Positions 1 to 64,000 of a DNA stretch of 64,000 nucleotides are shown here, in pieces (position 1 is the stretch's first letter; each line of letters starts with the position of its first letter). A program made the position numbers and the translations under genes. The notes below the pieces were generated by a model that did no database searches, was not told the DNA's origin, and worked only from the letters and a program-made list of their open reading frames with translations. This DNA comes from Candidatus Latescibacterota bacterium (GTDB lineage: Bacteria; Latescibacterota; UBA2968), in NCBI GenBank assembly GCA_965222605.1, contig OZ244960.1, positions 1,664,001 to 1,728,000 of the forward strand, written 5' to 3'.

Positions 1-4
1 ATGT

Positions 5-202
5 TTAATCTGACTGGCGTACTTCCTCACGACCTTCATACACTGCCAATTCTTCATGTAGGCGTGCAATCATCTTGCGGATACCTGCCTTAGTGAACCC
101 TTTAGAGCCAATCGGGTGGCTTTTCTGTAACCGCGCCAATCGTTCTTCAAGATGACGAATCTCTTCTTGAGCCTTTTGATATTCTGTCAGGTTAGCAATC
201 AT
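5..202 (-). CDS. Small helical hypothetical protein, putative antitoxin partner of the upstream nucleotidyltransferase-like gene
   Basis: 65 aa with coiled-coil-like EYQKAQEEIRHLEERLARL; start overlaps the stop of 199..627 (ATGA). Confidence 0.6.
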   Translation of the reverse strand: MIANLTEYQKAQEEIRHLEERLARLQKSHPIGSKGFTKAGIRKMIARLHEELAVYEGREEVRQSD

Positions 203-627
203 AATTCAATCTCCACAAGTCCTTTGAGACGTCCGTCAACTTCGCGAGTACGGCTGAAGAACGCGACCCAATCATCCCAATCCGTTTCATCTTCGGCTGC
301 GAATATTTCTTCAGGATGGCGTGTTAGGAGCATGTCTTCGAGTTCAAGGGCAGCTTCAATACCTTTTTTGATTTGGTGCTCAAAATCGGGTGGAAGCCAA
401 ATAACAGCATCAATGTCATTGGGCTCATCTTTTGCTGTGACAAAACTCCCATCAATCAACAGCCGAATCGCTCCAACTTGTCTGGCGATTACCACCCAGC
501 GTCTCATCCTGAGAACCAAATACCTGCGCCTCCGGTTCAGTGTTCCGAATCGGAAGGTGGCTTGTGCTTCCGTAGCGAAATGCAATCCTTCGGGCAAGTA
601 ACCGTCAGATCGAAATTTTGGGATCAT
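199..627 (-). CDS. DUF6932-like minimal nucleotidyltransferase-fold protein
   Basis: MIPKF..G.LP.G.H N-terminus and IDGSFVTAKDEPNDIDAV (GS...DxD Pol-beta-type motif). Confidence 0.7.
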   Translation of the reverse strand: MIPKFRSDGYLPEGLHFATEAQATFRFGTLNRRRRYLVLRMRRWVVIARQVGAIRLLIDGSFVTAKDEPNDIDAVIWLPPDFEHQIKKGIEAALELEDMLLTRHPEEIFAAEDETDWDDWVAFFSRTREVDGRLKGLVEIEL

Positions 628-645
628 CTGTTTCCATTGGAAGTT

Positions 646-804
646 TCAGGTGGTTTCATTGACTTCGAGATATTCCTGTATGGCTATCTCAATATTTGCA
701 ATTGCCTCATCTTTCGTATCTCCTTGCGACCAACAGCCTGGCAAGCCAAGCACTGAAATACTATAACCATCTTCGGATTTGTAAAGGGCAATTTTGTATC
801 TCAT
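646..804 (-). CDS. HicB-family antitoxin (short, orphan)
   Basis: 52 aa, GYSISVLGLPGCWSQGDTKDEAIANIEIAI; AGGAGG RBS; TAATG coupling to the upstream gene. Confidence 0.8.
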   Translation of the reverse strand: MRYKIALYKSEDGYSISVLGLPGCWSQGDTKDEAIANIEIAIQEYLEVNETT

Positions 805-2135
805 TAGAACCTCCTTATAGAAGTTATGTTTGTGTTGACACAAACAGCATCATTGATAACATCAAGCACCGCTTTCACCTCACACCACGGAACCTCATGG
901 GGCAACCTATCCGACAGAGCGGCTTTAGCCGCACAAACGCCAGCAGCCTGTCCCATTGCCACGGCGTTTCCAGTCACCCGGTAGCTCGAATGCGCTATAA
1001 AATCACCACTAATACAACGCCCTGCCATCAGCAAGCCATCGACATCCCGCGCGATCAGCGCCCTGAGTGGGATATCATAGGGCTGTGACCGGTGCGGCTT
1101 GGCCTCTACAATCTTTGTTTTCTTTGGGTCAGTCGAATGTACATCAATCCCCATCGTGACCCGGCAGACTGCATCCTCAAACCGCGCACCCCGCAGAAGA
1201 TCCTCCCCCGTCACCTCATACCGTCCGTGAATCCGCCGTCCCTCCCGAATGCCAATCTGCGCGCCCGTTGACACCACGCGCATATCCGACCACACATCGC
1301 CGTACGCCCGCAAAGCAGCCACCTGTGTATGAACCTCTCGACGTGCGCGGATCATCGCCTCTGTAATCGCATTGGCATCATCGCATTTCACGCCATATTG
1401 GTGATTCGCCATCAGCGCGAACAGATTATCCCTGATGCGAAATAATGTCGGGTGACCATACGAAGGCGAAACACCGATCTCGTCCATCAGCGCGAACAGC
1501 CGCTGCTTCGGCTCTGCCATAGACCCACCTACGTAGGGTTCAATCTGATCGAACTGCAACCCCGTAATCAGCGCCATCAGACTCATCGGCTGGACATCCC
1601 CGGTCTCCGGATGACCGACATCAAACCCACATCCGCAAAGCGCCCCCAGATCACCGTCGCCAGTTGTGTCGATAAAAGCCTTCGCATGCCATGCCTCTCG
1701 CCCGCTTTTGGACTCTGTAATCACGACTGAAAGCCTGTTCTCGCTATCCCGCGCTGCCCCGACCACGCGCGTCAACAGCCGAATCTCAACACCCGCCTCG
1801 ACACACATCTCGTCGAGAAGCAACTTCATCTCTTCGACATCATACGCGTAGTTCTTTCCGCCCTGAGCGCGAAGCCTGCGCGCATCTCGCGCGTCGAGCC
1901 GAGACGTGATCTCCGCCATAATGCCGGGCTTGTCTGCCGAATCGATAATCCAACTCAACGCACCCGTCGTCCACACACCCCCCAGGCTACCGTGCAACTC
2001 AATCAGCCGCGTCCTGGCACCCTGCCGCGCACACGCGATCGCAGCGGCAATACCAGCCGGACCACCTCCACAAACCACCACATCCACGTTTTCCACAATC
2101 GGAATGTCTCTTTTTTCTTCTCTATGAGTCAACAC
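804..2135 (-). CDS. FAD-dependent oxidoreductase (FAD_oxidored family)
   Basis: DVVVCGGGPAG, FIDTTGDGDL, GIREGRRI, AGRCISGD motifs; GTG start at 2135 after AAGGAG. Confidence 0.85.
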   Translation of the reverse strand: MLTHREEKRDIPIVENVDVVVCGGGPAGIAAAIACARQGARTRLIELHGSLGGVWTTGALSWIIDSADKPGIMAEITSRLDARDARRLRAQGGKNYAYDVEEMKLLLDEMCVEAGVEIRLLTRVVGAARDSENRLSVVITESKSGREAWHAKAFIDTTGDGDLGALCGCGFDVGHPETGDVQPMSLMALITGLQFDQIEPYVGGSMAEPKQRLFALMDEIGVSPSYGHPTLFRIRDNLFALMANHQYGVKCDDANAITEAMIRARREVHTQVAALRAYGDVWSDMRVVSTGAQIGIREGRRIHGRYEVTGEDLLRGARFEDAVCRVTMGIDVHSTDPKKTKIVEAKPHRSQPYDIPLRALIARDVDGLLMAGRCISGDFIAHSSYRVTGNAVAMGQAAGVCAAKAALSDRLPHEVPWCEVKAVLDVINDAVCVNTNITSIRRF

Positions 2136-2181
2136 GGCCTCTCCTTGACATTCGACATTAGGCACATGCCCAGCCTCCCAT

Positions 2182-4104
2182 TCAGCTACAGTACCTCTCC
2201 AACCACGACAACATCCTATCGAGATATTCCTCGTGCAGTGCCGGGTGGCCGCTCTTCCTGAACCCGTGAGACGATTTCGGAAAGCGCACAAACTCCACCG
2301 TCTTGCCCCGTCGCTTCAGCGCGACAAAAAACTGCTCGGCCTGCTCGATTGGACAGCGGTAATCCTCCTCGCCATGCATCAGCAAAACCGGCGTCTGCAC
2401 CTCAGATACATACGTCAACGGCGATCGCTCCACGAGCGCTTCCACATTCTCCAGAACCGAACCTCCCCACTGATTCTCTCCAAACGACACCCCGATATCC
2501 GACGTACCGTACATACTGTGCAAATTAATACACGGAGCGCCGATCACCGCTGCCTTGAACCGATGATCGTGCCCGACGATCCAGCTACTCATAAAACCGC
2601 CATAGCTGTAGCCGTGAACCCCCAACCGGTCCGCATCCACATAATGCCGCTCGCACAGCAAGTCAACCCCTGCCATCAGATCCAGAAAATCTTCCCCGCC
2701 CCAGTCCCCCAGCACCGCCTTCAGAAAATCTGGCCCGTAAGACGACGACCCCCTCGGATTCACAGCCAGCACAATATATCCCGCGCCCGCCAGAATCTGA
2801 TGTGTGACATCGTACGAATCCGAGAAACGGCCATTTGGTCCGCCGTGAATATCCAACACCAACGGATATGACCTCGCCTCATCAAAATCCTGGGGAAACA
2901 GCACCCGCGCCTGAATCGTCTCGCCCCCCCGCTCAAACACCAGCTTCTCCACACGCGCACCGGGATGAGCCTCCAAAAACTTAGCGTTCACAGCCGTCAC
3001 CGCGCGTTGACGCTTCGCATCCACATCCATCACCACCACATCGCCCGGACAGACAGGCGAAGTCATCACCATAGCGACACACGCGCCCGCGCGGTCAACC
3101 GACAAACCCGTACAAACCTGACCACCCCCATCCACAAACTCGGTCTGCAAAGAAGAGTTATCGGGATTCACCCGACACAAAAACGACTCCCCCGCCCTGT
3201 CACCGATAAACAATATCCCACCCCTCGGCGTCCAGCACCGCGGCGCAAGAGGTTGCACAACCGTATAAACATCACCCGCCACGCACACCGGCGCCTCGTC
3301 TTCCTCGAGCACAAACAGCCACGACTGCCTTGAATCCCACACATCCGCGTCATGCGACCCCGCAACCACCAACCGCATTCCATCCGGCGACCACGCCACA
3401 CACTCCGCGCGGCTCAACCCCCGCGACCAGCACCGCGACCTCCCGCCCGCCTTTTCCATCACATGGACCTCTGAACCCCGCACAAAATCGCGCCCCTCAA
3501 CGCAATCTGTCACAAATGCAATACGACTCCCATCCGGCGACCACGCCGGCGCCTCGTGATTGCCTTCCTCCTCCGTAATCTGCTCCGCCTCGCCCGTTAC
3601 AGCATCCACCAGAAACAATTGCGAAAATGCATCGCCTCGCCAGCCATCCCCGTCATCGCGATACCGCACGCGACGGGCGACCTGCGTCCTTGGCACCTTC
3701 TCCTCGCCTTCTTCCACGCGATCTGGATCCACACGCGACACAACGACAAACTCCGAACCATCTGGCGACCACGCCATGTCTCTCACACCATCGGGAAGCG
3801 TCGTCACCTGTCTCGTATCCCCGCCATCAACCGGCATCACCCAGACCTGCTTCTTATCATCCTCTCCCGAACGCAAAAAAGCCAGGGTCTTCCCATCTGC
3901 CGAGAGCCTGGGTGCCGTATCCCCGGTCGCCATATCCACAGCATCCTCATCCGCAAGCGACTGCACCACAATCCGCGACTCTCGCTTCATCGTCTCCTTG
4001 TTGATCTCCTGCCGCACGAAAACCACAGCCGACCCATCCGCCGCGATCTCCACTGCAGATACTTCGATCAAATTGTATGTATGCTCGGGTTTAATTGGCG
4101 ACAT
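2182..4104 (-). CDS. S9 family peptidase (acylaminoacyl/dipeptidyl peptidase)
   Basis: WSPDG propeller repeats, IHGGP, GYSYGG nucleophile, HGEEDYRC, SSHG. Confidence 0.92.
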   Translation of the reverse strand: MSPIKPEHTYNLIEVSAVEIAADGSAVVFVRQEINKETMKRESRIVVQSLADEDAVDMATGDTAPRLSADGKTLAFLRSGEDDKKQVWVMPVDGGDTRQVTTLPDGVRDMAWSPDGSEFVVVSRVDPDRVEEGEEKVPRTQVARRVRYRDDGDGWRGDAFSQLFLVDAVTGEAEQITEEEGNHEAPAWSPDGSRIAFVTDCVEGRDFVRGSEVHVMEKAGGRSRCWSRGLSRAECVAWSPDGMRLVVAGSHDADVWDSRQSWLFVLEEDEAPVCVAGDVYTVVQPLAPRCWTPRGGILFIGDRAGESFLCRVNPDNSSLQTEFVDGGGQVCTGLSVDRAGACVAMVMTSPVCPGDVVVMDVDAKRQRAVTAVNAKFLEAHPGARVEKLVFERGGETIQARVLFPQDFDEARSYPLVLDIHGGPNGRFSDSYDVTHQILAGAGYIVLAVNPRGSSSYGPDFLKAVLGDWGGEDFLDLMAGVDLLCERHYVDADRLGVHGYSYGGFMSSWIVGHDHRFKAAVIGAPCINLHSMYGTSDIGVSFGENQWGGSVLENVEALVERSPLTYVSEVQTPVLLMHGEEDYRCPIEQAEQFFVALKRRGKTVEFVRFPKSSHGFRKSGHPALHEEYLDRMLSWLERYCS

Positions 4105-4106
4105 AT

Positions 4107-5252
4107 CTATCTCCCACGCGACGTATAAACGCGACCGCCCTTGATGACCGCAACCGGCACCAGATTCCGCCGACCTGTCCGAACTTCTCCGCGCGAATCC
4201 TCAAGCCGAAACTCTCCTTCTCGCAACTCAAACACGACGGCATCTCCAAACGCCCCCTTCGCCAGCGTCCCCACCTCGCCCTTCATTCCAATGACCTCGG
4301 ACGGCACAGAAGTCACGCGCGAGATCGCCTCTTCCATCGACAGACCCAGGTGCAGAAACTTTGTCACTACAGATGCAAGATCGTAAACAGGACCATTTAC
4401 ATTGTAAATATGCAGATCCGATGAAATCGTATTTGGCAGAACATCCTGCGACATCGCCGCCTCGACAATCTCCCACGAAAAAGACCCCGCCCCGTGTCCC
4501 ACATCGAACACAACGCCCCGCTCAATCGCGTCCAGAACCGAATCGCGGATGCGGCCTTCGCCATCGAGAATCCCGCACGGAAAATCGTGAAAACAATGCG
4601 TTAAAATATCTCCGCCTTTCATCACCTTCAAAATATCGTCAATCGAATCGCACCACGCATCCTGCGGATGCACCATAATGGGCAACCCAGCCGCGTCTGC
4701 CGCCTCTCTCGCTCTGTGTAGAGGCAACATCCCGGACCGCTCGCTGACGATGCTATTCCTCGTCAATCGGACCTTCACCCCGAGAACAATGTCGCGGTGC
4801 TGTTCAATCATACGGCACGCCTTATCGACATCCGCGTATTCGGGAATCTCGAACTCGCCAATCTCAGCAGTCAGCATACCCTGCGACGAGATATTCATCT
4901 GCGCCAGAATCCGCGTCTCACTCACATCGATCACGTACTTTCGGAATCCCGGAAAAATGTCTGCGCCAGCAGATCCCGCATCGACCACAGTCGTCGCGCC
5001 TCGGGCAAGACATGTGGGATCGGGTTCGATGCCGAAATGGCTGACGCCGGCAAACACATGGACGTGAATATCGATCAACCCCGGCGTCACCACACAACCC
5101 GTCGCGTCAATCACCTCGCGGGCATCGCCCTTATCCAGATCTTCCCCAACAGCAGCAACCCTGCCCTCCGCGAACGCCACATCCCGCACGCCGCTGAGAC
5201 CTTCTGCCGGATCGACCAGCGTCCCTCCCTTGATGAGCAAATCGTACCTCAT
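4107..5252 (-). CDS. Amidohydrolase/deacetylase family metallohydrolase (dihydroorotase-like)
   Basis: PGLIDIHVH, TTVVDAGSAG, FDVGHGAGSF, ISSDLH. Confidence 0.88.
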   Translation of the reverse strand: MRYDLLIKGGTLVDPAEGLSGVRDVAFAEGRVAAVGEDLDKGDAREVIDATGCVVTPGLIDIHVHVFAGVSHFGIEPDPTCLARGATTVVDAGSAGADIFPGFRKYVIDVSETRILAQMNISSQGMLTAEIGEFEIPEYADVDKACRMIEQHRDIVLGVKVRLTRNSIVSERSGMLPLHRAREAADAAGLPIMVHPQDAWCDSIDDILKVMKGGDILTHCFHDFPCGILDGEGRIRDSVLDAIERGVVFDVGHGAGSFSWEIVEAAMSQDVLPNTISSDLHIYNVNGPVYDLASVVTKFLHLGLSMEEAISRVTSVPSEVIGMKGEVGTLAKGAFGDAVVFELREGEFRLEDSRGEVRTGRRNLVPVAVIKGGRVYTSRGR

Positions 5253-5289
5253 CGCAAACTCCCTTCTCTTGAGAACTGTCCTACTACAC

Positions 5290-6072
5290 TCACCCGGCGT
5301 GTACACGCGGCATAATCAGGCGGCGGTTGCGCGCCAGAGGCAAACCGGCAAAAGCGCAGCGGTTATTCCACTGATCTACAGCCGCGGCACTTTTGTATTC
5401 ATTGATAATGGCGTGGCGGCCCCTCTGAGTGTAGTTGTGCCCAGCCCGGTGTACGGCCAATACGTGAATAATCGCCACATCGCCGGGTTGCGCGCTCAAA
5501 ACGACCGGACGTTCGGGAGCAATCAATTCATCTGCAATTGAGTGACCCTTGTAAGTGGGAAACTCACCCTCTCGATGGGAACCGGGCACGACCTCAGTGG
5601 CCCCGGCTTCAAAATCAGTGGGATCGAGGTACGTAATAGCCGCGGCCAAATCTGGAATCGTGTGACGCTCGTACGGCCAATCCTGATGCCAGCTCTGCTC
5701 GCAGAAAAATCCAGGCGGTTTATTGCGGATCTTCCCATTGTGAAAATCGAGATCAGGCCCCAAAAGATCGACCATAACCGAGACAATGCGCGGCTCGGTA
5801 AACTGATCAAACCAATAATCATCAGCCAGCGTCTGATCCATCATACCCACCACATTCTTCGGATTAAAAGGATCGGGCTGATACCCCTCGGGCACCTCCA
5901 TAAAACTGTAGCGCATATTTTGGGGGCGTCCTTCAGTGCGAGTGACCAGATCGTGGAAACGGCGGCGCATCTCCTCCATTTCCCGGGAACTGTAAAAACT
6001 CTCCAAAAGAAGGAACCCATCGTCGTCAAACGCGCGCTTCTGCTCTGGTGTCAAAATTAAAAGGTCGGACAT
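5290..6072 (-). CDS. Phytanoyl-CoA dioxygenase (PhyH) family Fe/2OG dioxygenase
   Basis: F..DGFL, WHQD, VVPGSH, VHRAG.N..R; canonical HxD...H triad. Confidence 0.88.
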   Translation of the reverse strand: MSDLLILTPEQKRAFDDDGFLLLESFYSSREMEEMRRRFHDLVTRTEGRPQNMRYSFMEVPEGYQPDPFNPKNVVGMMDQTLADDYWFDQFTEPRIVSVMVDLLGPDLDFHNGKIRNKPPGFFCEQSWHQDWPYERHTIPDLAAAITYLDPTDFEAGATEVVPGSHREGEFPTYKGHSIADELIAPERPVVLSAQPGDVAIIHVLAVHRAGHNYTQRGRHAIINEYKSAAAVDQWNNRCAFAGLPLARNRRLIMPRVHAG

Positions 6073-6125
6073 AACACAATCCTCCTACAGAATAAGCAAG
6101 GCCAACGTGATGAACAGGTGTTTTG

Positions 6126-7106
6126 TCAATGGGGATGGGATATTTCCTGGAAAACAGGCAGCAAATAGGCGATAGCAACACTCACGATCAGACCAAAAGT
6201 GATCTTTGCAAAGTCGGAAAGCACCAGACGCGACACCTCCCGGTGGCTGCGATGCTTCTCATTCCAAACAATGGCAATCTCGCGTCCAGCCAACAGCCCG
6301 ACAAAAACCCAGGTCGTGCTCATCGGGAGGTGGCTGACCTCCTTGAACAGGAACAATACAATGCCGTAGATCAAATCTACGAATGTCGCCGAACGGATAT
6401 CCGTGGTATTCGTCTTCGTCAACACCACCTTCTGGATCGCACCGCCATGCGTGTAAAAGATAATGGCTTGCATAGCCAGCATGGCGACGATGGATGCAAT
6501 GAACCATCCCACGGCCAGTTCTGGTATGCGAGTGACCGGGTCGCGCGGCAGAAAAACATAGATATTGGCCAGATCCTGTATCAGCCACTGGCTCCAGAGA
6601 AAACCGGTTGAGCACCACTGCGCTACCACCCACCAGGGGTTTGTCGGTCCATCCGTTTGCCTGAAGCGGGACTCGATCCCCCGCGTAACCAGCCTGTAAA
6701 TGAAGATGGCGGCCACAAAGGCGGTCGCATACCCCGCCAACGACTTGATTAGCATGCTCGGCAGTGCTTTAGGTGCAAACACCGTCAGAGTCAGAAAGGT
6801 GGTGCTAACCGGGATACCCCCGCGTGTCAGCAAGAGCAAGACAAAAGCCGGGACGCAGTAAACCCAGTTAAAGTGGTCTGGAACTGGAATCGCTTGCAGT
6901 CTGCTATAAGAGACATCGCTATCATAGACCACCCATCCATACATGAGGACCACTGTCAGGATGCCGCCAGCAAAGAGCCATAGCACCCACCAGGGACGGT
7001 GAGAGTTGGAACTGAGAAACGTCCCCAGCGTCTGAATTGCGTCGTTGCCGACAATGGAATACGCGCCGAGCAAGAACCCGACGACCATTAAAACTTCCTG
7101 ACTCAT
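6126..7106 (-). CDS. PiT-like inorganic phosphate/anion transporter
   Basis: Multi-TM protein; GNDAIQ and QDLAN resemble the duplicated GANDxAN signature; PVSTT/PMSTT repeats. Confidence 0.65.
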   Translation of the reverse strand: MSQEVLMVVGFLLGAYSIVGNDAIQTLGTFLSSNSHRPWWVLWLFAGGILTVVLMYGWVVYDSDVSYSRLQAIPVPDHFNWVYCVPAFVLLLLTRGGIPVSTTFLTLTVFAPKALPSMLIKSLAGYATAFVAAIFIYRLVTRGIESRFRQTDGPTNPWWVVAQWCSTGFLWSQWLIQDLANIYVFLPRDPVTRIPELAVGWFIASIVAMLAMQAIIFYTHGGAIQKVVLTKTNTTDIRSATFVDLIYGIVLFLFKEVSHLPMSTTWVFVGLLAGREIAIVWNEKHRSHREVSRLVLSDFAKITFGLIVSVAIAYLLPVFQEISHPH

Positions 7107-7192
7107 AGTGAACCCTTCCTGTAAGGTCGTGTCAAATGTCCATTACCCGAGTCATGGCAGACATTCAACAAACGGTTGCGATGATAACGATA

Positions 7193-8662
7193 TCACGCAA
7201 TCGAAAGATCAAATATAGCATGCGACTGATCGGGTGCAGCAGTAAATATGACGTTCGCCGTGGTCTCTATGATCTCAACGGCTCGCTGCGCGATATCCGT
7301 CTCGATCCCAATCTCCATTCCATCCAGACGCCATACACCCCCTTCGAACACAGCCGCATCGGCTCCAGGCGAAAAAATCTCGAACGCAAACTCTCGCGGG
7401 TGTGCGGCCTCTGTCTGCTGTTCATCTCTGATCTCAGCCTCAATCGACAGACGGCCCTTTTCCGCCTTCGCCGCAATCTGTCCAATATGCCGCAACGCGA
7501 GCCAGCCGGTCTCTCCATCTGACCTGCGCCAGTGGATCGTCGCCGGATGGTACTGGAAGCTGCGACCAGAATAGCCACCCGAATCTTCTGCCCCGATCAT
7601 GTAATGCTCATCCAACCACGCAGTTGCAACGCGCTCAGCCGTGATCTGTTTCTCGACACTTCGTGGACCTTCAAACGTCGAGAAGGCAACAGCGATCTCT
7701 GGCGGAGCATCAACCCCGAGAATCGCAAGACACGGTCCATAGTTGAACTCGGAATTGATCTCCTCTCCACTCGGAAACGGGGTCACCTCACGGCCAAACG
7801 CGAGCCAGATATGCAAACTCGTAAGCGCGGTATAGTGCTTCATATCCATCCCATAGCTGCGCGAAAAAGGCCCGCACAGATTGCCCAACCCCGCGTGGTA
7901 ATAGCGCGCAATATCCCGCCAGAGTTCTGCCTCCATGTACGCGCCCAGTTCGTGGAGCGAACTATTCTCCAGGTAGCGTCGCCAGAAGCCAAGTGCGTAA
8001 AGGTTGACGCCGTAGTACGTCGGTGAGTTGTACTCGGCGAAGGCATTGTTCTGTGCGAACAAACGATGGACCTCACCGCCAAACTCTTCACCGTATAAAA
8101 CCATCTCATCGTTTCCGATTCGCTTCCCAACCCACACGGCCATCGCAGCCTTCATCAAAGCGATATTCGAATACGTCGGCGGACAGCGATCCGGCGGCTC
8201 GCCCACCACAGCCATCTCCAAAGACCGGATCATTCGATCGATCAGTCGCTGGGGCAACCGATCCCCGTACTCCTCGAGCGCAGTCGCAAACCCAAGCCCG
8301 ATAAACTGTCGCCAGTTCGGATCGTAAGCTCGCCACATCACGGCATCACCCTCTGACGGATGCGGCTCGCCCACATACCGATAGAAAGTACCGTGGTATG
8401 GCGTCCCTGGCTCGTCGAACTGATTGTCGATAATCGCGTCAATTGTGCGACACGCTTGCTCAACATCGTCACCCCGATTGCGAAGAAGAAGCCCCACCGC
8501 AAACCAGACCGAATTTCGAACCATTAGCACTGCATCATTCTGGCGGTGAGACCACAACAACGCGCTCTCGGGATCCCAGAATCCCTCTGACCATTCGAGC
8601 GACTCCGTTGCGAGATGCCTTGCATGAGGCGACAGATCGTATAAAGAAATTCCTTCAGACAT
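7193..8662 (-). CDS. Conserved-looking hypothetical protein (helical N-domain plus beta-rich C-domain)
   Basis: 489 aa ORF; motifs DPNWRQF, EYNSPTYYG, GPFSRSYG. Confidence 0.6.
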   Translation of the reverse strand: MSEGISLYDLSPHARHLATESLEWSEGFWDPESALLWSHRQNDAVLMVRNSVWFAVGLLLRNRGDDVEQACRTIDAIIDNQFDEPGTPYHGTFYRYVGEPHPSEGDAVMWRAYDPNWRQFIGLGFATALEEYGDRLPQRLIDRMIRSLEMAVVGEPPDRCPPTYSNIALMKAAMAVWVGKRIGNDEMVLYGEEFGGEVHRLFAQNNAFAEYNSPTYYGVNLYALGFWRRYLENSSLHELGAYMEAELWRDIARYYHAGLGNLCGPFSRSYGMDMKHYTALTSLHIWLAFGREVTPFPSGEEINSEFNYGPCLAILGVDAPPEIAVAFSTFEGPRSVEKQITAERVATAWLDEHYMIGAEDSGGYSGRSFQYHPATIHWRRSDGETGWLALRHIGQIAAKAEKGRLSIEAEIRDEQQTEAAHPREFAFEIFSPGADAAVFEGGVWRLDGMEIGIETDIAQRAVEIIETTANVIFTAAPDQSHAIFDLSIA

Positions 8663-8749
8663 CGCGTGTTCCCGGGTTCAAATTTGAGTGCTTCATAATA
8701 TACACTTTCATTGCAAATCCTTTACCGAAAAATTTCCGTTAAAAATGGG

Positions 8750-9454
8750 CTACGACCGCGCCTTGTATTGCCGCAACGCTTCGGCAATGCGTATGAAGCG
8801 CGTATCTTCGGGAAACTGCTCGAGCCACTCCATCAATGTCTTGTTATCCTCTGTAAACTTCGCATCGGGATCGGCGCCGCCCTCCAAAAGCAACTCTACC
8901 GTATCGAGGTGCCCGTGCCCACCCGCGCAATACAAAACCGTATGCCCGCGATCATTTGTGACATTGATATCTGCGCCATGCGCGATCAACAGATGCACGA
9001 TTTCCGTATCGCCATTGCGTGCTGCGTGATGAATAGGCTGATCGCCGCGCCCATCTGTCGCCGTCGCCAGATGGGGATGCCTGTTGAGCAATGCTTGCAC
9101 CCGTGCTACATCCGCGAGAAAAACAGCCCCCAGAAACTGCCGCGACAAATCATCAGCCGGACGAACATGGGGATCCAGAGCACCGTATTGAATAAGCAGC
9201 GAAACAATATTTTTATTATTTGGAACCTCGCCAGCATAGTGCAACACATAGCCATCATGAGCCGCCAGATCGGCACCCGCCTCAATAAGCAGTCGCACAA
9301 CATCCTCACGTCGCCAAAGTCCCGCATGAAAAATTGGCCGCCATCCGTATTCATCATCTGCGTCAACCACAGCGGGATCGGCTGCAATCATTTCGCGCAC
9401 AGCCCCGATATCCCCCCGTCTGCATGCCTCGTGAATTGTCGATATATCACTCAT
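8750..9454 (-). CDS. Ankyrin repeat protein
   Basis: GDQPIHHAARNGDTEIVHLLIAHGADIN, GHTVLYCAGGHGHLDTVELLLEGGADP. Confidence 0.92.
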   Translation of the reverse strand: MSDISTIHEACRRGDIGAVREMIAADPAVVDADDEYGWRPIFHAGLWRREDVVRLLIEAGADLAAHDGYVLHYAGEVPNNKNIVSLLIQYGALDPHVRPADDLSRQFLGAVFLADVARVQALLNRHPHLATATDGRGDQPIHHAARNGDTEIVHLLIAHGADINVTNDRGHTVLYCAGGHGHLDTVELLLEGGADPDAKFTEDNKTLMEWLEQFPEDTRFIRIAEALRQYKARS

Positions 9455-9610
9455 CGTTTACCTTTCTCGTCTTCTCAAAAATGCCTCGAATTCATTCATA
9501 TTGGTCACCCCTTCTTCTAAAACAGCCCGATAAATATCTTGACTTGTAAAGGACCGGCGATAGGCAGGATCTTGCCAGCATCGCGACTTAATCCTGAGGA
9601 TACTCAGACG

Positions 9611-10219
9611 TTAAAATCGGCGGCGAGCAATAACAGAATGAAAACAAATACCATCTCGGGGTTCTAATCTGCGATAGTATTCCAACCTGAATGACTTCTG
9701 CAGCACTTTCAGAAGTGTCTCTGTCCTTCTCAAAGAGAAAAACCGCTTTGGTTCGTACGTATCTCGCTCCAAAATGCCCTCGAAATCATCGCCACCCCAC
9801 ACGCCAACATACATCAACCCATCCTCCACGAGCCGCGCTGCAATCAAATCGAAAATCTCATCTATATCTGCCTGCGGAATATGGAGCAGGCAATTCATGG
9901 AATAAACCGCATCAAAAGTCTCGCTCATCTGATCGAGATTATAGCAATCCAAAACGCGAGCGGAAATACCCTTTTCTCTCGTCAGCTTTACCATCGCAGG
10001 CGCATTGTCAACTGCAAAAACCTGGAAACCCTGCTCTTGAAAAAACCGTGCATCATGGCCGGGTCCACATCCCAGTTCCAGAATCGAACTTCGCTGTTCG
10101 TTTCTCAAGCACTTCAAAAACGCGCTTCTCTCTCGCGCCTTAAACTCATCTGGAGAACTATGCTCCCTCTCCAGAGCATGCTTTTCATACGAGGCAATCA
10201 GGCTATTGGTGAACTTCAT
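9611..10219 (-). CDS. Class I SAM-dependent methyltransferase
   Basis: ILELGCGPG motif I, FDAVYSMNCLLH. Confidence 0.88.
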   Translation of the reverse strand: MKFTNSLIASYEKHALEREHSSPDEFKARERSAFLKCLRNEQRSSILELGCGPGHDARFFQEQGFQVFAVDNAPAMVKLTREKGISARVLDCYNLDQMSETFDAVYSMNCLLHIPQADIDEIFDLIAARLVEDGLMYVGVWGGDDFEGILERDTYEPKRFFSLRRTETLLKVLQKSFRLEYYRRLEPRDGICFHSVIARRRF

Positions 10220-10269
10220 GAAAGCCTCCTCAAAATGGATTGGCAGATAGGAAATAAGAGCATTGATTC

Positions 10270-10298
10270 TTGATTTTCAGTCACAGCCTTCTTATTAT
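10270..10298 (+). promoter_or_regulatory. Putative sigma-70 promoter
   Basis: TTGATT-N17-TATTAT upstream of the glutamine synthetase-like gene. Confidence 0.5.
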
Positions 10299-10375
10299 GC
10301 CTTGCAACTTCCACAAAACCAAAGACATTTTTTATGTATGCATCAGATCTTTCTGGAGATGAGGCAAAGGACTTT

Positions 10376-11740
10376 ATGACAACAGATCAAATCAGAGCGC
10401 GTCTTGAAAGCGACAAAATAAAAAAAATTAAACTCGCCGGCTTCGATATCGATGGCGTTATGCGCGGCAAATACATATCGCTCGACAAGTTCTTTTCTGC
10501 CATCGAAAAGGGCCTGGGCTTCTGTGATGTAACATTTGGCTGGGACATAAGCGATCAACTCTACGAACAACCGACCGTCACAGGCTGGCACACCGGATAC
10601 CCAGATCTCCTCGCCAAAATTGACCTGAATACATATCGCGTAATACCCTGGGAGCCGAATACCGCGTTATTTTTACTCGACTTTTACGAAAACAAAAATC
10701 AGCCACTTGCGGTATCCCCGCGCCAACTGCTCCAAACAGTCGTTCGCAAAGCGAATGACATGGAATTTCAGCCATTCATGTCAGCAGAATACGAATACTT
10801 CATCTTTCGGGAAACGCCCCACTCCCTTGAGGACAAAGGATTTGAAAATATGACGCCACTCTCGCCCGGCTGGTTTGGCTACAGTGTGTTGCGGGCATCT
10901 GCGGCTTCAGAATTTGTTCACGCAATAATCGATGGAATGGAAGCGTATGACGTTGAACTGGAAGGGATACACACCGAAACCGGACCCGGCGTATATGAAA
11001 CCGCGATTCGTTACGACACGGCATGCAACGCCGCAGACAAAGCCGCGCTATTCAAAACGGGTGTGAAAGAGATACTCTCCAGACACGGACTCGTGGCAAC
11101 CTTTATGGCGAGGTGGAGTCCAGACTACCCCGGCTGCAGCGGACACCTGCACCAGAGCTTGTGGAATTTAGAGGGAGATACAAATCTATTTGCCGATGAA
11201 TCAGATCCACTGGGTATGTCTCAAATAATGAAACACTATATCGCGGGACAAATCGCTACAATGCCCCACATGATGGCACTGATATGCCCGACCATCAACT
11301 CCTACAAGCGGACAGTCCCCGGAGCCTGGGCGCCAACCAACGCCTCCTGGGGCATTGAAAATCGAACCGCATCTCTCCGCGCGATTCCCAGTACATCCCC
11401 TGAATCCACACGCACCGAATATCGACTGGCCGGCGCCGACGCCAATCCCCATATCTCGATGGCGGCCAGCCTTGCCGCTGGGCTATACGGCATAGAGCAC
11501 CAACTCGACCCCGGTGAACCATTCACGGGAAATGCCTACGAAGCCCCCGAAGGGCGATTTGAGCCTTTGCCAAAATCACTTGAAGAAGCGACAGACCGGT
11601 TAAAAAATAGCGAAATTAGCCGTGCCTGCCTCGGCGATGCATTTGTAGATCACTTCGCAATCACACGCGAACACGAAATTGCGGAATATCGCCGTGCCAT
11701 AACGGATTGGGAACTCAAACGATACTTTGAGATCATCTAA
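10376..11740 (+). CDS. Glutamine synthetase family protein (gamma-glutamyl ligase-like)
   Basis: DGVMRGK, EYEYF, HTETGPGVYE, GHLHQSL, NSYKR, WGIENR; AAAGGA RBS before 10376. Confidence 0.88.
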   Translation: MTTDQIRARLESDKIKKIKLAGFDIDGVMRGKYISLDKFFSAIEKGLGFCDVTFGWDISDQLYEQPTVTGWHTGYPDLLAKIDLNTYRVIPWEPNTALFLLDFYENKNQPLAVSPRQLLQTVVRKANDMEFQPFMSAEYEYFIFRETPHSLEDKGFENMTPLSPGWFGYSVLRASAASEFVHAIIDGMEAYDVELEGIHTETGPGVYETAIRYDTACNAADKAALFKTGVKEILSRHGLVATFMARWSPDYPGCSGHLHQSLWNLEGDTNLFADESDPLGMSQIMKHYIAGQIATMPHMMALICPTINSYKRTVPGAWAPTNASWGIENRTASLRAIPSTSPESTRTEYRLAGADANPHISMAASLAAGLYGIEHQLDPGEPFTGNAYEAPEGRFEPLPKSLEEATDRLKNSEISRACLGDAFVDHFAITREHEIAEYRRAITDWELKRYFEII

Positions 11741-13254
11741 TTCCTAATTCCCCTACCAAACACCTCTACAATATAATGTCCCACCCGCAAGGCATTTGCC
11801 GCAATCGTCAAACTCGGATTGACGCCGCCAGATGTGGGAAACACGCTCCCATCCGTCACAAACAAATTGCCAATCCCGCGAAACTGGCAATTTTCGTCCA
11901 GCACACTCGTCTCTTCATCATCGCCCATACGCACTGACCCCACGCCATGAGAAAAGGTGTCAATGCGATACGTATGAAAAAAAACCGCGCCCGACGCGCG
12001 TAAAATCCCCTTGGCCTTTTCCACCAGATAATTGCGGCGTTCGCAATCCCGCGCTGTGTACTGATGCACGACCTGTGCGCGGCTAATTCCATAAACATCC
12101 TTCTCATCTGCCAGCGCGACGCGATTTTCAAACTGTGGCTCATCCTCGGCAACGCACAACAGATTTTGCAAAAAGCCAGCAGCCATTGCCGTGAGATTTT
12201 TAAGTCCAAAAGGCGCGTGGTACTTCAGCGCTATGGGCGGCGGTGTGTAAATATCCTGAATCACCCCAACAGCGCGACCATCCTGCCCTCGACAATCCTC
12301 GTAAAAATCCGAAAAACACACTTGCTTGTGAAACACCCGCTCCGGATTCGTGCGAAACGGAAACACGCCCGCCACAACGGCATTGCAATGGCGCATCAGA
12401 AAACGCCCAATCAAATCGCCCTGCGGAAACGAATGCAACTCTGACCGCAACAAAATAGCCGGACTTTGCAATGCCCCCGCAGCGACAACAGCAACAGATG
12501 CGGGCACTTCAAACGCCCTTTTTGTTCGCCGATCCACACACGCCACAGCGCGCACGCGCCCCTTTTCACAAATAACACGCGCGACCTGCACGCCCGTCAA
12601 AATCTCAGCCCCTGCATCTTGTGCCAATTTGAGCAACGTCATAGTCAGATCATTTTTAGCCTCAATTTGACACGGAAAACCATCGCAGGTCAAACATCGG
12701 ATACACACGGTTCGCGCCCGATCCGAAAAATTGATCGCCAATGGCATGCGAAAAGGCCGATACCCCAGCGCACATCCAGCATCCCAAATGCGCTGTGCAG
12801 GGCGGGTGAGTTCAATAGGCGGATACAAATAGTCCCCTGTGCGCGGCGGCTCGCACGGATCGACATCCGCCTCTCCATGCACTTCCAACAAGCGCTCGAC
12901 ACAATCGTAATGCGGAGCCAGATCCCCATACAAAATTGGCCACGCGACCAAATCTTCTTCGCGCAGCCTCAGCGATGCCCCACCGTAAAACACGGACATC
13001 CCACCAACCACTTCATTCTCGACCACATCTGAAAAATCGCGGTCCTCATATTGCCTGACGCGAAGCGGTGATGGCCCCTGATAGCGTTTCTCAACCAGCA
13101 CAGAACGGGGATCCCAATCCTCTGCATCGCGTCTTGCCCAATCGCCCCGTTCCAACAGTAAAACCTTCATGCCAGCCGCAGCCAACACATAAGCGCAGGC
13201 ACTACCTCCAAATCCCGTACCGATAATAACGGCGTCGTAATCGTTAAAATTCAT
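11737..13254 (-). CDS. GMC family oxidoreductase with Cys-rich Fe-S motif
   Basis: GTGFGG, VGGMSVFYGG, CIRCLTCDGFPC, HGVGSVRMG, VNPSLTIAANA. Confidence 0.88.
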   Translation of the reverse strand: MNFNDYDAVIIGTGFGGSACAYVLAAAGMKVLLLERGDWARRDAEDWDPRSVLVEKRYQGPSPLRVRQYEDRDFSDVVENEVVGGMSVFYGGASLRLREEDLVAWPILYGDLAPHYDCVERLLEVHGEADVDPCEPPRTGDYLYPPIELTRPAQRIWDAGCALGYRPFRMPLAINFSDRARTVCIRCLTCDGFPCQIEAKNDLTMTLLKLAQDAGAEILTGVQVARVICEKGRVRAVACVDRRTKRAFEVPASVAVVAAGALQSPAILLRSELHSFPQGDLIGRFLMRHCNAVVAGVFPFRTNPERVFHKQVCFSDFYEDCRGQDGRAVGVIQDIYTPPPIALKYHAPFGLKNLTAMAAGFLQNLLCVAEDEPQFENRVALADEKDVYGISRAQVVHQYTARDCERRNYLVEKAKGILRASGAVFFHTYRIDTFSHGVGSVRMGDDEETSVLDENCQFRGIGNLFVTDGSVFPTSGGVNPSLTIAANALRVGHYIVEVFGRGIRN

Positions 13255-14045
13255 TATACCTCAAACACAGACAATACAATTAAACCAATAATAATGACAA
13301 GTGCCCCGTAATGAAATTTTTCTCGGGTATCAATACACCGCTGAATCTGCGGCAAATCGGGGCGAAATTTACCCGACATAGTACGCTGAATATAAGTCTT
13401 GTAATACTCCACAACAAAACGCTCCAACCCACCATTCATATAAACCAGAAATCCCAACGATATGGGATACACGGGATCATTGAGAAAATAGAACAGCGGC
13501 GAACAAATCGCCAGCACCAGGCCCGACCGCTGAAACTTCAAAATTTTAAATCCCTCAAACGGCGCGTCTTTATACGCCCCGCCAAGCGACACCAGCAGGC
13601 CCGTGATATAAGCCGTCAGAAGAAATACCCAGAACATCGTCACAGGCGCGGGAATCAACAACACGGCAAAAACGCCCAGCACCAGCACAGTACCAACCGC
13701 ATAACGCAGCAAATCGCTCGCAACATACCGCCCAAAAAACGTAATGCGCGAAGGCACAAAATACTTATCCTGATCTTCCGTGCGAAAAAACCCCTTGTAG
13801 AGCTCGGCCAAGAACCGCTCCAACCCCATAATCAGAAAAAAAATCTGAACCCATCCCAATGCGAAAAAACTCGCCTCAAAAATCGGTACAAAATACAACA
13901 CCGCAAAAATCACAACATGAAAATAAATACTCCTCGGAAACGTCCTGGGCTTAAAATCCTCATAAGGCGAATCCTTGAACGCCCCCCACAAAGACGTATA
14001 AAGTCCAGATACAATACTCACGCCCAGGCCAATATAGAAATTCAT
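13254..14045 (-). CDS. Integral membrane protein with internal two-fold repeat, family not recognised
   Basis: GAFKDSPYEDF...GLERFLAELYK is repeated as GAYKDAPFEGF...GLERFVVEYYK. Confidence 0.75.
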   Translation of the reverse strand: MNFYIGLGVSIVSGLYTSLWGAFKDSPYEDFKPRTFPRSIYFHVVIFAVLYFVPIFEASFFALGWVQIFFLIMGLERFLAELYKGFFRTEDQDKYFVPSRITFFGRYVASDLLRYAVGTVLVLGVFAVLLIPAPVTMFWVFLLTAYITGLLVSLGGAYKDAPFEGFKILKFQRSGLVLAICSPLFYFLNDPVYPISLGFLVYMNGGLERFVVEYYKTYIQRTMSGKFRPDLPQIQRCIDTREKFHYGALVIIIGLIVLSVFEV

Positions 14046-14073
14046 AGCTATAATTCCGATCCGAGTGATTCCT

Positions 14074-16521
14074 CTACGTCACCTTTTTTCCCTCACGCTC
14101 ATTGCCGCCCTCTCCACGTCGCATCCGCCCCCCTTCAAGCACTTCCAAAATAGCGGGCAACACCAGCACGGCAGCCACAAAACAAGTCCACAAACCAATC
14201 AACGCCAATCGCCCAATCGAATTGAGGCCGGGATGTGCCGCCATCATCAACCCAAAAAAGCCCACCATCGTCGTCAGCATGGAAATGAACATCGCCCCAC
14301 CAGTGCTCCTGATCACCACAGGCATAGATCCGGGACCCTCCTCTCGATACCGGTGATAGAGATGTACCCCATTATCAATTCCCATACCAATGATAGTGGG
14401 CAACGCGACCATATTGTAGAAATTGAGCTTCAAATCCTGCAAATACAGCGAACCACACATCCACACAGTACCGCAGGCAAGAGGAAAAATCACCAGCAAA
14501 GCAGAGCGTAAACTGCGAAAATCAGCCAGCACAATGAGCAACACGACAATCACCGTCAGCGAGATCGCACGCGGACTATCGCGCAGCATCAAGCGCAACA
14601 TATCGGCAAAAATAATATTAGAACTCGACGAATAAAACACCTTTCCCGATGCGGTGTGAATCTCGTGTGAATCTTCGGCAAATGCAATGGCATTTTTCCC
14701 ATCGCGCAACTGCACACTCGGTAAAATTTGTGCAAAATACGCCTGACTCCCATCAATAGTCTTAAATTTTCTCAATAAATTTTCGGGCAAATCCTCAACC
14801 GAAAGCCTTTTGACATTCAACAAATCGCGCAGAGAATCGAGCTTTGCCTTTTGCTCTCCCTTGATCAAATTCGCGCCCTCGCCATTGGTCAACGCGCGAA
14901 TTTCCCCAATAATATCCAGCTTCTCATCTTGACCGCGCAGCTCTGTCCAGAGTGTTTTAACTTTGTCAATCGTCGGCGTTGGATCATCTTCCGATATTTT
15001 CTTTTCCAATGCGGCCACAATTTCATCGAGTTCCGCTTTGCTATCCGCCAGCACAATGCCATAAGACTGCGATTCACTGCCGTATTTCGGAATCGTCGCC
15101 ATCTTTTGTTTTACTTTCACCGATGCGGGCAAGTTGGAACGCAAATTGGTAAAATCGTATTCAAAATCTATATCGCGCAAATGAATACCCAGATATATTG
15201 TGAGGATCAACGCACCGGCAAGCACCAACTTTGGATATGGAAAATGTCCCCTGCTACCGCCCCAATTGTGTCCCCACACATGCCGCATGCGAATCCACAT
15301 GAACTTTTGATCCGCCAGCACCAGCACAGCGGGCAATACAGTCGTCATCGATACCAGCGACATCAAAATACCCGTGCCCACAATAAAACCAAACTCGGAA
15401 AACCCCCTGAAATCTGTCAGCGTCAGAAAAAAGAACGCAATTGACGTGGTTATCGCCGCCGTCAAAATAGCCTGTCCAGTCTGACTCAGCATCGTCTCTA
15501 TGGACATCCGTACATCCGTCTTATCCATGCGAACTTCGAGATATCGCGCAAACATGTGAATACCAAAATCGATCCCCAGTCCAAACAAAATCACAAATAG
15601 AAAAGCCGTCATAGTATTCAAATTGCCGATAACCCAATAGGTAATGGCAAACGCCCAGATCAAGCCCATTGCCAGCGGAATAGCCACAAAAAAAGCCGCC
15701 AATGGTTGGCGGAAATAAAACGTCAAAAGCGCGACAATACCCACGACACCAAATATCAACGTCGAACGCACATCGCTTAAAATGGTATCGTATTCGTCAA
15801 TTTTATTCTTAAACGGTCCCCCGTATTCAATCAACATCTGAGGATGATACGCGCGCGGATTCACCTTCTTGACCGCCTGCTGGATCACCTGCTGCATATC
15901 TTTGGCAAAACCGATATTGCTCACCGTACCTGCTGCCATCGCCTCCAATGCCAGAATGGTGCGGTCGGGATTGGTATAATACGTCTCATCCCCATTATCT
16001 GCCGTGCGATACTTCGACTCAATATCCGAAAAATCGAGCACGGCTTCTTCTTCATCAAGAGAAATATACAACGGCGACAGCTTCAACTTTTCCTGGATAA
16101 TATAATCATCTATGCGTGTGAGAATCTCATCCAAATCATCCGTTTCCATAAACAACAGCGCATTTTTGCGATAAAATTCCGCATCTCGCTTGTAATCGAC
16201 AAAGTTGATATAGGTCTCGTATTTTTCATCCTGTAATTCATGTGCCAGATCCTCGGCAAAACGCCTATTTGCCTCAAAATCGGGACTCTGTACCAAAACC
16301 ACCAAACTGCCCACACCACCCACGCGCTGTTTGATCTCATTGAGCGTCTTCACACTCTGATAATTTTCCGGAATCAGAGCAACGAGATCCGTCTCGAGTT
16401 TGCGTCCGAGCCTGTACACAAAAATACTGCAAAAAGCCGTCAACAAAATCGACACCACAAGAATACCTTTGTAGTGCCGATAAGTCCACCCCGCCAAAAA
16501 ACGAAGCACCACTTCAACCAA
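14074..16521 (-). CDS. MMPL/RND family transporter (HpnN-like lipid exporter)
   Basis: Two TM blocks with GLGIDFGIH and GMGIDNGVH, two periplasmic domains. Confidence 0.9.
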   Translation of the reverse strand: MVEVVLRFLAGWTYRHYKGILVVSILLTAFCSIFVYRLGRKLETDLVALIPENYQSVKTLNEIKQRVGGVGSLVVLVQSPDFEANRRFAEDLAHELQDEKYETYINFVDYKRDAEFYRKNALLFMETDDLDEILTRIDDYIIQEKLKLSPLYISLDEEEAVLDFSDIESKYRTADNGDETYYTNPDRTILALEAMAAGTVSNIGFAKDMQQVIQQAVKKVNPRAYHPQMLIEYGGPFKNKIDEYDTILSDVRSTLIFGVVGIVALLTFYFRQPLAAFFVAIPLAMGLIWAFAITYWVIGNLNTMTAFLFVILFGLGIDFGIHMFARYLEVRMDKTDVRMSIETMLSQTGQAILTAAITTSIAFFFLTLTDFRGFSEFGFIVGTGILMSLVSMTTVLPAVLVLADQKFMWIRMRHVWGHNWGGSRGHFPYPKLVLAGALILTIYLGIHLRDIDFEYDFTNLRSNLPASVKVKQKMATIPKYGSESQSYGIVLADSKAELDEIVAALEKKISEDDPTPTIDKVKTLWTELRGQDEKLDIIGEIRALTNGEGANLIKGEQKAKLDSLRDLLNVKRLSVEDLPENLLRKFKTIDGSQAYFAQILPSVQLRDGKNAIAFAEDSHEIHTASGKVFYSSSSNIIFADMLRLMLRDSPRAISLTVIVVLLIVLADFRSLRSALLVIFPLACGTVWMCGSLYLQDLKLNFYNMVALPTIIGMGIDNGVHLYHRYREEGPGSMPVVIRSTGGAMFISMLTTMVGFFGLMMAAHPGLNSIGRLALIGLWTCFVAAVLVLPAILEVLEGGRMRRGEGGNEREGKKVT

Positions 16522-16535
16522 TGAATGCCACCTTT

Positions 16536-17132
16536 CTAATCCGACGTATCTTCACCCAGTTTTTCTTTTAACTTATCCATCAAGCCAGCAAAAGAAGACT
16601 TGCGAATCTCCCGGCGAAACTGCGACCGGTTGCTGCGCGCAACACTCAACTCATCGATGACCATATCGTAAATCAACCACTTGCCATCAACGAGATGCAA
16701 TTTATAGTCAATCGTACTCGACTCGCGCCTGTAATACACCACTGTTTTGACAATCGCCTGTGTGCTATCAACCTCGACACCCGTATAGTCGATCTTTTCT
16801 GCTTTCGTATATAACGCGGGATCGGCGTAATTTCTCTCGATCAACTGCCTGTTCACAGCCACAAAATCGGCTCGCTCTTCTTCTGTTCGCGCCGTCCAAT
16901 CTCGTCCGAGGGACTCCCGGCTAAATGTTTCAAAATCGAACAACTCACCGACAATAGCTTTAAGCGCAGCGCGCTCTTCAGCCGTACCGCCCCCGGTTTC
17001 TGAACGCACAATATCCTGAATCGCCCGATCGCGGCTCTTCACCATCTCGAGCAGCGCATCGCCCTGATCAGACGCACCCGCCACACCCATCAAAACGAGC
17101 GTCAGAAACGCAGGTCTAAACAATGAAATCAT
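16536..17132 (-). CDS. MlaC/Ttg2D/HpnM-like periplasmic lipid-binding protein
   Basis: Signal peptide; FDFETFSRESLGRDW, IDYKL, WLIYDMVIDELSVARSNRSQF. Confidence 0.85.
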   Translation of the reverse strand: MISLFRPAFLTLVLMGVAGASDQGDALLEMVKSRDRAIQDIVRSETGGGTAEERAALKAIVGELFDFETFSRESLGRDWTARTEEERADFVAVNRQLIERNYADPALYTKAEKIDYTGVEVDSTQAIVKTVVYYRRESSTIDYKLHLVDGKWLIYDMVIDELSVARSNRSQFRREIRKSSFAGLMDKLKEKLGEDTSD

Positions 17133-17413
17133 AATATATCGCCTATTAATATCAACAACTTGTTTGCAGACGGAATCTCCGTCGATTTTAATATCTTTCC
17201 CTCCCAAAGTCAAGGCAGCGGCAATTTGTCTTTGAGAAAGAGAGCTTAAGTATTAACAAAAATAAAGAACGCCTATTTTGCAACAAAATTCTCTAATGAT
17301 CTTTAAAAAAATACAGCGAAAGATTTTATCGGGATAATGGCGTACAAACAAACTTCTGTTGAAGTTGTACACCGCTCCAACAGAAGTTTATCCCAATTCA
17401 GACAGGGTTTGCA

Positions 17414-18868
17414 TCAATCAGCTTTCTCTCCCAACTTCCCCTCATCCACATTCAAAGCACCGCGCGCGCGAAGCATCTGCCCGCCAAAGCCAAAAATACC
17501 CGCCGTCAACAGCGCGGAACCAATCACGAGAAACCAGTACATACCCTCAATACTATTGGCGACAGATAGTGTGCAAAAGAAAGCGGCAAAAAAATCGCGG
17601 CGACTCACAAATTTGAGCGACATACAAAAACGGTGAAAAAACCCGCGTTCACTCTCGGGAACATCGCTCGAAAACGCCATATTAAAACTCACAATACTGC
17701 CGGACCCCACCACTTTCATATAAAGAAAAATCAGCAACACCCCCAACACATCGAGAAAAACCATCACACCGCCCAGCAGGGGATAAAATGCCTCGCCCGT
17801 ATATTCGTACATCCCGGCGAGCACCGCGATAAAAAACACGAGATAAGATACATTATCCGCCAGCGTATCGACCCACTCGCCCAGGCGAGAACCCATAAAT
17901 TTTAATTTGGCAATCTCGCCATCGCACCCATCTACGATAGACGCAAACTGAAATAACAGCCCACCCAGTGCCAGATGCAAATAACTCGCACTCCCCTTAA
18001 AAACCAGCCACGCCGACAAAAAACTCAACAACATCGTCGCAATCGACAACTGATTTGGCGTAATAGGTGTATGCACGAGCAGGCGAGAAATGCGCGTGGA
18101 AATTTTGCGATTGAAATAACGCGACACAAAGCCATCGGTCGGCTTGCCAAGCCTGCGAAACATCTCCTGCTCGGCGTGGACATGCGCCTCGGGCGTATCC
18201 ACATCGAGCCAAAACGCGCCATCGATATCCGCAGTCCGCATACTGCCTTTCTCAGCCAAAACGCGAATTCCCCCCGACAATGACCCCTCGCCCTCTGCAA
18301 CAGACTGCTCAAGCGCGCCAAACAAAAACGGACTGCACAGAAAAATCCCCGTATCCACCGCATTGAAATCGGCCAACTCTTTTCCAATTTTGACCACGCG
18401 ATGATTCTGTGTCATCACCTTCGTGGCATCTTCCATATCAAAAATGCCATCGATATCTGTATCGACACACAGCACAGCTTCATCCCGTCCAACCGGCATA
18501 CGACGCAACTTGACCAGTATTTCGGGATCAAACAGATGATCGGACATCAAAAGAATAAACGGCTCATCGACATATTCCCTGGCACTCAATACCGACACCC
18601 CATTGCCGCGCGCCCATTCCTTATTTTGAACCCAATCAATTGCCACACCCGAAAGCTGAGGATCATCGGCAAGCGCGTGCATAATCTCGTGGCACCGATA
18701 CCCAACCACAACCACAAACTCTGAAATACCCGCGCGCATAGCCGACAAAATCGTGCGCTTGAGCAATGGCACGCCGGCCAGGGGAACGAGAGGCTTGGGC
18801 AAATCCGCCCCATAACCTCTCAACCGACTACCCATTCCGGCGGCAATAATTACAGCTTTATTCACCAT
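17414..18868 (-). CDS. Bifunctional NTP transferase / CDP-alcohol phosphotransferase (IPCT/DIPPS-like)
   Basis: AAGMGSRL..PKPL, GNGVS, MSDHLF, DATKV, IGK...VDTG; C-terminal DGFVSRYFNR, ITPNQ, DGCDGEIAK..G.WVDTLAD. Confidence 0.88.
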   Translation of the reverse strand: MVNKAVIIAAGMGSRLRGYGADLPKPLVPLAGVPLLKRTILSAMRAGISEFVVVVGYRCHEIMHALADDPQLSGVAIDWVQNKEWARGNGVSVLSAREYVDEPFILLMSDHLFDPEILVKLRRMPVGRDEAVLCVDTDIDGIFDMEDATKVMTQNHRVVKIGKELADFNAVDTGIFLCSPFLFGALEQSVAEGEGSLSGGIRVLAEKGSMRTADIDGAFWLDVDTPEAHVHAEQEMFRRLGKPTDGFVSRYFNRKISTRISRLLVHTPITPNQLSIATMLLSFLSAWLVFKGSASYLHLALGGLLFQFASIVDGCDGEIAKLKFMGSRLGEWVDTLADNVSYLVFFIAVLAGMYEYTGEAFYPLLGGVMVFLDVLGVLLIFLYMKVVGSGSIVSFNMAFSSDVPESERGFFHRFCMSLKFVSRRDFFAAFFCTLSVANSIEGMYWFLVIGSALLTAGIFGFGGQMLRARGALNVDEGKLGEKAD

Positions 18869-18902
18869 AACTCCTGCAACCTTTCGCAATATCCCGAGCG
18901 AA

Positions 18903-20258
18903 TTACAAAAGACTGCGCCCAACAGCCCGTTGTAATCTTACCCAGGATCGGTTAAAATTGAACACTGCTTCGTAATATTTGGCGCGAATAATGCCGTACT
19001 CTTTTGCGGCATCAATCATATCCGAAGCCTCTTCAAGCCCGGCATTAAACCCATCGCGAACCGATACAAACCACCGGCGGGTCGCCCGCCGCGCCTTGCT
19101 GGCAGCCGCCATATTCTTCTGTGCCTCGATCAACTCGCGGTAAATCTTCTCAATTTCAATTGCCACGCCCTTCTCAGCCAGTTGCTTCTGATACACCAAC
19201 TTCTGATATTCCAAACTCGCTTTCCGCGCCTTCGCCGACGCAAGCCCAAACGACAGCGACTGCCGAATACCTATCACCGCCCCTGCCTGCAAAATATTGA
19301 AATCATCTCTGGCGAAAGGACTTAGTTGATCGTCGCGGTTCGGTGCATAGCCATACTTAAATTGACCCGCAATAAATATCTGGGGATACTGCTCGCCTTT
19401 TGCCACCTGCACCAGGGATTCACGCACCTGCACAACAGCCTGCAACTGCTGCATATCCTCGCGCGCTCCCGCACGTTTGAGATAAAACTCAAGCGGCTCA
19501 ATCTCCACATCAACCGGCGTTAAAGGACCAGCAAGAGTCAGCGAATCCCCTTCGCTCAATCCCAAAAGCAGGCGCAGGGCAGACTCGGCAAGAGCTTTGG
19601 TTTTCGATACCTCGTGTAATTTTTCGCTCACATCAAAGGCAAACCGATCAATACGGCCCAGATCGGCATACGTAAAATCGCCTTCCTCTGCCTCCAGTTT
19701 CTCCGTCACAAAATCGCGCGCCGTTTGAAAATCACTTTGCGCCTCTAATGCCAGCGTCCACAAATCCTGCGTCAGTTGCAACCCAAAATACACCTCGGCA
19801 ACCTGAAGCTCCAGATCGCCCCGCGCCTTTCGCAGTCCCGCCTGCCGAGCCGTCACCCCTGCCATAGCTGCTGCTTTGGCCCCGGATAACTGACCAAATG
19901 TGAACAGAGGTTGTACAACCGTGGCCTCCGTACGCGTAAACACACTCAAATGACTCAGCATGGTATTGCCATCGAGCGCGTCACCGCGCGCTTCGGGCGA
20001 GGGACCAATAACAGACCGCAATTCAAACTGCGGCAAAAAGCGAACGGCATTGGCCTGATCTAATTGCGCCCGTGCAATATCGACATCAACCACTGCTGCA
20101 CGCACGCCGGGATGCACGCGCATAGCCCGTGCAATACTCGCAGACAAATCATAAGTTTCGGCGTGTACAGAATGCACACAGATAAAAATCCCCAACCCGG
20201 ACACACACAGCTTTAGCATGTGTGAAAAAACAACACACCTGTGGCATTTTAACAACAT
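18903..20258 (-). CDS. TolC family outer membrane protein
   Basis: Signal peptide; FLPQF, QPLFTFG, YPQIF repeats; CAGGAG RBS before 20258. Confidence 0.85.
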   Translation of the reverse strand: MLLKCHRCVVFSHMLKLCVSGLGIFICVHSVHAETYDLSASIARAMRVHPGVRAAVVDVDIARAQLDQANAVRFLPQFELRSVIGPSPEARGDALDGNTMLSHLSVFTRTEATVVQPLFTFGQLSGAKAAAMAGVTARQAGLRKARGDLELQVAEVYFGLQLTQDLWTLALEAQSDFQTARDFVTEKLEAEEGDFTYADLGRIDRFAFDVSEKLHEVSKTKALAESALRLLLGLSEGDSLTLAGPLTPVDVEIEPLEFYLKRAGAREDMQQLQAVVQVRESLVQVAKGEQYPQIFIAGQFKYGYAPNRDDQLSPFARDDFNILQAGAVIGIRQSLSFGLASAKARKASLEYQKLVYQKQLAEKGVAIEIEKIYRELIEAQKNMAAASKARRATRRWFVSVRDGFNAGLEEASDMIDAAKEYGIIRAKYYEAVFNFNRSWVRLQRAVGRSLL

Positions 20259-20366
20259 ATCTCTCCTGAACTCCGGCGAAAATTCAGATCTATAAAAATA
20301 TATACCTATATAAAACAAATATTTAGAAATAACATTCAACAGACACATAATATCTTCCCCTATATA

Positions 20367-20382
20367 AGCGAAATTCGTGCCA
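20367..20382 (-). promoter_or_regulatory. Putative sigma-54 (-24/-12) promoter
   Basis: TGGCACGAATTTCGCT on the minus strand (GG-N10-GC), about 110 bp upstream of the TolC start in an AT-rich intergenic region. Confidence 0.65.
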
Positions 20383-20509
20383 ACGTAAAAATCTAAAAAA
20401 AACCGGACAAAAGCCCGGTTAGCTACCATCAACCTTTAGAGTTCAGCTATACTAACGTTTTGCTCCGCGAGTAGTTCCCTTCCATCCGCTCCAGGGCAAA
20501 ACAAAATAT

Positions 20510-21457
20510 TCACCGCCGCACCGCCATCAAAACAAATCCAAAAAACACCCAAAAAATTTTCCGAATGCGCCGAATCAATGCAACGCCCAATCCCAATTCG
20601 GGTGTCAACCCCAACAATTGAAAAAGAAACACATGCCCGCTCTCAAAAACACCGACACCAGATGGAATAAAGAAAAACGCCGTATTGATAATCAACGCCA
20701 AAGACACAAACAAAAATGCGGTCAAAAAGGGTTGTGGCTGCCCCAACAAGTTGAGAATCGCATACACTTCAAAAGTTCCCAAAACCCAACTCAGCATGTG
20801 CAACGCCATACACAGCCAGAACCCCAGGCGATTCTGCTGGTAAAATGCCGCAATCGTCCGATCAACTTCTTCAAATTTTTCACGCCTCGACTCCAAAAAA
20901 GAGAGACGCAACTTTTTTAAAATATCCAGCATCCATACAGACGCCCGTTGGCGCTGAGACACATAAGCCGCCACAATCCCCACCGTACCCAACACCAGGG
21001 CAACCCCCAATCCAATCTGCACTTCTACTGGAAGTGAAAACATACCCACAGCCAACCCCGTGCCAACCAGCGCGAAAACCAGGCCGCTCACCATTTCAAC
21101 CGTCTTATTGATCACCAGAGAGGGTACGCCCTGCGTCACAGAAACCCGATCGCGCAACATATACGCTTTGGCCAACTCACCGCCCACATGGGAAGCCGGT
21201 GTGACATTGCCAACAGCTTCTCCCGACAACTTTGTGCAAAAAAGTGACCAAAAATGAGGCCGATCGCCATCAAAACACATCGCCCAGGCCCACGTATTGC
21301 TCACATGCCAGCCCAATGCAATGAGCAAAACAGGTACATAGCCCCAACCCATCTGTCGCACTTGCGACCATGCGGCCATAATCCCAACCTCGTAAATTAA
21401 CACCGCCAGCAGTGTTAACCCAATTCCCCAGAACATCACTCTGCGCGCAGTTCTCAT
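20510..21457 (-). CDS. Lysylphosphatidylglycerol synthase TM / flippase-like membrane protein
   Basis: TPASHVGGELAK, FFIPSGVGVFE, LIRRIR. Confidence 0.85.
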   Translation of the reverse strand: MRTARRVMFWGIGLTLLAVLIYEVGIMAAWSQVRQMGWGYVPVLLIALGWHVSNTWAWAMCFDGDRPHFWSLFCTKLSGEAVGNVTPASHVGGELAKAYMLRDRVSVTQGVPSLVINKTVEMVSGLVFALVGTGLAVGMFSLPVEVQIGLGVALVLGTVGIVAAYVSQRQRASVWMLDILKKLRLSFLESRREKFEEVDRTIAAFYQQNRLGFWLCMALHMLSWVLGTFEVYAILNLLGQPQPFLTAFLFVSLALIINTAFFFIPSGVGVFESGHVFLFQLLGLTPELGLGVALIRRIRKIFWVFFGFVLMAVRR

Positions 21458-21477
21458 TCACTATCTATCCCAAAAGA

Positions 21478-21503
21478 AACGGCGACCAAAATGCGCCGCC
21501 GTT
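21478..21503 (-). terminator. Possible weak terminator hairpin after the TPR-PPIase gene
   Basis: AACGGCG...CGCCGTT inverted repeat followed by TCTTTT on the minus strand. Confidence 0.35.
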
Positions 21504-21530
21504 CGTCAAAAAATATCTTCTAAAACACCG

Positions 21531-23039
21531 TCAATTAATCCGCATAATCACGTGATAGCCCAGAGGGGTTTTGATAATCCCGCTGACTTCATTGGGTTTG
21601 AGCTTCATCACTGCGGCTTCAAAATCTGGGTGCAAATCGCCCTTAGAAAAAAATCCCGTGCTTCCGCCATTTTCTTTTGAAGGATCAACAGAATAACTCC
21701 TCGCCAAAGCGGCAAAATCTTCTCCGGATTTGAGCTTGTTCAAAATTTCCTGAGCCTCAATTTCCGTCTTCACCAGAATATGCCGCACCCGCATCTTGCC
21801 CGCCTGAATCGACTTAATAATATCCAGATTGCCCTGTGCATCGCGCAGCGTATTGGCATCCTTGCTCTCTGCCATTGCCGTTTCATACGCTCTTCGCGCC
21901 TTGTCAAAATCTCCCCGAGACGAATAAATAAACCCCAAATTGTTGTGAACCTCGGCATCTTTGGGATCAATCGCCAATGCCTTCTCGTAAATCACACCCG
22001 CAGAATCGACCTTCTCTTCGCCCAAATACAGCAATGCCAACCGTTTATAGGGCGCAATCCACCTGGGCGCGCGCGAGATACAGGTCAACAGTTCGGCCTT
22101 GCCCTGTGCAATATCGCCCCTGGCCACATACACTTCCGCCAGCCGAAATCGCACCAAATTGCCATCGGGCGCGCGCTCCAAAATGCCCAGCATCTCGCCA
22201 ATACTGGCGTCAAATTTACCTCTGGCCGCGTACAACTGGGCAAGTGCATCGCGCACCTCGAGATCATCGGGAGCGAGATCGCGCACCTTTTCCCATGCTG
22301 TCTGTGCCATATCCAAAGAATCCACTTCTGCACCCATAAAACCGAGCGCGCGATATACCGACGGATCTTCTGGCGCAGCAGCAACAGCTTGTCGATATGC
22401 CGCAAAAGCCTTCTGCGTCATCCCCAGCGCGTGAAAAACCCCACCTCGATTGACCATCAACATCACATTGCCCGGATTGGCAGCAAGACCGCGATCCATG
22501 GCGGCGATTGCATTGAGTGTATCTCCAACCGCAATGTGGGTCAGCGCCAGAGATTGATACACCTCAATAAAATCGGGACGGCGTTTGAGTGCCGCTTCAA
22601 AATCGGCAATAGCTTCTTTGGGCTTGCCCAGATCGCCATTGAGAGATGCGCGCTCTGCCAGAAGCAAAGCGGGTTCATCGCTTTGTCCAATACCCCGATT
22701 CAGCGCAGAAAGAGCCTGAGAAAATTTGCCTTGCCGGGCGAACACCAGCGCCAGATCGCGATATCCTCGAACAGAACTCGGTTTTATCTCCACGACCTTT
22801 TGAAAAGCGGCTGCAGCAGCGTCCATCTGTCCGGCCTCTGCGTAAAGCGTACCCAAAAAACCGTGCGCTGCCATACTATCGGCATGTGCCTCGACAAAAG
22901 CGCGCGCCACCTCGAGAGCGTCGTCAATTTTGCCGTCGCTATAATGCGCCTCAATCTCTTTCAAAAAGTCCCGCGCATCCACAACCGGGGCCTGAAAAAA
23001 TATCATACCCCATACAAAACACAGCATCCTCCGTTTCAA
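21531..23039 (-). CDS. Exported TPR-repeat protein with C-terminal parvulin (PpiC) PPIase domain
   Basis: Multiple TPRs; VRHILVK, FAALARSYSVDPSKENGG, IIKTPLGYHVI; TTG start after GGAGG. Confidence 0.88.
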   Translation of the reverse strand: MKRRMLCFVWGMIFFQAPVVDARDFLKEIEAHYSDGKIDDALEVARAFVEAHADSMAAHGFLGTLYAEAGQMDAAAAAFQKVVEIKPSSVRGYRDLALVFARQGKFSQALSALNRGIGQSDEPALLLAERASLNGDLGKPKEAIADFEAALKRRPDFIEVYQSLALTHIAVGDTLNAIAAMDRGLAANPGNVMLMVNRGGVFHALGMTQKAFAAYRQAVAAAPEDPSVYRALGFMGAEVDSLDMAQTAWEKVRDLAPDDLEVRDALAQLYAARGKFDASIGEMLGILERAPDGNLVRFRLAEVYVARGDIAQGKAELLTCISRAPRWIAPYKRLALLYLGEEKVDSAGVIYEKALAIDPKDAEVHNNLGFIYSSRGDFDKARRAYETAMAESKDANTLRDAQGNLDIIKSIQAGKMRVRHILVKTEIEAQEILNKLKSGEDFAALARSYSVDPSKENGGSTGFFSKGDLHPDFEAAVMKLKPNEVSGIIKTPLGYHVIMRIN

Positions 23040-23055
23040 AATTTGACCTCCATCC

Positions 23056-23084
23056 TTGACAACATCAATACAACACAATATACT
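23056..23084 (+). promoter_or_regulatory. Near-consensus sigma-70 promoter
   Basis: TTGACA-N17-TATACT. Confidence 0.7.
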
Positions 23085-23090
23085 CACTTT

Positions 23091-23130
23091 TTGTATCTTT
23101 GCATCTTTGTGTCTTCATGTCTTTGTGTGA
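23091..23130 (+). repeat. Degenerate 8-bp tandem repeat x5
   Basis: ttgtatct ttgcatct ttgtgtct tcatgtct ttgtgtga. Confidence 0.7.
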
Positions 23131-23150
23131 GACCCTCTCACTTTTCACCT

Positions 23151-23711
23151 ATGAAAAATATCAAACAAAACGCCGTTCCACTCATAGCCTTTCTAATCGC
23201 GGGAAGCACAGCGATACTCGCTTACGACCACTTGCCCTACGTGATTCCCTTTGTGGTCTTTAAGTATCCCATCGCCATTGTCGTACTCTACGCATTTTTT
23301 CACCTCATCGCTTATGCAGAGCGTCGCCGCAGTGCCCAACTCGACGAAGTGGGCTTGCTTCGGCCCTTGCGCGATGGCGCATTCCTCGTATGCCTGCACG
23401 CACACCTGCGCGACCTCGGTATAGACCTGAGCCTTTTATCGTCGGCATCCAGCATACACCTCGCCCTGTTATCATGGGCAGTCGCCCTCATCGGATATTA
23501 TGCCATTGAGCAACCCGGCGGACTACCCGGTCGCTTAATCAATATCCTGTCCTCTTCTGCTACGCGCATCACAGTCTGCCGCGGACTCATCATCTCGGGA
23601 CTTCTGGGCGTGATCGGCACATTCGCGGCAATCGCGCAGCCTCTCTGGCTTGGCCTACCCCTGCTTCTGGTATTCATTCGCGCCTATCAGCGGTCCGGAG
23701 ACGGATCGTGA
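23151..23711 (+). CDS. Hypothetical membrane protein
   Basis: Hydrophobic 3' part (186 aa) of the 21780..23711 ORF, downstream of the promoter; GTGA-coupled to the EamA gene. Confidence 0.7.
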   Translation: MKNIKQNAVPLIAFLIAGSTAILAYDHLPYVIPFVVFKYPIAIVVLYAFFHLIAYAERRRSAQLDEVGLLRPLRDGAFLVCLHAHLRDLGIDLSLLSSASSIHLALLSWAVALIGYYAIEQPGGLPGRLINILSSSATRITVCRGLIISGLLGVIGTFAAIAQPLWLGLPLLLVFIRAYQRSGDGS

Positions 23712-24592
23712 ACGTACAGAATGAACGCCTCAACACCCGCGCCGCCCTGCTCAACCTCTTGACAGCAATCCTCTGGGGCGGAAATTCCGTATCCATCAAA
23801 ATGGGACTATCTGGTATTCCGCCGCTTTGCCTGGCTGGCATGCGTTTTTTTCTCGGCGGACTCGTCGTCTATATTTGGACGCGCCCCCTGAAACTCGACC
23901 TGAAACTCAAACGCAACGAGCGGCGAAGCATTGTCGGCCTCATTTTTCTCTTTCTCACGCAAATCTACCTGCTCAATGCGGGAACTGCTTACACCCTCGC
24001 CAGCCGCTCGACCATCTTTATTTCGGCCTATCCCTTCTTCACCGCCTCGTTTGCACACATCTTTATACCGGGCGATAAAATCAGCACACGCAAAATGATC
24101 GGCATGGTATTGTCTTTTCTCGGCGTCGTGCTCATATTTGCCGAAAGCCTATCACTTGGCGAATATCAACATCTCCTGGGCGACATCCTCGTGATCGCAA
24201 GTGCCGCTCTGCTCGGTGCCCGCCAGGTTTATCTCAAGCGTCTCACCCAGAACATGCACCCCGGAAAAGTCTTGATCTGGCAATCCGCACCCAGCGTACC
24301 CATCTTTTTTCTTCTCAGCGCGCTTTTTGAAACACAGGCTATCCAACTCGATATCCGCGTCCTGAGTGCCGTTCTTTATCAGGGGCTTGTCGTCGCGGGC
24401 TTCTGCTTTATCCTCCTCACCAGCCTGCTAAAACGCTATTCGGCCAGCCGCCTCTCTGTTTTTGGATTTATCACCCCAATTGTCGGCGTCGTCATCAGCA
24501 ATTTCCTCCTTGGCGACCCCATCTCACCCATCATCCTCCTCAGCCTCGTACTCGTGGGCATCGGCATCACCATTGTCAATACGTCACAGTGA
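23708..24592 (+). CDS. DMT/EamA family transporter
   Basis: About 10 TM; LWGGN, PPL.LAGMRF, P.V.....LLGD. Confidence 0.9.
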   Translation: MNVQNERLNTRAALLNLLTAILWGGNSVSIKMGLSGIPPLCLAGMRFFLGGLVVYIWTRPLKLDLKLKRNERRSIVGLIFLFLTQIYLLNAGTAYTLASRSTIFISAYPFFTASFAHIFIPGDKISTRKMIGMVLSFLGVVLIFAESLSLGEYQHLLGDILVIASAALLGARQVYLKRLTQNMHPGKVLIWQSAPSVPIFFLLSALFETQAIQLDIRVLSAVLYQGLVVAGFCFILLTSLLKRYSASRLSVFGFITPIVGVVISNFLLGDPISPIILLSLVLVGIGITIVNTSQ

Positions 24593-24672
24593 GTCTCTCC
24601 CAAACGAACAGCCCATCAATTTAGGCGGTCTCATTATACGCCGCAAGAAAAAACTGGTTTCAGCTTCAGAAT

Positions 24673-26055
24673 CTAAGTTTTGATCCGAATATCCGGCAAC
24701 TCAAAATCATCGCCCGTGTCTTCAATCCACTGTGCGAGGCGCTTGTGGCACCTCTCCTTCTCCTTCTGAAAAGCTTTGTTATAAACGTAATTCGCCTGTT
24801 CGCATGGATCATCCGCTGTATTAAAAAGCAACCAATCATTCCCCGGTGTACAGGCGTATTTCCACCCATCTCGCATCACCACAGCCCGCCACGCCTTGTT
24901 TACAGTGTGCGAATGCATCTTTCGGGGAATCTGCTGCAAATATGCCGAATCGGGTTCTGCATTTCTATCGGGTTTGCCCTTGAACTCGGCGGCATTGCTG
25001 GAAATACAATGACCCGAATAATCGTGCCCGACCATGCCCTCGGGAACGGGAATACCACAAAGTCCCAGAGTAGTAGGTGCAATATCGACGTGATTGATAA
25101 CCGCATCGGTAGATCCCGTATTCATATTAGAACCGCCCCCCACTTTGCCGATAATAAACGGAATGCGGATCGACTCTTCCCACGGCGATGATTTGCCAGT
25201 CTGCGCGTGGCTCCACAGCATATCGCCGTGATCGGAAAAGAAAATCACATAAGTCTCCCGATCAACACCCATATCTTTGAGAGCCATGCGAATCCGCCCC
25301 ACATTGTAATCCAGATTTTCTACCATCGCGTAATATCCCGCATGATCCAGGGCTGCCCGCTCGCGGATCCAGGGAACATCTGGCACATTGCGCCGAAGCT
25401 GAATATCCGACGGATGAATCCGAGGCGCACCGCGATCCGGATTGGTGGGCGGCACATAGGGATTGTGCGGCGGCTGCACCGAAAGCACGGAAAAAAACGG
25501 CTGATAGTCTTCTTTATCACCCACATGATCCGCGAGATGGTCTAATAACAGCGAGGTCAGGTTATCGGTTTCGTATCCAGCCAAACGCTGGGGCGTTTCG
25601 CCCTCCGAACCATAAACATAGCACTCGTTCTGATTATTATTGTTCTCATACCCCATCCAGTACTGAAAATTCCCCCTGCGCTCGGGAGGAACATAGTTCT
25701 CCCGAGCATTGGACCCATCCAAATGCCACTTGCCGATATATGCCGTGTGATACCCCGCATCATTAAAAGGCATGGCAACGGTCGGAATCGCCGGATCCAG
25801 CGGAGACGGCGTCTGCGTCACGCCATTCTGATGCGGATAAGTACCCGTCATTAGCGCACCGCGAAAAGGCGAGCACCACGGCGCACCGGCCACCGCGCAA
25901 TCAAAGCGCAGGCCTTCACGCGCGAGATTGTCGATATTCGGCGTAAACACATTGGGATCGCCTCGATAACTCAATGCATGCGCGCGGTGCTGATCGCCAA
26001 AAACCCAGATCACATTGGGTCTGCGAACAGGGCGAAACGAAAATTGCTCATTCAT
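24673..26055 (-). CDS. Sulfatase (Cys-type formylglycine)
   Basis: DQHR, CSPFRGALMTG, GKWHL, PPHNPY, FSDHG. Confidence 0.93.
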   Translation of the reverse strand: MNEQFSFRPVRRPNVIWVFGDQHRAHALSYRGDPNVFTPNIDNLAREGLRFDCAVAGAPWCSPFRGALMTGTYPHQNGVTQTPSPLDPAIPTVAMPFNDAGYHTAYIGKWHLDGSNARENYVPPERRGNFQYWMGYENNNNQNECYVYGSEGETPQRLAGYETDNLTSLLLDHLADHVGDKEDYQPFFSVLSVQPPHNPYVPPTNPDRGAPRIHPSDIQLRRNVPDVPWIRERAALDHAGYYAMVENLDYNVGRIRMALKDMGVDRETYVIFFSDHGDMLWSHAQTGKSSPWEESIRIPFIIGKVGGGSNMNTGSTDAVINHVDIAPTTLGLCGIPVPEGMVGHDYSGHCISSNAAEFKGKPDRNAEPDSAYLQQIPRKMHSHTVNKAWRAVVMRDGWKYACTPGNDWLLFNTADDPCEQANYVYNKAFQKEKERCHKRLAQWIEDTGDDFELPDIRIKT

Positions 26056-26068
26056 CGTAAAAACCTCT

Positions 26069-28603
26069 CTAATGCTCGTGCCCATGATCGTGCAAGGGCG
26101 TATGGTCGTGATAAATACCTTGCTTGTGCATCTGCTGATGCAAGCGATTGTGCGCGGCCTCCAGCGTAGCGCGCATCTGTTTCAGGCGCCTCGCCTCAGG
26201 TCGCGGCGCGAGCGTATCCAGATAGGCAATTGCCCCTTCGATCTGTTCCAAAACCGTCGTAGCATCCGCCTGTGAAAAAATCGGTTTCTCCGCCACAACC
26301 ACCTGCACAGCACTCGTATGTGCGGCAATCTCGCCGTGCTGTCCCTTATAACTTCCACGCACCCGAAGTGCAATCCACGTCGAATCCTCCACCCTCACCT
26401 CTGCACTCCCCGACGCCACCAGACCCTTATCCACATTCACCTGCTCATGCGTCAGCCCGCCCACAACGATCTCGACCTGATCAATCGGCAACCGCACCGA
26501 CGCCACTTCCCACGTCACATTGACCGTCCCACCAGAAGCTGGCAATTCCACCCGTGAGCCGGGAGCCTTCCCCTCCACCTGAATTTCTGCCAGAGGTCCC
26601 ACCGTCACAAACGTATGACCCGCTTTTGTCGCCGCCATCCAGTTTTCATAGCTAAACTCGCGATCTTTCAAATGCGTATAAGTACGCACCCCGCCGAGCT
26701 GCGACGCAGCCGCCATCTTATCCGACCCGCCCACAACCGGTATGTGGTATCCCAAATTCAAATAGCGATACCAATCGGCAATCCCATAGGGATTGATCTG
26801 AGCATTGTGCGGATTAAACGTCATCATCTCCATCGCGTGGATCAGACCCAGCACAATATCTGCTGCGCGTTCACACTGTGGATTTGGACCGTGCGGCATC
26901 ACCACCAACCCACCCTGATCAATGCACTGTTGCGCCCACTCGGCCATCGTGACTTCCTGCGCGTCGCCCAGTGCGGATTCCGACGGCCCGCCCGAACACA
27001 GCGGATGAATCATAAGTCCCGAATAGCCCAACAGCGAAATATGCCCGAGCACCTGCATGCGATTCTCGGTTCCAACGCGCACGAGAAACTCGCCATCCCC
27101 ACCAAAATCCCGCGCGCCAAAGGTCGTTTTCCCATCAAAATCCGACACATTGCTGAACATTTCACCCCACTGGCTCGCCAGCAAATTCACCACATTCACG
27201 CCCTCGCCCTCGCCTTCCAGACGCGCAGTTTGCGGACTCAAAAAATGCACATGCGTATCGGCCGTCACCCAACCCTTTTCCCGCCACTTGAGCACGCGGT
27301 CAATTTCAAATGTTACCACATCAGTATCGGGCCCAACCGTGAACTTTTCGCGGATCGGCGCAATCTCATATCCCTTCTGAATATCGATATACACCTCGCC
27401 CAAAGGCAAGTCTGCCACGCATTCTCCCGGGATATAACAATACTGATTCAATCCATTGATATGTTCGCCGTAATTATCCTCAAACCAGTGCGGGTTCACC
27501 TTGCGATGATACCCCTTCGGCGGCAAATATTCCCCAGCCTCGCCGTGCATGTGCAACCGCACAGCAACCGGCATTTCTGTTCCTTTCTCCACCACGCGAA
27601 TTGCGACCGGACGATGTGCGGGTCGCACCTCGACAATCTCCCTTGCATCTGTTAGCTCGTAAACACCCCCTTCTACACCCACGTAAAGCCTCGCCTGCGG
27701 GTGTGCGATATACTCGACAACCACAGTGGAAGAAGACCGCGCGGGCTGTACATCCACATCTGCGCTCAACCAGCGTTCCGCATCGTAATCCAGCACAGCC
27801 CGCGCCGACATCACCACGCCCAGATCAATATCTATATCTTCAACCTCGCCATTTCCGTTCAAACGCGCGCGCTCGGGCAATTCCAACTTCAATTTTTGGC
27901 GCACACCCGGTCGCAACGGATGATCAACGACCCGTGTGTGCGTTATCCCCAGCACCAGCGACCGCTCATTTTTAGGAATGAGCTTCAGATGCCGAATGGG
28001 TTTTTCCGGATTGGGATTGGGCAGCGCATAAACCCACAGCTTTATGCGCCCGCCATCTCGCCCCGAACTGTGCCGCGTCTCGGCGCGCCCATAAGCCGAT
28101 GCAGGACGCCGTCCCAGACCGTGTTCATCCGTTGCACCCATCACAATCCCTGGTTTCGCCGCAGGCATCGCTGCAAACGCACTTGCCCCCCACGAAATAC
28201 GGGACTGCTGAATCGCAAACCGGCGCAAAATGCGCGTCGCCTCGGCCTCGCCATCTGCGTATTCCAGCACGTAATCCGATACGTGATCACCGAGTTCATT
28301 GCCATCCATAGCAAAATCGGCCAGCCCATCCTGATAATTACTCACGCGATTTTCGACCCCGTGTAAAAAAATCACATAGCTCGCCTTCACACCGCCCATG
28401 TCAACGCGCACAGCATCGCTGTCGAGCAATATACTGTTCGGCTCGCCTGGCGCACCCAGTTCAAAAGGCATGCCCAGAATAGACTGACCACCATACACCG
28501 CGCCCAAATCTTCGCCACCAAACCCATCCAATTGCACGCGATCCACATTGTAATTTTCCGCCAGCGAAATAGGCGTAAAATGTTCAGATGGAGGAATATT
28601 CAT
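26069..28603 (-). CDS. CehA/McbA-family (PHP-fold) metallohydrolase with N-terminal extension
   Basis: GWVTADTHVH, ENR..LGH, VMPH, WYRYLN.G...GGSD. Confidence 0.78.
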   Translation of the reverse strand: MNIPPSEHFTPISLAENYNVDRVQLDGFGGEDLGAVYGGQSILGMPFELGAPGEPNSILLDSDAVRVDMGGVKASYVIFLHGVENRVSNYQDGLADFAMDGNELGDHVSDYVLEYADGEAEATRILRRFAIQQSRISWGASAFAAMPAAKPGIVMGATDEHGLGRRPASAYGRAETRHSSGRDGGRIKLWVYALPNPNPEKPIRHLKLIPKNERSLVLGITHTRVVDHPLRPGVRQKLKLELPERARLNGNGEVEDIDIDLGVVMSARAVLDYDAERWLSADVDVQPARSSSTVVVEYIAHPQARLYVGVEGGVYELTDAREIVEVRPAHRPVAIRVVEKGTEMPVAVRLHMHGEAGEYLPPKGYHRKVNPHWFEDNYGEHINGLNQYCYIPGECVADLPLGEVYIDIQKGYEIAPIREKFTVGPDTDVVTFEIDRVLKWREKGWVTADTHVHFLSPQTARLEGEGEGVNVVNLLASQWGEMFSNVSDFDGKTTFGARDFGGDGEFLVRVGTENRMQVLGHISLLGYSGLMIHPLCSGGPSESALGDAQEVTMAEWAQQCIDQGGLVVMPHGPNPQCERAADIVLGLIHAMEMMTFNPHNAQINPYGIADWYRYLNLGYHIPVVGGSDKMAAASQLGGVRTYTHLKDREFSYENWMAATKAGHTFVTVGPLAEIQVEGKAPGSRVELPASGGTVNVTWEVASVRLPIDQVEIVVGGLTHEQVNVDKGLVASGSAEVRVEDSTWIALRVRGSYKGQHGEIAAHTSAVQVVVAEKPIFSQADATTVLEQIEGAIAYLDTLAPRPEARRLKQMRATLEAAHNRLHQQMHKQGIYHDHTPLHDHGHEH

Positions 28604-28615
28604 AATGCACCTCGT

Positions 28616-30484
28616 CTATAAGAAATACCGCTCATTTTTTACCATAACTTCAAACTCCTCTCTCGCCTTCTGTACCTCTTCCACCGTCGAAACCTCGGCA
28701 ACCGGCACATCCCACCAGCTCTCGTAGCCCGGCACGCGCACCTCGCGATCTACCTCCACCGCAATCACCGTCGTGCAATCCATCGTTCGCGCTTCTGCAA
28801 TCGCCCTCATCAACCCTTCTCTGCCTTCGGGCCGCAACACATAAGCACCCAAACTCTCGGCATTTGTCGCCAAATCGGTCGGCACATTCTCGCCATCTAA
28901 TTGCCCGGTCTGCTCATCGCGCATCCTGTACTCTGTCCCAAACTCATGCGCGCCCACAGCATCTGACAACCCCCCAATACTCGCAAATCCGTGATTGTCC
29001 AGCAAAACAATATTCAGCTTAATCCCTTCCTGCACCGCCGTCGCAATCTCCTGCGCCATCATCAAATACGATCCATCCCCAACCATCACATACACCTCCC
29101 GAGAAGGATCGGCCATCTTAATGCCCAACCCCCCGGCAATCTCGTATCCCATGCACGAATATCCATACTCGAGGTGGTATCCCTTGGGATTGCGCGTTCG
29201 CCACAACTTGTGAAGATCGCCCGGCATACTGCCCGCTGCACAAATCATGACATCCTCGGGTGCCGAACCCTCATTCACCGCACCAATCACTTCACCCTGA
29301 CTCAAAATGGGCCGATGCCCCAAATTGTAAATGCGATCTACTTCTGCCTCCCACGCCTCCCGAAATGCGGCAACCCGCTGTGTCAAATCCACCGGTACGC
29401 GATATCCCTGCACCGTTTCTGCAAGTTCCTCCAACACCACCCGCGCATCGCCCACCAGCGGCAGTGCCCCGTGTTTGGCCGCATCAAATTCCGCTACATT
29501 AATCGCGATAAATTTCACATCTGGATTTTGAAACGCCGTCTTTGAAGCCGTCGTAAAATCGCTCAATCGCGTGCCAATCGCGATCACCAAATCCGCTTCT
29601 CGCGCAACAATATTCGCCCCCGGTGTCCCCGTCACGCCCACCGCACCCAAATTATTGGCGTGGTCGTAATTAAGCGACCCTTTGCCCGCCTGTGTCTCGC
29701 CCACTGGAATACCCGTCTGCTCGACAAATGCCGCCAGCGCATCTGTTGCCTCGCTATACAATACCCCCCCACCCGCAATCACCACAGGTTGCACACTCTC
29801 CCGAATCCACGCCGCTGCTTTTGACACCAGATCGCGATCCGCCCGATTGCGCGGCACCACCCACACCCGTTTTTCAAACAACGCTTCGGGATAATCAAAC
29901 GCCTCTGTCTGCGTATCCTGCGGACAACACAGCGTCACAGCACCTGTCTCAACAGGCGAGGTCAAAACCCGCATCGCCTCGGGCAATGCCACAATCGCTT
30001 GATCTGCCCGATTCAACCGATCCCAGTACCGCGACACCGGCTTAAAACAATCATTCACAGAAATATCCTGCGACGCATTGGACTCCAACTGCTGCAACAC
30101 GGGTGCCACATTTCGCCGCGCAAAAATATCACCCGGCAGCAATAACACCGGCAAACGATTAATCGTCGCCGTCGCCGCACCCGTCACCATATTCGTCGCC
30201 CCCGGTCCAATCGATGTCGTACACGCCAATGTACCCAACCTATTTTTCATCTTGGCATAAGCCGCAGCCGTATGTACCATCGCCTGTTCATTGCGCGTCT
30301 GATAATATCGGAACTCATCGCGATACTGATGCAACGCCTGACCAATCCCGGCCACATTCCCATGTCCAAAAATACCCGACATCCCCGCAAAAAAGGGCTG
30401 TTCAACCCCATCGCGCGAAACGTACTGCGCCTTCAAAAACTGAACAATCGCCTGTGCCATTGTCAATCGTCGTGTCTTTGCCAT
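28616..30484 (-). CDS. iolD: 3D-(3,5/4)-trihydroxycyclohexane-1,2-dione acylhydrolase
   Basis: RLTMAQA, IFGHGNVAG, RNEQAM, YHLEYGYSCMGYE, GDGSYLM, YESWWDVPVAE. Confidence 0.95.
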   Translation of the reverse strand: MAKTRRLTMAQAIVQFLKAQYVSRDGVEQPFFAGMSGIFGHGNVAGIGQALHQYRDEFRYYQTRNEQAMVHTAAAYAKMKNRLGTLACTTSIGPGATNMVTGAATATINRLPVLLLPGDIFARRNVAPVLQQLESNASQDISVNDCFKPVSRYWDRLNRADQAIVALPEAMRVLTSPVETGAVTLCCPQDTQTEAFDYPEALFEKRVWVVPRNRADRDLVSKAAAWIRESVQPVVIAGGGVLYSEATDALAAFVEQTGIPVGETQAGKGSLNYDHANNLGAVGVTGTPGANIVAREADLVIAIGTRLSDFTTASKTAFQNPDVKFIAINVAEFDAAKHGALPLVGDARVVLEELAETVQGYRVPVDLTQRVAAFREAWEAEVDRIYNLGHRPILSQGEVIGAVNEGSAPEDVMICAAGSMPGDLHKLWRTRNPKGYHLEYGYSCMGYEIAGGLGIKMADPSREVYVMVGDGSYLMMAQEIATAVQEGIKLNIVLLDNHGFASIGGLSDAVGAHEFGTEYRMRDEQTGQLDGENVPTDLATNAESLGAYVLRPEGREGLMRAIAEARTMDCTTVIAVEVDREVRVPGYESWWDVPVAEVSTVEEVQKAREEFEVMVKNERYFL

Positions 30485-30506
30485 CTTATCCCTCGTGTTG
30501 AGATAT

Positions 30507-31277
30507 TTACACCAATACATCTGGCCGGTCGTGTACGCCGGGAAGCGTCAAAATCCGCTTCTGTTGCTCAGTCAACCCCTCATAAACCGAACGATCGTAC
30601 CCCTTTGGCGCAGAAATCAAATGCCCTGGACCGTATTTGTAAAGCAATACCCTGCGCTCGTGGTCTGCCCGCCACGGCAGTGTGCCGTGTACCAATGCCT
30701 CCGTAAAAAAGATCGCATCGCCCGCTCTTGCCTCTGGCTGGACAACATAGTGCGGAACCCGATCAAACCGCTGCACATCGCGCGGCAAATCCATCCTGAA
30801 ATTGCTCTTGTGACTACCCCGCACACAGGCAAATCCCCCATCTCCCGCATCTGCATCCGACAACACATATGTCAACACCGACAAACCACACTGCATCACC
30901 CCATCTCGATATCTGTAATAATGGTGAAACAACTTCGGCTGGCCGCCGTGCAAACTGCCGCGCCTCCCATTCTTCATCATAAAAATGGCATAATCGTGAT
31001 CCAGGCGGAACTTCGGTCCCAGAAATTCAATTAGATAAGGCAACACTTTGGGATGATCGATTAAATTCCGACACGCCACATCCCAATCTATAATACTCGG
31101 TGCGCGACGCACACCTTTAGCATTGCCAAAAGCGCCATCTGCTTCCACATCGTCGTAATCCCTGGGAAATTCTCGGTCCGCCACCCCATTGAGCACCTCC
31201 AATTCCTCCTGGCTCAACACATCTTTAATCACCAGATACCCGTCGAGATCAAACATGAACTTTTCTTCTGGGGTCAT
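30507..31277 (-). CDS. PhyH-family Fe/2OG enzyme, HxG variant
   Basis: FDLDGYLV, SLHGG, GGFACVRGSHK, GDAIFFTEALVHG..W....ERR. Confidence 0.82.
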   Translation of the reverse strand: MTPEEKFMFDLDGYLVIKDVLSQEELEVLNGVADREFPRDYDDVEADGAFGNAKGVRRAPSIIDWDVACRNLIDHPKVLPYLIEFLGPKFRLDHDYAIFMMKNGRRGSLHGGQPKLFHHYYRYRDGVMQCGLSVLTYVLSDADAGDGGFACVRGSHKSNFRMDLPRDVQRFDRVPHYVVQPEARAGDAIFFTEALVHGTLPWRADHERRVLLYKYGPGHLISAPKGYDRSVYEGLTEQQKRILTLPGVHDRPDVLV

Positions 31278-31288
31278 ATCGCATACTC

Positions 31289-32425
31289 CTATCGATAGGG
31301 CAATGGCTTGGGATCGAGCCATTCTACAATTCGATCTTTAATTGCCCATGCAAAAAAGAAATTCCCGCGCGGCGTATGATGCCCAATATAATACGGTGCC
31401 AAAAACGCCTGCACATCCCCCCGATATGTCGCGTATTCTTCCCGAAAAGCATCGCGCAAATCGATCACCGGCACATTCTTTGTCGCCAACCAATCCAAAA
31501 ACGTCTGGTCAAAAAGCGGCTCACCTTCTAATGCCCGAGCCACATTGCTCGAACCAAACGACAAAATCACCAGCAGCTTCTTCCCATTTGTCTTCGCAAA
31601 AGCCTCGGCCTTTTCAATCACAAACCGCGTCGCAAACAAAGCCGCCTCGGTATGCAAGCTGTAAACCTCGGCATCTGATTCCGCATTCTCGAGTTCTCCC
31701 CCCATCTTTTCCGCCATTGCCGACGCATCTTCCAAACTGCCTTTGCGCGCCATAACCGCGTGCAAAATTGGATCGTCGCCAAAGGACTCCCACACCCAAT
31801 CCGCATCGCATAGCCGATAGAGTTCTTCGGGAGCCTTGCACAAATTCTCGCGTTCCTCCACAGTGCCACTTTCCAGATTCACGCGCAAATGCGGCAGCGT
31901 AAACCGCCCTTGTCGCCCCATGCGAATGGACCGCCACGCATCCAAATTGCGAAAGTGATCGTCGTCCCACACATTCAAAATCACGTATTCGGCGGGATAC
32001 TCCCTCTCCACAAGTAACATTCGCCGATACGCCTGATACACACTGTGCCCACCAATGCCGTAATTGCGAACAGGTTCCAGCAGATGCGCGGCCAAATACT
32101 CCTGCCATGTCTCCCCATTACTCACCTGATCGCAATGCGTAAAGCTATTCCCATACGTATGGATACGGCACGGGCGATCCGCATAATTGACCACCTGCCG
32201 CGCACCGTCTTTCTCATAAGCATAAAACCCGCGCGAATCATCCACGCTACCGCCGCGAAACCCATCGCAAACCACCCATCCGATATCGGGATCAAACGCC
32301 GACTGTGCATTATTACACATAATCCTCGCCAACTCTGCCGGCACATCTGCCCTGACAGGCGTCACAAAATGATCTACCATCTCGCGCGTTGGCATAATTG
32401 ATTCCAAATATTCTCGTCCTGTCAT
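31289..32425 (-). CDS. SGNH/GDSL-like hypothetical protein
   Basis: YGNSFT, VRNYGIGG, GHHTPRGN blocks. Confidence 0.6.
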   Translation of the reverse strand: MTGREYLESIMPTREMVDHFVTPVRADVPAELARIMCNNAQSAFDPDIGWVVCDGFRGGSVDDSRGFYAYEKDGARQVVNYADRPCRIHTYGNSFTHCDQVSNGETWQEYLAAHLLEPVRNYGIGGHSVYQAYRRMLLVEREYPAEYVILNVWDDDHFRNLDAWRSIRMGRQGRFTLPHLRVNLESGTVEERENLCKAPEELYRLCDADWVWESFGDDPILHAVMARKGSLEDASAMAEKMGGELENAESDAEVYSLHTEAALFATRFVIEKAEAFAKTNGKKLLVILSFGSSNVARALEGEPLFDQTFLDWLATKNVPVIDLRDAFREEYATYRGDVQAFLAPYYIGHHTPRGNFFFAWAIKDRIVEWLDPKPLPYR

Positions 32426-32445
32426 TGCCATCTCCTCGTATCTTT

Positions 32446-32472
32446 GGGCGGGCACAGGGGCACCGCCCCTAC
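32446..32472 (-). repeat. GTAG-type REP-like palindrome
   Basis: GTAG-GGGCGG-TGCCCCTGTGC-CCGCCC on the minus strand, intergenic. Confidence 0.6.
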
Positions 32473-32488
32473 GTCTTGTATCTTACGT

Positions 32489-32523
32489 TTTACCGGTGTT
32501 TATCGGTGTTCATCTGTGGTTGC
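32489..32523 (+). repeat. 10-bp tandem repeat x3 ending in GTTGC (dispersed element, copy 1)
   Basis: tttaccggtg tttatcggtg ttcatctgtg gttgc; related copy at 43129. Confidence 0.6.
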
Positions 32524-33079
32524 ATCTCACGCCTTTCTCATCTCGCTTCCTGATCAATCGAGCCGGTGTACCTCCAACCACCGAATACGGTTCCACATCG
32601 CGCGTTACAACCGCGCCCGCACCCACAATACTGTGCGCGCCAATACGCACCCCGCCAATAACCACGGCATTTGCGCCAAACCACACATCATCTTCTACGA
32701 CAATCTCCCGCTTTTGCACCTTTTGTTCCACCATCGGAATATCGATTCGATCGTACCCGTGTCCCACGCTCGCAAAAACCACATGTGCCGCCACCGCCAC
32801 ATAATTGCCAATGGTCAAAGGCCCGTACAACACGCTATATGGCGCAAAATGCGTGTGGCTACCAATATCGACCCACGCGCCACAGGGATTCACAAAAACC
32901 CCATTGTGAAACGCCACATCGTCGCCAATACGCACCAATTCTGGATGCCAAATATCGACCAGCGGATCAAAATGAACCGACTCCCCAATCGCCTTAAACG
33001 CCGATCGGTCTATCTCAAACATAAGCGCATCCTCAAAGCGTCCCGACACGCGACCATTGGGGCATAATGAAGTTGCCAT
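32510..33079 (-). CDS. Hexapeptide-repeat (LbH) acyltransferase
   Basis: VEDDVWFGANAVVIGGVRIG..SIVGAGAVVTRDV..YSVVGGTPAR. Confidence 0.9.
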   Translation of the reverse strand: MATSLCPNGRVSGRFEDALMFEIDRSAFKAIGESVHFDPLVDIWHPELVRIGDDVAFHNGVFVNPCGAWVDIGSHTHFAPYSVLYGPLTIGNYVAVAAHVVFASVGHGYDRIDIPMVEQKVQKREIVVEDDVWFGANAVVIGGVRIGAHSIVGAGAVVTRDVEPYSVVGGTPARLIRKRDEKGVRCNHR

Positions 33080-33102
33080 TGCTATTATGCATTCAATCTG
33101 AT

Positions 33103-33342
33103 TTAAATATCTACTGTAAGAACTTTGCCCACTTCGCGTAGAGGCGTTTCACCTGCTTTCAACTTTTGTGTCACATCTTCTAAATACTGCATCGTTTGCC
33201 GGTCATAATACCATTCACCACACGTCCCGCAAACCGGTACATGGATCGGCACATAGACGATATCCGAACCAACTTTTACCTCTTCCTTGACATCCATAGA
33301 ACAAATATCATCGCTGTGACATACGATACACTCAAGCGGCAT
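33103..33342 (-). CDS. YgiT/MqsA-type zinc finger protein
   Basis: CIVC...VPVCGTCGEWYYD; GGAGG RBS. Confidence 0.82.
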   Translation of the reverse strand: MPLECIVCHSDDICSMDVKEEVKVGSDIVYVPIHVPVCGTCGEWYYDRQTMQYLEDVTQKLKAGETPLREVGKVLTVDI

Positions 33343-33553
33343 ATTCAACGACCTCCAACTTCGATGCCGTATCAACCGCTTCAAGAATTGTTTCGACGCG
33401 TTCCATCACAAAATCATCCAACAAAAATTCACGACACTGACTGCATTGATGGATGGGCAAGTCTTCGACAATCACAATTTTTTTGTAGCTCACTTTAAAA
33501 GGCAAATTTGTCACAACAGACTCCAATTTAGCCCCACAGACATGGCATTTCAT
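33332..33553 (-). CDS. YgiT/MqsA-type zinc finger protein
   Basis: MKCHVCG...DLPIHQCSQCRE. Confidence 0.85.
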   Translation of the reverse strand: MKCHVCGAKLESVVTNLPFKVSYKKIVIVEDLPIHQCSQCREFLLDDFVMERVETILEAVDTASKLEVVEYAA

Positions 33554-33558
33554 AACGA

Positions 33559-33879
33559 TTATCTCCTTGTTTTGAAATCCGGCTCCCACTCTTCTATATC
33601 GGGAAAATAAGCTGTTACAATCCGAATATTTCGATTTGCAACATCAGTAGCAAATAGGATATGAAGAGGCCGCTCCCCTTGTTGTGCATACACAAGATAG
33701 CTTGGTAAGTATTTATCATCGGGATAAGATTCAATAATCTCGTATGTCTCAACAGACTCCAGAATCATCTGGCGAGTCATAGACCGTTCTCTGAGACGCA
33801 TATTGATATGGTAAGTCCATAGAATTGATCTTTGCTTGATGCACTGTTGAATAAATTCCAATGGATTTTCTGGTAGCAT
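33559..33879 (-). CDS. DUF4258 protein (putative RelE-like toxin)
   Basis: WTYHINMRLRER, IIESYPDDKYLPSYL, IVTAYFPD..EW..DFKTRR. Confidence 0.82.
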   Translation of the reverse strand: MLPENPLEFIQQCIKQRSILWTYHINMRLRERSMTRQMILESVETYEIIESYPDDKYLPSYLVYAQQGERPLHILFATDVANRNIRIVTAYFPDIEEWEPDFKTRR

Positions 33880-33899
33880 ATTTTAAAGCCTGTGAGTTC

Positions 33900-34076
33900 T
33901 CAATCAAACGCTTCTTTACCAAACGCCTCAATATGAAACCGAATGGCAGATTTTACATCTGTCAATGCCTCTTCATAAGTATCTCCCTGCCCAACGACGA
34001 CCCCCTTCATACCGAACGGATATCCCACATAACCATCGGAATATCTTTCAACGATAATTCTAAAATTTTTCACCAT
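33900..34076 (-). CDS. HicB-family antitoxin (58 aa, not in the ORF track)
   Basis: Manual translation MVKNFRIIVERYSDGYVGYPFGMKGVVVGQGDTYEEALTDVKSAIRFHIEAFGKEAFD; AAGGAG RBS. Confidence 0.8.
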   Translation of the reverse strand: MVKNFRIIVERYSDGYVGYPFGMKGVVVGQGDTYEEALTDVKSAIRFHIEAFGKEAFD

Positions 34077-34106
34077 ATCTCCTTATCTGACAAAAGGCAA
34101 AGTGTT

Positions 34107-34298
34107 TCACAGCACCTTTGTAGCGTATTCCAAAACACCATTCACATCTTCAACTGTCAGTACCGGATACGCCTCTACAACCGCTTGATGTGACATGTTG
34201 TTTGACAACAAGCCTAATATATGCTCAACACTCAATCGTGTACCTTCAACAACCAGTTTCCCACCCAGAATACCTGGATCTGAAATAATTTCCTTCAT
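34107..34298 (-). CDS. DUF433 family protein (antitoxin-like)
   Basis: DPGILGGK..V.GTRLSV..IL, YP.LT.EDV...L.YA. Confidence 0.85.
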   Translation of the reverse strand: MKEIISDPGILGGKLVVEGTRLSVEHILGLLSNNMSHQAVVEAYPVLTVEDVNGVLEYATKVL

Positions 34299-34301
34299 GT
34301 T

Positions 34302-35402
34302 TTATCTCCGACCGAATTCAATCAACACCTCGCGCAAACGCCTTGCAACGATCACATCCTCTCCCGACTCCATCATATAGGACATCACTTCCACGCCATT
34401 ATCGTGGGTGAACATCTCAATGCGCGGATCGCCATCTGACAACTGCTGCTGGATCTCCTCTGGCGCAATCGGCAATACTGTGCGATCCCAGTGAATCTCC
34501 AGAATCGGCGCCACATTAGACCGCCCGGGGTCTCGCATCCGCATCGTCACCGACGGCAAATCCGCAACCGCATCGCCAATCACCTGCAACCATTGCTCCC
34601 ACTCTGCCCACTCGGCATCGTGATCGCGCAGCACCCACTTCTCCACCGCAGCCAGCAATCCCATCACCTCCTCCTTACCCGCCTTCATCGCCCGCCCCAG
34701 CGAATGATGCGGCGCGCCATTGACAAACGCCGCCTGCAAAATATCCTTTCGCCCCAGCACCAACCCCGACGACTGAGGACCCCGCAAACACTTGCCCCCG
34801 CTATAAGCCACAACATCTGCGCCCGCTTGCAAATACGTATTGGGCACATCTGGCCGCTCTGCTGCGGCATCCACAAATACCGGCACACCCTTGCGATGAC
34901 AAATCGCCACCACATCTTCAAGCGGAATATCGCTATTATCCGTTTGATCCCCAAAAAACGCAAACATCGCCGTGCGATCATCAATCGCAGAAGAAAGCGC
35001 GTCGTGATCTTCCACCTCCACCATCTCCACGCCCACCGCCCGAATCGCATGCGTATAAATGTGCAAATGCCCCGGCTGATACAACACCCGATTCTTCATC
35101 CCCCTTGTATCGGGCAATTGCACGATCATATCCGGATCATCCCCCGCCACACACGCCGACGTCACCTGCGTCAGCGCCGCGGCGCATCCATTTGTCACCA
35201 GCCCCCACTCGCATTGCATCAACTCGGCAATGCGCGCCCCCACCGCATCCATCAACTCATCCAAATGCACATACGCCTTCGCCGCTTCCATCATCGCCTC
35301 GCGCACCTCGGGCAACATCAGCGAACCACTGATAATCGTATATGTCCCGCGACAGTTAATCAACGGTCGCACGCCGATTGAACGATAGGTAGGAATAGCC
35401 AT
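34302..35402 (-). CDS. SelA-like PLP-dependent enzyme (DgaE-like)
   Basis: LINCRGTYT..SGS, VDAAAE, YSGGKCLRGPQSSG, RAMKAGKE. Confidence 0.85.
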   Translation of the reverse strand: MAIPTYRSIGVRPLINCRGTYTIISGSLMLPEVREAMMEAAKAYVHLDELMDAVGARIAELMQCEWGLVTNGCAAALTQVTSACVAGDDPDMIVQLPDTRGMKNRVLYQPGHLHIYTHAIRAVGVEMVEVEDHDALSSAIDDRTAMFAFFGDQTDNSDIPLEDVVAICHRKGVPVFVDAAAERPDVPNTYLQAGADVVAYSGGKCLRGPQSSGLVLGRKDILQAAFVNGAPHHSLGRAMKAGKEEVMGLLAAVEKWVLRDHDAEWAEWEQWLQVIGDAVADLPSVTMRMRDPGRSNVAPILEIHWDRTVLPIAPEEIQQQLSDGDPRIEMFTHDNGVEVMSYMMESGEDVIVARRLREVLIEFGRR

Positions 35403-35423
35403 AGTCGTCACCTTCATCGCGCA

Positions 35424-36833
35424 TCAGGCAAAATAGCGCATGTATAAAATATAAATAGCCAGACCAATCATCAGGAGAAAACAGAACAACAACAACATAT
35501 CGGTTTTCAAAGACGGTTTCAGACGCTGGTCGAGATGTCTGTATCGCAAATACAACGTCCCCCCGGCAATTAGAGGAAACTTGATAGCCCCAAACAAATG
35601 CCCTATGGTCAGCATCCAAACCGGATTTTGAAAAAAGAAATACGCCATAGAAGTCACCAGAGGAGACACCACCGCCCAAACGCGCAAAATTCGAACCCGG
35701 GTCTTGTAATCATTGCGCTCGATCAAACCCATCACAGACATCCCATCGGCAAAAATGCGCACACCACCGCCCAGACCGGATATCGCCGTCGAATAAAGCA
35801 CAAAAAAAGCCCCCACCATAAACAACCAGAACGCCCATTCGCCAAGCGTCTGCGTGTACATATTGGAAAGCACGGAAATGGTCTCCAGGCCATCGGGTTG
35901 TTTATTGAGCCGATACAACACACCCGCGCCCAGCATATAAAACGGAATCGTCGCACAGGTCAGCAACCCCAGTGTCAAAAGCACATCGGTTTGCATCACC
36001 CGAATCCATCCCCTCGCGCGCTGCACCCAGGCATCGGACTGATCCGTCGGTCCAGAAAAACGCGCATAGCCCTTTTCCACACACCAATACGTATAAGCCA
36101 TCTGTTCTCCCGAACCCACCCCGGTGCCGCCATACATCGCCAGCGCGGCCAGCAGGGCAAAAGCCGGAAAACCAAACGTCAGCCCACCGCGCACCTCTTC
36201 CCAGGTAATCGCATATTCGGTCAATTGCAACAAAACAGCACATGCGACCGTGATAAACGTAAAAACAACCACCAGAACCGTCATCAGCCTTTCGAGAAAC
36301 CGATACGTCCCGGTCAGAATAATCACAGACGCCGTACCAGCGAGAATAACCGTCCACCATTCCGAGCCGAGAGAAGGCAGAGCCGTGTGAATCGCCTGAC
36401 CAGCACCCCCATAAATACCACCGCTGATCAACTGACCGGGAATAATCCAGAGCAACCAAAAATAGATATACCACGACACCTTCCGCCCGTTAAACGCGGG
36501 CAATTTCCCGGGCAATCGGTTAAAAGCGTGCAAAAAAGGTTCGCCAGAAGCAACCGAAAAACGCGCCAGTTCCGCCTGAACAATATTCTTGCTCCAGCAA
36601 CTCACCAGCACAAACCAGAGCATTGAAAACCCAACAATAGAACCCAAATTCGTCGTCAGAATAATCTCACCAGAACCCACCACAGACCCCACCAGAATCA
36701 GCCCTGGACCGAGAAACTTCAGCGTACCGCGAAGTCCTCGTGGGGGTTCCTGAACTGCCCGTGGATCCAGCGCGTAGAGATCCGGATTTTCATCTTCTCC
36801 CGATGGTTGCACAGTTTTGGATTCTTCTGGCAT
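35424..36833 (-). CDS. Nramp-family (APC fold) transporter
   Basis: LGPGLIL.GS.VGSGE, Y.YWC.EKG, multiple TM segments. Confidence 0.8.
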   Translation of the reverse strand: MPEESKTVQPSGEDENPDLYALDPRAVQEPPRGLRGTLKFLGPGLILVGSVVGSGEIILTTNLGSIVGFSMLWFVLVSCWSKNIVQAELARFSVASGEPFLHAFNRLPGKLPAFNGRKVSWYIYFWLLWIIPGQLISGGIYGGAGQAIHTALPSLGSEWWTVILAGTASVIILTGTYRFLERLMTVLVVVFTFITVACAVLLQLTEYAITWEEVRGGLTFGFPAFALLAALAMYGGTGVGSGEQMAYTYWCVEKGYARFSGPTDQSDAWVQRARGWIRVMQTDVLLTLGLLTCATIPFYMLGAGVLYRLNKQPDGLETISVLSNMYTQTLGEWAFWLFMVGAFFVLYSTAISGLGGGVRIFADGMSVMGLIERNDYKTRVRILRVWAVVSPLVTSMAYFFFQNPVWMLTIGHLFGAIKFPLIAGGTLYLRYRHLDQRLKPSLKTDMLLLFCFLLMIGLAIYILYMRYFA

Positions 36834-36846
36834 ATACCCTCCCTGT

Positions 36847-36943
36847 AAAACAAAAAGCCACCCGGCATGCACAGCGCATTTTCAGGCAGTCCCAGACCAT
36901 TGGCACTACTGACGTTGTGCTGCACATGCGACTCACGGGTGGT
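36847..36943 (-). other. Long rod-like RNA hairpin ending in a U-tract (terminator or structured RNA)
   Basis: Nested stems CCACCCG/CGGGTGG, GCATGTGCAGC/GCTGTGCATGC, TCAGTAGT/ACTGCCTGA, followed by CTTTTTGTTTT. Confidence 0.6.
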
Positions 36944-36967
36944 TATTTACGTGCCGATTTTGAGTAT

Positions 36968-37273
36968 TTAACGACGGCGACGCGACCTGCGTCCACCGCG
37001 GCCAGGGCGCCGACCTCCGCCTCCTTGCGTGTTCGGAGGAGGTGGGCCACCTGTTCCAGAATCGCGGAATGTAATGCGCCCCCGGTTCAGATCATAAGGT
37101 GAGGTCTCAATCGTGACCGTATCGCCCACAACAATGCGAATATTAAAACGGCGCATTTTGCCCGACGTATAACCGAGAATCTGATGCCCTCCCTCAATTT
37201 CAACCTTGTATTGCCCATCGGGCAAAATATCGACAATCGTTCCTTCGAGTACAACTTTTTCTTCTTTTGCCAT
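36968..37273 (-). CDS. infA: Translation initiation factor IF-1 with C-terminal Pro/Gly/Arg extension
   Basis: MAKEE...EG.I...LP, SGKMR..NIRI..GD.V.IE.SPYDL.RGRITFR; GGAGG RBS. Confidence 0.93.
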   Translation of the reverse strand: MAKEEKVVLEGTIVDILPDGQYKVEIEGGHQILGYTSGKMRRFNIRIVVGDTVTIETSPYDLNRGRITFRDSGTGGPPPPNTQGGGGRRPGRGGRRSRRRR

Positions 37274-37446
37274 AAAACCTCCAACTATGGGATGGATAAA
37301 CCGACCACTATCCCTTTTACACAAATTGGGATGCACGCGGATCGACGAATAAAGCCCAAACTTCACTAAGATATAAGAGAAAATTTATGTCCACAAGTAT
37401 TTTTGACACGCGACTAATTTCCAAATTTTATACCAGATCGCACAAC

Positions 37447-38628
37447 TCAAAAAATGCGATACCTCAGAGCAAAAAGAAGACTCTGTCTAAATGGCGACCC
37501 TTCTTCTTTGGAAATTTGCTCAATAGCTGTCAAGCTAATTCTATTTTCGACAAAAAATGTGAAACTGATATTTGAAATATGTCTAAACCTCGCATCCTGC
37601 CCCTGTTCTTTGTTGATGTGCAGTGTATTGGAGGTCACAAAGGCAATTCTATTGGTAATTTCGTAGATAAAATCGACATTCTGCCTGATATTATACTCTC
37701 GCCCAAAATAGTCTCTCTTGAATGGGGTATCCAATTTGAAATCCGTGTTGACCTGCATCCGCCAACTGATAGGTCGGGAATACCGCACATTAATAGCCAT
37801 AGCAGGAGGAGGACGATCTATGTCTTCATCTCTGGTCTGTAATTGATACTGAACCCCCGCATTGACATCCCAACCAAAAAACCGATCGCTGATCTGCTCC
37901 TGTGTGAGTACCTCGCGCATACGAAAGATGCCAATAGGACCGATATTGCCGCCCCCAGTCACAAGACCGGTTTTGTCAATTTCGCTGCTCATATCTGCAT
38001 ACCAGGAGGTCAGGTAGTCACGATCTCCGTAGATATTGCGGTACTCAGCTTCTTTTTCGATAATTTGCCCAAGCGCGATCATCGTGTCTTTGGGCAGAAA
38101 ATCGCTAATAACGCCTTCTTCGAACAAAAAATCCTCGATACGCACGGCTTTGCGCAGGGCGGTAGCATCGATAAATCGGCCATAACCAAGGCCCAAAAAG
38201 ACATCAGCCTGCGGACGATCAAAGCCTTTACGCATCAAAAACTCGGGACTGACAAAATAGAAAAACTTATTGGTTTCCCGAAAATACTTTTGAACCTGTA
38301 TATCGAGATTTGCTTCGTAAGTGCCCGTGCGATCAGAGCCTTCAAATGAAAATTGGCGGAAATATGAGGCTGAACTGTGTGCATCGATAAAATACGCAAA
38401 GGGCAGAGAACTGTAGAATTTCTTGTACACAAAGCCGATTTCGCCCTGTTCGTGTACAACTTCTTTACCCTCAGTCGTCAAATTAAAACTCAAAACATCA
38501 ATGCGTAGATTATCCACCCGACTCACCGGCACTTTGTAGTCAGTGACCGAAACATTTTGCGCCTTTGCCGGTGCTGTAATCAACAGTACTACAAGCATAC
38601 ATGCCTTTAATAGGTATTGTGCATTCAT
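37447..38628 (-). CDS. Hypothetical exported protein, probable outer-membrane beta-barrel
   Basis: Signal peptide (PAKA-Q); amphipathic strands; C-terminal LRYRIF. Confidence 0.65.
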   Translation of the reverse strand: MNAQYLLKACMLVVLLITAPAKAQNVSVTDYKVPVSRVDNLRIDVLSFNLTTEGKEVVHEQGEIGFVYKKFYSSLPFAYFIDAHSSASYFRQFSFEGSDRTGTYEANLDIQVQKYFRETNKFFYFVSPEFLMRKGFDRPQADVFLGLGYGRFIDATALRKAVRIEDFLFEEGVISDFLPKDTMIALGQIIEKEAEYRNIYGDRDYLTSWYADMSSEIDKTGLVTGGGNIGPIGIFRMREVLTQEQISDRFFGWDVNAGVQYQLQTRDEDIDRPPPAMAINVRYSRPISWRMQVNTDFKLDTPFKRDYFGREYNIRQNVDFIYEITNRIAFVTSNTLHINKEQGQDARFRHISNISFTFFVENRISLTAIEQISKEEGSPFRQSLLFALRYRIF

Positions 38629-38702
38629 GGATAGCCTCCGCGATAAGCTATTTGTCTGTCCAGCAGGTTGTTCCCAAGATGAACGAACAGGATATCCGTT
38701 CT

Positions 38703-39650
38703 TCATTCTGTATTCTCCGGGTTCTTTTCAACTGTGGGCCTTGGAATAATAAAGATAATATCATCGTAATCAGCTTCGACAACTGTTTCCGTATTATTTG
38801 AATCGGTGAGCAACCCCAAATAATCTACTGGACGGGGATCACCACCGAACAGACGGCGATAGTCTTGATATGCATTCACTTCTTCCCAAACCCATTTCCC
38901 CAGATCGTCTGTACCGCTGCGCAACACAATCATATGTTGTCTGCTACTCGAAATAACCGTGCCTTTGGGAAGTGTTTCGCTCCAGATGTATTTGAGCGAT
39001 TTGCCCGCCAGAGGATTCAAAGAACTCTTTCCTATGATCAGACGTACAGCAGCGGCACTATCATTTTTGTCATCGTCTGTTTCATCAGACCCCTCTGGAA
39101 AATTGTGTACGCGCCAGCGCCAGCGCAATTTCCGGAATGAACGCAAACTGGCTTTGATTTCTCTGCCGCGATACGTGATCTTTGCTTCTCTCCCAAAATT
39201 TACAGCACCGCCTCTTGTCTTCGCGTTCAGATAATGATTATTGTCTTCTTGTAGGATCCGATAGTAAACATCTTCTTTTTTAGTTTTGCTAAATCGCCAG
39301 CCCGACCGTCCCTCCCAGATCTTGTCGGGATAAGAATTCAAAAATCGCGGATAGTCAAAGGTATCGAGAACACGAGTGGAGTCCCCCGCAGGCGTGACCC
39401 AGTGGGTAGGAGGCTGTGAGGGATCTGTTATTTCAAGTGTGATCGAAGGATCGAGACCTGACCTGGACGGATCGGTCATCGCAGGATCAACAGCCGTAGA
39501 ATCAACAGGTACAGAGACAACCGGTTGAACGCCCGTAGAATCGGGACCGGCAGCAAAGCATGTGCTGGCATACTTAAAGCATGTAGCAAATACCACGAGT
39601 ACGCACAGCCTGAGAACCATGCTTATCAAGTGGGAACGCAATCCCATCAT
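38703..39650 (-). CDS. DUF3047 domain exported protein
   Basis: LRWRWRV, NDSAAAV, LKYIWS, WVWEEVN...DYRRLFG, LLTDSNNT. Confidence 0.8.
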   Translation of the reverse strand: MMGLRSHLISMVLRLCVLVVFATCFKYASTCFAAGPDSTGVQPVVSVPVDSTAVDPAMTDPSRSGLDPSITLEITDPSQPPTHWVTPAGDSTRVLDTFDYPRFLNSYPDKIWEGRSGWRFSKTKKEDVYYRILQEDNNHYLNAKTRGGAVNFGREAKITYRGREIKASLRSFRKLRWRWRVHNFPEGSDETDDDKNDSAAAVRLIIGKSSLNPLAGKSLKYIWSETLPKGTVISSSRQHMIVLRSGTDDLGKWVWEEVNAYQDYRRLFGGDPRPVDYLGLLTDSNNTETVVEADYDDIIFIIPRPTVEKNPENTE

Positions 39651-40525
39651 CCAACCCCGCCGTTACCAATAAAATATCGACTCTTGTGAAGTTGATTTTC
39701 CGCATTGCTGGTGACAGCCGATAGAAATCCAGAACGGGCTGCGGCTGCACCCCAATTGCCATATTTGTCAATGGCGATATAGGCCATCTGAAAGGGGCGC
39801 GCAGAGGGAACGCGCGCAATGAGATGTTGTACAACAGCTTCGCAGGCTTCCTGCGGAGATTTGCCCTGCCGCATGTGTTCAACAACAGCATACGACCCAC
39901 AGGTGCGAGTGATCTCCTCACCGCGTCCAGTAGCCGCGGCAGCCCCTGCGTCATTATCTGCATAAAGACCCGAGCCAATAAGCGGTGAGTCGCCAACGCG
40001 ACCGGGCAACTTAAAAGCCGCACCACTTGTGGTACAGGCTGCCGCGAGATTTCCGCGCTGGTCAAGCGCGATCATGCCAATGGTATCGTGGACATCTGCG
40101 GGAGGACCTGTTCGCTCCCTTTTCCACTTTTCCCAGGCTTCTCGCCCATGCTCTGTAAGCATATTGCATTCTTCAAAGCCCTGTGCACGAGCGAATTTCA
40201 GCGCGCCATTGCCCACGAGAAAAACGTGATCGGTTTTCTCCATCACGCGCCGCGCCACAGCAGTGGGCGTGGCAATCTTTCTAAGCCCAGCCACCGCACC
40301 ATAACCGAGGGTGCGTCCGTCCATAACCGCGGCATCGACTTCGACCTCGCCCTCGGCATTGGGATATCCGCCGAACCCAACGCTCTTGACCGCAGAATCG
40401 CGTTCCGCCACTTCAACACCCCGCACAACAGCATCGAGCACAGAGCCACCGCTTTTCAAAATTTCCCAGGCGGGCTGATTAGAAGACAAACCAAATCGCC
40501 ATGTGGATACAACAATGTGGGACAT
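39647..40525 (-). CDS. N(4)-(beta-N-acetylglucosaminyl)-L-asparaginase (Ntn hydrolase)
   Basis: SVGFGGYP, HDTIG autoproteolysis site, TSG...K.PGRVGDSP..G.G. Confidence 0.9.
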   Translation of the reverse strand: MSHIVVSTWRFGLSSNQPAWEILKSGGSVLDAVVRGVEVAERDSAVKSVGFGGYPNAEGEVEVDAAVMDGRTLGYGAVAGLRKIATPTAVARRVMEKTDHVFLVGNGALKFARAQGFEECNMLTEHGREAWEKWKRERTGPPADVHDTIGMIALDQRGNLAAACTTSGAAFKLPGRVGDSPLIGSGLYADNDAGAAAATGRGEEITRTCGSYAVVEHMRQGKSPQEACEAVVQHLIARVPSARPFQMAYIAIDKYGNWGAAAARSGFLSAVTSNAENQLHKSRYFIGNGGVG

Positions 40526-40558
40526 CGCCTTCTTTCTATCTGAAATTTTGAACCTTTC

Positions 40559-41854
40559 CTATTCTCCCATCGCCCGGTAAATCGCATCTCGCGTACCTTC
40601 GAGATCAAAACACTCATACTGGTTGTCGTACATCACACGCGACGCAATATGCATAGCCTGTGACTCGGTCAAATAGCCCTCTTCTACTTCTGCTTCGAGG
40701 GTTTTATCAAGCCAGAAACGGGTTTGAAATGCGTAAGCAGCGGCGCTGGTGGGCCAGCGCGTATCGCCGCCAAAAACAAAAAGCTTGTTGATAGGAGCAC
40801 CGTGGATAAATCGGCGGACAAAGTCGCCTGAAGCATAGGGATTGATAGACCAGGCCCAGCACAGATCTGCCCAAACATTTTTGTAGTGCTTGGTCAGCGC
40901 AATGAGTTCATCGCTATAGGGATAGGCAATGTGCATCAGCACAAAGCGGGCGTCGAGATACTTGGCCAAAAGCGCGCAGAGATTGCCAGCTTTGATGCGG
41001 TCAACGGGCATGCGATTATTGCCGGCGTAATAGCCTGTGTGGAGTTTGAAGGGCAAATTGTGTTCAATAGTCAGTTCCACACCGCGTGCCCAGCACCAGT
41101 CGCCAAGGCACAATCGCATGGACTCGGAAACATTGTTATTCGAGCTAAGCGTGGCGTAAAGCGCGCGTTCGACATCGCCGCGAGCGCGCTCTTGCCAATT
41201 GAGGGTGCGATTGTACGCATGTTGGGCTTTAACCGCAATGGCACAAGGCGCGTGTTTCTCAAATATAGCCTCCATCGCCTTCTGAAGAGAATCGAGATCA
41301 ACCACGGTAATACCGGTATCTTCAGCAATGGATTTTTGGTCTATCTGTCCACTGCAAAACCCCGCCCATGAGAGATCGTAAAGAAAAAAGTCGGGACCTG
41401 ATTCGTCGGGAGCGCAAGGCCAGGAAGAATCATCGGTTTGAATATGGTCGAGATTCGCGACTTCGCGCAGCAAATTGTAGCGACCGCCGGGAGTACGCAG
41501 TTCGGTCAGTTTTTCCTGTGCAGGCGCGAGCACATCGGGCGTGAGTTCGTCAAAACCATACACATCGGTGACAATGCGCCGCACAGCCTCGCCATAACCC
41601 GTGTATTGCGTGGCCTCCCACGCCGCGCGAACACCTTCAAAACGCCCGGCAAGATCGGGATCTGAGGCATCTGTGAGACGACTCAGGGCTTCTTGTGATG
41701 CACCGGCCGTAATGAGATCAGCGGGCACATAATTGCCAAAGAGATCCTGTAATACATCGGGGCCATGATCGATCCAGTCAGGCTCCCGACGAAGATGCTC
41801 GTGCGTATCGCACAGCGCGGTTTGTTTGATATGTTCAGACAGATTGGTAGCCAT
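40559..41854 (-). CDS. Amidohydrolase family protein
   Basis: DTHEH, KLHTG, LMHIAYPY, DLCW, FGGD. Confidence 0.82.
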   Translation of the reverse strand: MATNLSEHIKQTALCDTHEHLRREPDWIDHGPDVLQDLFGNYVPADLITAGASQEALSRLTDASDPDLAGRFEGVRAAWEATQYTGYGEAVRRIVTDVYGFDELTPDVLAPAQEKLTELRTPGGRYNLLREVANLDHIQTDDSSWPCAPDESGPDFFLYDLSWAGFCSGQIDQKSIAEDTGITVVDLDSLQKAMEAIFEKHAPCAIAVKAQHAYNRTLNWQERARGDVERALYATLSSNNNVSESMRLCLGDWCWARGVELTIEHNLPFKLHTGYYAGNNRMPVDRIKAGNLCALLAKYLDARFVLMHIAYPYSDELIALTKHYKNVWADLCWAWSINPYASGDFVRRFIHGAPINKLFVFGGDTRWPTSAAAYAFQTRFWLDKTLEAEVEEGYLTESQAMHIASRVMYDNQYECFDLEGTRDAIYRAMGE

Positions 41855-41881
41855 GTTCTTAGTCCTCCCCAACTGATTTTA

Positions 41882-42649
41882 TCATCTCGCAATTTTCAAC
41901 CAATACCCTCCATCCACACTCAACACCGTCCCCGTAATATAGTCGGCAGCATCGGAACAGAGAAACGCGGCGGCATTGGCAATATCTTCGGGCGTACCCA
42001 GACGCTTCCAGGGCAGCGTGGAGGCAGCCTCGCGGATTTGTTCTTCAGTCGCATATTGACGCTCACCGGGCGTGTCGATATACCCGGGCGTAATAACATT
42101 GGCGCGAATGCGGTGATCGGTAAGCTCGTTGGCAATAGTAGCCGACATCTGATTGATCCCCGCCTTCGCCGCATTATAGGGCAACGATGTCGGAAAGGGG
42201 ATATTGGACAAAACAGAACTGATAAAGAGAATCGCACCCCCTTCGCCCTGTTTGACCATCTGGCGAGCGCCAGCTTGAGCCATGTGGAAAGCCCCCCAAA
42301 ACGTGACCTCAAGCGTGCGCCGCGCGCCATCCAATTCCAGATCGAGAAAAGGTTCGCGTTTGCTGTAATACGCATTGGAAACCACAATATCGAGACGCCC
42401 AAATTGCTCAACCGTGGCGGCGACCATCGCATCTACCGCATCGCGGTCAGAGACATCTGCTCCATAGACAAGCGCGTTGGACCCCGCATTGCGAATCTCA
42501 GCAGCGACCTCCTCGGCCTCGTCGGGATGCGTGCGGTAGTTGACCGCGACCTTTGCGCCCGAACACCCCATCCGAAGGGCTATGCCGCGCCCAATACCGC
42601 GCGACGCGCCAGAAATAAGCGCGACCTTTCCATCCAAATTGATATTCAT
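41882..42649 (-). CDS. SDR oxidoreductase (glucose 1-dehydrogenase-like)
   Basis: SGASRGIG, YNAAK, PGYIDTP, VDGG. Confidence 0.9.
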   Translation of the reverse strand: MNINLDGKVALISGASRGIGRGIALRMGCSGAKVAVNYRTHPDEAEEVAAEIRNAGSNALVYGADVSDRDAVDAMVAATVEQFGRLDIVVSNAYYSKREPFLDLELDGARRTLEVTFWGAFHMAQAGARQMVKQGEGGAILFISSVLSNIPFPTSLPYNAAKAGINQMSATIANELTDHRIRANVITPGYIDTPGERQYATEEQIREAASTLPWKRLGTPEDIANAAAFLCSDAADYITGTVLSVDGGYWLKIAR

Positions 42650-43071
42650 AAAGAACTCCTTGGCAGACCGGTCCCCGGCCACTGATCATCACTGGACGTA
42701 ATATCCACAGTGATGCCATCGGGGTCCTCTACTTTGAACGCACCCTCTTCGAGCTTGTCTGCAGCCAAAGGTTCCTTACCGCCCAGACCATCGGAAAAAA
42801 TCTCGTAGCCCATCTCCGTCAAACGCCGTGCTACTGCTTCCAGGTCGGGAACGCGAATACCAATATGCAAATAATCCAGCATCCCGCTGACATGCCCTGG
42901 GCGAGAAGGCCCATTGTGCTGAAAAATGCGAAAATTGTGATATCCATCGGTCAGATCAAAAGATTGACCCCGATCTTGAACAAGACGCAAACCCAGGCCA
43001 TCCCGCCAGAAGCGGATGGTCTCATCGAGATCTGTGGCGCGCACGCCAATATGAACAAGTGTGGTATCCAT
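42646..43071 (-). CDS. VOC/glyoxalase family protein
   Basis: HIGVRATDL...IRFW...LGL, HIGIRV.DL, EDPDG. Confidence 0.85.
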   Translation of the reverse strand: MDTTLVHIGVRATDLDETIRFWRDGLGLRLVQDRGQSFDLTDGYHNFRIFQHNGPSRPGHVSGMLDYLHIGIRVPDLEAVARRLTEMGYEIFSDGLGGKEPLAADKLEEGAFKVEDPDGITVDITSSDDQWPGTGLPRSSL

Positions 43072-43128
43072 AATAGTATTCCTCCTCTTAAAGTGTAATC
43101 TGCCCAACCCCTCTTAGCCTCTCACCTT

Positions 43129-43153
43129 TTCATCGGTGTTCATCGGTGGTTGC
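43129..43153 (+). repeat. 10-bp tandem repeat x2 ending in GTTGC (dispersed element, copy 2)
   Basis: ttcatcggtg ttcatcggtg gttgc. Confidence 0.6.
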
Positions 43154-43166
43154 TTTTGACTTTCCC

Positions 43167-44918
43167 TCACCGCTGATCCCACAATTGTCGCATCTCCGCA
43201 CTCGATTTGAGCAACTCGTCCAGCGTCCCCACGCCCTCAATATGACCATTTTTCAGAACGACAATTTGATCTGCGCGGCGAAGTGCGGGACGGCGGTGAG
43301 AAACCACGAGACAGGTAGCCCGGCGATGTTCAAAAACGCGCTGCCAGAGAATGCGCTCGGTTTCTACATCCAGTGCAGAAGACAGATCGTCGAAAACCAA
43401 AAGTTCGGGACCGCGAATAAACATACGGGCGGCAGCAGTGCGCTGAACTTGTCCGCCGGAAAGTTTGACACCGCGCGGCCCAACAACCGTATCCAGGCCG
43501 TCTTCAAGGGTGGGAATATCGGTTTCCATGACGCCATTGTAAAGCGCGTGTTCGAGTGCTTGTGGGTCATTGGGCAATCCCAAAAGGATATTATCGCGCA
43601 GAGACTCGCTGAAAAGACGCGGAACTTGCGGCGTGTAAGCACAGCGTGGAGGCACAAAAAAAGTTTTGGGATCCGCGACTTTTTTACCATTCCAGTAAAT
43701 ATCCCCGCTCGCAAGCGGAAGAACACCGATAAGCGCGCGGATAAGCGTGGTTTTTCCAGAGCCGATTTGTCCAGTAATAACCGTAAACGATCCAGCGGGA
43801 ATGACGAGATCAATATTGTAAATGCCATTTTCAGACTTGGGATAGGTATATGTCATATTGCAAATGGTGAGTGTTTTCAGCCTGTCCGATTCCTCACGGG
43901 ATGGCAAACGCAGTTCGTCGGGTTCTGTATTGAGATAAACATCCGTGTGTTGAGAGATGCGTTCGCGGGGAAGATCTTCAATAGTATAGGCCATTCGAAA
44001 ATAAGAAACTTCGGCGCGCTTGTGATTGGTGAGAATAGTCCCAAGCAAAGAACCGCTTCGGGCAACCTGACCGACATAAGTGGTAAAAAGTGCCATATCG
44101 CCAACCGTGAACGCGCCCGATTTCATTTTTTCCGCCACGAGGATCAGGATAACGCCCGTGGCAATATGACCGAGGTTGAAATTGATGGAACTCAGGATCT
44201 GAGTAAAGAGATTATCTATAAGAGTAGATACGCGGCGCGCATCATTGAGTTGCCGAAAGCGATCAATCACATAGGCTTGCGTGGTGGAAACTTTGACAGC
44301 GAGAATAGATTGAAACATCTCATTGATAAAATTGGTGGAACGCTCTGTTGCAAGGCGCTGCGCGGTGCGGTATTTGTGAATATAATTGCGAGCAAAATCG
44401 ACAACAATAACCACGCATATCGCCGGGATAATCGTGATAAAAGTGATATAGGGATCGATTTTCGACATATAAGAAATGGCGAGTGCTGCAAATACGAGAT
44501 TGCCCCACATATGGATATATCGATCGAGATATTGAATAATGCCCAATACATCGTCTCGAAATCGGTTGGTCACTTCGCCGGAAGCAGTGGAAATTCGCCC
44601 CGGATCTCGAACCTCGAGAATAGCGGTCATAAGATTTTTCCGCAAAAGCGTTTCAATAGCATACCACCAGCGCGGCCAGGCAAAAGCCGAACCGAGAAGG
44701 GAGATGCGGTCGCCAATCTCAACAGCGACAAAAAGCGCGACAAGCGACCAGGCAGTGAACCCCGCCTCGGCCTGACCGGTGAGCGCGTCAAAAAAACCCT
44801 TCATAATAACGCCCGCGAGAAAGGGCGCGACATCGTCAATACCGCGAAAAAATATCGTGGTAAAAAAAAGTCCGGGACGATACTTGAGCAATCGCCATGT
44901 CGTTTGGCCCATCGTCAT
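43167..44918 (-). CDS. ABC exporter, fused TMD-NBD (heterodimer subunit)
   Basis: [17 protein letters not shown] (degenerate Walker B), VSH. Confidence 0.9.
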
Positions 44919-46675
44919 GCGATAAGTTCCTCCAAACCGGTATTGAGCAGGCGTGAAAACTGCGAGTTTGGATCTGCGACGAGTTCTGTGCGAAGGCCAG
45001 ATTCCCGCACCTGCCCGTCGTCGAGAATGAGGATATTATCCACGCGCTCTACAGTTTCAAGGCGATGCGCAATAATAATACCCGTGCGATCCTGCAACAG
45101 GCGTTCCACTGCAAAATTGATATTCTGCTCGGTTGCGGGATCGAGCCGCGATGAGGGCTCGTCTAAAATGACCAGGCTGGGGTCCTTGAGGAAAACGCGG
45201 GCAAAGGCGAGCAATTGGGCTTCACCGGCCGAGAGGCTACTTGCGGAGAGTTCTGTCTCCAACCCCTCGGAGAGAGACGCATACCATGCACCGAGGCCGA
45301 GGTCGTCGAGTATGGCGACGATTTTTTTGTCCGAAAAATCGGGCCGAAAAAGGGTGAGGTTGTCGCGTACACTCGCGTTGAAAAGTTGCACATCCTGCGT
45401 AACGAGACCGACGTGCTGCCGCAAATCGTCGAGAAAAATGTCCCGGATATTTTGATCACCAATGCGGATTTGTCCACGCTGAATATCGTAAAAGCGAAAG
45501 AGCAAGCGGGTAATGGTGGTCTTGCCACTGCCCGTGCGCCCCAACAGACCGAGGGTTTTGCCCGGGTCGAGAGAAAAGGAAATATCCCGCAAAACCGGAT
45601 CGCCGGGATTGTACGCAAAATGGACATTGTCAAACGCAATGCCCAAAGGCATTACCTCGAGTTTACCAGAAGGAGTAGCTAATTTCTCTTTCCCATCCTG
45701 AATGCGGGTCTGGATACGGTGCAATTCTTCAATGCGTTTGAGGCCAGCGGTGGCGCGTTGTAAATCGTTGATTTGCTGGCTGATTTGAAATAGCGGCTCG
45801 CGCAACATCGACGTGTAGTGAAAAATGAGAAAAACCGCGCCAATTGTAAACGTACCTTCCCGATAAAGCCAGATGCCCATGCCCATTGCAAGCGCGTAAC
45901 CGAGCGCGAACATAATGCCGGTAATGGCACGCAATCCCTCGCTCATAAGCTCAGATTTTTTTACACGGGCAAAAACGCCGTTATTGACCCTGTAAAACCG
46001 ATTCACGGTATAGTCACCCGCGCCATTTGTGCGGATGTCTTCAAGGCCGAGCAATCGCTCTTCGATAAAGCCGTACAAACGCGCATAACTTTCGCGTTCG
46101 GCCGTGTAAATGGGCACGGCAATATTGCGCGTCAGATTAAAAACAATAAAGGCGAGAATCGAAAAAGCGGTCAGAGCTGCGCCCACGCGCCAATCTTCGC
46201 GGAAGACGAGAATGAGGACGCCCAAAAGAAAAAATGAGCTTCCAATAACATGGAGGACAAATTGCGAAAAAAAATTGGAAAGTGCCGTCGTATCGCCGTC
46301 AACGCGCTCGATCATCTCGCCCGGGGTGTGCTCGTGGTGAAAGCCCATATCGAGATTGAGACAGTGGTGTGCGAGCGTATTCCGCATCTGATTCGTTGCG
46401 CGCCAGCCCACGTCTTGGCCGAGATAAGAACTCACAATTTGCACGCCCTGGCGAATAATGCCAATGGCGAGAAAGGCAATACCCGCCCATACCAGATTTT
46501 GCACGGCACCATCTGCCTGCGCCGTATCAATAAAATATCGGATGATCTGGGGATTGAGCAGATTGAGACCAATGCCCGTGAACATGAAAACGCCTAAAAG
46601 AACAACGCGCTTCCAATGAGGGCGGAGATAGTGTATCAGGAGGGAGGCATAATGCCTGAGGGGGACGCGTTCCAA
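44915..46675 (-). CDS. ABC exporter, fused TMD-NBD (heterodimer subunit)
   Basis: [21 protein letters not shown]; start uncertain (46675 TTG or 46723). Confidence 0.88.
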
Positions 46676-46808
46676 GAGGATTCCCGAAGTAAAAAAAGAA
46701 AAACCGTCGCCCGAATAGATCAAAGTTCTTGAAAATTACCATGTCGCATGTTAATTTCCAAACGAAATTTGATCACTAACACTATAATCCAACAAAGCAT
46801 CTGGCTCA

Positions 46809-48083
46809 ATGCAACCCAAACTCATCCCCATTCTAAAAAATACGGGTCTCGACATCCATTGGGAAAAATCCGCCGCAACATTCCCCGGCACCCTCCCTTT
46901 TCTGCAACCCGAAGCCATCCGCGAAAACGGCGACTGGGCAAATCTGCCACCCGACGCCATAGACTTCGCAATCCGCACCGCCCAAAAAATCGCCTCTGAT
47001 CCCGACCTCGCGCTTATGGCATGGCATGCCCATCGCCTGCTCTTCATCGACAAAAAGGCAGCCCGCGATTGGCCCCTCCTCTCGTCCATACTCGGCAATT
47101 TCGGCGGCGCCTTTTATCTCCTCATCGCGCTCTCGGGCATTCCACGACTCCGCACATACCACCAATCGCGCAACATCCCCGAACACATCACCCGCCTCAC
47201 CTGCCGCGATACGTACGTATGGGCGCAACAATACCACGACATTGGCGTTTCCAAAAACGATCGTTTCTTTCACCCCGGCGACCCCGGCGCATGGGGGCTA
47301 TGCACGCGCATCTTGCCCTGGCTGCTCGGCCATCTCAACGGCGACCTCTACCGCATAGGACGCTTGCAATATAAAATTGGACCTTTTCGCCAAAAAATGC
47401 GCGCGTACCGCCATCGCACCTCTGCATATCTGTGTCTCCTGTGCGAATCGGGCTTGGAATTTCGCACCGACGGCAACTTCAATGGCGCGGGCGGATGTGA
47501 AGATCCGCATGCATGGACATCTGAACTCACCGAAACCTCGACCCATATTATCGGCAATCCCATTCACCCCAACGGCCATGCACAACGCCAGCCGGTCAGC
47601 CTCTCGCGTTCTCACTGGGATTGCGTCCTCACCGAAGATGATCCCATCCTCGAAATTCACATCCCCGAAGACGGACCAATGGGATTTGAAAATTGCGGCG
47701 ACTCCCTCCGCCATGTCGCCGATTTTTTTCCCAAACACTTCCCCGACCGCCCCTTCAAAGCGATCTGTTGCACATCCTGGTTGCTCGACCCCACATACCA
47801 GCACTTGCTCGCCAAAAATTCCAACATCGCTCGCTTCCAGCGCGAATGTTACCTCTTCCCACTCAACTCACGCAGCAGACACAGTGGCCTCGAACGCATC
47901 TTCGGCCCCTATGTCCACGACCTCTCCACAGCCCCACGCGACAGCAGCATGAGAGCCGCAGTACTCGATCACATCGACAACGGCGGCGCACTCATCAGCG
48001 GCGGCGGCCTCCTCTGGACAGACCACCTCGACAAATGGGGCACCCAATTTTATCTCCACTACTCTCCCATTCCCCAAAGTTGA
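46809..48083 (+). CDS. GNAT-like N-acyltransferase (NAT_N/GNAT_C type)
   Basis: [30 protein letters not shown]. Confidence 0.72.
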
Positions 48084-48108
48084 CATCTTCCCAACCGCAC
48101 ATTACCTT
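48080..48108 (+). promoter_or_regulatory. Putative sigma-70 promoter of the sugar catabolic operon
   Basis: TTGACA-N17-TACCTT. Confidence 0.45.
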
Positions 48109-48174
48109 TTTCCCCAGCCTCCGTTATTTTATCCCCTGCTCTCAATACAAAACATCTTCATAAGGAGTTTCACA

Positions 48175-49836
48175 ATGACCTACCAACTTCCCGAACTCGC
48201 CGAACCCGAAGCACTTGAAAAGAACGAAGTCGTACTCATCGCCAACGGCGACCTGCGCTTATCTGCCAACCAGATGTGCTGGCCCGCACAAGAAGCAATG
48301 GAAAAAACCATTATAGCCGCAATCCAACGCGAAGGATGGAAAGTCCGTCGCGGACACCCATATAAAAAAGACGAGGAACACGGCTTTATCGGATCGCAAA
48401 AAGAGGGCATGCAAGTCTTCAAAAATATTCACCCCAACGCCCCCCTCATCGTGGCCGAAGCCGTCTGGCAATACAGCCACCATGTGCTTCACGGCCTGAT
48501 CTCACACCGCGGTCCCATCCTCACCCTTGCAAACTGGTCCGGGCAATGGCCCGGCCTCGTCGGCATGCTCAACCTCAACGGCTCCCTCACCAAAGCCGGC
48601 GTTGAATATAGCACCCTGTGGAGCCTGGACTTTACCGACGACTTCTTCAAACGCGGCCTGCGCGAATGGCTCGCCAGCGGCAGCGTCACCCACGATACCT
48701 CTCATGTGCGCGACGCCAACACCTTTCGCCTGCCCGAAGCCGAAGCCCAACTCGGACAGGCACTCGCCGCACAACTCCAGCGCGAAAAAGCTATTATGGG
48801 CGTCTTTGACGAAGGCTGCATGGGCATGTTTAACGCCATCATCCCCGACCACTTGCTCAATCCCACAGGCGTCTTCAAAGAACGCCTCTCACAATCTGCT
48901 CTCTGGGCAGAAATGCAAACCGTCACAGATGCAGAAGCAAGTGCTGTTCGCGCCTGGCTCGAGCGCAAGGGCCTCACCTTTGTCACCGGCACAAACGCCA
49001 CCGATGAACTCACCGACGACCAGATCGCTATGCAATGCAAAATGTACATTGCCGCCGTACGCATTGCCGATGATTTTGGTTGCGCCACCATTGGCATTCA
49101 ATATCAACAGGGCCTCAAAGACCTGTGCCCGGCATCTGATCTGGTCGAAGGCATTCTCAACAACGCAGATCGCCCCCCGGTCAAAGCGCGCGCCAATGGC
49201 CAGGTACTCTACGAAGGCGAGGCACTCCCGCATTTTAACGAAGTCGATGAATGCGCGGGCCTCGATGGTCTGATCACCAACCGCATCTGGAAAGCTTTGG
49301 GACAGCCACCCGAAAACACCTTGCACGACCTGCGCTGGGGCGAACACTATCGGGGAAATGGCATTGACGACTACGTATGGGTCTTCCTCATCTCTGGCGG
49401 CGCACCTCCTGCACACTATATCGACGGCTACAAAGGCACCTCTTCAGAACGCCAGCCCAACATGTATTTCCCACTCGGCGGCGGCACCTGCAAAGGCGTG
49501 AGCAAACCCGGCGAAATCGTCTGGAGCCGTATCTTCGTCCAAAATGACGAACTGCACATGGACATTGGTCGCGGTGGCGTCGTCGAACTTCCTCAACGAG
49601 AAACCGACCGCCGCTGGCAAGCCACCACTCCGCAGTGGCCCATTATGCACGCCGTCACCTATGGGATCTCCCGCGACCAGATGATGGCTCGCCACAAAGC
49701 CAACCACATCCAGGTCGCTTATGCCGAATCTGCACAGGCCGCCAACAACGCGCTGGCCGTAAAAATTGCCCTGATGCAAGCATTGGGCGTCAAAGTCCAT
49801 CTATGTGGCACAACTAACGGATTGGTGGTTAAATGA
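48175..49836 (+). CDS. L-fucose/L-arabinose isomerase-like protein
   Basis: [39 protein letters not shown]. Confidence 0.78.
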
Positions 49837-50843
49837 ACCGTGTTCGTATTGGCGTTATCGGCGTGGGCAATATCGCTCGCAATTACCATTTACCCCCTGT
49901 ACACGCACTCCCGAATGCCGAACTCGTCGCCGTTGCAGACCTCGACGAATCGCTGAGATTAAAAGCACAGAAACAGTTCGGCTTTCGCGATGCGTACACC
50001 GATTACCGCCGTATTTTAGACCGCGACGACATTCACGCCATCATGCTCCTCACCCGCGTGAATACACACACCGAAATCATTCCTGCAGCCCTCGAAGCGG
50101 GCAAACACGTCTTCACCCAAAAGCCCTTTGCACTGACAAATGAAGACGCTGAATTTCTTGCTCAGGCAGCCAGACGCACGGGCAATCGCCTTGTCTGCAG
50201 CTTCATGCATCGCTACTTTCCGCATACCCAGGGGGCGCGTCGAATCCTGCAGGAAGGCAAAATCGGCCGACTTGAAATGGTGCGCCATCGCAACTGTATT
50301 GGCAGTCACTACGACAACGCCGTCCGTTTGTGGGGTGGTGTCCTCGACATTGGTACACATGGCATAGACGTCATCCGGTATCTCACCGAACAGGACGTTG
50401 TCAAAGTACAGGCCATGATGGATCCGTATCTCACCAATGCAAACCTGCCGATAGACCCCACCATCAACCGCCCCAATGAAACCGTGGCCATCATGAATTT
50501 TGAAATGTCCGGCGGCACCCTCGTCACCTTTGAAATGCACTGGACCCAACGCGGTGGCGCAGGAGCCTATTATGCCGAACACTACGGCGATGGAGGCTCG
50601 ATGTTCATCAAACATCCCATTGCGCCAGCAGCCCTCGTTTACACCCAGGGCCGCAAAGGCGACTGGATCCAACCGAACCTCGAACAACATCCCAAAGGCC
50701 ACCTGCACCACAAAACCTTCATAGACGACATCCTCAACAACACCTGTGAAAGTGCCACTCCCGAAGACGCCCTGGCCACCGTAAAAATTATCAACGCCGC
50801 TTACGAAGCGGCACAAACTGGAAAAACAATTACCGTAGGCTAA
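49833..50843 (+). CDS. Gfo/Idh/MocA oxidoreductase
   Basis: [27 protein letters not shown]. Confidence 0.9.
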
Positions 50844-50860
50844 AAAAAGGACACATTGCC

Positions 50861-51790
50861 ATGAGAATCGCGCTCGTCATCCGCCCGTTCACCAATGAAA
50901 ACCTCCAGACCGCGCTTCAAATGGGCGTGGAAGACATCGTAACGGTCTTACCCAATGCTGGTCCCGTCTGGGATTACCTCGCCATCTTGCGCCACAAAAA
51001 ACGCATTGAAGACCAGGGCTTACGCTGGTCTGTTGTCGAATCTGTTCCCATCTCAGACACCATCAAACTGGGTCTTGAGGGTCGCGACAAAGAAATCGAC
51101 CAATACTGTCAGACCATTCGCAACCTCGGCGCAGCGGGCATTCCCGTGATGTGTTACAATTGGATGACCATCTTTGACTGGATGCGCACATCTATGACCA
51201 CCCGCACGCGCGGCGGTGCCCTGGCCAGTACTTACGATCACAGCGATATGGAAAACGCGCCACCCATCACCGACTATGGCGACATCACCGAAGAACGCCT
51301 CTGGGAAAACCTCGAATACTTTCTCAAAAAAGTTATTCCCGTTGCCGAAGAAGCCGGCGTCAAACAGGGCTTGCACCCCGACGACCCACCCCTCTCGCCC
51401 ATTCGCGGTGTTGCCCGCATCATCACCAGCCCCGAAGCCTATGATCGCGTCATCTCTTTCATTCCCAGTGAATACAATGGCCTCACCTATTGCCAGGGCA
51501 ACTTCAAAGCCATGGGTGCCGACATTCCAGCCACCATACACCACTTCAAAGACCACATTCACTTCGCCCACTTCCGCGATCTTCACGGCCAGGTACCCAC
51601 CTTCTCCGAATCCTTTCACGACGACGGCGACACCGACATGGCAGAGGCTATTCGCGCTTACAAAGCAATCGGATTTAAGGGCGTCACGCCCACGTTTGCA
51701 ATTGACGAGGAGGATGTAGGAGGCTACAACTTCCTCGGACGGCTCTATGCGGTCGGTTACATGCGCGGGCTTATACATGGGACAGAGTAA
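50861..51790 (+). CDS. uxuA: Mannonate dehydratase homolog lacking the RPDH motif
   Basis: WSVVES, CYNWM..FDW.RT, LWENLEYFL, HPDDPP, HFAHFRD, H..GD.DM, GRLYAVGY. Confidence 0.85.
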   Translation: MRIALVIRPFTNENLQTALQMGVEDIVTVLPNAGPVWDYLAILRHKKRIEDQGLRWSVVESVPISDTIKLGLEGRDKEIDQYCQTIRNLGAAGIPVMCYNWMTIFDWMRTSMTTRTRGGALASTYDHSDMENAPPITDYGDITEERLWENLEYFLKKVIPVAEEAGVKQGLHPDDPPLSPIRGVARIITSPEAYDRVISFIPSEYNGLTYCQGNFKAMGADIPATIHHFKDHIHFAHFRDLHGQVPTFSESFHDDGDTDMAEAIRAYKAIGFKGVTPTFAIDEEDVGGYNFLGRLYAVGYMRGLIHGTE

Positions 51791-51810
51791 AAATCCAAAA
51801 ATTGAAAATA

Positions 51811-51843
51811 AAAAAAGGCTGCGATCTTTCGACCGCAGCCTTT
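51811..51843. terminator. Rho-independent terminator between convergent genes
   Basis: AAAGGCTGCG-N10-CGCAGCCTTT with a long U-tract on the minus strand. Confidence 0.8.
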
Positions 51844-51864
51844 AGTGTATCCGGTGGGAGCTTC

Positions 51865-52920
51865 TTAAAACCCAAGCCCAACAGTCAACCAGTGATTATC
51901 CTGAAAGAACTCGGTTTTGCCATAGGCATAATCCACCTGAAAACCCATATTGCCCATGGGCACATTGAGACCAAAGCCAAACGTCGGGCCGAGAATATAT
52001 TCCTTCTTAAACCCATTTGGCAGGGCATCACCCGTTGGAGAGGTCACATATCCACCGCGCAACTGAAGTATTTGCTTCATCGAATACTCAACGCCAGCCT
52101 GATACTCGTCAGTCGCCAGATTGTTATTGCGGAAGGTAGCGGAAAAAGTAGCTTTGCCCAGCGCGTCTTCGTAGAAATTATAGGAAAAACCGATTTCTAT
52201 GGACGTGGGCAACTCAGCAGTCGCCAGTGCCGTGCGGAAAGTGCGCGATCCGGCTTGAGGATCAGCCTCTGGGACCGCGTCTTGCAATCTCACCACCCGA
52301 TCCAGATCCGGACCATCAAACCGCAGGTCTGGACCAAAATTTTGCATGGCAATACCCAGCGTCAAACCTTTTAGTGCGGTTTTATATTGGAAACCAAAGT
52401 CAAACGCCAGACCATTGGCGACCTCTCGCTTAATCCCCTCGTGGATATACTTGATCGTGGTGCCAAATGACACGCGGTCTGTCAACAATTGTGAATACGT
52501 AAATGTCACGCACGAAAACCTCGGAGAGAGTATCTCGCCCGTGCCTTCGGGCGCTTCCTCGGTGGTCACAACAATATCGCCCACCGCAAACACGCGGGCA
52601 CTAATCCCCACCGAAATATCATCGCGCAGACGCGTAGTAATCGCAAAATAATTCACATTCATATCCGCGATATAATCCAGATATGAAAACACGGCTTCGC
52701 GCTTGTGCGTTCCAAATACCAATCCCGAAGGATTCCACTGCAATGCCTCCGCGCCTTTTACATGGGCCAGTATAGCCCCTCCAAGTGCTGTACCGCGCGA
52801 TCCAATTGGAATACGCAACTCTTGTGCCGCGGCTGTGCCGATGCGGCTCTTATCGCCTGCACGAGCATCCTGAGCAATCAATGCCAGCGCGGCAAACAGA
52901 AAAATCATCTGTCTGAACAT
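51865..52920 (-). CDS. PorV/PorQ family outer-membrane beta-barrel
   Basis: GT.AA..L.I..G.R..ALGGA, WNPSGL, FDFGFQY, NFG, LRGGY, C-terminal F. Confidence 0.85.
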   Translation of the reverse strand: MFRQMIFLFAALALIAQDARAGDKSRIGTAAAQELRIPIGSRGTALGGAILAHVKGAEALQWNPSGLVFGTHKREAVFSYLDYIADMNVNYFAITTRLRDDISVGISARVFAVGDIVVTTEEAPEGTGEILSPRFSCVTFTYSQLLTDRVSFGTTIKYIHEGIKREVANGLAFDFGFQYKTALKGLTLGIAMQNFGPDLRFDGPDLDRVVRLQDAVPEADPQAGSRTFRTALATAELPTSIEIGFSYNFYEDALGKATFSATFRNNNLATDEYQAGVEYSMKQILQLRGGYVTSPTGDALPNGFKKEYILGPTFGFGLNVPMGNMGFQVDYAYGKTEFFQDNHWLTVGLGF

Positions 52921-52947
52921 AAGTTATTCCTCCATAAGCCAGAATCT

Positions 52948-52983
52948 GTGTACAACTGGTGAACAGCTAAAGCAGTTGTACAC
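52948..52983. other. Intergenic 11-bp perfect inverted repeat
   Basis: GTGTACAACTG-N14-CAGTTGTACAC. Confidence 0.6.
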
Positions 52984-52998
52984 CGACTCAGCAGGTCG

Positions 52999-55900
52999 TT
53001 AAAATGAGTTCAGCGTCTCCGCTTCCATGAACACCGCGCACTTGATAAAATGCGTACCGAGATTTGGCGCGTCAAAATGCGCGATATAAACGCCGCTGGC
53101 GATCAGCACACCCTGATCTGTTTTTAGATCCCAGGTATCAAACGACAAACCGTTATTGTGCTCAATCGTTCGCACCAGATCGCCCGACAGACTGAAAATT
53201 CGGATCGTACATTGCGCGGGAAGATTGGTAAAACGCATCTGGCGTGCAAGCGAACTAAATTCATAAGATGAACGCCCCAGATACGGATTGGGCACCGCCA
53301 GAATTTTTGTCAAATCTTCTACGGCCAACTCTTGATCGCCCCGGATAGCACCCTGCGTACCAAATGAAAACACATCGTTGGGGCCATTGACGTGATTCGC
53401 CAAAATCAAAAACGAATCGCCATCCTGCGGGAACCGCGTTGCCCCACGGCGCCCAGCAAAAATGATATACATAATAGGTGGTGCCGGATTGCCATTAATC
53501 AAGCCCTGAGACAACTCCGCCACATTGGAATCATCGCCCGGCTCGGTATAATCCCGATCAAAAATGAACAACCACTCGCGCGGTCCACCGCCAGCCAGAT
53601 TGCTGACATCGTTGTAAAATGCCGGACCATACGCCCCATTGACCAGGCCACCGGGTTGGTTATTCTCCAGCCAACCAATTTCGAGACGGCGGTTATTTTC
53701 CATGTCCCAGGCCGAAAGCGCGATTGGATTGCGTTCCTGATACACATACACACCGGGGCCTGATGTATTGATGATATAATTGCTCCAATCATAAGGCACT
53801 TGTGTGGTCGTCTGATCTGCAGGTGCAGGAGGAGGAGCACCTGCGCCGCGCAAATACCGATACCCATAAGACACATTGGGATTGGTCAGGTCAATGGGTT
53901 TGTACTGATCTTCGCCTTCATCTTCAATCACACTGGTAAACCGCAATTCCACATTGACCAACCGCGAAGGCGACACGCTCGTCGGGCCAAACCACATATG
54001 GGCAATATCGCCCGTCATCGCACCGCGGAAACCTTCGGCACCCCAGATGTTATTTGCCCAGGTGTACCACCGCGCACCCGACGGAATATCCCAATCTTTG
54101 ATGCCTAATGGGGGACCGGTCACGCGCACGAGCAAACCCTCGGTAACAGGATTGGCAATCGCCGCATCCAGTGAGGCGTGCTGCTCCATATCTGAAAGCA
54201 CGGCCTGACCGCTCGACAGATTGATCAGATCCCATATCGTTCCCGCATCAGTATCGCGGAAGCGCACTTCGTAAGACGCCCCCGTGACCTGTGTATCGTC
54301 AACCACATCCACAGCCACGATACCATCGCTTGAACCCGATGTGTGCTCAACAACACTATCCACACCCACGGTATTGAATCGCGTACCCGCAGTGGGCCCG
54401 CGCGGCACAATGCCATTGGCCGGAATCAACTCATCCGAAAGAGGCTTAAACGTCATGCGCCCATCGGCCAGAGCCGAAATGGCTGTTTCGAGTGCTTTGG
54501 GCGACCTGCTCTCATTCAACGCATAGGCCGTCACCGCAAAATAATAGGTTTTACCCGTCACCAGCCTACCGCCCAAAACCTTATCTTCTTTAAGTTCGAT
54601 ATAGCGCCGAATGCCCGAATCACCGCCAAATTGCACGGGAGAGTTGACCACCACACCGGCACGTTCATCGAACTGATTGTCAAAAATGATGGCCGAGCCA
54701 TTGACCACGTCATAAGTCGCAAGACGTCTCCAGGGACCAGCGATCGACTCGCCCTGATACACGTTATAACCTTCAAATCCATAATCGCCTGATTGAACTT
54801 CTGAATCGTTGCCCCAGGTCAACTGAACTTTGCCATTGCCCATGTGATCGCCCGTCACAGCTACCGACACTTTGGGTGCGGGCGGAGGCGATGGCAATGC
54901 AAAATTGGCATCAAAGGCCGATTGTGCAAATGTATCGTTAAAACGCGCGGCTGTAATCGATGTGAGCCGATCTTGACCTTGACCCATAATAATGGCACCC
55001 ACCACTTCCTGCGTATCGCCGGGCGCGAAGGTGAACGGTCCCGCCGTGAGCATCAAACGGCGGTCAGCCGGGTTTTCGTCGTTCCAGCCCGTGCCCGCAA
55101 CCGGATCTCCATCGACCATAAAAGCCTTCACCTGACCCGTAATCGGGTCGGTGTGCAGGGCTACGCCGCCATCCGGGTCAACACCTTTCATATAGTTATA
55201 GGTCTCTCCTGCAGTGTGAGGGTCCGTGCCGTTGATGTATTTGTTAAACGACGTCATGGGCAATTCCACACCGTCATCGCCAATCGGACCTTTAAAAAAG
55301 TCATACCCTACGGCCGGCGGTGATGAACCATACTGCGCGTCTATGTTTGACCCGTTATAACAAAATCCAAAGCTCGTCTCCACATCGCAACCCACCAGGT
55401 CGTTATCGGCCTGCCCCAGATCGGGATCAGACCAAATCGACACATAAGTGCTATCGATGGTATTGCCACCCTTGTTGATGATCAAAAACTTGATGAACAC
55501 CACATTACCGAGCGGACCTGTGCGGTTGAACGCAAAAGTCGTCTGCTGTATTTCAAGACCCAAAGGCGCGGTCTGCATATTGGTGTGGGAACCCGGATCG
55601 GCATCATTATACACCGCCCACAGGGTCTGATCGCCCAGCACCATCGGCGTGCCATCGGGATTGACCGGCGCACCGTCTTCAACCGGCCACTGTGCGTAAT
55701 CCGGGTTTTCTAGGCCATCGCCCTTGTTGATCTTATAAACGCGATAGCGGTCGAGTTGAGGATCGGCAGGTGTACCGTCGGGCAAAATCGGCCCGGGCGC
55801 ATACTCAAACGAATACTCGGCAATCGCCACGCGAATCTCGCCATTGACCTTTCCGGCAATCCACGGACCGGCTGCAAACACCGAAGTTTTGCCCGTGCCC

Positions 55901-56139
55901 TTGGGAAATTCGAGGCCCGAAGCCCCAGTACCCAGATCCCAGGCAAATGAACCCTGGTTGGTCACAAACATCGCGATATTGTTCACATCGATCAGTTGAT
56001 CATTGCTAATTTTACCCAGCCGCGGCTGTTGCGAGGGCGATACAGCCAGCGCAATGCCAGCCATGCCCACGCTCATCAAAGCCAGCGTCATAATTGTGGC
56101 TGGAATCACGCCACAACATGTTTTCAAAAAGCTTTTCAT
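52999..56139 (-). CDS. Large secreted multidomain protein with FN3-like domain and T9SS/FlgD-like C-terminal domain
   Basis: Signal peptide (ALA-V); VQLTW...GYNVY...TYYFAVTAY; C-terminal AVPNPY...FTNLP..CTIRIFSLSGDLV...WDL...ASGVY. Confidence 0.8.
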   Translation of the reverse strand: MKSFLKTCCGVIPATIMTLALMSVGMAGIALAVSPSQQPRLGKISNDQLIDVNNIAMFVTNQGSFAWDLGTGASGLEFPKGTGKTSVFAAGPWIAGKVNGEIRVAIAEYSFEYAPGPILPDGTPADPQLDRYRVYKINKGDGLENPDYAQWPVEDGAPVNPDGTPMVLGDQTLWAVYNDADPGSHTNMQTAPLGLEIQQTTFAFNRTGPLGNVVFIKFLIINKGGNTIDSTYVSIWSDPDLGQADNDLVGCDVETSFGFCYNGSNIDAQYGSSPPAVGYDFFKGPIGDDGVELPMTSFNKYINGTDPHTAGETYNYMKGVDPDGGVALHTDPITGQVKAFMVDGDPVAGTGWNDENPADRRLMLTAGPFTFAPGDTQEVVGAIIMGQGQDRLTSITAARFNDTFAQSAFDANFALPSPPPAPKVSVAVTGDHMGNGKVQLTWGNDSEVQSGDYGFEGYNVYQGESIAGPWRRLATYDVVNGSAIIFDNQFDERAGVVVNSPVQFGGDSGIRRYIELKEDKVLGGRLVTGKTYYFAVTAYALNESRSPKALETAISALADGRMTFKPLSDELIPANGIVPRGPTAGTRFNTVGVDSVVEHTSGSSDGIVAVDVVDDTQVTGASYEVRFRDTDAGTIWDLINLSSGQAVLSDMEQHASLDAAIANPVTEGLLVRVTGPPLGIKDWDIPSGARWYTWANNIWGAEGFRGAMTGDIAHMWFGPTSVSPSRLVNVELRFTSVIEDEGEDQYKPIDLTNPNVSYGYRYLRGAGAPPPAPADQTTTQVPYDWSNYIINTSGPGVYVYQERNPIALSAWDMENNRRLEIGWLENNQPGGLVNGAYGPAFYNDVSNLAGGGPREWLFIFDRDYTEPGDDSNVAELSQGLINGNPAPPIMYIIFAGRRGATRFPQDGDSFLILANHVNGPNDVFSFGTQGAIRGDQELAVEDLTKILAVPNPYLGRSSYEFSSLARQMRFTNLPAQCTIRIFSLSGDLVRTIEHNNGLSFDTWDLKTDQGVLIASGVYIAHFDAPNLGTHFIKCAVFMEAETLNSF

Positions 56140-56154
56140 GTTTTAATCTCCCAT

Positions 56155-59043
56155 TTAGAAGCTGAGCGCGAGTCCAAAGCGAACCTGCCGCGGCGTCTCA
56201 AAGTTGAACGGACTTTTCTCTTTGAGCTCGTATTTGTCTGCTCCCAGTTGTCCAAAGCGAGCCACAAATTCGCGACCTTCGTCTGTATTCAACCAGCCCG
56301 AAGTCGTTGGGCTACCTGTGCTCGAATACACGGGGTTGGTTGGGTTGGCGCGGTTGAACAAATTGAGCACCCACACGTATAGGTCGCCCTGAAGTCCCGC
56401 GATTTTGAAGCGCTTGTTGGCCTTCACATCGGTCCTGAACGACCAGGGACCATAGCTGGAATTTACAGGACCCGAAGGACGTGAAAACGACGCCAGCGTG
56501 GTCACTTCATTATACGTAAACGTGGGCGTATAGGGGAACCCACTCCCGGCGGTGAACAACACATTGATCCCGGCATTGGACAGCGGCCGACCACCCAGGA
56601 ACCTCGGGCCATCTTTATCTACAAAGCGATAGTCGATCGATGCCGAAATTTTGTGGCGTTGATCAAAGTCGAGTGGTGAGGTCGATTTGGGCGGCTCATT
56701 CACGCCGGGTTGGAATGTCCACGCGATCTGTCGCTGGGTTTGTGGCGTTGATCCCGTGCCTGTCGCATAAGCGAGAGAATAAGACAGACGTACAGTTGTG
56801 CGTTCTGTACGCCGCATCAACAAACCAAAGTCCAGACCCTTAATGGTTCCGTAGTCGTTGTTGCGGAACGTGGAAAAGGCCGTGGGATTAGACGGGATTG
56901 TCGCCACCTGAACGAGGTTTTCCACGGCTTTGTAATACGCCGTCACATCGACACTGGCATGGCCGCCCACCTGCTGCACCAGACCCACTTCATAAGCCGT
57001 GGTTTTTTCCGGCTTGAGATTCGGGTTGCCAAAGGCGTAATAATATCCCCCCAAAGGCACTTTGTATTCCAGATAATCCAGACCCACATACAGATCTTCC
57101 AGCTTGGGTTGCTGGTAGAAAATGCCGTAATTCATGTGAAACACGGTCTTATCTGTAACGGGAAACCCAACGCCCAGGCGCGGGCTGATCTTGTGATACA
57201 CGCTATTGCCAGCGAGATCCGACGGATCCAATGTCGAGTCGCCACCTAATGGCACGCCATCATTGGCAAGCACATCGGTACTCGCATTCAAATAATCGTA
57301 ACGAACGCCTGCATTGATGATCAACCCATCGTATTCCATCTTGTCCTGTACGTAAAACGAGGCCAAAATGGGTTCTTTTTGCGCGTCGCGGGTCGCATCC
57401 AAAGGCTCGACCATCTGATTATCCCAGTCGTACTGATACCCGTAGCGGTCCACATCCTGAAAACCACCCCTGTCGTCTGGGCTTATGAACGGTCCGCGAA
57501 AGGTCAAAATGGGGGTCAGATGACGATAATAACGCAATCGATGCATCTGCACGTCAAAACCGAGCTTAAACTGGTGATTGCGGCTGATCTGGCTGGTCAA
57601 ATCAAAGTCGATAGGCGTGAGATAAAATGAGCTACTTTGCGTAAAGCTGCTATACACGCGCCCTTCATCGCCTTCAAAATACGTTATAGAGCGGTCATTG
57701 ATGGTTTCCGTTGTGCTCGTAATCTCGGTGGAATCCACATCGCCGCGTGCAAACAAACTTTCCGCATCATAACGCGGATTGCCCTGGGGCCGGGAATAGT
57801 CGTGCAAATTGTCGAAATGAATCCCATCGCCCGCCTTGAAATTCTGGTCGAACATACTCGTTTGCAAAGTGAAGAAGGTCTTTGCACCGAGCGTATAAGT
57901 CACGCGGGCAAACGCCGAGTTGTTATTCCTTTTGACACGCGGCGCATGCCGCAAATTATAGCGATATGAGTGAATATAGCTCAAGCGATCTGTTTTTGAG
58001 CCTACAATGCCGGCTTTCAGACCGATTGCGTCAGACAACCGATACGAGAGCTTGGCCTGCCAGCCCCATCTGTTGAGCGTATAATGCGGCAATATGCCCT
58101 CGCTGAGCAGGTCGTAATCTTCCTGTGACAACAGGTCTTTTTCCCAATCGTGTACTTCCACCCCCCACTTCGGGCTGCGGTCGAGACGATCAATGCGTTC
58201 TCCGGAGACAAAAAACGAAGGCCCGTTCGTCCCGGGAATGAGTGGCCCCCCCAGTGTCGCATCGGTAGTGTTATACCCATAAGAAGGCGCACCGGCCCAA
58301 CTGCGGTCATTCATTTCATCTGTGATATATTCCACAGATCCCGAATAATTCTGCCCGCCTTCGCGCGTCACCACCTTGACAACGCCCGACATCACGCGAC
58401 CATACTCCGCTTCAAACCCACCCACAATCACGGATACCTGATCGATGGCACCATTGCTCAGAGTCGTGGTCGATGAGCCGAATTGCAAATCTTTCTGCGA
58501 TACCCCATCAACAATATAATCAACTTCTGAAAACCGTCCGCCGCGTACATAAATTACGCCGTTCCGAGTCGTCACACCCGCCTGCAAGGACGTGGCCGCT
58601 GCATATCCGCGCACAGGCATATACTCGAGTTCTTCGCTGGTTACGAGGCGCATTGAACTGGTATTGTCTTTCTGCACCAGCGGGCGCACCGCCACCACTT
58701 CAATAGCTTCGGCTTCCAGGGCTTGTGCTGTGAGCACAAAATCTACTTCAGTGGTCAAATCGGGCAACACCTTGATGCCCTTGAACACTACGTCTTGATA
58801 CCCGATAAAACTGCATTTTACGTCATACGTACCTGCCGGCACATTCAAAATCGCAAAATGGCCTTCGGGATCTGATGTCGCACCAAAGACGCTGGACAGG
58901 CCCAGAACCACCACATTGGCACCGGGCAATCCACCACTGCCGTCTTTGTCAACAATCTGACCCGCAATTTTACCCGTCACCCCGGCCATCGCGGATGCGG
59001 ATAAAAACGACATCGCAACAAGTGCGATTATCCATCTGGTCAT
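56155..59043 (-). CDS. TonB-dependent receptor with N-terminal carboxypeptidase-regulatory-like domain
   Basis: GKIAG...LPGANV, YVRGGR, GGFEAEYG..MSGVV, GNPNLKPEKT..YE.G, C-terminal PRQVRFGLALSF; AGGAGG RBS. Confidence 0.92.
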   Translation of the reverse strand: MTRWIIALVAMSFLSASAMAGVTGKIAGQIVDKDGSGGLPGANVVVLGLSSVFGATSDPEGHFAILNVPAGTYDVKCSFIGYQDVVFKGIKVLPDLTTEVDFVLTAQALEAEAIEVVAVRPLVQKDNTSSMRLVTSEELEYMPVRGYAAATSLQAGVTTRNGVIYVRGGRFSEVDYIVDGVSQKDLQFGSSTTTLSNGAIDQVSVIVGGFEAEYGRVMSGVVKVVTREGGQNYSGSVEYITDEMNDRSWAGAPSYGYNTTDATLGGPLIPGTNGPSFFVSGERIDRLDRSPKWGVEVHDWEKDLLSQEDYDLLSEGILPHYTLNRWGWQAKLSYRLSDAIGLKAGIVGSKTDRLSYIHSYRYNLRHAPRVKRNNNSAFARVTYTLGAKTFFTLQTSMFDQNFKAGDGIHFDNLHDYSRPQGNPRYDAESLFARGDVDSTEITSTTETINDRSITYFEGDEGRVYSSFTQSSSFYLTPIDFDLTSQISRNHQFKLGFDVQMHRLRYYRHLTPILTFRGPFISPDDRGGFQDVDRYGYQYDWDNQMVEPLDATRDAQKEPILASFYVQDKMEYDGLIINAGVRYDYLNASTDVLANDGVPLGGDSTLDPSDLAGNSVYHKISPRLGVGFPVTDKTVFHMNYGIFYQQPKLEDLYVGLDYLEYKVPLGGYYYAFGNPNLKPEKTTAYEVGLVQQVGGHASVDVTAYYKAVENLVQVATIPSNPTAFSTFRNNDYGTIKGLDFGLLMRRTERTTVRLSYSLAYATGTGSTPQTQRQIAWTFQPGVNEPPKSTSPLDFDQRHKISASIDYRFVDKDGPRFLGGRPLSNAGINVLFTAGSGFPYTPTFTYNEVTTLASFSRPSGPVNSSYGPWSFRTDVKANKRFKIAGLQGDLYVWVLNLFNRANPTNPVYSSTGSPTTSGWLNTDEGREFVARFGQLGADKYELKEKSPFNFETPRQVRFGLALSF

Positions 59044-59169
59044 GGTCAACTCCCTCCTGAAATAATTTTGAAAACCAGACTTATAGACGCTCACACGCCT
59101 CTCATTCATCATCCCCTCACGTAAACCGTTTGCAACTGTGTCGCTGCATCACCTCCTTGCACCAACAAA

Positions 59170-59772
59170 TCATTGCGAAAGCTCTTGCCGAACCTCGCTT
59201 GCGGGAAATTCGACTTTTGCATAAATCTCGCGCAAAGACAACTCGCAACCAATTGAAACGAAATTGAGCACATCGTCGTGCTTGCTAAACTCAGTCAGCA
59301 GCCACTGTGTCCCTTGTCGAAGATAGTGTTCGACGCGAACACAATTTTGTGCAACTAAAATGTATTCGCTCAGGGACTCGACTTGACGATATTGCGCAAA
59401 TTTCTCCCCGCGGTCATAAGCCTCTGTAGAAGAAGAGAGAACTTCTATAAGAACAGTCGGATTGAGGAGCGTGTCGAGTTCGGCATCCTCAAAGAGCGGT
59501 TCATCACAGACAACGACAACATCCGGGTAGGTGTATAGTTCTGTTGGACTAACCTTCACGCGCATATCGTTGATGTAGGTCTCACAAGTCCGCGCCTTCA
59601 ATTGGGAACGGAGCTCACCGAATATATTACCCGCGATGAGATTGTGCGCCCGACTGGCACCAGCCATCGCATAGATCTGACCCTTAAAGTATTCGCTTCT
59701 GCTCGTTGCCTCGCGTTCCAAAATGAGATACGCCTCTGGGGTCAGATAGGATTGTACAGCGACAGATGCCAT
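59170..59772 (-). CDS. Uma2 family endonuclease-fold protein
   Basis: AMAGAS..H, YPDVVV, P.VLIEVLS.ST..YDRG.KF..Y, EYILV.Q. Confidence 0.9.
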   Translation of the reverse strand: MASVAVQSYLTPEAYLILEREATSRSEYFKGQIYAMAGASRAHNLIAGNIFGELRSQLKARTCETYINDMRVKVSPTELYTYPDVVVVCDEPLFEDAELDTLLNPTVLIEVLSSSTEAYDRGEKFAQYRQVESLSEYILVAQNCVRVEHYLRQGTQWLLTEFSKHDDVLNFVSIGCELSLREIYAKVEFPASEVRQELSQ

Positions 59773-59801
59773 GATGGCCTCCATACTCGTTGTTCCAATT
59801 T

Positions 59802-62066
59802 TTACCTATAAGGAAAGGGCAGTGGCAGCGCGACCTTCGAACCAGAGGTACCACTCCCGTAATGATCGACAAAGATCAGAAAATCGGAAAAGTCAATCAT
59901 GCCATCGCCATTGAGATCCATCTGAGCATCGAAACCTACATCTCCTGAACCTGTGCCAAAAGCCACAACGAACAAAAGAAAATCGGAAAAGTCAATCATG
60001 CCATCGCCATTAAAATCGCCGGGATTGGTGTCATTGACGCGATTGGCCAGAATCAAAAACGAATCGCCATCCTGCGGAAACCGATCCGGTATGCGGCGCG
60101 CGGCAAAAATGATATACATAATGGGCGGTGCCGGTGCGTCGTTGATCAAGCCCTGTGACAACTCCGCCACATTGGAATCATCATCCGGCTCGGTATAATC
60201 CCGATCAAAAATGAACAGCCACTCGCGCGGTCCATTGGTATTCAGGTTGCTGACATCGTTGAAAAATGCCGGACCATACGCGCCGTTGACCAGGCCACCG
60301 GGCTGGTTATTTTCCAGCCAGCCAACTTCGAGGCGGCGATTATTTTCCACATCCCATGCCGAAAGCGCGATGGGATTGCGCTCCTGATACACATATTCAC
60401 CGGGGCCTTCTGTATTGATGATATAATGGCTCCAGTCATAAGGTGCTTTTGTAGTTGTCTGCTCTGCAGGTGCAGGAGCAGGAGCACTTGCGCTGCGCAA
60501 GTACCGGTATCCCCACGACACATTGGGATTGGTCAGGTCTATGGGTTTGTACTGATCCTCGCCTTCGTCTTCAATCACACTGGTAAATCGCAATTCCACA
60601 TTGACCAACCGCGCAGGCGACACACTCGTCGGGCCAAACCAATACTGGGCAATATCGCCCGTCATCGCACCGCGGAAGCCTTCGGCATCCCAGTTGGTAT
60701 TTGCCCAGGTATACCACCGCTCGCCCGATGGAATATCCCAATCTTTTATACCAAAAGTGGGGGGAGACGGAGGCGGAGGCGGAGGCGTGGGCGGAGGCGT
60801 GGGCGGAGGCGTGGGAAATACAACAAAATCGGCATCAAAAGCCGATTGTGCAAACGTATCGTTAACCCGCACAGCCGTAATCGACGTGAGACGATCTTGA
60901 CCTTGACCCATAATAATCCCCACCACCACTTCCTGCGTATCGCCGGGCGCAAAGGTAAACGGCCCCGCCGTAAGCATCAAACGGCGGTCAGCGGGGTTTT
61001 CATCGTTCCAGCCCGTACCCGCAACCGGATCACCATCCACCATAAATGCCTTCACCTGACCCGTAATCGGATCGGTGTGATCGGTCACGCCGCCATCTGG
61101 ATCAACGCCCTTCATATAGTTATAGACCTGTTCTGCGGTGTATGGATCGGTACCGTTGATATATTTGTTAAACGACGTCATCGGCAATTCCACACCGTCA
61201 TCGCCAATTGGACCCTTAAAAAAGTCATACCCCACGGCTGGCGGTGACGAACCATACTGCGAGTCTGTGTTCGATCCGTTATAACAAAACCCAAAGCTCG
61301 TCTCCACATCGCAACCCACCAGGTCGTTATCGGACTGCCCCAGATCGGGATCAGACCAAATCGACACATACGTGCTATCGATGGTATTGCCACCCTTGTT
61401 GATGATCAAAAATTTGATAAATACCACATTGCCAAGTGGATCTGTGCGGTCGAACCCAAATGTCGTCTGCTGTATTTCAACGCCCAAAGGCGCGGTCAGC
61501 ATCTCAGTGTGACTGCCGGGATCGGCATCGTTATACACCGCCCACAGGGTCTGGTCGCCCAGCACCATCGGCGTGCCATCGGGATTGACCGGCGCGCCGT
61601 CTTCAACCGGCCACTGCGCGTAATCCGGACTTTCCGGGCCATCGCCTTTGTTGATCTTATACACGCGATAGCGGTCGAGCTCTGGATCGGCAGGCGTGCC
61701 GTCGGGCAAAATTGGCCCGGGCGCAAATTCAAAAAAATACGCGGCAATCGCCACGCGGAGTTCGCCATTGACCTTCCCCGCAATCCACGGCCCCGCGGCA
61801 AAGACCGCGGTTTGCCCGTGCGTGCCCTTGGGAAATTCAAGGCCCGAAGCTCCGGTCGCCAGGTCCCAGGCAAATGATCCCTGATTGGTCACAAACATCG
61901 CGATATTGTTCACATCGAAGAGTTGATCAGTGCTAATTTTACCCAATCGCGGCTTTTGCGAGGGCGAAGCAGCCAGCGCAATACCGGCCATGCTCACGCT
62001 CATCGAAGCCAACGTCAGAATTGTGGATAGCATCACGCCACAACATATTTTGAAAAAACTTTTCAA
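59802..62066 (-). CDS. Secreted paralog of 52999..56139 with internal deletion and C-terminal dockerin-like double EF-hand
   Basis: Near-identical blocks to the 1046-aa protein; GDFNGDGMIDFSDF and DLNGDGMIDFSDF; TTG start after GGAGAG. Confidence 0.85.
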   Translation of the reverse strand: MKSFFKICCGVMLSTILTLASMSVSMAGIALAASPSQKPRLGKISTDQLFDVNNIAMFVTNQGSFAWDLATGASGLEFPKGTHGQTAVFAAGPWIAGKVNGELRVAIAAYFFEFAPGPILPDGTPADPELDRYRVYKINKGDGPESPDYAQWPVEDGAPVNPDGTPMVLGDQTLWAVYNDADPGSHTEMLTAPLGVEIQQTTFGFDRTDPLGNVVFIKFLIINKGGNTIDSTYVSIWSDPDLGQSDNDLVGCDVETSFGFCYNGSNTDSQYGSSPPAVGYDFFKGPIGDDGVELPMTSFNKYINGTDPYTAEQVYNYMKGVDPDGGVTDHTDPITGQVKAFMVDGDPVAGTGWNDENPADRRLMLTAGPFTFAPGDTQEVVVGIIMGQGQDRLTSITAVRVNDTFAQSAFDADFVVFPTPPPTPPPTPPPPPPSPPTFGIKDWDIPSGERWYTWANTNWDAEGFRGAMTGDIAQYWFGPTSVSPARLVNVELRFTSVIEDEGEDQYKPIDLTNPNVSWGYRYLRSASAPAPAPAEQTTTKAPYDWSHYIINTEGPGEYVYQERNPIALSAWDVENNRRLEVGWLENNQPGGLVNGAYGPAFFNDVSNLNTNGPREWLFIFDRDYTEPDDDSNVAELSQGLINDAPAPPIMYIIFAARRIPDRFPQDGDSFLILANRVNDTNPGDFNGDGMIDFSDFLLFVVAFGTGSGDVGFDAQMDLNGDGMIDFSDFLIFVDHYGSGTSGSKVALPLPFPYR
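59878..60011. repeat. Perfect 35-bp direct repeat encoding the two EF-hand loops
   Basis: agaaaatcggaaaagtcaatcatgccatcgccatt at 59878-59912 and 59977-60011. Confidence 0.85.
60768..60813. repeat. 12-bp x3 plus hexamer tandem repeat encoding a Pro/Thr linker
   Basis: ggcggaggcgtg x3 preceded by ggcgga units; protein PTPPPTPPPTPPPPPP. Confidence 0.85.
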
Positions 62067-62103
62067 GGCCTGATCTCTCCATTCCGTCTTTATGCTTCTC
62101 ACT

Positions 62104-63195
62104 TCACACCGATGACAGCGATATGCCCTGGTGAATGGGTTTTCCCTGTGACCGGCGCACCTGAATGAGTTCGGACACAATACTCACGGCAATTTCTGCG
62201 GGTGTATCTGCGCCGATATCCAATCCAATCGGCGCGTGAACCGCATCCAATTTTTCTCGCGGAATGCCCTTAGCTTCAAACTCTTTCCACATCAGCGCGA
62301 TCTTGCGACGGCTGCCAATCATACCAATATACGCCGCAGAGGTATGAATAGCCTGCTCGATAACCGGCTTGTCGTGCTGGTGCCCGCGCGTCACCGCCAC
62401 CACATAAGACAAATCGTCAATGACCAGATGGTCAAAAACCGTCTCCATCTCCAGCGTCAGCGTTTCACTCGCCATGGGAAACCGCTCTTTATTGGCAAAC
62501 ATAGGTCGGTCGTCAATGACCACAATCCGAAACCCAACCGAATGCGCGACCTGTGCGATGGCAAAGGAGACATGCCCCCCGCCAAACAAGAACAACGTGG
62601 GTTCTGGACAAACAGATTCCAAAAAGACCACAACGGGTTCTGTGCCGATTTCTATGACTTTGAGCAAACTCTCCGGAATCGTCTCAAAAGCCGCCACCTC
62701 TTCGCGCACAAGAGTTTCGGCAAGGGCATGGCCCAGACTACCCACTGTTCTGCCATCGGGATGTATCAATAGCTTCGCGCCCACCTGAGCGCCACCCGAA
62801 ACCAGCGTTGCCAACACGGCCGAACCGCGCACTTTGAGAACCCGAGCTATATCGCCGAGCATGTCATCTGCGCGACCAGGCAGCAGCGGTTCGGTAAAAA
62901 TCTCGACATTGCCGCCGCAATTGAGGCCATTTTCGCCCGCGTGTTTTTCCGTCAAAATAAACTTCTGCAATGTCGGCGCTTCGGTTTCCATCACATGACG
63001 GGCTTCGGCCCACACATCGGCTTCCAAACACCCGCCGCCCACAGTACCTATAATCACGCCATCGGGACGCACGAGCATCTTGGCCTTTTTGCTCATCGGC
63101 AAAGACCCCTTGCTCGACACAATAGTCGATAAGGCGGCTTTTTCGCCCTGTGAAATTAGGGTCAACGCCTCTTGAAAAACATCTTGACCAGCCAT
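62104..63195 (-). CDS. XdhC/CoxI family Mo-hydroxylase accessory protein
   Basis: GTVGGGCLE, NCGG, FGGGHV, TRGH..D, YIGMIGS, APIGLDIGA.TP.EIAVSI. Confidence 0.9.
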   Translation of the reverse strand: MAGQDVFQEALTLISQGEKAALSTIVSSKGSLPMSKKAKMLVRPDGVIIGTVGGGCLEADVWAEARHVMETEAPTLQKFILTEKHAGENGLNCGGNVEIFTEPLLPGRADDMLGDIARVLKVRGSAVLATLVSGGAQVGAKLLIHPDGRTVGSLGHALAETLVREEVAAFETIPESLLKVIEIGTEPVVVFLESVCPEPTLFLFGGGHVSFAIAQVAHSVGFRIVVIDDRPMFANKERFPMASETLTLEMETVFDHLVIDDLSYVVAVTRGHQHDKPVIEQAIHTSAAYIGMIGSRRKIALMWKEFEAKGIPREKLDAVHAPIGLDIGADTPAEIAVSIVSELIQVRRSQGKPIHQGISLSSV

Positions 63196-63231
63196 AACGT
63201 CACCTATTGAGAAAACGCGCACAAACGCAGC

Positions 63232-63999
63232 CTACTTCCAAACAGACCGCAGTGTTCGCGCCAGTTGGATCAAACTCTCCAGATTGTGTGCAGGTAAAAA
63301 ATAATCCAGATAGGGCAATGCTGTCTTCATCCCCAAACACAGGGGCTGATATCCCGGCGTGCCCAAAAGCGGATTGAGCCACATCAACTTATGCACGCGC
63401 TTTCGCAAGCGCGCCATCTCTTGCCGCATCAAATCGGGATCGCCCCTGTCCCAGCCATCGCTCACAATAATCATCACAGTGCGCGAATGCAACATATCGC
63501 GTGCAAACTGGTCGTTAAACTCGCGCAAACACCCGCCAATATCTGTTCCACCTGCCCAGTCGTGTACTGTATCAGCCACTTCCACGAGCGATTCTTCAAT
63601 GCCCTTTGTTTTCAATAGTCGCGAAATTGCGGTCATCCGCGTGGAAAACACCCCGACCTCCACATCTCGGATTTCGCGCTTGAGCGCGTAGATAAAGCGG
63701 ATTAGAAAGCGGCTATAACAATCCATAGACCCGCTAACATCACACAACAACATCAGCCTGGTTTTTTTTATGCGCCGCCGCTTCATCATCAATTCGACAC
63801 CATCAGAACCATATATCGCATTGCGCCGCCAGGTGCGCCTGAAATCCAGTTCAGCCCCCCGTTTTTCGGGCACGCGCCTGCGACTGCGGCGATTGGCAAT
63901 AATATTCACAATTTCGTGGATCACCTTTCGGGCCTGCTCAATCTCTCGATCGGACATTGCGGCCAAATCTTTTCCCATCAAAGCCTCATCGGGGCTATA
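63232..63999 (-). CDS. VWA domain CoxE-like protein (5' end beyond the window)
   Basis: LCDVSGSM, FSTR, W.GGT.IG, VSDGWDRG, WLNPL. Confidence 0.88.
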   Translation of the reverse strand, partial: YSPDEALMGKDLAAMSDREIEQARKVIHEIVNIIANRRSRRRVPEKRGAELDFRRTWRRNAIYGSDGVELMMKRRRIKKTRLMLLCDVSGSMDCYSRFLIRFIYALKREIRDVEVGVFSTRMTAISRLLKTKGIEESLVEVADTVHDWAGGTDIGGCLREFNDQFARDMLHSRTVMIIVSDGWDRGDPDLMRQEMARLRKRVHKLMWLNPLLGTPGYQPLCLGMKTALPYLDYFLPAHNLESLIQLARTLRSVWK

Positions 64000-64000
64000 C

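Follow-up and report, generated by a model that had tools for sequence, protein, structure and literature searches.

The window, by which we mean the whole 64,000-nucleotide stretch analysed (1.66-1.73 Mb in the single-contig, 6.34-Mb genome of an uncultured Latescibacterota bacterium), carries seven co-oriented open reading frames on the minus strand, and their coordinates together with Pfam and NCBIfam searches confirmed each domain named for them in an earlier note. From the highest coordinates downward, they encode an HpnL-like, MprF-type flippase-like membrane protein (20510..21457; PF03706 LPG_synthase_TM, 102.8 bits), a TolC-family outer-membrane channel protein (18903..20432; PF02321 OEP, 97.5 bits over two stretches), a fused cytidylyltransferase/CDP-alcohol phosphotransferase (17414..18922; NTP_transf_3, NTP_transferase, and CDP-OH_P_transf), an MlaC/HpnM-like periplasmic lipid carrier (16536..17213; PF05494 MlaC, 110.1 bits), an HpnN/BstA-like RND (MMPL, HAE3-type) inner-membrane lipid transporter (14074..16521; PF03176 MMPL, 134.7 bits), an internally duplicated membrane protein that we call dupTM (13254..14045), and a GMC-family FAD dehydrogenase (11737..13254; GMC_oxred_N and GMC_oxred_C). 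The genes are tightly packed, with 14 nt between RND and MlaC and a single base common to the GMC start and the dupTM stop, and the sole larger gap (~200-280 nt) lies between the fused enzyme and MlaC. The probable start of the enzyme is the methionine at 18868, for a protein of 484 aa (484-491 aa in homologues), and that of MlaC is probably an internal methionine preceding a signal-peptide-like stretch, read as a hydrophobic N-terminus in the translation; because the matches of its relatives mostly begin at residues 34 to 80, TolC probably starts downstream of the listed TTG.

Directly upstream of the operon, on the same strand, lies a gene whose product combines TPR repeats with a PpiC-type peptidyl-prolyl isomerase domain at its C-terminus (21531..23087; Pfam TPR families and Rotamase_3, 80.8 bits). 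This gene is syntenic in five of six sampled loci from families f1/f2, which belong to the window's order (the sixth, L034, ends inside HpnL), and in 14 of 15 loci of a second same-order sample (L004 starts in TolC), that is, in every same-order relative whose sampled locus reaches that side. The protein, an uncertain member of the system, may act as a helper in the periplasm.

Two gene units

The gene set forms two units rather than one. Unit A (20510-21457 and 14074-20432) comprises the fused enzyme, the HpnL-like protein, TolC, MlaC, and the HpnN-like RND pump, and these genes remain linked in two orders and, in part, in other phyla. In the window's order, the enzyme, MlaC, RND, dupTM, and TolC occur together in all six sampled f1/f2 loci, and HpnL in five of them. 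In four of five genomes of f4, a family in another order of the same class, an NTP-transferase, a CDP-alcohol phosphotransferase, an HpnL-like protein, TolC, DUF3047, MlaC, and RND lie within ~9 kb, with proteins only 27-45% identical to those of the window, a changed gene order, and a TPR/FG-GAP/ASPIC protein at the end instead of TPR/PpiC; in the fifth, the module is split into CDP-alcohol phosphotransferase plus HpnL and TolC plus DUF3047, MlaC, and RND. A linked set is also kept in L127, from a further family of the phylum, and family f13 has the fused enzyme, DUF3047, and RND in consecutive order. Among metagenome contigs, L047 carries the fused enzyme, a radical SAM protein, an MlaC-DUF3047 fusion, OEP, and MlaC, and L054 a PlsB-like acyltransferase and LPG_synthase_TM divergent from the fused enzyme. 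Unit B (11737-14045) consists of dupTM and GMC, a tightly linked pair that stands on its own in 19 of the 20 loci sampled. The earlier note had taken the seven genes together as one system: the linkage of enzyme, flippase-like protein, TolC, MlaC, and RND holds well beyond the window's order, but dupTM and GMC lie apart from unit A in 14/14 sampled f4 loci, and the junction of the two units is seen only in the window's order.

The protein dupTM, conserved as the partner of the GMC enzyme, is found in 125 of the 132 genomes of the class, with 65-97% identity across it. Its internal duplication, already proposed in the earlier note, is real, since the halves of this 263-aa protein align with 34% identity over 95 residues (E 4e-12). 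It matched no family in Pfam or NCBIfam, a fold search with its AF2 model (pLDDT 85.4, pTM 0.87) gave no match, and its family counts only 332 representatives at E<=1e-3. One of these is fused to DUF3047 (69.6 bits, over the cut-off) and two have weak VTT/DedA matches under the cut-off; as DUF3047 adjoins this RND pump in f4 and f13 and a VTT protein does so in f3, these sequence matches were counted as a putative tie between dupTM and the transport theme. The GMC protein, for its part, was compared as a profile of 20 orthologs and matched the FAD-glucose dehydrogenase alpha subunit 6A2U over its full length (167 bits) and the fructose dehydrogenase large subunit (138 bits). Four cysteines (C184, C187, C190, and C195), invariant in 20/20 sequences, fall in the alignment on the Cys-rich stretch of 6A2U, which we take to be the site of its 3Fe-4S cluster. 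The presence of such a cluster in the FAD-glucose dehydrogenase alpha subunit is described in PMC6719666. No signal peptide is visible in the translation of the GMC protein, which is thus probably cytoplasm-facing.

The fused enzyme and its head group

The enzyme joins an N-terminal IPCT-like cytidylyltransferase to a C-terminal six-helix CDP-alcohol phosphotransferase, and its sequence places it as IPCT/DIPPS-like but of a distinct lineage. Its best sequence match is the IPCT-DIPPS of Archaeoglobus fulgidus (4MND, 190.7 bits), which is also the best fold match (E 4.3e-24, TM 0.68/0.79) of its AF2 model (pLDDT 89, six TM helices plus an insert), and the IPCT/DIPPS model NF041135 gives it 258.2 against a cut-off of 580. 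The N-terminal domain matches the fold of the inositol-1-phosphate cytidylyltransferases 4JD0 and 2XME (TMt 0.84-0.89), to which it is 29-33% identical, versus 16-25% for sugar-1-phosphate transferases. It is from this IPCT likeness only that an inositol head group is suggested. The inositol-3-phosphate synthase (MIPS) whose presence in the genome the earlier note had left as a question is encoded at 4.248 Mb, 2.57 Mb from the window and thus unlinked to it; a PIP-synthase-like gene, scoring under its family cut-offs, could be another user of the MIPS product inositol-1-phosphate.

We consider it unlikely that the head group is instead a choline-, ethanolamine-, glycerol-, or other alcohol-phosphate, with the operon making and distributing a common phospholipid by a Kennedy route. 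One homologue is named "phosphocholine cytidylyltransferase family protein" in one source, others are named "choline kinase/phosphatidylglycerophosphate synthase" by JGI, the unlinked MIPS and a PEMT/ICMT-like methyltransferase in the L127 cluster would fit this reading, and AF2299, a relative of the enzyme, is described as binding CDP-glycerol (PMC4634129). However, in both sequence and fold IPCT (98.6 bits for 2XME and 88.3 bits for 4JD0) is a far closer match than the LicC-type choline enzyme 1JYK (27.5 bits), and a juxtamembrane DGxxSxxxNRxxS stretch is common to the window enzyme and all 17 MIPS-linked enzymes.

Slightly less probable to our mind is an ordinary DIP (di-myo-inositol-phosphate) or other soluble-solute synthase making an osmolyte or piezolyte, next to RND, MlaC, and TolC proteins serving unrelated lipid or solvent transport. 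The nearest characterised relative is indeed an IPCT-DIPPS, MIPS is present in the genome, and IPCT/DIPPS genes are reported in non-thermophilic deep-sea Thaumarchaeota and sediment Atribacteria. Moreover, in the account of Clarke et al. (PMC4634129), six-TM CDP-alcohol phosphotransferases are tied to soluble acceptors, and lipid-acceptor enzymes such as CEPT1 have three to four additional C-terminal helices, so that a lipid acceptor is here suggested by the context and not by the enzyme itself. Against a soluble product stands first the phylogeny (75 rows, SH-aLRT support), which unites all 17 MIPS-adjacent enzymes with two HAD fusions in a single clade (support 100) and places the window clade (seven rows, support 99) outside it, along with 13 HpnL-adjacent, two export-adjacent, and five f4-module enzymes; soluble DIP only is therefore not the best reading, in keeping with the lipid product proposed in the earlier note. 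The window enzyme has also lost the arginine of the CDP-alcohol phosphotransferase signature, otherwise called "absolutely conserved": its motif (DGCDGEIAK...G...D...D) retains all four aspartates and has lysine at this position, two orthologs have asparagine or threonine, and the substitution may mean an altered or reduced activity. The clade further carries an insert, with 161-179 residues (group medians) following DxxDGxxA in HpnL- or export-linked enzymes versus 131 in MIPS-linked ones, the extra residues being modelled by AF2 as short helices between TM4 and TM5. Finally, the linkage to HpnL-like, TolC, MlaC, and RND genes survives across orders at 27-45% identity, the flippase-like domain and CDP-alcohol phosphotransferase form a single ORF in 11 of 12 soil-type loci (both Pfam domains were verified in 6/6 tested fusions), and the f4 genomes encode a separate DIPPS-type IPCT-DIPPS-HAD fusion besides the module, which speaks for distinct functions of the two lineages.

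Transport components and envelope context

The HpnL-like protein consists of the LPG_synthase_TM domain alone, without synthase domain; its best NCBIfam match is TIGR03476 HpnL (145.6 bits, under the cut-off of 195.65), and it exceeds the cut-off of the flippase-like model TIGR00374 (73.8 versus 43.2). Its relatives adjoin, or are fused to, CDP-alcohol phosphotransferases, a second such pair is found in the same genome at 4.60 Mb, and a lysyl-PG-synthase-like gene is described next to both Bacteroidetes inositol-lipid clusters (PMC9246714). The MlaC gene is the only one found in the genome by tblastn with the window and f4 MlaC proteins, and the RND pump, likewise single-copy, has an ortholog in 129 of the 132 genomes of the class. 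All family-specific models of the pump stay under cut-off (TIGR03480 HpnN, 324.5 versus 751.85; BstA, 202.4 versus 1400; HAE3, 183.9 versus 351.9), as does TIGR03481 HpnM for the MlaC-like protein (63.8 versus 160.1). The squalene-hopene cyclase (SHC) model TIGR01507 has no match in the whole 6.34-Mb genome, which extends genome-wide the lack of hopanoid genes claimed for the window and means that the RND/MlaC pair does not travel with them. This missing cyclase and the sub-cut-off scores of the HpnL, HpnM, and HpnN models speak against hopanoid transport.

From an envelope perspective, the host genome encodes Omp85/BamA and gave no match for LpxC, LpxB, or LptD. LpxC is found in 0/132 genomes of families f1-f4, which make up the class, versus 36/36 in the rest of the phylum, and LpxB in 0/132 versus 30/36; as a pattern, this absence of lipopolysaccharide genes counts as a single event confined to one class and not as many independent events. 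Six of the 36 LpxC-bearing genomes (f13 and f14) also have the RND ortholog, which is thus not tied to the loss of lipopolysaccharide. A domain search of the window's ORFs found no MFP/adaptor protein in the operon, and coupling to TolC without an operon-encoded adaptor counts against an export model. BacA and DedA/VTT proteins, both tied to undecaprenyl-phosphate recycling, adjoin the RND pump in f3. The most doubtful of the alternatives, namely that the polyol-phosphate is put on a glycan, a polyprenol-linked intermediate, or a teichoic-acid-like or capsular surface polymer and that the flippase-like protein moves the intermediate, would suit these neighbors, the Wzx-like Polysacc_synt/MatE flippase gene two genes upstream of the L127 enzyme, the AglD-type glycosylation proteins described among PF03706 relatives (PMC12324291), and the inositol reported in Bacteroides capsule (PMC9246714), but MlaC-type carriers and HpnN/MMPL-type pumps are described for lipids (PMC12324291; PMC11713862), the PlsB-like acyltransferase adjoins the pair in L054, and the domain search found no glycosyltransferase in the window operon.

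Proposed pathway and closest known systems

Domain identities, fold, gene linkage with its phylogenetic spread, and the missing hopanoid and lipid A genes are direct observations, made throughout on genomic data from uncultured organisms. On this basis, the operon probably serves to make an unusual envelope lipid and to export it, in a class devoid of lipopolysaccharide genes. Somewhat better than even, in our judgment, are the chances of a Kennedy-type pathway in which a polyol-phosphate lipid receives its head group, is flipped, and is exported to the outer membrane, with unit B as an accessory; its substrates, its direction of transport, and the tie between the two units are what we infer. 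The N-terminal domain would activate a polyol phosphate with CTP, most likely myo-inositol-1-phosphate to yield CDP-inositol, and the six-helix domain would transfer the polyol-phosphate, on the cytoplasmic side of the inner membrane, to an acceptor. The HpnL-like, MprF-type protein may then flip the product or help hold the lipid, the HpnN-like RND pump would pull it from the outer leaflet of the inner membrane, the MlaC-like carrier would take it through the periplasm, and the TolC-family protein would act at the outer membrane. Unit B would be a separable accessory: its dehydrogenase, an FAD/iron-sulfur enzyme that probably faces the cytoplasm and belongs to the GMC branch oxidising sugars and polyols, may act with its partner dupTM on the head group or on a polyol related to it, oxidising either.

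Among known systems, the A. fulgidus IPCT-DIPPS (4MND/NF041135) shares with the window enzyme the union of cytidylyltransferase and six-helix CDP-alcohol phosphotransferase, as well as an identical juxtamembrane NRKISTRIS, whereas the window enzyme has lysine for the signature arginine and ~45 more residues after the motif, and is linked not to MIPS but to genes of flippase-like and lipid-export proteins. The GMC profile matches, over full length, catalytic subunits of membrane-bound FAD-dependent sugar dehydrogenase complexes, namely Burkholderia FAD-GDH alpha (6A2U) and Gluconobacter fructose dehydrogenase (7W2J); in contrast, its cysteine spacing is CxxCxxCxxxxC versus CCxxxxCxxxC in the aligned 6A2U row, and neither a hitch-hiker small subunit nor a cytochrome c subunit adjoins the GMC protein, which is partnered by the novel dupTM.

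The hopanoid transport genes HpnN-HpnM(-HpnL) described for Pseudomonadota (PMC12324291) and, in Methylococcus, the sterol transporter BstABC (PMC10942540) resemble the window operon in pairing an RND pump with a periplasmic carrier, which in the operon is MlaC-like, as HpnM is, and in having HpnL-like and TPR proteins nearby. Although these families are its best NCBIfam matches, the window system scores under their cut-offs, belongs to a genome without SHC, has a TolC-family gene and, by domain search of the operon, no MlaA/HpnS-like gene, and is joined to a head-group-synthesising enzyme. With regard to this last feature, a close parallel is the "alternative" inositol-lipid cluster of Bacteroides vulgatus and Prevotella, presented as putative and functionally unconfirmed (Heaver et al. 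2022, PMC9246714). Compared by its description, it likewise sets an NTP-transferase and a CDP-alcohol phosphotransferase near a lysyl-PG-synthase-like protein under the same proposed Kennedy-type logic, and the soil-type relatives of our enzyme add a CarboxypepD_reg outer-membrane barrel, as Bacteroides clusters do. In the window, however, a single fused protein takes the place of the two enzymes, MIPS is not adjacent, the operon has no HAD hydrolase (L127 and the f4 triple fusion do have HAD), and an RND/MlaC/TolC export set is added.

Gene content and two separable units

The interval 11737-21457 is filled by seven ORFs, all on the minus strand, in a genome recovered as a single contig (6.34 Mb, 98.7% complete). 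Pfam and NCBIfam bore out this seven-ORF observation of the earlier note and every domain name that it had given: an HpnL-like flippase-like protein (LPG_synthase_TM), a TolC-family protein (OEP), a fusion of an NTP-transferase with a CDP-alcohol phosphotransferase (CDP-AP; hereafter the enzyme), an HpnM-like MlaC carrier, an HpnN- and BstA-like MMPL/RND pump, a 263-aa protein without any Pfam or NCBIfam family (hereafter dupTM), and a GMC oxidoreductase. The internal duplication that had been read in the 263-aa protein is equally genuine, its halves being homologous (E 4e-12). The pump is a member of the MMPL superfamily, with the twofold repeat visible as two stretches matching PF03176 (134.7 bits), along with Sterol-sensing and SecD_SecF_C matches. 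MlaC scores above its Pfam cut-off, and a partner search that, among MlaA, MlaD, MlaE and MlaF, covered MlaD found the genome's sole match well outside the window, at 2.226 Mb, so that the carrier is not encoded with an MlaFEDB set. In the minus-strand gap between the enzyme and MlaC, a promoter/terminator scan returned two promoter-like sites, which are consensus matches only.

Two features of the surroundings can be mentioned here. A 643-aa ORF at 21780-23711 (plus strand), antisense to a TPR/PPIase gene and without a Pfam family, is in all likelihood a shadow frame. Of the 32 2-kb bins of the window (1-64000), 31 have a negative GC skew, which fits the minus-strand location of most of its genes.

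The 15 loci found with the enzyme come from near-identical relatives (94-97% identity, one at 75%), and all of them keep the order of the enzyme, MlaC, RND, dupTM, and GMC genes; HpnL and TolC are also visible in 14, the remaining contig stopping in TolC, and three carry insertions within the set. Inserted segments were seen between the enzyme and MlaC (about 1.4-1.9 kb in L002 and L011), between HpnL and TolC (~6 kb in L011 and L014), and between MlaC and the enzyme in L034 (~6 kb), where the GMC gene is missing from its expected place. At the scale of the phylum, dupTM occurs in 125 of 168 genomes, every one in the window's class: besides the window's own genome, it is present in 30/30 genomes of family f1, 20/22 of f2, 0/3 of f3, and 74/76 of f4, the four families of the class, and in 0/36 genomes of the other families (f5-f14). 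We sampled 20 loci around dupTM, six from f1/f2 and 14 from f4. TolC, the enzyme, MlaC, RND, and dupTM stand together in all six f1/f2 loci (one with a 6-kb insertion), with HpnL and GMC each detected in five, and the adjacency of dupTM and GMC holds in 19 of the 20 loci, usually with an overlap of ~20 nt. Because the 14 f4 loci all keep, of the whole set, only dupTM and GMC together, the seven genes form two units, and the synteny expected by the earlier note is thus preserved among close relatives but gives way to two separable parts in f4.

The Hpn-like character of three of these proteins raises the possibility of hopanoid transport, which is rejected, since every Hpn model falls below its cut-off and the genome has no squalene-hopene cyclase. 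The pump scores 324.5 against 751.85 for HpnN (TIGR03480) and 208.4 against 1100 for the hopanoid-transporter model NF052374, the carrier 63.8 against 160.1 for HpnM (TIGR03481), and the flippase-like protein 145.6 against 195.65 for HpnL (TIGR03476). As for the cyclase, a check proposed by the earlier note, TIGR01507 has no match anywhere in this single-contig, 98.7% complete genome. The export set is not hopanoid-related.

The fused enzyme and its relatives

By sequence, the enzyme matches the bifunctional IPCT-DIPPS of 4MND at 190.7 bits, the IPCT structures 2XME and 4JD0 at 98.6 and 88.3, and the LicC-type 1JYK at 27.5; it reaches 258.2 bits with the model of bifunctional IPCT/DIPP synthases (NF041135), below the curated equivalog cut-off of 580. 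Its AF2 model (21 sequences, pLDDT 89) has a juxtamembrane helix (JM1) and six TM helices, the fourth and fifth of which are separated by short helices at 392-422, and a fold search placed 4MND on top (E 4.3e-24), followed by both IPCT structures, 4JD0 and 2XME (TMt 0.84-0.89). The architecture is therefore that of an IPCT-type N-terminal cytidylyltransferase fused to a six-helix CDP-AP. The signature reported for this family, D1xxD2G1xxAR...G2xxxD3xxxD4, comprises eight conserved residues (PMC4634129), seven of which are present in the enzyme, the Arg being replaced by Lys.

To place the enzyme, we scanned metagenomes using aligned distant homologues as the query and obtained 80 loci, many on short contigs, with neighbours typed by tblastn with window and f4 proteins. 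Inositol-3-phosphate synthase (MIPS) adjoins the enzyme gene in 22 of these loci and an HpnL-like gene in 19, the two never being found together (0/80 by tblastn), and DUF3047, TolC, and MlaC are present at two. A tree was inferred by a quick LG+G4 search from 75 enzymes. The 80 metagenome loci contributed 61 of these, each a full ORF of 380 aa or more whose match extended to query residue 360, and Latescibacterota added 14; long fusions were cut to their enzyme part. One clade (support 100) takes in every one of the 17 MIPS-adjacent rows together with the two f4 IPCT-DIPPS-HAD fusions, and the window clade (seven rows, support 99) is placed outside this group, as are the 13 HpnL-adjacent, two export-adjacent, and five f4-module rows. 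The signature residue and the length after the motif divide the enzymes as the tree does. The Arg is kept in 17/17 MIPS-adjacent enzymes (median of 131 residues after DxxDGxxA), in both triple fusions, and in 5/5 f4-module enzymes (median 179); the window clade has K in five, N in one, and T in one (median 178), the export-adjacent pair has Q in both (median 161), and among the HpnL-adjacent enzymes (median 168) one has K, one has R, and 11 of 13 are off the full pattern. We conclude that the enzyme is not of the MIPS-linked DIP type. The earlier note's counter-case, an enzyme making only soluble DIP, is weakened by this placement outside the MIPS-linked clade, at a deepest split with only 81% SH-aLRT support and with long branches flagged by the tool.

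The neighbours of the enzyme's relatives speak to the unit as a whole. In five f4 genomes, the best pump match (41-45% identity) lies together with the best matches for the domains of the enzyme. In four of them, ~9 kb hold a TetR gene, an NTP-transferase, a 470-aa CDP-AP, LPG_synthase_TM, OEP, a 447-aa DUF3047 protein, MlaC, MMPL, and a TPR/FG-GAP protein; in the fifth, the module is split into CDP-AP with the HpnL-like gene and OEP with DUF3047, MlaC, and RND. The genes of this module have one copy each in the window's genome. Outside the class, f13 carries consecutively a radical SAM gene, the fused enzyme, DUF3047, RND, HAD, and a PEMT/ICMT-like methyltransferase, and in f3 a VTT/DedA protein and BacA adjoin the pump. 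A Pfam scan of the neighbours at four metagenome loci found a soil-type cassette in two (L110 and L118), made of a CarboxypepD_reg outer-membrane barrel, NTP-transferase, LPG_synthase_TM, CDP-AP, and Exo_endo_phos, with LolA_like in L110 only; L047 holds the fused enzyme, radical SAM/SPASM, an MlaC-DUF3047 fusion, OEP, and MlaC, and in L054 the fused enzyme and a radical SAM gene point away from a PlsB-like acyltransferase and LPG_synthase_TM. LPG_synthase_TM and CDP-AP share one open frame in 11 of 12 soil-type loci, both Pfam domains being found in all six fusions tested. Taken together, conserved and rearranged linkage and gene fusion give good support to a five-gene biosynthesis-plus-export unit, whose enzyme belongs to an IPCT/DIPPS-like lineage outside the compatible-solute context, a lineage linked, and in some organisms fused, to a flippase-like domain of the MprF type.

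Several further arrangements were observed. The single-ORF LPG_synthase_TM/CDP-AP fusions (metagenome contigs L100, L105-L107, L109-L111, L114, L115, L122, and L125) measure 754-926 aa and are preceded by a separate NTP-transferase gene. The window's genome has a second pair at 4.60 Mb (G000:C1:4600635-4602206; L126:6576-8210), in which the gene right after a 220-aa CDP-AP encodes an HpnL-like protein sharing 44% identity with that of the window, with five ORFs without a Pfam family coming next. A radical SAM gene, without counterpart in the window operon, is the immediate neighbour of the fused enzyme at three loci unrelated to one another (L047:11437-12438, with a SPASM domain; L054:9629-10591; L127:6342-7403). 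DUF3047 occurs in the window at 38703-39650 (minus strand, 126.8 bits), 17 kb from the operon, also belongs to the orthologous modules in f4 and f13, and is fused to MlaC in L047 and to the dupTM relative P0279; one paper mentioning this domain came up in a literature search. Finally, the f4 fusions of NTP-transferase, CDP-AP, and HAD hydrolase (766-781 aa; L041:8559-10904, and L042), members of the MIPS-linked clade, look like a one-protein route to di-inositol-phosphate or to an inositol lipid; the one in L041 adjoins GFO/IDH/MocA and aldehyde dehydrogenase genes.

Envelope setting and the GMC/dupTM pair

LpxC is found in 0/132 genomes of f1-f4, the window's included, versus 36/36 in the rest of the phylum, and LpxB in 0/132 versus 30/36. 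LptD has no match in the window's genome, with a control that was positive in only two reference genomes, and Omp85/BamA is clear there. With LpxC and LpxB absent throughout and BamA retained in the window's genome, the class appears to be a diderm lineage that has lost lipid A class-wide, of which no published report was among the papers listed by literature searches. This loss would represent one evolutionary event, and therefore provides context rather than statistical support for the locus. Orthologs of the pump (E<=1e-60) occur in 129/132 genomes of f1-f4 and in 6/36 of the others; as these six bear LpxC, the reading of the RND module as an LPS replacement fails as a strict rule.

Regarding the second unit, the GMC profile, built from 20 orthologs, finds the catalytic subunit of the Burkholderia FAD-glucose dehydrogenase (6A2U) over its full length (167 bits, positions 3-497) and fructose dehydrogenase at 138 bits. 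Four Cys are invariant in all 20 orthologs and align with the Cys-rich stretch of 6A2U, which we take to be the site of its 3Fe-4S cluster, giving the GMC fold with a Cys-rich site that typifies FAD-GDH/FDH catalytic subunits. Such a cluster is reported for the FAD-glucose dehydrogenase catalytic subunit in a passage that leaves the residues unnamed (PMC6719666), and the GMC enzyme may likewise carry an Fe-S cluster. It has no visible signal peptide. Unlike FAD-GDH/FDH complexes, which include a Tat hitch-hiker small subunit and a multi-haem cytochrome c subunit, the window operon has neither, and the gene adjacent to GMC is dupTM; at both f4 loci examined, the gene after GMC encodes a GFO/IDH/MocA oxidoreductase. 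A complex prediction of the GMC enzyme with dupTM scored 0.00, a value without bearing on binding either way.

The dupTM model is confident (pLDDT 85.4, pTM 0.87) and found no usable match either with Foldseek against the PDB (best E 0.29) or with VIA-align against 48,161 chains (best Z 4.4), which does not by itself prove a new fold. With 332 representatives in 1.84 billion at E<=1e-3, the family is a small one, and a protein atlas holds it only as unnamed "hypothetical protein" clusters. One long member, P0279, carries DUF3047 (69.6 bits), and two others have weak VTT matches below cut-off. Since DUF3047 and VTT proteins also neighbour the pump in other lineages, they modestly tie this pair to the transport theme.

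Possible head group, proposed role, and Bacteroidetes inositol-lipid clusters

The MIPS gene that the earlier note had proposed to look for is present in the genome, but lies 2.57 Mb away, beside a GFO/IDH/MocA gene and a LysR gene. The other CDP-APs of the genome are PgsA-like, PgsA/Cls-like, PssA-like, and PIP-synthase-like, the last one below its cut-offs (172 versus 350, 149.5 versus 180, and 128 versus 170). This PIP-synthase-like gene gives MIPS another possible consumer, which weakens MIPS presence as support for inositol, and the one line of evidence pointing to an inositol head group is the enzyme's likeness to IPCT. As regards the acceptor, Clarke et al. (PMC4634129) associate a six-TM domain with acceptors that are soluble, lipid acceptors going with additional helices at the C-terminus, a rule by which the six-TM count speaks against the putative lipid acceptor of the phosphotransferase domain. 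The overall interpretation of the earlier note holds in part: the five-gene biosynthesis/export unit stands, and its head group and acceptor are presumptive, as is what the GMC/dupTM pair does.

How outer membranes are built and supplied in LPS-less diderms is poorly understood, and we know of few dedicated lipid-export routes. On the boldest reading, which we hold to be unlikely, the operon would make and deliver a replacement outer-membrane lipid for a class that has an outer membrane (BamA, TolC) without the lipid A pathway. A polyol-phosphate (inositol-phosphate) lipid would be built by the DIPPS-derived enzyme and its MprF-like partner, exported through an RND-MlaC-TolC route, and remodelled by a pair forming a new FAD/Fe-S dehydrogenase at the membrane, whose fold belongs to no known family. 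No published report of this gene combination was found in a literature search. The locus offers an HpnN/MlaC-type export set operating without hopanoids and a conserved membrane protein family of no known fold paired with a putative iron-sulfur GMC dehydrogenase, and does so in a class that apparently lost lipid A, a clean natural example within a candidate phylum; it is this LPS-less setting, together with the unknown membrane protein family, that makes it matter.

A further point of comparison lies in gut Bacteroidetes. According to Heaver et al. (PMC9246714), lysyl-PG-synthase-like and carboxypeptidase-regulatory-like genes lie near both Bacteroidetes inositol-lipid clusters, and a Kennedy-type route via CDP-inositol has been proposed, as yet unconfirmed, for the NTP-transferase/CDP-AP/HAD cluster. 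This alternative cluster is described as NTP-transferase, CDP-AP, and HAD genes next to MIPS, with the lysyl-PG-synthase-like neighbour. Compared with it by gene description, the window operon has an NTP-transferase, a CDP-AP, and an LPG_synthase_TM neighbour and neither HAD nor MIPS, HAD being found in related loci. The relatives described here could help settle the product of the Bacteroidetes enzyme pair in this still-unconfirmed alternative inositol-lipid pathway.
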